Part shown: positions 1 to 31,797 of the stretch, piece after piece | Layout of the letters: each line of letters starts with the position of its first letter | Position numbering within the stretch: position 1 is the first letter of the stretch | DNA from: Chthonomonadales bacterium | GTDB lineage: Bacteria > Armatimonadota > Chthonomonadetes > Chthonomonadales > Chthonomonadaceae | Reading direction: 5' to 3' | DNA: 31,797 nucleotides | NCBI GenBank assembly: GCA_038217285.1 | Contig: JBBQPO010000031.1 | Coordinates: forward strand, 1-31,797 | The notes under the pieces: model-generated | The model's database searches: none | Told to the model about the DNA's origin: nothing | What the model saw: only the letters and a program-made list of their open reading frames with translations | Program-made: the position numbers and the translations under genes

Positions 1-15
1 GTGATTGTCGGACAT
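1..15 (-). CDS. 5' end of a gene running off the left edge (MSDNH...)
   Basis: CAT at 13-15 (ATG on minus strand) preceded by a GGAGA Shine-Dalgarno (TCTCC at 20-24); only 5 codons visible. Confidence 0.45.
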
Positions 16-210
16 GGTGTCTCCTTTTTCTTTTGTCGGAACAAAGAGTACCATTTTCGACGGTCACCGCATCATTTTACCGGCCTAAAACCCGGTTTAA
101 GTGGACAAACTCACGCAGACATTAAAGGGTAGGGTACTGAAGGTGGCTTTAGATTTTACTTGCTATTCGACAGTTATTAGTCCAAATCCTACCCGACCTT
201 ACCTACTCGT

Positions 211-1368
211 CTATACGGTTTCGATGATTTCGACGTTGGCGCGGGGGACGGTGACGGTGCGGCCGTCTTCTAGTTTGGCTTCGAGGACGCGAACCATCGT
301 TTCGGATTCGACTTTTTGCAGCTTCTCGGGGAGGCCGGTGACGGAGCCGAGGATGCCGAAGTAGGGTTCGCGGATGACGCGGATCGGGGTGCCGATACCG
401 AGTTGGCCGCCTTCCGCCGCGTCGTTGTCGCCGCCGAGGGCGGTGGGGGCGTCGGCGAGAGGGACGACGACCTCGGGCCGAATGACGCCTGCGCGGATCT
501 GCGTGGCCCCGTTGATCGAGGCGGTCTTGCCCTGGAGCGACTGGAAGAGGGCGAAGGTGCGCTTCGCCATGTCGATGGTGCCGAAGCCCTCCGTGATCAT
601 CAGGGTGAAGGCGATAGGCTCCTGGCCTGTGATCGCGACGCCGATGTCGTAGCCGGGTTGATTCAGGGCCTCCGCCAGATAGTCCATCAGCTCGCGATCG
701 ATGACGCCGCCGCAGACGATCCCGATGACGCCGACCTGCACCGCCTTGCGCAGGGCCGCGCCCGAGACGTTGCTGCCGCCGACGACGATCTTGCCGGCAT
801 GGGCCGCAGTCAGCGTGGCCTCGGTAATCGGCTTGTCCGGGCCGTCGGTCACGACCACGATCTCGCCCAGCCGCTCGCCGCCGACTCCGAAGATCCCCTG
901 CACCAGCGCCCCCTCGCAGCGCACAATCACGCCTTCGCCAGGGATCACCTTCGCGACCGTGCCGCGAATATAGGCGTCCTTCTCGACCGGCGTCGGCGCT
1001 TCACGCACCCCAACGTGGCCCGTCGAGGGCGAGATCAGCTCCACCTTGCCGCCGAAGGGCGAACGGAACTCGCTGCGGAAGAACTTGCCGAACAGCCCCT
1101 TGGTCTCCGCGATCACGTCGTCCTTCTGAAGGGTATCGCCGACCTTGATCTTCAGCACACCCGCCACCTCCGACGCCTCGATGCCCATGCGCTCCGCCAC
1201 CTTGATGGTCTGCATGAGGCCGGGCAGCTCCGTCCGCGCCACCACCGTGTTCGGCGTGACGATCTCACCTTCGCGTACCAGTACGGTGCCCTTCAGAGGC
1301 AGGCGGCGCAGTTTCTCAATCGTGGTACGGGCGCTGACGCGCAGGCCCGGCGTATATGCAGTTCCCAA
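211..1368 (-). CDS. Conserved hypothetical GlmL-partner protein (barrel-sandwich-hybrid-like N-term, swivelling beta/beta/alpha-like middle, KOW-like C-term)
   Basis: 385-aa ORF with TTG start and AGGAG SD. Segments 'KGTVLVREGEIV' and 'KIKVGDTLQKDDVIAE...SPFGGKV' resemble lipoyl/biotinyl hybrid folds; 'GKIVVGG...LRKAVQVGVIGIVCGG'; 'LGIGTPIRVIREPYFGILGSV' is KOW-like. Confidence 0.8.
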   Translation of the reverse strand: MGTAYTPGLRVSARTTIEKLRRLPLKGTVLVREGEIVTPNTVVARTELPGLMQTIKVAERMGIEASEVAGVLKIKVGDTLQKDDVIAETKGLFGKFFRSEFRSPFGGKVELISPSTGHVGVREAPTPVEKDAYIRGTVAKVIPGEGVIVRCEGALVQGIFGVGGERLGEIVVVTDGPDKPITEATLTAAHAGKIVVGGSNVSGAALRKAVQVGVIGIVCGGVIDRELMDYLAEALNQPGYDIGVAITGQEPIAFTLMITEGFGTIDMAKRTFALFQSLQGKTASINGATQIRAGVIRPEVVVPLADAPTALGGDNDAAEGGQLGIGTPIRVIREPYFGILGSVTGLPEKLQKVESETMVRVLEAKLEDGRTVTVPRANVEIIETV

Positions 1369-1407
1369 CGAGCGGGGTTCTCCTGTCGTGAAATAGGGGG
1401 ATCGGTG

Positions 1408-2049
1408 TCAGTTCTTCATGTCCAGACGCGTCTGCGTCACGATATGGCCGTCGGCATAGAGCAGAACGGTCATGGCGTTTTTATCGTCGTCGGCATAGTG
1501 CGGGAAGCTCATCTGCTTCAGCAGCTCCTCCTTATGGGAGAGGTTGTCCTGCGGAGGCAGCAAGGCATGCGCGTTGCGCGGCGCACCGACTCGTTCGACC
1601 AGCAACAGCAGGTCGTGCGGATCGATCTTGTTCCTGCGGTCGTCCGCTTTGCCGTTCGGCTCCAGATTGTAGCCTGCGGCGGCCTCGTTGTAGACATAGC
1701 CCACGGCTCCCAGTTCGCTGGTGCCGGTCAGATAGGCCTCTTTGCCCCCCGGACGCGCCTGCGACGAGTTCAGATAGCCGCTCACGGCGTCCGACCAGCT
1801 CTCGGCGGGCGGGAGCTTGCTGTCGTAGTCCAGGGAGTAGCCGCGCATGGCGCGGTATATATTGAGCAGATTGTCCTGCGCGATAACGAGGTCGCGCCGC
1901 GACTTGAATCCCTCGACCGCCTTCCAGCCGCCATACAGCAGCGCCATCACGATCAGCGCAACGATAGCCAGCGAAATGCGGGTCATCTCCCGCTGCCCCA
2001 GGCGCCACGTCGCCTTTCTTTTGAACTCCGGCGTTTCGATTTCCGACAT
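1408..2049 (-). CDS. Membrane-anchored pilin-like protein (DUF1559/H-X9-DG-like tail)
   Basis: One TM helix (ISLAIVALIVMALLYGGW), 'NLLNIYRAMRGYSLDYDSKLP' and C-terminal 'FPH...TVLLYADGH'. Start could also be 2082. Confidence 0.65.
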   Translation of the reverse strand: MSEIETPEFKRKATWRLGQREMTRISLAIVALIVMALLYGGWKAVEGFKSRRDLVIAQDNLLNIYRAMRGYSLDYDSKLPPAESWSDAVSGYLNSSQARPGGKEAYLTGTSELGAVGYVYNEAAAGYNLEPNGKADDRRNKIDPHDLLLLVERVGAPRNAHALLPPQDNLSHKEELLKQMSFPHYADDDKNAMTVLLYADGHIVTQTRLDMKN

Positions 2050-2145
2050 AGTGCTCTTCGCCTTTTTCCCGACAGGATGCATAGGAGAGACAGGACGGCT
2101 CCGCTTCCCTGTACGGGCAGCGGCTCCCCTTTCCTCACAACCCGT

Positions 2146-3981
2146 CTACTGGGCGCTGGGCAGGTTCATGGCGGCGAGCCACTCTTTCATCTTGGCGATA
2201 CGGGCGCTGTCCTCGGTCGGAATCTGAAGCGGACGGCCGCGCGTGTCGATGATCACGCCGGCCACGCCGCCCTGCACCGTGCGCTGGATCTCTTTGCCCT
2301 TGCCCTCCCCGAGGTCGAACTGGCGGGCGGGCGTCACGGTGATCTCCGTCTCTTGCGGCTCGCCCTCCTCACCGTTCTTGAAGCCGAGCGGATAGACGCG
2401 GATCGTGCCGAAGGGAATCGCCTCCGTCTTGCCGCCGATGGTGACGGTGACGCACGGATCGCCCTCTTTCGCTACCCCAACGGGAGCGATGCAGGTGCCG
2501 AGATAGATCAAGCAGTCGCGCTCGAACACCTGGGTCGCCGCCTCCGGATGGACCGTGGAGAGGATTCCGAGCTGGGGCATCATGAAGATCGAGTCGACGG
2601 TCAGGAGGGTGAAGCCTTCGGGCTGATAGGCGTCCATCATCATTAGGGCCGCCTGTGCGCGGCGCGGCGCGTGGGAGAGCACGCCCCCGGAGCCGACGAT
2701 CATGTCCAGCTTCATCAGGTTGACCAGCGTCTGCCCGCTGCCCTTCTGATCGAAGATGTTGCCGACGTTCTTCTCCATCGTCACGCCCGTCAGTCCGCGC
2801 GCGAGGGACTTGTGGTGGTCGAACGCCAGGCGCAGCGCCTCTCGGCTGACCGCCTGCTCGATCTGCAGGTCCATGAGACGCTGCGGAATGGTGGTGGGGC
2901 GGATCATCTTGTTGCGGAGTTGGTTGCGAAGGTCGGCCTCGGAGACGGCGAAGGGCAGCCAGCGCTTGATATTATCGACCTTCGCCTCCGTCAGCACATT
3001 GCAGATGGAGTAGGACATGCCGAGGTTCGCGGAGACGGTGCGGTTGAAGATGTGGCTGAAGACGGAGAAGACGTCGGTGGTCGCGCCGCCGATATCGACG
3101 CCGAGAACGTTGATGCCCCGCTGCTCGGCGATGGTCTGCATGATCTTGCCGACCGCGTTGGGCGTGGACATGATGCCGGTGCTGGTCCAGCCGGAGAGCT
3201 TGCCGTAGCCCGGCGCCTGCTGCATCACGTGCTCCAGGAACAGATCGTGGATGGCTTCGCGGGCGGGCAGCAGATTCTCGCGCTCCAGCGTGGGGCGCAG
3301 GTTCTCGACCTGCCGCAAGGCGACCTTATCGCCGATCAGGTCTTCCACCTGCTTATACGCGTCTTTATTGCCCGCGTAGATGACCGGCAGATTGAGGCCG
3401 ATGCCGAGTCGGGGCTTGGGATCGGCGGAGAGCAGCATCTCCGCCATCTCGACCAGATGGTTGACGGTGCCGCCGTCCGTGCCGCCGGACATCAGGATCA
3501 TGTCCGGGCGCAGTTGGCGCAGGCGCTCGACGCGCTGGTACTCTTTGCGGCCATCGTCCACCGCGATCACATCGATAATAATGGCGCCTGCGCCGAGGGC
3601 GGCGCGCTGCGCCGATTCCGCGCTCATCGCCTTGACGACGCCCGCGACCGTCATCTGCAGGCCTCCGCCCGCGCTGGAGGTCGAGAGATAGAGGTCCACG
3701 CCCGTCTTGTCGTCCTGCGAGGGGGTCATCGGCTTGCCGTCGGCGCCGAGGATTTTCCGGCCGCTGAGCTCCTCCACCTCCCGCACGGCGTTGATGACGC
3801 CGACGGTGACATCGTCGAACGGCGCTTCGACCGTCGTGGGGGCTTCGCCACGCGTCGTCAGGCGATACTGGCCGTCCGGCTGCAGTTCGATCAGAATGGC
3901 TTTGGTGGTAGTGCTCCCACAGTCGGTGGCGAGAATGGAGCGGGCGCGGATCGCGTCCTTGAGGTCGTGCTGTTCGCTCAT
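2146..3981 (-). CDS. glmL: Glutamate mutase L / MutL-family ASKHA ATPase (reactivase-like)
   Basis: 611 aa with motifs TDCGSTTTK, SSAGGGL, AALGAGA, SGGTDGG, VDIGGATTDVFS, RTVSANLGMS and GSGGVLSHAP, typical of the GlmL family. Confidence 0.85.
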   Translation of the reverse strand: MSEQHDLKDAIRARSILATDCGSTTTKAILIELQPDGQYRLTTRGEAPTTVEAPFDDVTVGVINAVREVEELSGRKILGADGKPMTPSQDDKTGVDLYLSTSSAGGGLQMTVAGVVKAMSAESAQRAALGAGAIIIDVIAVDDGRKEYQRVERLRQLRPDMILMSGGTDGGTVNHLVEMAEMLLSADPKPRLGIGLNLPVIYAGNKDAYKQVEDLIGDKVALRQVENLRPTLERENLLPAREAIHDLFLEHVMQQAPGYGKLSGWTSTGIMSTPNAVGKIMQTIAEQRGINVLGVDIGGATTDVFSVFSHIFNRTVSANLGMSYSICNVLTEAKVDNIKRWLPFAVSEADLRNQLRNKMIRPTTIPQRLMDLQIEQAVSREALRLAFDHHKSLARGLTGVTMEKNVGNIFDQKGSGQTLVNLMKLDMIVGSGGVLSHAPRRAQAALMMMDAYQPEGFTLLTVDSIFMMPQLGILSTVHPEAATQVFERDCLIYLGTCIAPVGVAKEGDPCVTVTIGGKTEAIPFGTIRVYPLGFKNGEEGEPQETEITVTPARQFDLGEGKGKEIQRTVQGGVAGVIIDTRGRPLQIPTEDSARIAKMKEWLAAMNLPSAQ

Positions 3982-4044
3982 GGCGTTGCGTTGTCTCTCC
4001 GGATCAGGGTAAGGGCCTTCCGCGTCTTAACCACGGAACCTCCT

Positions 4045-4053
4045 ATTTTAGCA
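4045..4053 (-). promoter_or_regulatory. Extended -10 promoter element for the glmL operon
   Basis: Minus-strand TGCTAAAAT about 64 nt upstream of the glmL ATG. Confidence 0.5.
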
Positions 4054-4122
4054 CACGCCGCACAGGAAATACAGAGGCAGAACAGGAAGGCAGGAAGAAA
4101 GGAAGGCAGGAGAAGAAGAGGG

Positions 4123-4194
4123 GGCTCCGGTTCTGAGGTTGCTCCGTCCGAAGGACGGTCCGGCGGAGCCGCGTAGCGAGGGGTGCGAACCCCT
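4123..4194. repeat. Short GC-rich multi-hairpin, REP-like element
   Basis: GGCTCCG/CGGAGCC (4123-4129/4164-4170) encloses CCGTCC-GAA-GGACGG (4144-4158); followed by GTAG and AGGGGT-GCGA-ACCCCT (4179-4194). Confidence 0.4.
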
Positions 4195-4331
4195 TGATGA
4201 TCGGTTGTAGGCCATCGGGTATTGTAGGTCCAGGTTTTAGTGTATACTGTCTAATACCCAATTGGGGCGTGGTTTTCGGCCCTGCGTGGTCCGATCGGCG
4301 ACAGGCCGAACAAGGAGTTTGAGCAGAAATC

Positions 4332-4784
4332 ATGAACATCGTCATTCTCGGGTGTGGGCGCGTCGGCTCGACCTTCGCACGGCTGATGTATCGCGATGGC
4401 CATACAGTCACCGTCATCGATATGCAGAGCGAGTCGTTCCGCCGACTGGGAACCCGCTTCAAAGGCAATCGCATCATCGGCAACGGGATCGATGAGGACG
4501 TGCTGCGGCGGGCGGGCGTCGAAAACGCCGAGGTGTTTTTCGCCGCCACACAGGGCGATAACCGCAACATCATGGCGGCGCAGATCGCCCAGCATACCTT
4601 TAAGGTGCCGCGCGTCATCGCCCGCATCTACGACCCCATTCGCGCCGACCGCTACCGACAACTCGGGATCATCACGCTCTGCACCACGACCATCGCCTCC
4701 GGCCTGCTGCGCGACTTCGTGACCACCAACGAGTGGGGACTGGCGAAAGACTACTCGGAAGAGTATCTCGCGCAAAACGTTTAA
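4332..4784 (+). CDS. trkA: TrkA family K+ uptake regulatory protein, RCK_N domain only
   Basis: NIVILGCGRVG Rossmann motif, GDNRNIMAAQIA, VIARIYDP; AGGAG SD. Confidence 0.9.
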   Translation: MNIVILGCGRVGSTFARLMYRDGHTVTVIDMQSESFRRLGTRFKGNRIIGNGIDEDVLRRAGVENAEVFFAATQGDNRNIMAAQIAQHTFKVPRVIARIYDPIRADRYRQLGIITLCTTTIASGLLRDFVTTNEWGLAKDYSEEYLAQNV

Positions 4785-4804
4785 CAGGGGCTAAGAGGAC
4801 AGGA

Positions 4805-5458
4805 ATGTACATAATCATCGTCGGCGGGGGCAACATCGGTTACTACCTCGCCAAACAGCTTTGCGCGGCCAAACACGAAGTGCTGCTGCTCGAAAAAGAC
4901 CGGACCCGCTACCGGATTCTGGCCGAAGAGCTCGGGGAAGTCGTCATGCAGGGCGATGGCTGCCAGGCCGACCAGCAGTTGGAGGCCGGGTTCGGCCGCG
5001 CCGACGCCGTGGTCGCCACCACCGGCAGCGACGACGACAATCTCGTGGTCTGTCAGATGGCGAAGATGGAGTTCAACGTCCCCCGCACCATCTCCCGCGT
5101 CAACGATCCGCGCAGCGAAAAACTGTTCCATCAGCTCGGCATCGACGCCACCGTGAGCTCGACCAAGATCATCTACAACCTGATCGAGCAGGAGGTCGGC
5201 GGCGGCGAGATGATTCCGCTTGCCGCGCTCAACCGGGGCAATATCGAGATCGTGGAGATCGAGATCGGCACGAAGTCGCCTGTGCTCAACAAGCAGGTGA
5301 AAGACCTGGATCTGCCGCCGGAGGCGCTGATCATCTCCATCATTCGCGACGACCACGCCGTGCTGCCCTCCGGAGATACTACCTTCCTGCTGCACGACAG
5401 TGTCATCGCGCTCGTCAACGCCGACCGGGAGCCGGAACTCCGCAACGTCTTCGCCTGA
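4805..5458 (+). CDS. trkA: TrkA family K+ uptake regulatory protein (RCK_N + RCK_C)
   Basis: YIIIVGGGNIG, TGSDDDNLVVCQMAK, C-terminal TrkA-C 'LDLPPEALIISIIRDD..LPSGDT'; ATG at 4805 follows GAGGA. Confidence 0.9.
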   Translation: MYIIIVGGGNIGYYLAKQLCAAKHEVLLLEKDRTRYRILAEELGEVVMQGDGCQADQQLEAGFGRADAVVATTGSDDDNLVVCQMAKMEFNVPRTISRVNDPRSEKLFHQLGIDATVSSTKIIYNLIEQEVGGGEMIPLAALNRGNIEIVEIEIGTKSPVLNKQVKDLDLPPEALIISIIRDDHAVLPSGDTTFLLHDSVIALVNADREPELRNVFA

Positions 5459-5478
5459 TCCGCCGGGAGGCAAACCCA

Positions 5479-6000
5479 ATGTCTGAGCCTTCCAACTTAC
5501 GGGAGTATGCGGTCAAAGCGATTCAGCCCCGGCTGGAACGGATGCTGTCGCATCTGGACGGCGCGAAAGAGGGCGACCGGCCCGAGCCGATCAAACAGAT
5601 GCGGGTCTGGTCGCGCCGCACCCGCGCCGCGCTGGAAGTGTTCCACGACTGTTTTCCCGAGAAGGAGTTTCGCGGCTTCGAGCGTGAGATCAAGACCGTG
5701 ACGGGCGCGCTCGGGGAGGCCCGCGACCTCGACGTGATGATCGACACCCTTACCAAACGCGAGGCGGGACTGCCGCCGCAGCAGCGGGCCGGACTCGCCT
5801 CGTTCATCGCGCAGATGCAGGCCCAGCGGGACGAGGCGCAGAAGGCGGTGCGCGAAACCATCGAACACCTCGAACATCGGGATCTACTAGGGCATTTCCA
5901 GGCGATTGCCGAGGCCCCGCCGAAAGCGGAAGCGGCTCCGAAAGCGGCTCCGAAGACAAAATCCCACAAACAGAGGAGGCGTCGGCATGGCAAGAGCTGA
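5479..6000 (+). CDS. CHAD domain protein, N-terminal-half type (polyphosphate binding)
   Basis: ATG at 5479 after GGGAGG; motifs 'IKQMRVWSRRTRAALEVF' and 'LGEARDLDV'. Confidence 0.8.
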   Translation: MSEPSNLREYAVKAIQPRLERMLSHLDGAKEGDRPEPIKQMRVWSRRTRAALEVFHDCFPEKEFRGFEREIKTVTGALGEARDLDVMIDTLTKREAGLPPQQRAGLASFIAQMQAQRDEAQKAVRETIEHLEHRDLLGHFQAIAEAPPKAEAAPKAAPKTKSHKQRRRRHGKS

Positions 6001-6778
6001 ACCTATTCATGGCCTGGAACCGGAGGCGCCGCTCGCCGTCAATGCCGCCCTGATCATCGGCACACGTCTCCAGGAGATGCTGGCTTTTGCGCCCTGCCTT
6101 CTGGACGCGGAAGCTGTCTACGAACTGCATCAGATGCGGATTGCGGCCAAGCGCCTGCGCTACACGATGGAGCTGTTTCAGGAGATCTATGCCCCGAATC
6201 CCGATTTCGCCGCCCGCTTTACGGCCTCGCTGGAGACCGTCAAGACGCTGCAGGATCATCTGGGCTTTCTGCACGACGCCGATGTGCTGGTGCCGCAGTT
6301 GACCGAGCATCTGACGCATCTGCTGAAGGATAGCTTCGGCATGGATCATCGGGGGGAGCCGGTGGCCGGGGTGCATTTCGTGGATTTCGACGGCGGAATC
6401 GGCCTGCTGACTCTCTGTCGCGAGACGCGTTTCGAGCGGGACGCCCGTTACGCGAAGTTTCTGACCGACTGGACGCTGTGGCAAGAGCAGGAACTTTTCG
6501 CTCACCTGATCGCTCTGCTGGAAGAGGCCGTGCAGCCCGTGCCTTCCTCTGAATCACCCGTCGCGCCCCCCGAGGCCGACGCTCCACCGCCCGCTGCCCA
6601 GGAGGTGACCGACCGTGCCGAAACCCGCCTCGAACCCGACAGACCCGCCCGCCGCGACGCCCCGCGCCGCCGACGCCCGATCGACCCCTTCCGGGTCGCC
6701 CCCGCCCCGTCGCCTCGCCGACATACCCGGACTGGGACCGATCCGTCTCCGCGCCCTCCAAAAGGCGGGTCTGGATAA
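5987..6778 (+). CDS. CHAD domain protein, C-terminal-half type
   Basis: ATG at 5987 after GAGGAGG; 'LHQMRIAAKRLRYTMELF' and 'LQDHLGFLHDADV'; Pro/Arg-rich tail overlaps the next gene. Confidence 0.8.
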   Translation: MARAEPIHGLEPEAPLAVNAALIIGTRLQEMLAFAPCLLDAEAVYELHQMRIAAKRLRYTMELFQEIYAPNPDFAARFTASLETVKTLQDHLGFLHDADVLVPQLTEHLTHLLKDSFGMDHRGEPVAGVHFVDFDGGIGLLTLCRETRFERDARYAKFLTDWTLWQEQELFAHLIALLEEAVQPVPSSESPVAPPEADAPPPAAQEVTDRAETRLEPDRPARRDAPRRRRPIDPFRVAPAPSPRRHTRTGTDPSPRPPKGGSG

Positions 6779-7328
6779 CCTGGCTGCCCTGCGTGCCGCT
6801 TCTCTGGAGACGCTGCTGGCGGTGCCCGGCCTGACCGAGATCAAAGCGCGCCATATACAGACGTTCCTCGCGCCCTTCAAAAACCTGCCGAAGACCGAGC
6901 CGGCCCCGGCCGGTAAGGCTGGCTCCTCGTCGCTGGTGCAGTGGGAGACCTCCCCTGCCGCCGCGCCCGCCCTCTCTCCCCTGACGGCGGAGGCCGTTCG
7001 CGCACTCGGGCAGACGGCCCGCTTCCTGCTCGGCGTCCACGCTCCCCAGTTTCGCAACCGGCTTCTGCGGGAGCTGGCGCGCTTCGCCGAACGCGCAGAG
7101 ACGCTGATTCTGGAGCCGGGCGACCTGCAAGCGGCGGAGCAGGAGCAGCGTATGCGCCAACTGCGCCGGGGAGGCGAGGAGTTTATCGCCGCCGACGCGC
7201 AGCCGGAGCTGGACCGAAAGACGCAGTCCAAACTCGCCGACACGCTCGCGGAGATCAACATCGCGCTGGGCGCACCGGCGGACACGGAGCCCGCCAAAGA
7301 GAAGGAGAAGTCCAAGTCTCATGTCTGA
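6615..7328 (+). CDS. Helix-hairpin-helix (HhH) domain protein
   Basis: GTG start after GGAGGTGA; two HhH motifs, 'LADIPGLGPIRLRALQKAG' and 'LLAVPGLTEIKARHI'. Confidence 0.75.
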   Translation: MPKPASNPTDPPAATPRAADARSTPSGSPPPRRLADIPGLGPIRLRALQKAGLDNLAALRAASLETLLAVPGLTEIKARHIQTFLAPFKNLPKTEPAPAGKAGSSSLVQWETSPAAAPALSPLTAEAVRALGQTARFLLGVHAPQFRNRLLRELARFAERAETLILEPGDLQAAEQEQRMRQLRRGGEEFIAADAQPELDRKTQSKLADTLAEINIALGAPADTEPAKEKEKSKSHV

Positions 7329-8322
7329 TCCGGAGGTGATGGAGTACCGCAGCCCGCTGCCCCTGCCCCCCGATGCCGCGCTCTACGCCGGGATCGACGT
7401 CGGCAGCAATACCGTCAAGATGGTCATCGCCGATCTCGGCGGCGGCCGCGCCAACCGCATCTATGAGGCCTCTCTGCAGTCGCGCCTGGGCGAAGGCATG
7501 ATGGCGCAGGCGCGCCGTCTGCGCGAGGTGCCTATCCTGCGCACCCTCGACGCCTTCGACCATTTCCTCGCTGCCGTGCGCTCCTACGAGGTGAAGCAGA
7601 CCGTCGCGATCGGCACCGCCGCCCTGCGCGACGCCGAGAATAGCGCCGACTTTCTGCGCCGGGTCGAAGAGCGCTCTGGCCTGAAGATCGAGATCATCCC
7701 TGGCGAAGAGGAGGCGCGGCTCTCCTATCTCGCCGTGCGCCGCGACCCGCAGTGGCGCGACGTTCCGCGCCTGCTGGCGATCGACATCGGCGGCGGCAGC
7801 ACGGAGGTGATCCAGGGCGAGGCGAACAGCGACCGTATCGCCGACCGCATCAGCGTCAACTGGGGCGCGGTGAAGCTGACCGAAAACTTTCTGAAGTCCG
7901 ACCCTCCAGCGGTCGCCCAACTTGCGGCGGCGCATCTGGCGGCCTCCGAGGCGTTCGCCGCCGTTCCGCTTTCCGAAAACTTTACGCAGGCGGAGACGCG
8001 TGTCGTCGGCATAGGCGGCACCGTCTCCAATCTCGCCGCCCTTCAGCGCGGCGGCCGCACCATCACCGAGAGCATGCACGGCTACACCCTGCACGCCGAC
8101 GATCTGGAAGAGGTTCTCGCCCTACTGGCCTCCAGCACCATCGCGGAGCGCAAGACCTTTCCCGGCCTCGACCCGCGCCGCGCCGACATCATCCTCGGCG
8201 GCGCGATCCTGCTCTCCCAGGCGCTCGCCCACCTCGGCAGCCTCACCGTCGAAGTGAGCACCCGCGGCCTCCGTTGGGGACTCCTCTACGACCGCTTCCT
8301 CGAACCCCGCCCCGAAGCTTGA
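7321..8322 (+). CDS. ppx: Ppx/GppA exopolyphosphatase, short form without HD domain
   Basis: GIDVGSNT, GTAALRDAEN, GEEEARLSY, DIGGGSTE, GIGGT, RRADIILGGA, GLRWG. Confidence 0.92.
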   Translation: MSDPEVMEYRSPLPLPPDAALYAGIDVGSNTVKMVIADLGGGRANRIYEASLQSRLGEGMMAQARRLREVPILRTLDAFDHFLAAVRSYEVKQTVAIGTAALRDAENSADFLRRVEERSGLKIEIIPGEEEARLSYLAVRRDPQWRDVPRLLAIDIGGGSTEVIQGEANSDRIADRISVNWGAVKLTENFLKSDPPAVAQLAAAHLAASEAFAAVPLSENFTQAETRVVGIGGTVSNLAALQRGGRTITESMHGYTLHADDLEEVLALLASSTIAERKTFPGLDPRRADIILGGAILLSQALAHLGSLTVEVSTRGLRWGLLYDRFLEPRPEA

Positions 8323-8455
8323 CACAGCACATTGCTTGCGTCGAGCAGGCGGCCATTCGGTTTAGGGTTAATGCAGAGGTTGCTGCAAAATGGACTGGTC
8401 TGACTGCACCTTAACGAGCGAGGGACACTCGTAATATGATAAAGGAGAATCCAGC

Positions 8456-8710
8456 ATGAGAATTCGGATGGGCAATGATGAGTTCATTCTGTATATTCGG
8501 AAGACTAAACTGGGGTGCGCGAAATCGAATGAGCAGTTAGGTAAGGAAATATGGATCTGGCTTCGAGACCAAGCGAACGGCACAAAAACTGTAGAGGATC
8601 AGCCATGTGTTTGGGAATTTGGTCAGCACGGACTTCCGAAAACGGCCGCTCAGTTCGTCTTTGACCGAGCGCAGCTCCCTGAGCTATTCACGTTCCTGGA
8701 CAGTCTGTAA
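8456..8710 (+). CDS. Small hypothetical protein (84 aa)
   Basis: AAGGAG SD before ATG, protein-like composition, lies in the AT-richer islet. Confidence 0.6.
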   Translation: MRIRMGNDEFILYIRKTKLGCAKSNEQLGKEIWIWLRDQANGTKTVEDQPCVWEFGQHGLPKTAAQFVFDRAQLPELFTFLDSL

Positions 8711-9313
8711 GAATTCTACGGAATAGGCCGAAAGCTCAAGGGGAACTATGGTCACTCCCTTTGTGGCCAATAAGTTAACGATCATGGCTGTGGCGTCGGC
8801 GCCGTTTAGTTGCTTTCGCTCCATGAGAACGTTTGCCAGGAGGCCCACAGTGAACCGAAATGCCTCATCAGACAATAATTGCTGTGCCACTCCTGCCAAG
8901 GCAACCATCTGCTGTCTACGCCATGTTTCCTTTACATCTTCTGGTGTGTTGGCCGACAGCGTCAAGCTGACGAGCATATGTGCTAACTCATCAATATCGT
9001 CGTGGTCATTGAAGCCTGTTGATACGTCGTAGTCGGTAAAAACAGGCTTATTAACTTGAACTCCAATTAGCCCGGCGTATCCTTCAACTATTTTACGCCG
9101 GAGAAGGCTACAGGCAATTACCGGGCTATAGTTGGGGACAGGGTAGATTGTAAGCGTATTGCCGGTGCTGTTCTCATTCTGTACCCATTCTCCGCCGGTA
9201 TCCAGTGTGCCAATGCCCACATGCTTGTTTCTTCCACCTAAAAGTATTCCTGCTACGGCATGACCAGCCTCGTGGTATGCCGTCTGAATCATTTGCTCCT
9301 CTGTAAGTTCCAT
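8684..9313 (-). CDS. HEXXH zinc-metalloprotease-like protein (M41/M50-like, no AAA domain)
   Basis: 'TAYHEAGHAVAG' motif, 'YAGLIG', C-terminal 'LANVLMERKQLNG' like the FtsH protease domain. Confidence 0.75.
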   Translation of the reverse strand: MELTEEQMIQTAYHEAGHAVAGILLGGRNKHVGIGTLDTGGEWVQNENSTGNTLTIYPVPNYSPVIACSLLRRKIVEGYAGLIGVQVNKPVFTDYDVSTGFNDHDDIDELAHMLVSLTLSANTPEDVKETWRRQQMVALAGVAQQLLSDEAFRFTVGLLANVLMERKQLNGADATAMIVNLLATKGVTIVPLELSAYSVEFLQTVQERE

Positions 9314-9425
9314 GATCTATCCTTATACTGAGAACCACATTCTGATTTGTCCACATTGATAGAGGCGCGGTCAGGGACACCGTTCCCGTTGTGAGCATTA
9401 TAGCAGGTTGCTATTATTCCGATAC

Positions 9426-9478
9426 TTGACAGGTCTGCACGAATGTGGTACATATTTCTGGTATATGAGAGGAGGTGA
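9426..9478 (+). promoter_or_regulatory. Sigma70-type promoter and SD of the TA operon
   Basis: TTGACA (9426-9431), 17 nt, TGg-TACATA (9449-9454); GGAGGTGA SD at 9471-9478. Confidence 0.55.
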
Positions 9479-9484
9479 GTTCAA

Positions 9485-10054
9485 ATGTTTGTGGTATTCG
9501 ATGTCGATAGATGTGTGGAGGCTGCAGGAGTCCTGTTTTCGACAACGGAAGCGAAGATGATGGGTCGTCTGAGACTGCTCAAATTGCTTTACCTGGCAAA
9601 TAGGCAGAGCCTAAAAGAGACTGGCGATCCCATTGTAGATGATGACGCCATCGCGATGAAACATGGTCCTGTTCTGAGCCATACCTATAATCTCATCAAC
9701 GGTACGGATAGGAATGACAAGGCCCTTGCCGCCTGGAACGAACACTTTAAGGTCGTGGATTGGATTCAGATAAAGATGTTGAGTGATCCTGGCACCGGTC
9801 ATCTGTCCGACTACGATGTCAAAACGCTGATTAAGATCGCGTTTCAATACAAGGATGCAGAAGACGACGATCTCTCTGAACTCACTCATACTTTTGATGA
9901 GTATAAATGGCATTGGGATGGCAACCACAAGTCGGAACCGATCCCTGAGCGCGACCTGCTGAGAGGAATTGGCTACACGGTGGAAGAGACCAACGAGATT
10001 CTTGGGGAGGCAAAGGTGTATGCCACCGAACAGGACGCACTCGGATGTCGATAG
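9485..10054 (+). CDS. Panacea (SocA/DUF4065) domain antitoxin
   Basis: 'RLLKLLYLANRQSLKETGDPIVDD...AMKHGPVLS', 'LSDYDV', 'LSELTHTFDEY'. Confidence 0.88.
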   Translation: MFVVFDVDRCVEAAGVLFSTTEAKMMGRLRLLKLLYLANRQSLKETGDPIVDDDAIAMKHGPVLSHTYNLINGTDRNDKALAAWNEHFKVVDWIQIKMLSDPGTGHLSDYDVKTLIKIAFQYKDAEDDDLSELTHTFDEYKWHWDGNHKSEPIPERDLLRGIGYTVEETNEILGEAKVYATEQDALGCR

Positions 10055-10476
10055 AGGCGGGTGGTGCGTTCATTTGTAACGATGAGGAACTTACTGAAGA
10101 CAATCAACATTTGTGGGTAATCCTCTCTGATCCGGCGGTCTATCCAGAGTGTGTCGTCATAGTCAATCTGTCCAGTTCCAGCAACAAACGTTATGATCCC
10201 GCATGTAATCTAAAACAAGGGGATCACTGGTTTGTAAGACACCCATCATTCGTATACTATCGTGGGGCGAAAGTGCTGACCTCCCAGAAGTTGGAAGAGG
10301 CCAATATAAGCCATAAAACGTCTGTAAGTTCAGAGGTTCTTGCCCGCATTCGTGAGGGCGCAGGTAAGACCGATCGCCTTCCTCGTCATATTAAGCAGCA
10401 CTTGATTGAGCAGGGGATTTTCCCATCTGAGGAAACGGCAGGCAACGGAGAAATAGGTGAGGAGCCGAACAAATAG
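10045..10476 (+). CDS. Putative toxin partner of the Panacea antitoxin (PemK/MazF-like fold)
   Basis: Overlaps the antitoxin stop by 10 nt; pattern 'HLWVILSDP...VVIVNLSS...GDHWFVRHPSFVYY...VSSEVLARI'. Confidence 0.6.
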   Translation: MSIEAGGAFICNDEELTEDNQHLWVILSDPAVYPECVVIVNLSSSSNKRYDPACNLKQGDHWFVRHPSFVYYRGAKVLTSQKLEEANISHKTSVSSEVLARIREGAGKTDRLPRHIKQHLIEQGIFPSEETAGNGEIGEEPNK

Positions 10477-10533
10477 ACGTCTCCTTGTTTTCTGATCCTT
10501 CTGGCGTAGATTTTTCAGGGGCCATGCGGATGC

Positions 10534-10563
10534 TTGACAGCGGGCAGGGTTGGCGTGTATAAT
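10534..10563 (+). promoter_or_regulatory. Consensus sigma70 promoter driving the T-box leader
   Basis: Perfect TTGACA (10534-10539), 18 nt, TATAAT (10558-10563). Confidence 0.85.
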
Positions 10564-10626
10564 GCCGGTCAGTGAAGAATTACGGCGTGTTGCTTCGCGG
10601 AAGCGGCGTCGGATCAGAGAGTTGAG

Positions 10627-10919
10627 GCTTTGAGAAGGTGGAGTAAGCGGGCAGCGCGGTTACAGCGAGTCGGGATGGTGTGAGCCGATACAAGCGAACC
10701 TGCCGAAATGGCCTTTGAGCCGCGACCGTGAAAGGCGAAAGCCGAGTAAGGGTCTGCCGGGGGGCTCCCGTTACAGGGTTAGGGTGTTCGGAATGCGCCC
10801 GCATTACCGCGCACCCGCTGAGGTCGTCATCCGTGAGGAGGCGATGAAAGCAGGTGGAACCACGAAGGCAGTGCCTCTCGTCCTGTGCATTATTTGTGCA
10901 TGGTGGCAAGAGGCTTTTT
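10627..10919 (+). ncRNA. T-box riboswitch (transcriptional), specifier AUG/Met
   Basis: Stem I: AAGG(10635-38)/CCTT(10712-15), AGTA loop-E (10642-45), AGCGA bulge (10664-68), GGTGTGA distal loop (10677-83), GAA-ATG-G (10705-11). Stem II has a GAA/AGTA S-turn; CCGTTA at 10768-73; T-box AAGCAGGTGGAACCACG at 10848-64; then a terminator. Confidence 0.93.
10873..10919 (+). terminator. T-box intrinsic terminator, mutually exclusive with the antiterminator
   Basis: GCCTCT(10873-78)...AGAGGC(10909-14) followed by TTTTT. Its 5' arm overlaps the antiterminator 3' strand (CTCGTCCTG pairs with CAGG...ACGA). Confidence 0.85.
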
Positions 10920-10986
10920 GGCGTTTCCAGACGCCTCGCGCCCCGCGAGCAAGACCCCGTCGAGCGGGCGATAAGGAGCGAGATCG

Positions 10987-12243
10987 ATGTCGAAAGTGCT
11001 GGGAATGCGCTGTCGGGAGTGTGGACAGGACTATCCGACACGCCCTATTCATGTCTGTGAACTCTGTTTCGGGCCCCTGGAAGTGGTGCTGAACTGGGAG
11101 GAGATCACCCCGAAGATCTCCCGCGAGAAGATCGCCGCCGGTCCGCCCTCCATGTGGCGCTACTGGGATCTGCTGCCCGTCGAAGGGCCGCCGACCGTCG
11201 GCAAGCATGTCGGCTGGACGCCGCTGATCAAGGCGGAGCGTCTGGGGCATGAGCTCGGCCTGAAAAACCTCTATATCAAGAACGACGCCGTCAACTATCC
11301 CACGCTCTCGTTTAAGGATCGCGTCGTCGCCTGCGCCCTGACCAAAGCCCGCGAGTTCGGCTACGACACTGTGGCCTGCGCCTCCACCGGTAACCTGGCC
11401 AACTCCGTGGCCGCCCACGCTGCCGAAGGCGGGTTCCGCGCCTACATCTTTATCCCGCACGATCTGGAGCAGGGCAAAGTGCTGGGCACCCTGATCTACG
11501 GCGCGAACGTCCTCTCCGTCACCGGCAACTACGACGAGGTGAACCGCCTCTGCGCCGAAGCCGGCGACAAGTACGGCTGGGCCTTCGTCAACATCAACCT
11601 GCGCCCCTACTACGGCGACGGCTCCAAATCGTTCGGCTACGAGATCGCCGAGCAGTTGGGCTGGAAAGCGCCCGACCATGTGGTCGTGCCCTGCGCGGGC
11701 GGATCGCTCATCAGTAAGATCTACAAAGGGCTGAACGAGTTCGACAAACTCGGCCTGATCGATGGCGGCGTGCCGACGAAGATGTACGCGGCGCAGGCCA
11801 AAGGCTGCTCGCCTATCACGACCGCCATCAAGACCAACGCCGAGGTGTTCCGCCCGCAGAAACCCAATACCATCGCCAAATCGATCGCCATTGGCAATCC
11901 CGCCGATGGATATATGGCCATGGATACCGTCCGCAAATCTGGCGGCTGGGCCGACGACGTGACCGAAGAAGAGATCATCGACGGGATCCGACTGCTCGGC
12001 CGCACCGAAGGCATCTTCACCGAAACCGCCGGAGGCGTCACCGTCTCCGTCACCAAGAAACTGGCCGAACAGGGCCGATTCAAACCGGACGAGATCGTCG
12101 TCATCGCCATCACGGGCAACGGCCTCAAAACGCAGGAGGCGGTCGTCGGCAAACTGGGCGAAACGTTCGGCATTCAGCCGAATCTGGCCTCCCTCGAAGC
12201 CGCCCTCAAAACCGAAAAACTGCTGGCTGGCGTCGGCACGTAA
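10987..12243 (+). CDS. thrC: Threonine-synthase-like PLP enzyme (possibly O-phosphohomoserine sulfhydrylase)
   Basis: N-terminal CRECG..CELC, PLP lysine motif PTLSFKDR, ACASTGNLA, TIAKSIAIGNPADG, ITGNGLKT. Confidence 0.85.
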   Translation: MSKVLGMRCRECGQDYPTRPIHVCELCFGPLEVVLNWEEITPKISREKIAAGPPSMWRYWDLLPVEGPPTVGKHVGWTPLIKAERLGHELGLKNLYIKNDAVNYPTLSFKDRVVACALTKAREFGYDTVACASTGNLANSVAAHAAEGGFRAYIFIPHDLEQGKVLGTLIYGANVLSVTGNYDEVNRLCAEAGDKYGWAFVNINLRPYYGDGSKSFGYEIAEQLGWKAPDHVVVPCAGGSLISKIYKGLNEFDKLGLIDGGVPTKMYAAQAKGCSPITTAIKTNAEVFRPQKPNTIAKSIAIGNPADGYMAMDTVRKSGGWADDVTEEEIIDGIRLLGRTEGIFTETAGGVTVSVTKKLAEQGRFKPDEIVVIAITGNGLKTQEAVVGKLGETFGIQPNLASLEAALKTEKLLAGVGT

Positions 12244-12272
12244 ACGTTTGCCCTTAGAGGAGCATGAGCAAT

Positions 12273-12548
12273 ATGGCAGTCAATGTATTAATTCCGACAC
12301 CGCTGCGGAAGTTCACCAACAATCAGGAGACCGTGACGGTCCCGGAAGGCACCGTCACCACGCTCGTCGAGGCGCTGGAACAGCAGTTTCCCGGCATCAA
12401 AAAGAGCCTGACCGACGACTCCGGCGAGCTGCGCCGCTTCGTCAACATCTACGTCAACGAAGAGGACATCCGCTTCCTCGAAGGCAGGGAGACGCCGATC
12501 AAAGAGGGCGATGCTGTCTCGATCATTCCTGCCATCGCCGGCGGTTAA
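12273..12548 (+). CDS. MoaD/ThiS/CysO ubiquitin-like sulfur carrier protein
   Basis: 'V.IPTPLRKFT', 'LRRFVNIYVNEEDIRFL', C-terminal IPAIAGG; ATG 12273 is properly spaced from GAGGAG. Confidence 0.92.
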   Translation: MAVNVLIPTPLRKFTNNQETVTVPEGTVTTLVEALEQQFPGIKKSLTDDSGELRRFVNIYVNEEDIRFLEGRETPIKEGDAVSIIPAIAGG

Positions 12549-12598
12549 GGCTGCCAGGGTCGTTGTGAGCCTCGTTGTCGGGAAGGAATAAGGGGATC

Positions 12599-13597
12599 AT
12601 GGAAGAGGGGATAGAGCCGGAGCGGGTGAAGGAGCAAGGGGAGCGGCTGGTCGCGGAGATCCGCAAGGTGATCGTCGGGCAGGACGATATCGTGCAGAAC
12701 CTGCTGATCTCCCTGTTTGCGCGGGGCCACTGCCTGCTCATCGGGGTGCCGGGACTCGCGAAGACCCTGCTGGTCCGCACCCTGTCACAGGCGCTCTCCT
12801 GGGAGTTTCGGCGGATCCAGTTCACCCCCGATCTCATGCCCTCCGACATTCTGGGAACGGAACTGCTGGAGACCGACCCGACGACCGGGCAGCGGCATCT
12901 ACGCTTCGTTCCCGGCCCGATCTTCGCCAATGTCGTGCTCGCCGATGAGATCAACCGCACGCCGCCCAAGACACAGGCGGCGCTGCTCGAAGCGATGCAG
13001 GAGCTCAGCGTCACCATCGGCGGCAGGACGCTGCCGATTGCGCCCCCGTTCTTCGTCGTCGCCACCCAGAACCCTATCGAGCAGGAGGGCACCTATCCTC
13101 TGCCCGAAGCCCAGCTCGACCGCTTCATGTTCAGCCTGACCCTCACCTACCCGACGCAGGCCCAGGAAGAGCAGATCGTCGGCGCAACCACCACGGATAA
13201 CGAAGCGCAGGCCCTGCCGGTCTTCGCCCGTGAGGAGCTGATCGCGCTCCAGCATCTGGTGCGGCAGGTGCCGGCGTCTCCCCATGTCGTCTCCTACGCT
13301 GTGGCGCTGGCCCGAGCCTCGCGCCCGCACGAACCCGAGGCCCTGCCCTTCATCAAGAAGTATGTCGAGTGGGGAGCAGGGCCACGCGCCTCGCAGTATC
13401 TCGTGCTCGGCGCAAAAGCCCGTGCGATCCTCATGGGCAAGCCCGCCCCCACCGCCAACGATGTGCGCGCCGTCGCCACCCCCGTACTCAGCCACCGTAT
13501 CATCCGCAACTACGCTGCCGTCGCCGACGGTATCACCTCCGCGCAACTCGTCCACCAGATCGTGCAGAGCGTTCCCGAACCCAGTTATACGCGCTGA
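12599..13597 (+). CDS. moxR: MoxR family AAA+ ATPase
   Basis: GVPGLAKT, RIQFTPDLMPSDILG, LADEINRTPPKTQAALLEAMQE, ATQNPIEQEGTYPLPEAQLDRF. Confidence 0.93.
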   Translation: MEEGIEPERVKEQGERLVAEIRKVIVGQDDIVQNLLISLFARGHCLLIGVPGLAKTLLVRTLSQALSWEFRRIQFTPDLMPSDILGTELLETDPTTGQRHLRFVPGPIFANVVLADEINRTPPKTQAALLEAMQELSVTIGGRTLPIAPPFFVVATQNPIEQEGTYPLPEAQLDRFMFSLTLTYPTQAQEEQIVGATTTDNEAQALPVFAREELIALQHLVRQVPASPHVVSYAVALARASRPHEPEALPFIKKYVEWGAGPRASQYLVLGAKARAILMGKPAPTANDVRAVATPVLSHRIIRNYAAVADGITSAQLVHQIVQSVPEPSYTR

Positions 13598-13800
13598 ACA
13601 AGCCTGAACAGGCATCGCCCCGTGAACGACACAGGAATCGGCGCGTAGTAGGTATAATGTGGGAGCAACGCGGCGAGTTTGCCATTTTTAAGATTTCTCG
13701 GGCATCGCTTGCGTAAAAAGGACTAATTTGCTATCCCTGTGAAATGACGGCGTATGTCGGCTTCGCAGGACACAGCAATCCCGTGGAGTGCCAAAGCATC

Positions 13801-15879
13801 ATGCCTGAATCGCGCCCGCCTCTCGATCCTGTGGAGAGTTCGCCGTTCGCTCAAGTCCAGCCGCAGTCGGCAAGCCTGATAAAGACTCTGCGCCGGTTGG
13901 TCTTCGGCAACCCGATCTCCAGTCAGAACGCCGAGCACACCCTGCTGCCGAAGGTGCTCGCCCTGCCTGTTTTTGCCTCGGATGCCATCTCATCCGTAGC
14001 GTATGCCACGCAGCAGATCGTTCTGGTGTTGGGCGCGGCGGGTCTCTATACGGCAGCGCACCGCGGCGACTACACACGCTATACCATGCTGATCACCGGG
14101 ATGATCGTCGCGCTGCTGGTGATCGTTGTGCTCTCTTACTGGCAGACGATCTTCGGCTATCCCAGCGGCGGCGGATCGTACATCGTTTCGAAGGACAACC
14201 TGGGCGTGATACCGGGGCTTATCGCCGCCGCTGCGCTGCTCATCGATTATGTCCTGACCGTTTCGGTCTCCATCGCCTCCGGCGTCCAGAACCTGGGAGG
14301 CATTCCACTCCCTGATGGACTTCACTGGCTGCATTTCGATCACCTCGTCACCTGGTGTCTTTTTTTTATTGCCCTGCTGACGCTGGCCAACCTGCGCGGA
14401 CTCAAAGAGTCCGGCGCGATGTTTGCCATCTTCACTTACGGCTTCGTCATCATGTGCTATGTGATGATCGCCCTCGGCCTGTTCGGCCCACTCTTCGGCT
14501 GGCATTTGCATACCGAGTATATCAATGAAGCCTGGGGGCCAAGTCAGTCCGGGGAGGCGCTGGGTCTGGTGGTGCTGGCGCGCGCCTTCGCACAGGGCTG
14601 CTCCGCCATGACGGGCACCGAGGCGGTCAGCAACGGAATTCCCGCCTTCCAGCAGCCGAAGTCCCGCAATGCCGCCCTGACTTTGATCGCGATGGGCATC
14701 ATTCTCGGCACGATCTTTCTGGGTGTCTCCTGGCTGGCAATGAACCTGCATGTCGTCTACTGGGAGGATCACGGTAAGACCGCCAACGCCGTCATCGACC
14801 AGTTATCGGGCGCGATTTTCGGCAAGACCGGCACCTGGGCTCTCGGCTACTATGTGACGCAGTTCTTCACCGCCGCCATTCTCGTGTTGGCTGCCAACAC
14901 CAGTTACGCTGACTTTCCCCGCCTCTCATCGATCCTGGCCCGCGACCGCTTCCTGCCCAAGCAGTTCGCCAACCTCGGGGATAAGCTGGTTTTCAACAAC
15001 GGAATCCTCGTGCTGGGCGTCTTTGCCGCCGTTCTGATCGTGGCGAAGAAGGGCAGCGTCGATGCCCTGATCCCGCTCTATGCTATCGGCGTATTCATGG
15101 CCTTCACCCTTTCGCAGAGCGGGATGGTACGCCACTGGTACAAACTGCGGAGCACGGAGAAAGGCTGGCAGATCAAGGCCATCATCAACGGCATCGGCGC
15201 CGTCGCCACCTTCGCGGTATTGATAGACATCGCCTACGAGAAGTTTCTGGATGGCGCGTGGACTGTCATGGTGCTGATCGCGTTTATGGTGCTGGTCTTC
15301 CGCAAGATCTACTATCACTATGCCGAGGTCGCGGAAGAGCTGAAAATGGTGCACTATACCGCGCCGGAAGATATCTTCCGAAACACCGTCCTGGTGCTGG
15401 TACCTTCGCTGCACCGCGGGGTCATGCCCGCGCTGGAGTATGCGCGGTCGCTCTCCCCCGACTGCCGCGCGGTCCATATATCGACCGATCCTGAAAAGAC
15501 GCCGATGCTGCGGGAGCGCTGGGAGAAATGGGGCAAGGATGTGCCGCTCGTCATCCTCGACTCGCCGTTCCGAGAGCTGATCACGCCGGTCATGCGCTAT
15601 CTCGATGCGGTGCAGAAAGAGCGTAGCAACCATATTGTGACGGTCGTTGTGCCGGAGTACGTCCCGACGAAGTGGTGGCACGGTCTGCTGCACGGGCAGT
15701 CCGGCTTACGTCTGAAATTTGCGCTGTTGGATCGCGACGATGTCGTCGTGGCGAACGTGCGTTACTATCTGCACAAACAGGAGATGCTTCCCCTGGACGC
15801 GATGGCGGAGGAGGAAGCGGCGGTCACGGATCACGGACACGCACACGACACTCATTCCGGAACGGAGCCGAAGGCATGA
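13801..15879 (+). CDS. APC-superfamily KimA(YdaO)-like K+/H+ transporter
   Basis: About 12 TM helices; ASDAISSVAYA, YPSGGGSY, LIDYVLTVSVS, TGTEAVSNG, LIPLYAIGVF; cytoplasmic C-domain 'LVILDSPFR...VTVVVPE...WWHGLLHGQS'. Confidence 0.88.
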   Translation: MPESRPPLDPVESSPFAQVQPQSASLIKTLRRLVFGNPISSQNAEHTLLPKVLALPVFASDAISSVAYATQQIVLVLGAAGLYTAAHRGDYTRYTMLITGMIVALLVIVVLSYWQTIFGYPSGGGSYIVSKDNLGVIPGLIAAAALLIDYVLTVSVSIASGVQNLGGIPLPDGLHWLHFDHLVTWCLFFIALLTLANLRGLKESGAMFAIFTYGFVIMCYVMIALGLFGPLFGWHLHTEYINEAWGPSQSGEALGLVVLARAFAQGCSAMTGTEAVSNGIPAFQQPKSRNAALTLIAMGIILGTIFLGVSWLAMNLHVVYWEDHGKTANAVIDQLSGAIFGKTGTWALGYYVTQFFTAAILVLAANTSYADFPRLSSILARDRFLPKQFANLGDKLVFNNGILVLGVFAAVLIVAKKGSVDALIPLYAIGVFMAFTLSQSGMVRHWYKLRSTEKGWQIKAIINGIGAVATFAVLIDIAYEKFLDGAWTVMVLIAFMVLVFRKIYYHYAEVAEELKMVHYTAPEDIFRNTVLVLVPSLHRGVMPALEYARSLSPDCRAVHISTDPEKTPMLRERWEKWGKDVPLVILDSPFRELITPVMRYLDAVQKERSNHIVTVVVPEYVPTKWWHGLLHGQSGLRLKFALLDRDDVVVANVRYYLHKQEMLPLDAMAEEEAAVTDHGHAHDTHSGTEPKA

Positions 15880-16676
15880 TTATAGAAACTGCAGAGGATG
15901 TCGTCAAAATATCCGGCTCCCTGCACAAAAACCAGTGGATGACCATCAAGGCAGCCGCGAACCTGCTGCTCAACGATCATCCCAAAGGGATCATCGTGGA
16001 CTGCAGCGCGCTGACGGAGGTTTCGGAAGATGGCGCGAAGACCTTTCTGGAGGCGATGCGGGACATCGATGCGGCGCACACCCGCATCGTCGTGGTACAC
16101 TTGCCGGAAAAAGCGCTGACGGTCTTGAAGTCGGTGCCGGGGGTGCGCTCGCAGCTTCCTGTCGCCGACTCGATCGAAGAGGCGCGGGCGTCGCTACGGA
16201 TGCACAAGAACTCGGCGCAGAAACCGTCTGCCGATCCTTCGAAACGCACCGGACTGATCCTCGTCCCACTGGTCGCGGGTCTGGACCTGACCTATGGCGC
16301 GACCCTGGCAGGCCGACTGGCGCGCGGGACGCGATCGGAGGTAAGACTGGTCTACTTCCTGGAGGTGACGCGCACCCTGCCTCTCAACTCTCCCCTCCTC
16401 GAAGCGGAGCAGGCGGCCCAGGAGTCGCTGACGAAGGCCATGCAGTTCGCCAGTCAGGTCAATGCGGCGGCGACCGAGCATGTCGAGCGCGTCCGGGACG
16501 CCGCCGAGGGCATTATAGCCGCGCTGCGCAACAGTGGCGCGGAGAGCGTCGTTATGGGGGCGACGGATGAGCCGCTCGGTGGCGACGGTCACGACCGCTT
16601 CCATCATCTGGTGGACACGCTGCTGCATCGTGCGCCCTGTGAGGTCATCCTCGGTCGTCTGAAACCGCCGGTCTGA
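15876..16676 (+). CDS. STAS-like plus universal stress protein (USP) fusion
   Basis: ATGA overlap with the transporter stop; N-term 'DVVKISGSL...IIVDCSALTEVSEDG' (STAS), C-term 'ILVPL...RVRDAAEGII...VVMG...LLHRAPCEVIL' (USP). Confidence 0.8.
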   Translation: MIIETAEDVVKISGSLHKNQWMTIKAAANLLLNDHPKGIIVDCSALTEVSEDGAKTFLEAMRDIDAAHTRIVVVHLPEKALTVLKSVPGVRSQLPVADSIEEARASLRMHKNSAQKPSADPSKRTGLILVPLVAGLDLTYGATLAGRLARGTRSEVRLVYFLEVTRTLPLNSPLLEAEQAAQESLTKAMQFASQVNAAATEHVERVRDAAEGIIAALRNSGAESVVMGATDEPLGGDGHDRFHHLVDTLLHRAPCEVILGRLKPPV

Positions 16677-16729
16677 TCGCCCTCCCACTCGTTTACTCTC
16701 GTGAGAAACGGGCCTATCGAAGGAAACTA

Positions 16730-17572
16730 ATGGCTACCTATTTACCCGATATCATCGACACTGTCCGTCACGCGCTCGCCGAAGACATCGGCACCGGCGA
16801 TCTCACGACGCTGCTCACCGTTCCCGAAAGCGCGGTGGCGATGGGCTCGCTGCTGGCGAAGCAGGCGGGCGTCGTGGCCGGCCTGCCCGTGGCGGCCCAG
16901 GTGTTCAGCCAGGTAGATCCGGCTCTCGCCATCGAGTTCACCGCCGAAGAGGGCCAGTATGTGGAGGCCGGGGAGACGCTCATGGCCGTGCGCGGTTCGG
17001 CGCGGAGCATTCTCACAGCGGAGCGGGTGGCCCTGAACTTCCTGCAGCGCCTCTCCGGCATCGCCACGAAGACCTCCCGCTTTGTCGCCCTTGTGGAGGG
17101 AAACAAGGCCCGCATCGTCGATACGCGCAAGACGACGCCCGGACTGCGCGCGCTCGAAAAGTACGCCGTGCGTGTCGGCGGCGGCTTCAACCATCGCTTC
17201 GGGCTCTACGACGCTATCCTTATCAAAGACAACCATATTCAAGCGGCAGGCGGCATTACGCCCGCTGTCCAGGCAGCCTACGCGCAGGCCCCGCACACCA
17301 TGACTGTCACTGTCGAATGTGACACCCTCGCGCAGGTGGAAGAGGCCATCGCGGCTGGCGTGGACATCGTCCTGCTGGACAACATGAGCCTCGACATGCT
17401 GCGCGAGGCGGTCGAGCTGCTGGACGGGCAGGCGGCAGCGGAGGCCAGCGGCGGCGTCAACGAAGAGACCGTCACGGCGATCGCGCAGACCGGCGTAGAC
17501 ATCATCTCCGTCGGCGCACTGACCCACTCCGCCGTCGCCCTCGATATCAGCCTCGACCTGATTTCCCTATAA
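16730..17572 (+). CDS. nadC: Quinolinate phosphoribosyltransferase
   Basis: ALAEDIGTGDLTT, ERVALNFLQRLSGIAT, DTRKTTPGLR, NHRFGLYDAILIKDNH, LLDNM, EASGG, SVGALTHS. Confidence 0.97.
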   Translation: MATYLPDIIDTVRHALAEDIGTGDLTTLLTVPESAVAMGSLLAKQAGVVAGLPVAAQVFSQVDPALAIEFTAEEGQYVEAGETLMAVRGSARSILTAERVALNFLQRLSGIATKTSRFVALVEGNKARIVDTRKTTPGLRALEKYAVRVGGGFNHRFGLYDAILIKDNHIQAAGGITPAVQAAYAQAPHTMTVTVECDTLAQVEEAIAAGVDIVLLDNMSLDMLREAVELLDGQAAAEASGGVNEETVTAIAQTGVDIISVGALTHSAVALDISLDLISL

Positions 17573-17699
17573 GCACGCATCACCCCGAAAGGCGGCGTCT
17601 CGTTCGTCGTCTGGGTGCAACCCGATGGCTCAGAATGGCCCGAATCAACCTCGCTCGATCTGTCCGGTATGTGAAGGAGCGGTGACTACTGTGCAAAAG

Positions 17700-18542
17700 A
17701 TGAAAACCCTACTTTGCGCGGTGATATTGGGAACGATCTGCGGGGCCAGTGTCTCGCAGACCGTACCCAACCCTTCGCCCATCCAACCCTCTCTTCTTAC
17801 CCAAAAAGAATGGGAGAAACGCGCCGAGGCTACAGCCGACAGCCCCCGCCGCGCGCGCAAAGTGATCCTGGATGGCCTCTATGCCGGAAAGACCACCCTC
17901 GTAGCACAAGCCTATAAAACACTCTACGATGCAAAACCCTCCGACATCAGGCTTGGCACGTTCGGTTATGCAGCGGTAGTTTCCGAACGATTCCGTAACG
18001 GTGACAGCCAGGCATACAAACACGCATACCGGGCTGCCTCACTATTACTGCAACATGCCTGTGCTCCCGAAGAGGAGATGTCTGCCGCCCAAGCGGCTCA
18101 GACGACCCTGAAGCGGACGCAGGATGCGAACTCCTGGCTTGCCTGGGGGGATCTGCGTTTGCGGTTAGGCTTCGATGTGAAGGGCGCGGAAAAAGCCTAC
18201 CGACAGGCCCTCAAACTCGATCCCAATCTGGCGGAAGCGTATTGGTGGCTGGCCGACCTTACCCTCGAACCCTACGACGATGCCTATTTCAGAGCGCACA
18301 TTACGCAGGCGCGGAAGTATCTGGATCGTGCCGAAATGCTTGAGCCAGGACTGCATCCTTTTGCTGTCTGGGACCGTGCCTACTTCTTCCTCGACACGAG
18401 TCCCACCCACGCAAACTTTGCTCAGGCCTTGCCTTTCCTTCAGGAGTGTCTGCGGCTGTGGCCGGGTAATCCCCATACGGATGCCATTCGACGCGTCGTG
18501 GGACAACTGCAAAAAGGGCTGGCGGACAAGAATCTACGCTAA
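17700..18542 (+). CDS. Exported TPR-containing hypothetical protein
   Basis: Signal peptide MKTLLCAVILG...; TPR 'AEKAYRQALKLDPNLAEAYWWLA'. Start uncertain (17691 or 17700). Confidence 0.7.
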   Translation: MKTLLCAVILGTICGASVSQTVPNPSPIQPSLLTQKEWEKRAEATADSPRRARKVILDGLYAGKTTLVAQAYKTLYDAKPSDIRLGTFGYAAVVSERFRNGDSQAYKHAYRAASLLLQHACAPEEEMSAAQAAQTTLKRTQDANSWLAWGDLRLRLGFDVKGAEKAYRQALKLDPNLAEAYWWLADLTLEPYDDAYFRAHITQARKYLDRAEMLEPGLHPFAVWDRAYFFLDTSPTHANFAQALPFLQECLRLWPGNPHTDAIRRVVGQLQKGLADKNLR

Positions 18543-19078
18543 TGTCACCCCGAAAACGCCTGGTCATTGCGCTGCTCGTTTGTGCGGCGGTCAGCGCTGT
18601 ATTTATCCGGTTCACTGTCGGGAGGCGCCCCCTTGCGCCTCCCGTCGTGGTGGGGCCTTATCTATTCCGGGTCGTAGCCGTGTCCAACGAGCGGATGCGG
18701 CGGATGGACAGGCGTCTGCCGGCAGAGCAGGTCTGGATCACCGTTCAGCTAGAGCCGTCCGATCCTAAAAAACAGACAAGAAGTCTGCATGCCTACCTGC
18801 CTCACTTATTCGAGAATACAGAACTGGTCGGACCGGATGGGTCGCGTCAAAAACCCTTTTGGAGGCAGGAATATACGTCGTTTTCCCCTTACGACAAGAT
18901 GCAACATATAACCCAGTTCAGTCGCCTACAGACATGCTTCGGCTTCGACAATACGTTCCATTGGAAGACAGCCACTCTAATGACGCATTTCGATAGCTCC
19001 AAATGGGGGACGTTCGACGCGGATGAAATGACTGTCTCCGGCCAGACACTGCGCATCTCTCCTATCAAACTCCCCTAA
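18542..19078 (+). CDS. Hypothetical membrane-anchored protein
   Basis: TAATG coupling to the upstream gene; N-terminal TM segment. Confidence 0.6.
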   Translation: MSPRKRLVIALLVCAAVSAVFIRFTVGRRPLAPPVVVGPYLFRVVAVSNERMRRMDRRLPAEQVWITVQLEPSDPKKQTRSLHAYLPHLFENTELVGPDGSRQKPFWRQEYTSFSPYDKMQHITQFSRLQTCFGFDNTFHWKTATLMTHFDSSKWGTFDADEMTVSGQTLRISPIKLP

Positions 19079-19166
19079 ACAAAAGTCCTGGTAGTTTCCG
19101 CTGTATTCCCACCGACAGCCTTCCATCGCCTTCCTGTGGCGGAGCCGGACATGGGAACTGTTTTCC

Positions 19167-19195
19167 TTGCAATGACGTTGTAGATATGATAGAAT
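19167..19195 (+). promoter_or_regulatory. Sigma70 promoter of the leader/YHS/MCO operon
   Basis: TTGCAA (19167-72), 17 nt, TGa-TAGAAT (19187-95). Confidence 0.65.
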
Positions 19196-19245
19196 AACAA
19201 TAAGCCGAAAGGGCGCACTCTGACCTGGCGACAGTTTTTCGAATC

Positions 19246-19686
19246 ATGAGCATGCCGAGAACACAACCTATAATCGGATATCTGGCGGTCTTGCTGGTAA
19301 TGGCATTTTCAATGTCGGCGACCAGTCGGCCTGTTCTCGCCGACTGTGCGCCGGGAGATCACTCCAGCGCCCCTCGTTCCTGCTGTGTGGCTCATGTCCA
19401 CTCTCCGTGTTGTCCGGATATGAACCACGGCTCCTTCCAACATCGCGTTGGCTCCGGCCATTGCGAGGCGGGTGACTGCCCGTGCCATCTTACGGCGGGC
19501 CAGACCAACGCTTCCTTACCGGCGGCCGCCACGGAACTGTCGTACTCGGCATTGCTGGTGTCTCGCCCGGTGATTTTCGTTCTTACCTCGGCGCAGCGCG
19601 GCCCGCCGATGGCCGCCGCCAGTCCGTCTTTCCAAAGCGTTTCACATTCCTCCTCCTCGCCTCGCGCTCCACCTTTCCAGGGATGA
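19246..19686 (+). CDS. Exported Cys/His-rich leader protein with C-terminal RAPP arrest motif (CruR/CutF/DUF2946-like)
   Basis: Hydrophobic N-terminal signal; 'DC...SCCVAHVHSPCCPDMNH...HCEAGDCPCH'; C-terminus '...SSSSPRAPPFQG*'. Confidence 0.72.
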   Translation: MSMPRTQPIIGYLAVLLVMAFSMSATSRPVLADCAPGDHSSAPRSCCVAHVHSPCCPDMNHGSFQHRVGSGHCEAGDCPCHLTAGQTNASLPAAATELSYSALLVSRPVIFVLTSAQRGPPMAAASPSFQSVSHSSSSPRAPPFQG

Positions 19687-19766
19687 GTCTGACTCCGACT
19701 GCCTCATCGCAGCCCTGACATTACGTCACGTCAACCCAATCCAAACTAAGTGGAAGGTAACCATCC

Positions 19767-20420
19767 ATGTTTTCCCAAACTATTCGTGCGTCTCGGCGCA
19801 TCTTTATCGCGGCTCTTGCCTGCGCCGCCGTGCTGTTGCCTGCTTCCGTTGTTCGCGCGGAGGAGGCCGGCGGCTACACATGCCCGGTGCTGCACAATCC
19901 GATTGCCAAAGTCACTAAAGAGACGCAGTTCTCGGACTTCAAAGGCGTACGGTACTACTACTGCTGCGACGGCTGCAAGCCTCAGTTCGACAAAGACCAG
20001 GCGAAATTCCTCAAAGACGATAAGAACAAAGGCAAAGTGATCGGGATGGCGCTCTTCGATCCCGTCACGACCAAACGCATCGAATCGGAGAAAGCGACCG
20101 CTCACACGGACTTCGGCGGTGTGCGCTACTTCTTTGCCGCCAAGGGCGATCAGAAGACCTTCGCCAAAGAGCCGAAGAAATTCGCCGTTGCGCCCAAAAA
20201 GGAGCTTCTCTACTGCCCGGTGAGCGACGCGATCGTGGACTCCTATGCCACCGCCTCCGACTACAGCGACTACAAGGACATCCGCTACTTCTTCTGTTGC
20301 GCCGGATGCAAGCCGAGGTTCGATAAGAACCCGGACCAGTATCTGACGGGCCTGGAGGCGCGCGTCAAGAGCGCCCAGGAGAAGAAAGCGGCCGAAGCGC
20401 CGAAACCGGATGCCAAATAG
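19767..20420 (+). CDS. Exported triple YHS/TRASH-domain metal-binding protein
   Basis: Signal peptide; repeats CPV..YYYCCDGCKPQF, DPV..YFFAAKGDQKTF (no Cys) and CPV..YFFCCAGCKPRF. Confidence 0.88.
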   Translation: MFSQTIRASRRIFIAALACAAVLLPASVVRAEEAGGYTCPVLHNPIAKVTKETQFSDFKGVRYYYCCDGCKPQFDKDQAKFLKDDKNKGKVIGMALFDPVTTKRIESEKATAHTDFGGVRYFFAAKGDQKTFAKEPKKFAVAPKKELLYCPVSDAIVDSYATASDYSDYKDIRYFFCCAGCKPRFDKNPDQYLTGLEARVKSAQEKKAAEAPKPDAK

Positions 20421-20482
20421 CAGTGTTAAAGAACGGCACGGCGGCAGCGAAATCAACAACTGCCGTGCCCAGAGGAACGAAA

Positions 20483-21775
20483 ATGGAAGAGAACAAGCAA
20501 GTAGGCCGCCGCACCTTTCTGTCCCGTCTGGCAGGACTGGCGGGAGCCTTTGGAATAGGCGCCGGACTGGACGCGCAGCCGGCTCAGGGACAAGGCAGGG
20601 TTATCAATCCGGCCGTGCCCAAAACCGACACGACCGCCGTGCCGGTGGAACACACGAAGCATAGCGGCTGGCCTTCGCAAATGGTCACTGACGAGACCGC
20701 GCCACGGTGGAACCCGCGCGATATGCCCAAGCCGGGCGATAAGATCCACGAGTTCAACATCGAGATTACCGTTGAGAAGATAGAAATACTGCCGCTGGAA
20801 GAGCACCACTTCTATACCTTCAACAAAACGCTGCCCGGTCCGGAAATCCGGGTGAAGGAGGGCGACTGGGTCAAGGTCAACCTGACCAACAAGACCCACG
20901 ATTTTCACACCATCCACTGGCATGGGATGTACGTTCCGTGCGAGATGGACGGCGTACCGCTCGGAACGCAGTATCCCGTCGGCTATAACCAGAAGTTCAC
21001 CTACCTGTGGCGGGCGCAGCCTGCGGGGACGCACTTCTATCACTGCCACAACATGACCAACATGCACATTCAAGCCGGTCTGTACGGTTCGCTGATCGTG
21101 GAACCGGCAGGCGAGGATATCGTGCAGAAAACATTCCCCTACGACCGCGAATACACCCTGGTGTTGAGCGAGGTGGACACCGATTTTCTGCGCGAACAGA
21201 TGAATATGATGCTGACGATGGGCGCTACGATGGATGCCATGAACGGCTCCACCAAGCTGATGTCCAAAATGAATGGGCATATGATGGGATGGTTCGCGAA
21301 TAAAGAAGAGTTCGTCAAAGCCGTCAAGAGCGGATGGATGCCGCCCTACCATCGCAGCCGCACCGGCCCGGCGACGAAAATCGAGCCGAACTTCTTCCTG
21401 ATCAACGGCAGACCCTATCCCATGACCGAACACATGCATATCAGGCGGGGTGAAAACGTCCGCGTTCGGCTCATCAATGCCGGAATGCTCGTTCATAACA
21501 TGCACCTGCACGGCCATGACTTCTGGCATGTCTGCACCGACGGCGCACCGCTCGCGTCGCCTGTTCGCATGAACACCGTGCCGGTCTTTGCCGGCAGTAC
21601 GGCGGACATCGTTATTCAAGGCACGAATCCGGGAGCATGGCACTTCCACGACCACAGCGACATCAGCACCATGAACAACGGCATATCGCCGGGCGGTATG
21701 ATGACGATGCTGATGTACGAAGATGCCGAAGAGGCCGGTTTCAAGTTCAAGGAGATCATTGCGACGGACTCCTGA
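20483..21775 (+). CDS. Tat-exported two-domain multicopper oxidase (T1 site in domain 1) with Met-rich insert
   Basis: GRRTFL Tat motif; HTIHWHG, HFYHCH..H....L, HNMHLHGH, WHFHDH. Confidence 0.9.
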   Translation: MEENKQVGRRTFLSRLAGLAGAFGIGAGLDAQPAQGQGRVINPAVPKTDTTAVPVEHTKHSGWPSQMVTDETAPRWNPRDMPKPGDKIHEFNIEITVEKIEILPLEEHHFYTFNKTLPGPEIRVKEGDWVKVNLTNKTHDFHTIHWHGMYVPCEMDGVPLGTQYPVGYNQKFTYLWRAQPAGTHFYHCHNMTNMHIQAGLYGSLIVEPAGEDIVQKTFPYDREYTLVLSEVDTDFLREQMNMMLTMGATMDAMNGSTKLMSKMNGHMMGWFANKEEFVKAVKSGWMPPYHRSRTGPATKIEPNFFLINGRPYPMTEHMHIRRGENVRVRLINAGMLVHNMHLHGHDFWHVCTDGAPLASPVRMNTVPVFAGSTADIVIQGTNPGAWHFHDHSDISTMNNGISPGGMMTMLMYEDAEEAGFKFKEIIATDS

Positions 21776-21832
21776 GTCCGCGATGCACAGGACCCTATCA
21801 ACAAGCAAGATGACCAATTTAAGGAGACACGA

Positions 21833-23062
21833 TTGAAAAAGAACCGACATGGAGGAGCGTTACTGGCCCTTATCGCAGCGCTCCTCCCCGGCGCGGCGCA
21901 TGGGCAGGCGCAGCAGACACCTATCCCGGAGCAGCCGAGCGTTGCGCCGCAGATCGAGCTGGACGGCACCGGCATCGGCACACTGCAGTACAGCACGCCG
22001 CGTATCACGCTGTTCAACGGCGCACGGTCCAGCAGCAGCCGCATAAATCTGTCGGACTCGGCCCTGCTGCTGGGCGTTTCGGAGCGACTGGCGGCGAAGG
22101 GCGGCATCGGCAGTTTCGTCGTCGGGCTGACCTCGACCGAATCGAACCGCGCGCCGAGCGGCACGGATGCGTTCCTGCATCAGTTATATGTCAACTATCA
22201 GACCAACAAAATCGAAGGCACGATCGGGCGTACCGATACCGGTACCCGGCTCGTGGACTTTCCGACGATACGCGGCGATGATCTGAACGAGTTCGTCAAC
22301 GTGCTCAATCCGTTCTCGGATGGCAGCAACGTGCAGGAACATCGCTACACCAATCAGGCCACCGTCATGCTGCACCCCGGTCTGCGCTCTACGGTGAACT
22401 TTCACCTGCAAAATCTGATCACCTCGACCCCTTCCACGGTCGGGCAGGGAGGCATCAACTCTTATGGAGTCGCCTATCAGTACCAGGAGCTGGCGGCGCT
22501 GGAGAACTTGAAAAAGGTTCCGCTCTGGGGCGGCGGGTTCGAGCGGAGATCTCTGGGCAATGGAGAGGGCGGCGCCTCCAATGTCGTCTACGGCGGTATC
22601 GTCTACAACATCGCGCCCGATCCCGTAGACCGCATCGACCTGCGCGTACAGGACTACTACGCCTTCGGCAACGATACCCGCGCCTTCAACACCGTCACGG
22701 ACACCTTTCGGGCCGATGGCAACACCATCGCGGTTTCGCTGCGCTATCTGCACAGTCCGTTCGGAGTTCCCGGCTATCAGGTGTCGCTGACCGCAGGCTA
22801 CAAGACCTACGACAAGGTGCGCGCCAGTAACACGTTTGGGATGGCGCTCACAGGCGTGAAGCGCCTGGGCAGCGGCTTCGATCTGGTGATGCAGTACCAG
22901 TACCAGAATCGACAGTCCGCCTATGCCTCTGCGTATAGCGGGGTGAAAGACGAACACTCCCTCCAGATCGGGTTTACGTTCAACTTCAACAACACCTTCA
23001 ACAAGCATCTCGGGCCCCGCCGCTCCCTGTTGAACCTACAGCATCAGTACCTCCCCGACTAG
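21833..23062 (+). CDS. Exported protein, probable outer-membrane porin
   Basis: TTG start after AAGGAG; signal peptide; alternating beta-strand patterns ('YQVSLTAGYKTY', 'FDLVMQYQYQ', 'SLQIGFTFNF'). Confidence 0.7.
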   Translation: MKKNRHGGALLALIAALLPGAAHGQAQQTPIPEQPSVAPQIELDGTGIGTLQYSTPRITLFNGARSSSSRINLSDSALLLGVSERLAAKGGIGSFVVGLTSTESNRAPSGTDAFLHQLYVNYQTNKIEGTIGRTDTGTRLVDFPTIRGDDLNEFVNVLNPFSDGSNVQEHRYTNQATVMLHPGLRSTVNFHLQNLITSTPSTVGQGGINSYGVAYQYQELAALENLKKVPLWGGGFERRSLGNGEGGASNVVYGGIVYNIAPDPVDRIDLRVQDYYAFGNDTRAFNTVTDTFRADGNTIAVSLRYLHSPFGVPGYQVSLTAGYKTYDKVRASNTFGMALTGVKRLGSGFDLVMQYQYQNRQSAYASAYSGVKDEHSLQIGFTFNFNNTFNKHLGPRRSLLNLQHQYLPD

Positions 23063-23107
23063 GCGCGACAAACGCAGCTCACGGAAGAGCATGAAAGTGA
23101 GAGAATC

Positions 23108-23803
23108 ATGAATACCAAAAACAGGTGCAAGGCCTTTCGAAATATCACGAACACAGCCGCATTCAGTTTGGGAATGACGCTGCTCATCGCGCTGGCGGGC
23201 GCACAGGAGGTCGCGGGCGGAGCCGCGAAAAAGGACGGACATGCCTCCAAGGGGGCAATGAGGGAGATGTCGCGTCTCAAAGAGGCAGGCGTCATGACCG
23301 TCCAGGGGGATGAAAACTGGGACGATATGCTGGGCTTCGGCAAAGACTCCAACATGGCGGAGATGATGACGCTGATGATGGTCGGCGGGTCAGGCATGGA
23401 GCACATGAAGATGGCCGCCATGCGTCCCGGGTTGAGTATGGGCGCCATGCAGATGGACAAGACAAAGACGAAGGGCATGGCGGAGAAGAACAGCGCCGTC
23501 GAGGGATGGAAAATGAGCATCAATACCGATCCTAAAACCCTCGCGGTCGGCAAGAACATGCTGGACGTGACGATCCTCGACGCCAATGGCAAGCCTGTCA
23601 CCGGGGCGAAGGTAATGGGCGCGGTCGAAATGACGAGCATGGACATGGGCGTTACCAAGCCGAAGGCTCAGGAAGGCAAAGACGGACACTACATGGTGCC
23701 GGTGGAGTTCTCGATGAAGGGGCCGTGGCGCGTGACACTCACCGTTACCCCTCCCAAGCAGAAGCCGTTCACCAAGGCGCTGGACTTCAACATTCCTAAA
23801 TAA
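23108..23803 (+). CDS. Met-rich exported FixH/YtkA-domain protein (putative Cu chaperone)
   Basis: Met-rich N-half; C-term 'LDVTILDANGKPVTGAKV...MTSMDMG...GHY...FSMKGPWRVTLTV'. Confidence 0.8.
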   Translation: MNTKNRCKAFRNITNTAAFSLGMTLLIALAGAQEVAGGAAKKDGHASKGAMREMSRLKEAGVMTVQGDENWDDMLGFGKDSNMAEMMTLMMVGGSGMEHMKMAAMRPGLSMGAMQMDKTKTKGMAEKNSAVEGWKMSINTDPKTLAVGKNMLDVTILDANGKPVTGAKVMGAVEMTSMDMGVTKPKAQEGKDGHYMVPVEFSMKGPWRVTLTVTPPKQKPFTKALDFNIPK

Positions 23804-23913
23804 CGCATAACGCCACGAGCAAATGGCGCCTCTTGCGTTCAGGCACTTTCCAGTCCAAATTCTTGGGCTGGAAAGTGCGTTTAGGTAACCTCGTTCTTCT
23901 TATCCGGGAGCGC

Positions 23914-25242
23914 TCAGCGTATCACGACACGCACTACTGTAGGCGATCCCCATCCGGGCTTCCACTCGCTCGTGATCTCCTGCTCTCCCTGATAAAACGC
24001 CGAAGAGTTGGTCGGAAGGGTGTAGTCCTGCTTGAGTTTCCCCTGAGTATCACAGTAGTACTTGAACAGATACCGCCCTGGCGCAAGGCGTGGGGTTTGG
24101 CGCGCTTGCTTTTCCTGCTCGCTGCCTGCGGGAACCACCAGCCACATCCACAGGTTCGTGCTATGCCCCTGGGCAAACACCCCTCTGTCCCCCGTCGCCA
24201 CTGGCTGTTGTGTCCACGCGTTGCGCGTCGTATCCCAGGCATAGGCATCCACGCGCAGATTCTTGTCTCCCCACACTTCCGGAGTTTGATTTACCGTGAG
24301 AATGCAGTCGGTATAGACCAAAGCGTCTTTGGAAACCTTCGGAAGATCTTTCTCGCTGCGATACGTTCCCTTCACGCTGGCCGCATAGTCCTCGATCCAG
24401 GCGCGGAACTGTTTGTAACCGGCGTCGCCATAGAGGAGTTTTACTCCACCTCCATGAGGAACAACATTGAGGGGCTTGAGCAGAAAGAGGCTCTTTTCGG
24501 GTTCCTGTACGTTGATGAGTTTGTGTTCAACCAGGCGTCGCATGGTAGCTTCGGCGTTACCGGGGACAAACCAGTTGACCCGCTCCCCGTATTTCTCGAC
24601 ATTCTTTGCGTTCTCCGGCGTTCCGGGACGGTGGCAGCCCATACAGCGCCCTTCCTGGGACCAGACGTTGCGCTCAAAAGAGGCGACGACGCTGTCTAAA
24701 CGCGTGTGACGGAGGACGGCATTGGAAACGGCAGGCCCTGTACGCTCGGCGGCGGGAAGAGCAGGCGTTGTGCGAAGTTTGGGATCCTGTACGGCGGCAG
24801 CGATCCAGTCCCGAAAGGCCATGTACTCCACATCGCGTGCCTTCTGCGTTACGAGACCGGTTTTTGGCGTAGACTTCCGGATGAGCTGCAAAAGGTGAGA
24901 AGAATCGGGCTTCTTTAGATCAATCATGCCTCCATCCCGCAGGGAGGCGAAGGTCTGCGCTTCCGAGGGACGGATATAATCTTTCAAATCCACGCCCGAT
25001 AGATGGCATTCGGCGCAACTGGAGGGGTTGGGGGACTTGAAAAGTGGGAGGATACGTCGCTCGAAAACGTTCCGTGAAGCAGCAGCCGGACTTTGTCCGC
25101 GTGCAGCAGGTAAGAGGATGGCAACGGGCAGGAGAGCTGCCACGAAGAGGTACGCAAGGGTCCGTACTCCTGTGGATACTTTTCGGAGTTGGTCGGACCC
25201 CGGTCTGCTGCACAGCAAGCGGTAACTCATTCTGTGGTTCAT
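23914..25242 (-). CDS. Exported protein with two CxxCH haem-c motifs
   Basis: ATG at 25242 after GGAGA; hydrophobic signal; CAECH and CMGCH; 'PEKSLFLLKP...PHGGG'. Confidence 0.75.
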   Translation of the reverse strand: MNHRMSYRLLCSRPGSDQLRKVSTGVRTLAYLFVAALLPVAILLPAARGQSPAAASRNVFERRILPLFKSPNPSSCAECHLSGVDLKDYIRPSEAQTFASLRDGGMIDLKKPDSSHLLQLIRKSTPKTGLVTQKARDVEYMAFRDWIAAAVQDPKLRTTPALPAAERTGPAVSNAVLRHTRLDSVVASFERNVWSQEGRCMGCHRPGTPENAKNVEKYGERVNWFVPGNAEATMRRLVEHKLINVQEPEKSLFLLKPLNVVPHGGGVKLLYGDAGYKQFRAWIEDYAASVKGTYRSEKDLPKVSKDALVYTDCILTVNQTPEVWGDKNLRVDAYAWDTTRNAWTQQPVATGDRGVFAQGHSTNLWMWLVVPAGSEQEKQARQTPRLAPGRYLFKYYCDTQGKLKQDYTLPTNSSAFYQGEQEITSEWKPGWGSPTVVRVVIR

Positions 25243-25445
25243 GCCGTTTCTCCAGGGTAAGAATTCTGCCAGCCTCCTCTGCGAGGTTTTTGTTATTTCC
25301 ACTGCCCGCACGGGATCACCTGCTTTCGCGCCTCCGTACAACCCACGACCGGCGTTCCTGTCACAGGAGCGGACGCCACCTTTTTGTCTTACCGTAAAAG
25401 AGAGGAACTTCGCGCGGGGATTGGTCGTCATTTATGCTATAGGGC

Positions 25446-25462
25446 ATACCCCTATAGGGTAT
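25446..25462 (+). promoter_or_regulatory. CsoR operator
   Basis: Palindrome ATACCC-CTATA-GGGTAT, 14 nt before csoR, matching the TAC-C-tract/G-tract-GTA style of CsoR boxes. Confidence 0.8.
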
Positions 25463-25476
25463 ATAGGGAGGATGAG

Positions 25477-25758
25477 ATGGCTATTCAGAACGAGGAAAAA
25501 GAGGATGTCCTGCGCCGTCTGAACCGTATCGAGGGCCAGGTAAAAGGCATTAAACGGTTGGTGGAAGAGGATACCTACTGTGTGGACGTGATGACCCAGG
25601 TCTCTTCGGTCCATGAAGCCCTGCGCAGCGTCGGCAAGATCCTGATGCGCAACCATCTGCAGCACTGCGTGACGGACGCCCTCCGCGATGGAGATGACAG
25701 CAAGGCTGAAAAGACCTATCAAGAGATGATGGATCTGATCTATAAGTTCGCAAAATAG
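25477..25758 (+). CDS. csoR: Copper-sensing repressor CsoR
   Basis: RRLNRIEGQVKGI, YCVDV, NHLQHCV (C-H-C ligands); GGAGG SD. Confidence 0.93.
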   Translation: MAIQNEEKEDVLRRLNRIEGQVKGIKRLVEEDTYCVDVMTQVSSVHEALRSVGKILMRNHLQHCVTDALRDGDDSKAEKTYQEMMDLIYKFAK

Positions 25759-25796
25759 CCCCATGACGGCTTCTGTTCGAGAAGGTGAGGTTGGAG

Positions 25797-28304
25797 ATGA
25801 GCACAGATATGGTCGCCGTTCTGGTCGGCGGTATAGGCATAATCGCGTTGCTGGCCTGGTTCTTCTTTGGTCCGAAGGAAGGCAAGCGCGCCGAGACAAA
25901 GGCGGGCGTGGCGAACAGCGGTCAGACGCTCGGTACTGTCGCTGCCGGACGGTCGGAACCGGTGCTGGAGCGGTGCGACCTGGCGATTACGGGAATGCAC
26001 TGCGCCGCATGTATCGGACGGGTGGAGAAGGCTATCAAACAGGTGCCGGGCGTCCAGGACGCGACCGTCAGCCTTCTGGCGGAGCGCGCCGTCGTCACGT
26101 TCGACGCGAGTCAGGCGAAGGCCGAAGATCTGGTCGCTGCCGTATACGACTCCGGTTACGATGCAAGCCTGGCGAACATGGACCATTTCGGCCAGACGCC
26201 GGCCACAAACCCGGAAGCAGGGACGACAGCGAAGCCGACGGAGGCGCAGGAGCTTCGGCGTCGATTCCTCACGTCGCTGGCGCTGACCCTCCCCGTGCTG
26301 GTGATGGGAATGGGGCCGCATCTCGGCCTGATCCCCATGCACTGGACGATGGTTGCGTGGTGGAACTGGGTGCAGCTGATTCTGACGACGCCTGTTCTGT
26401 TCTGGGCCGGGAGCGGCTTTTTTCGGGGTGCCTGGGCCGCCCTCAAGCAGCGGGCCAGCGATATGAACACCTTGATCGTCGTCGGCACCTTCAGCGCCTA
26501 TGCCTACTCTGCGGCCGTGACGATCGCGCCGGGCTTTTTTGCGGCCCGTAGTGTGCAGGACGGCGTCTACTTCGAGACGGCGGGCGTCATCGTGACGCTG
26601 ATCTTGATGGGTCGTCTGCTGGAGGCACGAGCCAAACGCAGCACGGGAACCGCCATTGAGAAACTGATCGGCCTGCAGCCCCGGACCGCGCGCGTGCTGC
26701 GGGACGGGCAGGAGGTGGACGTGCCGCTTGCCGAGGTGCATGTGGGCGACCAGCTCCTGGTGCGGCCCGGCGAGAAAGTCCCCGTGGACGGCGTGGTGGT
26801 GTCCGGCCACTCATGGGTGGACGAGTCGATGCTGACGGGCGAGAGCCTGCCGGTGGAGAAGCGGGAAGGCGAGACCGTGACGGGTGCGACGCTCAATCAG
26901 CGCGGCGCGTTCACGATGGAAGCGAAACGCGTGGGGAAGGACACCGCGCTGGCCCAGATCGTGCGGATGGTGGAGCAGGCGCAAGGCAGCCGTGCGCCCA
27001 TTCAGAGGCTCGCCGATGTGATCACCGGTTATTTCGTGCCGGTCGTGCTGATGCTCGCCATCGCCACCTTTACCGGCTGGTATCTCCTGGGGCCGGAGCC
27101 GAAGTTCTTGCACGCCCTGCTCGCCTTCGTCGCGGTGCTGATCATCGCCTGCCCTTGCGCGCTCGGCCTCGCGACGCCTACCGCGATCATGGTCGGCACC
27201 GGGCGCGGCGCGCAGTTGGGCATCCTTATTAAAGACGCGGAGTCGCTGGAGACGGTGCACCGCGTTCAGACGGTCGTGTTGGACAAGACCGGAACCGTCA
27301 CGGAGGGCAAGCCCGCCCTGACCGATGTGATCACCGCGCCGGGAGTTGCGGAGACTGATCTGCTGCGTCTGGCGGCCTCGGTCGAGCGCGGCAGCGAACA
27401 TCCGCTGGCAGGCGCTATTGTTGCGGGCGCTCAGGCGCAGGGAATCGGACTGGCCGAAGCGACACAGTTCCAGGCGCTCGCCGGACGAGGCGTGGAAGCC
27501 CGTGTGGAGGGCCACGACCTGCTGCTCGGCAATGCCGCGCTGCTGCAAGAACGTGGCATCGACACAGCGGCCTTCGAGGCAGAGATGGCGCGACTGTCCG
27601 GGGAAGGCAAGACCCCCATGCTGGTGGCGCTCGACGGGAAAGCGGCGGGGGTGCTCGCCGTCGCCGACCCGATTAAGGCGACCGCGCCTGCCGCGATTGC
27701 GCGCCTGAAGGCGATGGACGTGACGGTGGTGATGCTCACCGGTGACAACCGCCGCACGGCGGAAGCGGTCGCCCGACAGGTCGGCATCGAGCGTGTGCTG
27801 CCGGAAGTGCTTCCGGCGCACAAGGCGGAGGAGATAAAGCGGCTGCAGGCTGCAGGTCAGGTCGTGGCGATGGTCGGCGACGGCATCAACGACGCCCCCG
27901 CTCTAGCGCAGGCAGATATCGGCATGGCCATCGGCACCGGAACGGACGTGGCTATCGAGGCCGCCGACGTCGTGCTGATGCGCGGCGACCTGAACGGCGT
28001 CGCCGACGCGATCGAGCTGTCGCGGGCCACCATGCGCAACATCCGGCAGAACCTGGCCTTTGCGTTCGGCTACAACACTCTGGGGATCCCGATTGCGGCG
28101 GGCGTGCTGTTTCCCTTCACGGGCTGGCTGCTCTCCCCGATGATCGCCTCGGCGGCGATGGCTCTGAGCAGCGTGTCGGTGGTGACGAATGCCCTGCGTC
28201 TGCGCAGCTTCGCGCCCACCGGTTCCCGAAAGGTTCAGGATCCCGCCGACACGCTCTCCCCACCGGTCCAGGCGGAACCCCGCGAGATTAAACGCACGGC
28301 GTGA
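25797..28304 (+). CDS. copA: Cu(I)-transporting P1B-1 ATPase
   Basis: GMHCAAC HMA domain, [45 protein letters not shown]. Start 25785 or 25797. Confidence 0.96.
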
Positions 28305-28414
28305 GGGTGCCTACAGGAATGGTTCCGCCAACGAAAGTCTGGCTGGGCCATCACCGAGTCAATCTCTGTTTGCCCCGCCGGGGTAGGCAGTCACCATAGA
28401 AAGAAGAAAAAACG

Positions 28415-28624
28415 ATGACACAGACATTTCAGGCCCATGCCCCCGACATCAGTTGCGAAGGCTGCGCCAACGCGATCAAGCGCTCGCTGAGCCGCGTACC
28501 AGGCGTGCAGACAGTAGAAGTGGACATTCCTGGCAAGAACGTCACCGTAGAATACGACGCTGTGCAGATCACCGACAATGACCTGCGCGCCCGACTCGAA
28601 AAAGCGGGCTATCCCACCCAATAA
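28415..28624 (+). CDS. copZ: Copper chaperone (HMA domain)
   Basis: 69 aa, DISCEGC motif, C-terminal AGY. Confidence 0.9.
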   Translation: MTQTFQAHAPDISCEGCANAIKRSLSRVPGVQTVEVDIPGKNVTVEYDAVQITDNDLRARLEKAGYPTQ

Positions 28625-28642
28625 AGCGGTTTTCTCTCTGGA

Positions 28643-28683
28643 AATGCGTAAGGCGGCGAATCATTTTCGCCGCCTTACGCATT
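28643..28683. terminator. Perfect 18-bp inverted repeat ending the csoR-copA-copZ operon
   Basis: AATGCGTAAGGCGGCGAA-tcatt-TTCGCCGCCTTACGCATT; U-tract is weak. Confidence 0.7.
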
Positions 28684-29046
28684 GCTTGGGCTTAAATCTA
28701 TCTTGCTACAATCCGCCATTAGGGGGACACTACTTTTTCGGAGCACAGGTACTATAGGAAACAAGACCTCTACTGTCGATAGAATGCAGTTCTCGACACG
28801 GGGGCGGATTTCCGGATCGGGGCGTCGCGAGTGTGGCTGCGGTGCTCCCAACAGTGTACGGCAACGCCCAATAATAATCGCCTGAAGTTTTTGCCTCAGA
28901 TGCGGTCAAACCTGCGTTTGAAATCCAGCGGCAATTGTTGCGCGTTGCCTACGCAACCCGACAAATCAGACCGAAGCACTAGCGGAGCAGCCGGGTTGAC
29001 TCCTGTCCTCGCGCGAACGCTATTCAGATCTACGAGGACAATTCCT

Positions 29047-30660
29047 ATGAGACTTAAATTTTTACTTGCATCGATGCTTGCTTTTACCCTCGGCCTCTTG
29101 CTTCCAAGCCTTGCGCAAACCGTCACTGCGAATCCCTATATGGCGGCGCTCAAGACCAATCCTAAGACCATCCAACCAGGCAAGTCTGCGACACTCGACA
29201 TCTTTATCATGAACTTGCCCTCGATGACCCCGAGCGCAAACCTCACCGTCACTGCGTCCTTAACCATGCCCGCCATGGCAGGCATGACATTGGATCAGCC
29301 CAACGTCATCCCTGGCAACGTGCCCGGCCACTACAGCGTGCGGCTCACTTTCCCCCAGGCCGGAAGCTACACCCTCGATCTCACGGTCAATCCGGCGACC
29401 GGAAAAGGCGCCACTCTGTCTTTCAAGATCAGCCCAGGCAACGCTGGAGACGGAGCCATGAAGGCTATGCCTGGCATGCCCGGTATGCAGGGGATGGCTA
29501 GCATGCAAGGCATGCAGATGAAAGGAAGCCTCGGGAACTGGTTGGCCAACCGAGAAGGATCCGGGACTTCGTGGCAGCCGGACTCTTCTCCCATGTTCAT
29601 GAAAATGCTCCCGTCGTTGGGCGGCTTCGAGTTCGGCACGATGGGAACCCTGCAGGCCGGATACGTCGATGCCGGCGGCAGGCGCGGTGACAGAGGCTTC
29701 TTTAGCAACTCGATGATTATGCTTATGGGTCGCAAAGAGTTGGGCGGCGGCGTGCTCGGGCTGCATTTCATGACATCGCTTGATCCCCTCCTTAACGGGG
29801 CACGCGGAGTTCCGAATCTCTTTCAAAACGGGTTTACGGTCCACGGCATTGACGTCGGTGACCGCAAAGACCCGCACAATATATTTGCGGAGGTCGCGGT
29901 CAGCTACAGCCACCCACTCTCCAAAGACTGGGCTGCATTCCTCTACGGCGGCCCGGTCGGCGAACCGGCGCTGGGAAATGCGATGTATCTGCACCGCACG
30001 AGCGGCCTGGAGATCCCGGAAGCGCCGATCAGCCACGACTGGTTTGACGGCTCTCATATCAGCTTTGGCGTCGTGACCCTGGGAGTTGTCTATCGGAACA
30101 AGTGGAAGATGGAGGGATCCGCCTTCAATAACGCCGAGCCCGGCAAGAATCAGTACGGCATTGGCCCCGTCGCACTGAACTCGGCCTCCGGTCGTCTCAG
30201 CTACAACCCGTCTCGCGACTGGTCGTTTACGACTTCCTACGGCTATTTGAACTCCGACGTCAATCAACACCGCTTCACTCTGGGCGCGGCTTATAGCCAC
30301 TCCCTCCCCCACGGTGACAATCTTTCCGTGACCGCCTATTTCGGCCAAAACATCGTTCAAGGGTCCGCGACGTCCAATGCCTGGCTTGCGGAGGCGACCT
30401 ATTACCATGCCAGGGAAGGGTTTTTCGCCCGCTTCGAACGCGTCGACAAGGGCGAACTCGTCGATGTGCCACCCGGAAACTACACCATCAACAAGCTGCT
30501 CTTTGGCGACGTGCATAACTTCACGAGCAAAGGCGGGCTCGACTATGGGGTGGGAGCGTATATCGGCGTTTACAGCTACCCGAGTTCGCTAAACGCTTCG
30601 TACGGAACGAATCCGCTTACCTTCGGCGTGTTCCTACGCATCCGCCCGAGCAAATTGTAA
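29047..30660 (+). CDS. FixH/YtkA domain + Met-rich linker + probable outer-membrane beta-barrel, copper-associated
   Basis: ATG at 29047 after GAGGA; signal peptide; 'TMPAM...PGHY...FPQAGSY'; 'MKAMPGMPGMQGM'; 'GSGTSWQPDSSPM', 'GPVGEPALG', 'APISHDWFDGSHISFGV'; C-term 'FGVFLRIRP'. Confidence 0.8.
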   Translation: MRLKFLLASMLAFTLGLLLPSLAQTVTANPYMAALKTNPKTIQPGKSATLDIFIMNLPSMTPSANLTVTASLTMPAMAGMTLDQPNVIPGNVPGHYSVRLTFPQAGSYTLDLTVNPATGKGATLSFKISPGNAGDGAMKAMPGMPGMQGMASMQGMQMKGSLGNWLANREGSGTSWQPDSSPMFMKMLPSLGGFEFGTMGTLQAGYVDAGGRRGDRGFFSNSMIMLMGRKELGGGVLGLHFMTSLDPLLNGARGVPNLFQNGFTVHGIDVGDRKDPHNIFAEVAVSYSHPLSKDWAAFLYGGPVGEPALGNAMYLHRTSGLEIPEAPISHDWFDGSHISFGVVTLGVVYRNKWKMEGSAFNNAEPGKNQYGIGPVALNSASGRLSYNPSRDWSFTTSYGYLNSDVNQHRFTLGAAYSHSLPHGDNLSVTAYFGQNIVQGSATSNAWLAEATYYHAREGFFARFERVDKGELVDVPPGNYTINKLLFGDVHNFTSKGGLDYGVGAYIGVYSYPSSLNASYGTNPLTFGVFLRIRPSKL

Positions 30661-30718
30661 GGAAGGCATAAAGCGCTTTACTCATAGCCCTTTGGGGCAT
30701 CAAGAAAGAGGAATTTCC

Positions 30719-31228
30719 ATGAAAACGATACGCACTTCCACGCTGGTATTGACCGGGGTCATGCTGGCAACCGGCCTGTTTGCGCAGACCCCGGCGCATT
30801 CGCACGATCATTCGGCCCAGACACCCGCGCGGACGGGCAAGCAAGCCCCGCCGAAACCAGGGATGATGGACGATAAGACGATGATGGCTCACTGCATGGA
30901 GATGATGCAGAAGCACGACCAGATGCAGGCGGATTTCAAGGCAATGGACGCCAAAATGGACGATCTTGTGGCGAAAATGACCGCAGCCAGCGGTGCGGAC
31001 AGATACGAGGCCATGACGGCGGTCGTCACCGAAATGATCGCCCAGCAGCGAACGCAACGCGACAAGGCAGCCGCCATGCAGTCCGAGATGATGCAGCACA
31101 TGATGGAGCATATGCAGATGGGCAAGCAGTCCAAGTCTATGCCCATGTGTCCCATGATGAAGGGAATGCAAATGCCGCCGAGCGGATCCGCTACGCCCGA
31201 GGACCATTCGAAGCATCATCAACCCTGA
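30719..31228 (+). CDS. Exported Met/His-rich helical metal-binding protein
   Basis: Signal peptide, HSHDH, very high Met content, 'MCPMM', C-term 'EDHSKHH'. Confidence 0.78.
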   Translation: MKTIRTSTLVLTGVMLATGLFAQTPAHSHDHSAQTPARTGKQAPPKPGMMDDKTMMAHCMEMMQKHDQMQADFKAMDAKMDDLVAKMTAASGADRYEAMTAVVTEMIAQQRTQRDKAAAMQSEMMQHMMEHMQMGKQSKSMPMCPMMKGMQMPPSGSATPEDHSKHHQP

Positions 31229-31410
31229 CGGATAGTAAGCCCGGTCTCATCTCCAAAAGACAGAGGCTATACGATCAGTCGGCAATATGGTTCTGTTAAC
31301 GGGTTGGCTTCCTGACGCAAGCCGGGTCCAACCCAAGAAAAAATACCAAACGTACGCACAACAGGTGGAACGCCCTTATGGGCAATGCGGGAAAGAGGCA
31401 AGGGCAGGTT

Positions 31411-31797
31411 ATGGAACTTGGTAAAGAGGTCAGAACAGGGCTGGACGCGCCCATCGACCGGCGCAAGTTGCTGCGGATTCTCGGGTCCGGCGTGGCGGTC
31501 CTCGCGGTGGGTGGAATGGTGTTCCGGGTTGGAGATAGAACCGTCCATCTGACTCCCTCGGCCGCTACTGTCGGCTTTCTCCCTGATGTAGAGATCGCTC
31601 TCAAGGCGAGCCCGGCAACGGTATCGATCTTTCCGGGCGCTCTGACAAGAGTCTGGAAGTATTCGGGAACGGTACTGCACGGCGATCCCGGCAGCCTTCA
31701 GACAAATCCGGGTTCTTATCTCGGTCCCACACTGCGTCTGCGCAGGGGCCAGAAGGTGCGCATCCGGTTCACGAACGATCTCCCGGAAGACTCGATC
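31411..31797 (+). CDS. Tat-exported multicopper oxidase (CueO/SufI/bilirubin-oxidase type), 5' part only
   Basis: Not in the supplied ORF track because it has no stop. Translates MELGKE...IDRRKLLRILG...TRVWKYSG...SYLGPTLRLRRGQKVRIRFTNDLPEDSI and runs off the window. Confidence 0.85.
   Translation, partial: MELGKEVRTGLDAPIDRRKLLRILGSGVAVLAVGGMVFRVGDRTVHLTPSAATVGFLPDVEIALKASPATVSIFPGALTRVWKYSGTVLHGDPGSLQTNPGSYLGPTLRLRRGQKVRIRFTNDLPEDSI

Follow-up and report, generated by a model that had tools for sequence, protein, structure and literature searches.

A conserved RAPP-tailed, cysteine-rich leader of copper operons in Armatimonadota is a probable arrest-peptide regulator

To our knowledge, leaders in which stalling of a nascent exported chain senses copper entered the literature from 2022 to 2025; nearly all of them come from Proteobacteria or Actinomycetota, and nearly all belong to DUF2946. 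In the published account of CutF, the DUF2946 leader of cutFOG in Rhodobacter capsulatus, stalling opens a stem-loop that masks the downstream Shine-Dalgarno (SD) sequence, copper prolongs the stall and pulling by the translocon releases it (PMC9973294; bioRxiv 10.1101/2025.02.05.636593). CruR (Bp2923) of Bordetella pertussis, the prototype of DUF2946 (PF11162), is reported to require its RAPP motif for regulation and to act through Rho termination over a 162-nt spacer, with copper relieving the stall and a TonB-dependent importer as the target (PMC9426467). According to a toeprint, CruR arrests when its two Pro codons occupy the ribosomal P and A sites (PMC12992588). The same paper reports that proteomes strongly disfavour RAPP and RGPP other than close to the C-terminus of small exported arrest peptides, and its census and Streptomyces lividans examples place small secretory RAPP/RGPP proteins upstream of metal-related genes (PMC12992588). 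ApdA and ApdP are also RAPP arrest peptides, as described in PMC7897499 and PMC10951233. The main text of PMC12992588 contains no occurrence of Armatimonadota, of YHS, YtkA or multicopper oxidase neighbours, or of SD pairing.

The window analysed here is the whole stretch of 31,797 nt from a Chthonomonadales bacterium (contig JBBQPO010000031.1 of assembly GCA_038217285.1); the host is an uncultured soil or sediment bacterium. All features given below lie on the + strand. The first-pass annotation described a Cys/His-rich ORF of 146 aa with PRAPP and RGPP motifs, and all of these elements are present. The leader ORF spans 19246-19686, ending with the TGA stop at 19684-19686, and homologues of it were found. 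Residues 1-32 (...PVLA/D; 19246-19341) read as an N-terminal export signal, with Arg5, a hydrophobic core and an AxA-like site, and residues 34-81 (19345-19488) form a Cys/His-rich segment that includes the invariant cysteines C46, C47, C56, C78 and C80; the protein holds 8 Cys and 8 His. The RGPP codons (residues 118-121, 19597-19608) are a possible upstream pause site. The protein closes with the tail PRAPPFQG, in which the PRAPP codons (19660-19674) are followed by FQG and the stop. The RAPP arrest motif itself covers 19663-19674, and a stalled ribosome would be expected to have the codons of Pro142 (19669-19671) and Pro143 (19672-19674) in its P and A sites, respectively, a position taken from the CruR toeprint (PMC12992588).

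Upstream of the leader, a promoter-like site, TTGCAA-17-TAGAAT with a TG preceding the -10 element (19167-19195), was recognized as a consensus match alone; it was the one site found, where shuffled sequences average 0.3, and a TGnTAGAAT similar to the -10 of the window was also seen by eye upstream of the L004 and L009 leaders. In an AlphaFold2 model built with 20 sequences (mean pLDDT 55.3, pTM 0.21), the sole element is a helix at residues 8-24, in the signal, pLDDT falls below 50 across the Cys/His-rich segment and the mature part has no confident fold. Searches of Pfam (at E <= 0.1) and NCBIfam with the leader returned no family. The ESM Atlas clusters were uninformative: DUF6769 and unnamed Bacteroidota clusters came out on top at 0.94 with only 124-127 shared features, and a cluster with 23% DUF2946 ranked 28th. 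An overlapping mini-ORF (ATGA...MSLTPTASSQP*, 19683-19718) was set aside because its ATG is changed to ATA in L006 and to CTG in L036 and L040.

The leader heads a set of genes whose products point to copper homeostasis. The first, and presumably the first to be controlled, encodes a protein with three YHS domains (19767-20420; PF04945, E = 5.8e-20, 3 stretches) and is followed by a multicopper oxidase gene with a provisional start (20423-21775; Cu-oxidase_3 1.7e-32, Cu-oxidase_2 2.7e-25); an RRTFL twin-arginine-like motif lies inside this ORF. A 409-aa ORF (21833-23062) without a match in Pfam or NCBIfam possibly encodes a porin-like outer-membrane beta-barrel, a lead given by ESM Atlas feature look-alikes (YgjJ and porin clusters, 0.95-0.98), and a YtkA/FixH-like gene follows (23108-23803; YtkA 9.5e-14, FixH 2.5e-06). 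With its YHS, multicopper oxidase and YtkA/FixH genes, the window thus shows the leader at the head of a copper homeostasis operon. The same setting recurs among the relatives, whose downstream proteins carry a YHS, YtkA, Cu-oxidase or Copper-bind domain in 13 of the 14 cases scanned. When the gene directly after the leader was scanned in 15 loci, it encoded a YHS protein in six, a YtkA-like protein in six, a multicopper oxidase in one, a plastocyanin-like protein in one, and a product without assignment in one. The ORF, its homologues and the neighbouring domains together support the first-pass description of a RAPP-tailed, predicted-exported Cys/His-rich leader heading a copper operon.

All relatives of the leader belong to Armatimonadota, and the named matches are Chthonomonadales MAGs. 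Their identity to the protein of the window is 27-52%, falling to about 30% outside RAPP, and the last nine residues are the most conserved part of the leader. RAPP is invariant in 20 of 20 related loci across the phylum and in 13 of 13 library representatives, and in the 20 aligned members (alignment A4) it is always followed by a tail of exactly three residues; these loci are relatives and their counts are therefore not independent, and the conservation of RAPP and tail is far beyond chance. Across the family, the R, the A and the first Pro of the motif use 2, 4 and 4 synonymous codons, respectively, which shows that the peptide itself is under selection. Absence of RAPP from homologues had been named beforehand as grounds for giving up the arrest proposal; as every homologue found keeps the motif, that objection falls away. 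Five cysteines are also invariant, namely CC (C46, C47), C56 and CxC (C78-x-C80), and between CxC and RAPP lie 58-61 residues in all of the loci measured (9 of 9). The RGPP of the window is real, but the exact motif occurs in just 4 of the 20 aligned members, always 22 residues before RAPP, and the others have related forms (RGPL, RHGPP, REPP) or none.

Some bounds apply to this family. A metagenome scan added two loci only, both identical to L007 in the leader region. The peptide pattern S[SA]PRAPPFQ also matched stretches that were unconfirmed as relatives (59 of 65 on genome contigs and 87 of 89 on metagenome contigs), which could be fortuitous or could mark more divergent leaders. A listing of sequencing runs that contain the locus named no RNA run. 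The analysis excluded the initial fragment of the frameshifted L026 leader, and every RNA count omits L038, as its downstream start could not be placed.

The resemblance of the leader to DUF2946 proteins, that is, a C-terminal RAPP a few residues before the stop and a place at the head of a copper operon, does not extend to sequence. The PF11162 HMM (curated cut-off 23.7 bits) gave no match at E <= 10 to ten members of the leader family, and a six-frame search of the genome with it returned nothing at the leader, the best hit elsewhere reaching 14.8 bits. Comparison by hhalign of the 20 leader-family members (A4) with eight DUF2946 proteins of the same phylum (A3) gave a probability of 4.4% over 23 aligned columns, all in the signal-peptide region. 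The HMM search proposed in the first-pass annotation thus came out against membership, by both the Pfam model and profile-profile comparison. The leader family lacks a conserved CxxC, which all the same-phylum DUF2946 proteins have, and its Cys motif lies 58-61 residues from RAPP (9 of 9 leader loci) as against 43-47 in the DUF2946 proteins of the phylum (8 of 8). The ligand set and the targets had been called atypical for DUF2946; both are, and the spacing differs as well.

As a feature of the family, the Pro-Phe codons that follow RA (CCU UUC) pair with the SD of the next gene. The 3' end of the 16S rRNA of this genome reads ...CACCTCCTTTCT, and CCUUUC is part of that tail. CCUUUC pairs with any SD of the GAAAGG type, and the complementarity is therefore partly generic; against an SD-bearing background, only 5 of 19 loci beat the 95% level. 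Pairing within loci is nevertheless closer than pairing between them: own partners average -16.3 kcal/mol and swapped ones -13.3, a value reached by none of 20000 permutations, and the mean ungapped run is 7.63 for own and 6.78 for swapped partners, reached by 8 of 5000 permutations. In 12 of 19 loci, the strongest duplex that the RAPP-to-stop segment can form with the spacer takes in the SD, and in the other seven it lies elsewhere in the spacer; conversely, when all windows of the leader are compared, this segment proves the best match to the SD region in 12 of the 19. The ensemble probability of SD pairing with the RAPP-to-stop segment is at least 0.8 in 13 of 19 loci. Eleven of these 13 have an SD accessibility of 0.00-0.05, which a modelled stall lifts to 0.13-0.47; the other two, L009 and L036, begin at 0.17-0.19.

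Covariation points the same way. In a plain MAFFT alignment, 88.6% of the cells of the anti-SD:SD helix are paired, with two pairs changed on both sides, and for the two scored helices jointly 82.1% of cells pair, as against 37-52% when slid. Compensated changes were also seen by eye: CCC/GGG in L009, CUA/UAG in L037, UCC/GGA in L040, and G/C in L043 and L037. RNAalifold on the MAFFT alignment returned no anti-SD:SD helix, just a trivial 3-bp local stem, and the SD columns were misaligned in 3 of 13 rows. The second Pro codon is CCT in 15 of 19 loci, and CCT makes up 19 of the 134 Pro codons (14%) in seven genes of the window; this bias could instead reflect a rare A-site codon. Codon choice and helix covariation nonetheless indicate that the nucleotides after RAPP carry constraint beyond the protein, and the proposed pairing of the post-RA codons with the SD, with covariation in homologues, is supported at family level by the own-versus-swapped comparison and the changes on both sides.

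The window itself is the weak end of this family. The helix was originally drawn between ACCTTTCCA (19671-19679) and TGGAAGGT (19751-19758); both sequences are in place, but their full complementarity needs a bulged T. The ungapped helix joins the anti-SD ACCUUUC (ACCTTTC in the DNA, 19671-19677), which is the last base of the first Pro codon followed by the second Pro and the Phe codons, to GGAAGGT (19752-19758), the SD region of the YHS gene 8 nt before its ATG, over seven pairs including one G-U. The SD reads GGAAGG here, as against GAAAGG in the family, an A-to-G change that keeps the pair as G-U, so that all seven base pairs of the core remain. For this SD, none of the family's 18 other anti-SD segments is a better partner than its own. 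Against other backgrounds the helix does not stand out: the SD region is paired better by 120 of the 256 synonymous PPFQG recodings and as well by 132 of the 369 other 24-nt leader windows, and the duplex (-13.2 kcal/mol) is equalled by 41% of 30-mers upstream of genes in the same genome (3000, or 1000). In the ensemble the SD is 85% paired, 36% of that with the RAPP-to-stop segment extended by 12 nt, UUUCAC at 19640-19645 is an alternative partner, and a modelled stalled ribosome changes SD accessibility from 0.15 to 0.17. Folding of the leader end and spacer, suggested as a check and carried out over 19640-19790, gave a structure no different from shuffles (z = -0.62, equalled by 48 of 200 shuffles). 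Of the four loci in the genus, the window and its congener L005 have the two weakest pairings. The anti-SD helix of the window is therefore indistinguishable from chance on its own, and the idea of a hairpin gating the YHS SD finds support in covariation across the family but not in the pairing energy or accessibility of this copy, although we would expect the weak helix still to work.

The spacer, 80 nt long in the window and 48-96 nt in 15 of 19 loci, holds further elements. A palindromic motif after the stop, GAGTCTGACTC (19685-19695), is conserved in most family loci, there or as the variant TGATTCCGNCTC, and is kept in L037 despite a stop 6 nt earlier. A small hairpin, CUGC-N6-GCAG (19699-19712), has z = -0.18 in the window, and stronger hairpins occupy its place in relatives (z down to -3.7); across the family, 71% of the cells of this helix are paired and three of its four pairs are changed on both sides. 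The segments from which competing helices had been proposed are present (CAGGG 19678-19682 with CCCTG 19713-19717, and GATGAG 19682-19687 with CTCATC 19703-19708), but the helices are absent from the minimum free energy structures and are not conserved, CAGGG/CCCTG recurring by eye in the L007 group only. As an intrinsic terminator the post-stop hairpin was ruled out, having no U-run after it, and a search of the spacer for terminator-like sites found none.

Taken together, we consider it probable, at roughly 0.6, that the leader is a regulatory uORF of the copper operon in which a stall like that of CutF and CruR unmasks the downstream SD. The leader product would be made with a Sec-type signal, and its Cys-rich part would pass out through the translocon before the ribosome has finished the tail. 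The ribosome would then arrest at RAPP, its P site holding Pro142 and its A site Pro143. The sequence A-CCU-UUC under and just ahead of it, a copy of the 16S anti-SD, would pair with the next SD when free; with a ribosome at RAPP, the SD would be open and the YHS gene translated, the rest of the operon following by coupling. Upon release of the arrest, translation would terminate three codons on and the SD would be masked again. Copper on the exposed Cys cluster would lengthen the arrest, as in CutF, and so turn the copper-handling operon on. Arrest, export, copper binding and the sign of the response are what we infer in this scheme. A stall that switches genes on ahead of an oxidase-type operon would make the sign of CutF, as reported, fit the physiology better than metal release of the CruR type (PMC9426467; PMC9973294; bioRxiv 10.1101/2025.02.05.636593).

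The same arrest peptide might instead act on transcription, as CruR is reported to do (PMC9426467): the stalled ribosome would shield a C-rich, G-poor spacer from Rho, release would lead to termination before the YHS gene, and SD pairing would be incidental or of secondary importance. A Rho gene is present in the genome (PF07497, 8.9e-33), the spacer has 0.35 C and 0.17 G (0.34 and 0.09 in the 32 nt before the SD, a stretch likewise C-rich and G-poor in L007, L011, L034 and L043) and is without an intrinsic terminator, and the SD helix of the window is weak. The skew of C over G is also found in the leader ORF, however, and is therefore not specific to the spacer, which is shorter (80 nt in the window, 48-96 nt in 15 of 19 loci) than the 162 nt of CruR; the covariation across the family favours the anti-SD:SD helix. 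We regard this account as unlikely, and the two mechanisms are compatible, as masking of the SD would expose untranslated RNA to Rho.

Two further readings seem to us very unlikely. The leader could be a functional secreted copper-binding protein, chaperone- or metallothionein-like and co-expressed with its neighbours, whose tail serves processing or partner binding rather than regulation. Invariant Cys positions and the conserved association with copper genes would suit such a protein, as would the inferential standing of arrest in this family. The strongest conservation, however, is in the last nine residues, where RAPP always (20 of 20 members) leaves exactly three residues before the stop, and proteomes are reported to avoid RAPP and RGPP strongly except near the C-termini of small exported arrest peptides (PMC12992588); the mature part has no confident AlphaFold2 fold, and the nucleotides after RAPP are constrained beyond the protein. 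Alternatively, the RNA switch may have decayed in this genome, so that the leader still arrests but translation of the YHS gene is constitutive, its SD being mostly open or engaged in other pairing, and control falls to transcription, for instance to a CsoR-type repressor. A CsoR-family gene and a CopA-type ATPase gene do lie at 25384-28304, the former 5.6 kb downstream, the window and L005 are the weakest two of the four loci in the genus, and GGAAGG replaces the GAAAGG of the family. Decay is harder to reconcile with a G-U pair that keeps the 7-bp core and with an SD for which 0 of 18 family anti-SDs beat the local partner, and in the region upstream of the leader, read by eye only, no CsoR operator was spotted.

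Returning to the arrest-driven unmasking of the SD, a more ambitious version, which we find quite doubtful as a whole, is that of an independently evolved copper-sensing leader confined to Armatimonadota, with a multi-Cys Cu(I) site (CC / CxC / CxC), a 59-residue ruler, arrest codons that copy the 16S tail (CCUCCUUUC / CCUUUC), and an RGPP that queues a second ribosome. If so, the ruler, about 14 residues longer than in DUF2946, would place copper sensing just outside rather than inside the translocon, one short sequence would be both the code of the stalling peptide and a decoy for the downstream SD, and the RGPP lying exactly 22 codons upstream in some members, the window included, would hold that second ribosome in line and so give a sharper response. 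Independently of that version, the family would bring the logic of copper-sensing arrest to a little-studied phylum in a protein unseen by family models, with different Cys ligands, Cys-to-RAPP ruler and targets (YHS, YtkA-like). It offers natural variation for asking how the distance from metal site to arrest motif sets the response and whether arrest codons serve as anti-SD. For annotation, about 20 loci of hypothetical small ORFs can be named, and their YHS and YtkA-like genes flagged as putatively copper-regulated.

Compared with known systems, the leader has the layout of the RAPP/RGPP arrest-peptide class of ApdA, ApdP and CruR, being small, with a predicted signal, RAPP near the C-terminus and a same-strand gene downstream. 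With the proteins described in PMC12992588 it shares a near-C-terminal RAPP, a localisation signal, a same-strand downstream gene and conserved Cys/His as the proposed metal sensor. CruR, as reported, has a similar length (about 145 aa), predicted export and a place at the head of a copper-related operon, but its CXXC lies 45 residues from RAPP (PMC9426467), as against CxC and 58-61 residues here, and its 162-nt spacer and importer target contrast with a spacer of 80 nt, an SD-pairing design and targets of the detoxification type. The published description of CutF is also close in layout, with a small leader carrying a Sec-type signal, a Cys metal site (putative in the leader), a C-terminal Pro-containing motif and a position directly upstream of a copper-detoxifying oxidase operon (a periplasmic oxidase in CutF). 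The two show no detectable sequence homology by Pfam HMM or profile-profile comparison. CutF stalls at PPP in an EF-P-dependent manner, the leader motif being RAPP+3, and its cysteines form CxxxC, those of the leader CC...C(x)C...C....CxC. The anti-SD that masks the downstream SD in CutF is part of an intergenic stem-loop, whereas in the leader the arrest-site codons themselves would provide the anti-SD, through a 7-bp core that is at genome background in the window and supported as a pairing at family level; unlike in CutF, the first target is a YHS protein, with the oxidase second. The leader family is thus new in sequence, and the control device that it would embody is one known from copper genes of other bacteria.

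The leader proposed in the first-pass annotation as a 146-aa ORF is present as 146 codons at 19246-19686 (+), and every string quoted there was found in place. Its N-terminus reads MSMPRTQPIIGYLAVLLVMAFSMSATSRPVLA/D... and is followed by a Cys/His-rich stretch, with cysteines at residues 34, 46, 47, 55, 56, 73, 78 and 80; the C-terminal end reads ...SSSSPRAPPFQG, with the PRAPP codons at 19660-19674 (+) and the stop codon at 19684-19686 (+). A promoter-like TTGCAA-17-TAGAAT, matching the consensus, lies at 19167-19195 (+). Using 20 sequences, AF2 predicted a single element, an N-terminal helix at residues 8-24 (mean pLDDT 55), and no fold for the rest of the leader, as would be expected of a signal peptide with a chain behind it that is unstructured or metal-dependent. 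The RGPP at residues 118-121 (19597-19608, +), a second arrest-type motif and a possible upstream pause site, occurs in exact form, exactly 22 residues ahead of RAPP, in 4 of the 20 members of the family alignment, the window's protein among them, and other members carry RGPL, RGLP, RHGPP or REPP in this column. A mini-ORF at 19683-19718 (ATGAGTCTG...TGA, encoding MSLTPTASSQP*), whose ATG overlaps the leader stop as ATGA, was also considered; this ATG is found in many relatives, but it is ATA in the related locus L006 and CTG in L036 and L040, so the mini-ORF is probably not a conserved gene.

One relative (52% identity) was recovered by a word-indexed search of 5.8 billion proteins, 13 by an exhaustive HMMER search of 1.84 billion representatives (E <= 0.001), and 8 further genomes by a six-frame search of 60 relatives (E <= 1e-5); in the phylum, six-frame searching detected the leader in 15 of 401 genomes. 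Those records that carry a name are MAGs from Chthonomonadales/Chthonomonadaceae, phylum Armatimonadota. More distant aligned members fall to 27-34% identity with the window's protein, with the tail nearly invariant. The conservation of RAPP in homologous leaders was borne out, RAPP plus exactly three residues being present in 20/20 aligned members; in all 20 distinct loci the motif lies 2-5 residues ahead of the stop, and distant loci keep it in the ends TRAPPFA, GRAPPTF, GRAPPIALG and SRAPPASER. Synonymous codons vary across loci (two for R, four for A and four for the first Pro), which shows selection on the peptide and not on the RNA alone. Besides the tail, C46, C47, C56, C78 and C80 are invariant, and the CxC-to-RAPP distance is 58-61 residues in 9/9 loci. 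At L026:5964-6439, a frameshift, which may be an assembly error or mark a pseudogene, breaks the homologue into two pieces but leaves intact its RAPPFQG tail, the motif after the stop and the pairing with the SD. Most matches to the pattern S[SA]PRAPPFQ were without confirmed kinship (59 of 65 in genome contigs and 87 of 89 in metagenome contigs) and may be chance matches or belong to other leader families with the same tail.

Downstream of the leader, the window encodes in turn a protein with three YHS domains, a multicopper oxidase, a 409-aa ORF product whose feature look-alikes are porin-like, taken as a lead only, and a YtkA/FixH-like protein. The gene directly 3' of the leader encodes a YHS protein in five scanned relatives as well as in the window, a YtkA-like protein of ~400 aa in six, and a multicopper oxidase, a plastocyanin/azurin-like protein and a small Cys-rich ORF without a family in one relative each. 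The leader is therefore consistently associated with periplasmic copper proteins. At L009:1273-1527 (-), the oxidase comes directly after the leader at 213 nt, and there is no YHS gene. Right after a CsoR-family metal-sensing repressor gene (PF02583, 2.6e-28) in the 25384-28304 region comes an 839-aa ORF which, by eye, resembles a CopA-type copper P-type ATPase, and the pair appears to form a second, transcriptional layer of copper control beside the leader-controlled operon. Between the two copper gene groups, a 505-aa ORF (23914-25431, -) matched no Pfam model at E <= 0.001 and no NCBIfam model at E <= 0.01, with a faint doubled-CXXCH match at E = 0.011.

As a C-terminal element of small exported proteins, RAPP is well established as a module of ribosome arrest. 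PMC9426467 describes the motif as required for regulation by CruR of Bordetella pertussis, and PMC12992588 places the two Pro codons of CruR in the P and A sites during in vitro arrest. If that arrest holds here, the ribosome would stall on 19669-19674, covering the anti-SD (19671-19677) and the last 12 nt of the ORF, and the SD, 75 nt downstream, could not be masked by the anti-SD during the stall. On release, termination would follow three codons on, and the anti-SD:SD helix would be free to form.

Among the family loci, the stretch N-CCU-UUC, which starts at the third base of the first Pro codon and includes the Phe codon, is in most cases complementary to the SD GAAAGG ahead of the downstream gene. 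The counts that follow are non-independent because the loci are relatives: the strongest duplex that the RAPP-to-stop segment makes with the spacer as a whole falls on the SD in 12 of 19 loci and elsewhere in the spacer in 7, no other 24-nt leader window equals that segment as a partner of the SD region in 12 of 19, and at least 0.8 of SD pairing goes to this segment in 13 of 19 (partition function). With a stall modelled by blocking the ribosome footprint, first Pro codon in the P site, 11 of those 13 loci gain in SD accessibility, which goes from 0.00-0.05 to 0.13-0.47; in L009 and L036 it is already 0.17-0.19 beforehand. Anti-SD/SD partners from the same locus are more stable, averaging -16.3 kcal/mol versus -13.3 for partners swapped between loci (0 of 20000 permutations as low), and their ungapped run averages 7.63 versus 6.78 (own value reached in 8 of 5000 permutations). 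In the untouched MAFFT alignment of 13 sequences, 88.6% of cells of the 7-pair helix are paired, two of its pairs having changes on both sides; the two scored helices jointly reach 82.1%, attained by 4 of 500 shuffles, versus 37-52% with the partner slid by 1-3 columns. RNAalifold found no helix in this alignment, in which the SD columns are shifted in 3 of 13 rows. At the first Pro codon, the synonymous third base forms A-U, G-U, G-C or U-G pairs, and compensations include CCUUCC with GGAAGG in L040, G with C in L043 and L037, and CUA opposite UAG in L037. The pairing in L009 comprises 10 perfect pairs, CCC-UUU-CAG-G opposite C-CUG-AAA-GGG, 213 nt apart.

Two loci show further particulars. 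In L009, the leader-tail CCCUUUCAGG matches CCUGAAAGGG, just 5' of the GGAG SD of the oxidase gene. At L037:1939-2051, the Gln codon after PPF is a TAG stop and the SD-side partner reads UAGAAAGGC, giving 9 perfect pairs; the compensated change also cuts the tail to one residue.

CCUUUC also lies within the 3' tail of the genome's own 16S rRNA (...CACCUCCUUUCU), so the arrest-site codons mimic the anti-SD of the ribosome. Against the SD-bearing background of gene-upstream 30-mers from the window's genome, only 5 of 19 family loci fall in the best 5% and one in the best 1%. Any SD can pair with such a pyrimidine-rich copy of the 16S tail, so the complementarity is partly generic. CCT serves as the second Pro codon in 15 of 19 loci, compared with 19 of 134 Pro codons in seven window genes, a preference that could reflect a slow A-site codon and not pairing. 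Rho, which the genome encodes, may contribute to leader control as well, the spacer being rich in C (0.35) and poor in G (0.17).

In the window itself, the complementarity of ACCTTTCCA and TGGAAGGT put forward in the first pass exists, but only with a bulged T; the ungapped register joins ACCTTTC (19671-19677) to GGAAGGT (19752-19758) by 7 pairs, one of them G-U, and ends 8 nt upstream of the following gene's ATG. The RAPP-spacer-SD region folds no more stably than shuffled sequence (z = -0.62). Of 256 synonymous recodings of PPFQG, 120 would be stronger partners of the SD region, and of 369 leader windows, 132 are as good a partner of it as the RAPP-to-stop segment; for that segment, in turn, 41% of same-genome gene-upstream 30-mers are as good a partner as its own SD region. 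The probability that the SD pairs with the RAPP segment is only 0.36, with UUUCAC (19640-19645) and local partners as competitors, and SD accessibility is 0.15 in the free state versus 0.17 with the modelled stall. The competing spacer helices described earlier are absent from MFE structures and are not conserved. Judged on sequence, the RNA switch appears well supported in the relatives and marginal in this window.

Two further spacer elements were noted. A hairpin ~12 nt past the stop codon, the second of the two helices scored on the alignment, has moderate support as a family feature (z between -3.7 and +1.4 across the family, -0.18 in the window). The palindromic GAGTCTGACTC at 19685-19695, overlapping the leader stop codon, is conserved, as such or as the variant TGATTCCGNCTC, directly after the stop in most family loci and is kept in L037, whose stop codon is 6 nt further upstream; it may be a protein site or may lengthen the anti-SD helix in the direction of the conserved spacer TCAACTC.

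DUF2946 copper leaders were described in 2022-2025, and a 2025 census reports small secretory RAPP/RGPP proteins upstream of metal genes in several phyla (PMC12992588). Armatimonad*, YHS and YtkA do not occur in the main texts of PMC12992588 and PMC9973294, and a full-text literature search for arrest peptides, DUF2946 or RAPP in Armatimonadota gave nothing relevant among the matches listed. Leaders of this kind are therefore known, and the window's family is a lineage-specific one that lies outside DUF2946 and differs from it in ligand set, ruler and targets.

The Pfam DUF2946 model gave no match to the window's leader protein, to 10 family members at E <= 10, or at the leader position in the window's own genome, and a profile-profile comparison with the phylum's DUF2946 set yielded a probability of 4.4%, aligning the signal region alone. 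Across 401 sampled genomes of Armatimonadota, the same model picked up members in 13, with scores that are weak but above the cut-off. Eight of these have CxxC, 43-47 residues, R[AG]PP and a variable tail of 1-7 residues, in agreement with the layout given in PMC9426467 (CXXC, 45 residues, RAPP three residues from the end). With canonical DUF2946 leaders present in those 13 genomes, Armatimonadota therefore carry two separate families of such leaders. The window's family, on these comparisons, is not a DUF2946 member: the architecture is common to both, whereas the Cys motif and the ruler differ.

The proposed stall and unmasking logic is of the CutF/SecM/MifM type. Copper releases the CruR stall (PMC9426467), whereas it holds that of CutF from Rhodobacter capsulatus, which is released by translocon pulling, EF-P and disulfide formation (bioRxiv 10.1101/2025.02.05.636593). 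Given that a stall would mean ON for an oxidase/YHS/YtkA operon beside CsoR-CopA, we infer that the CutF sign, with copper holding the stall, would be the physiologically sensible one here.
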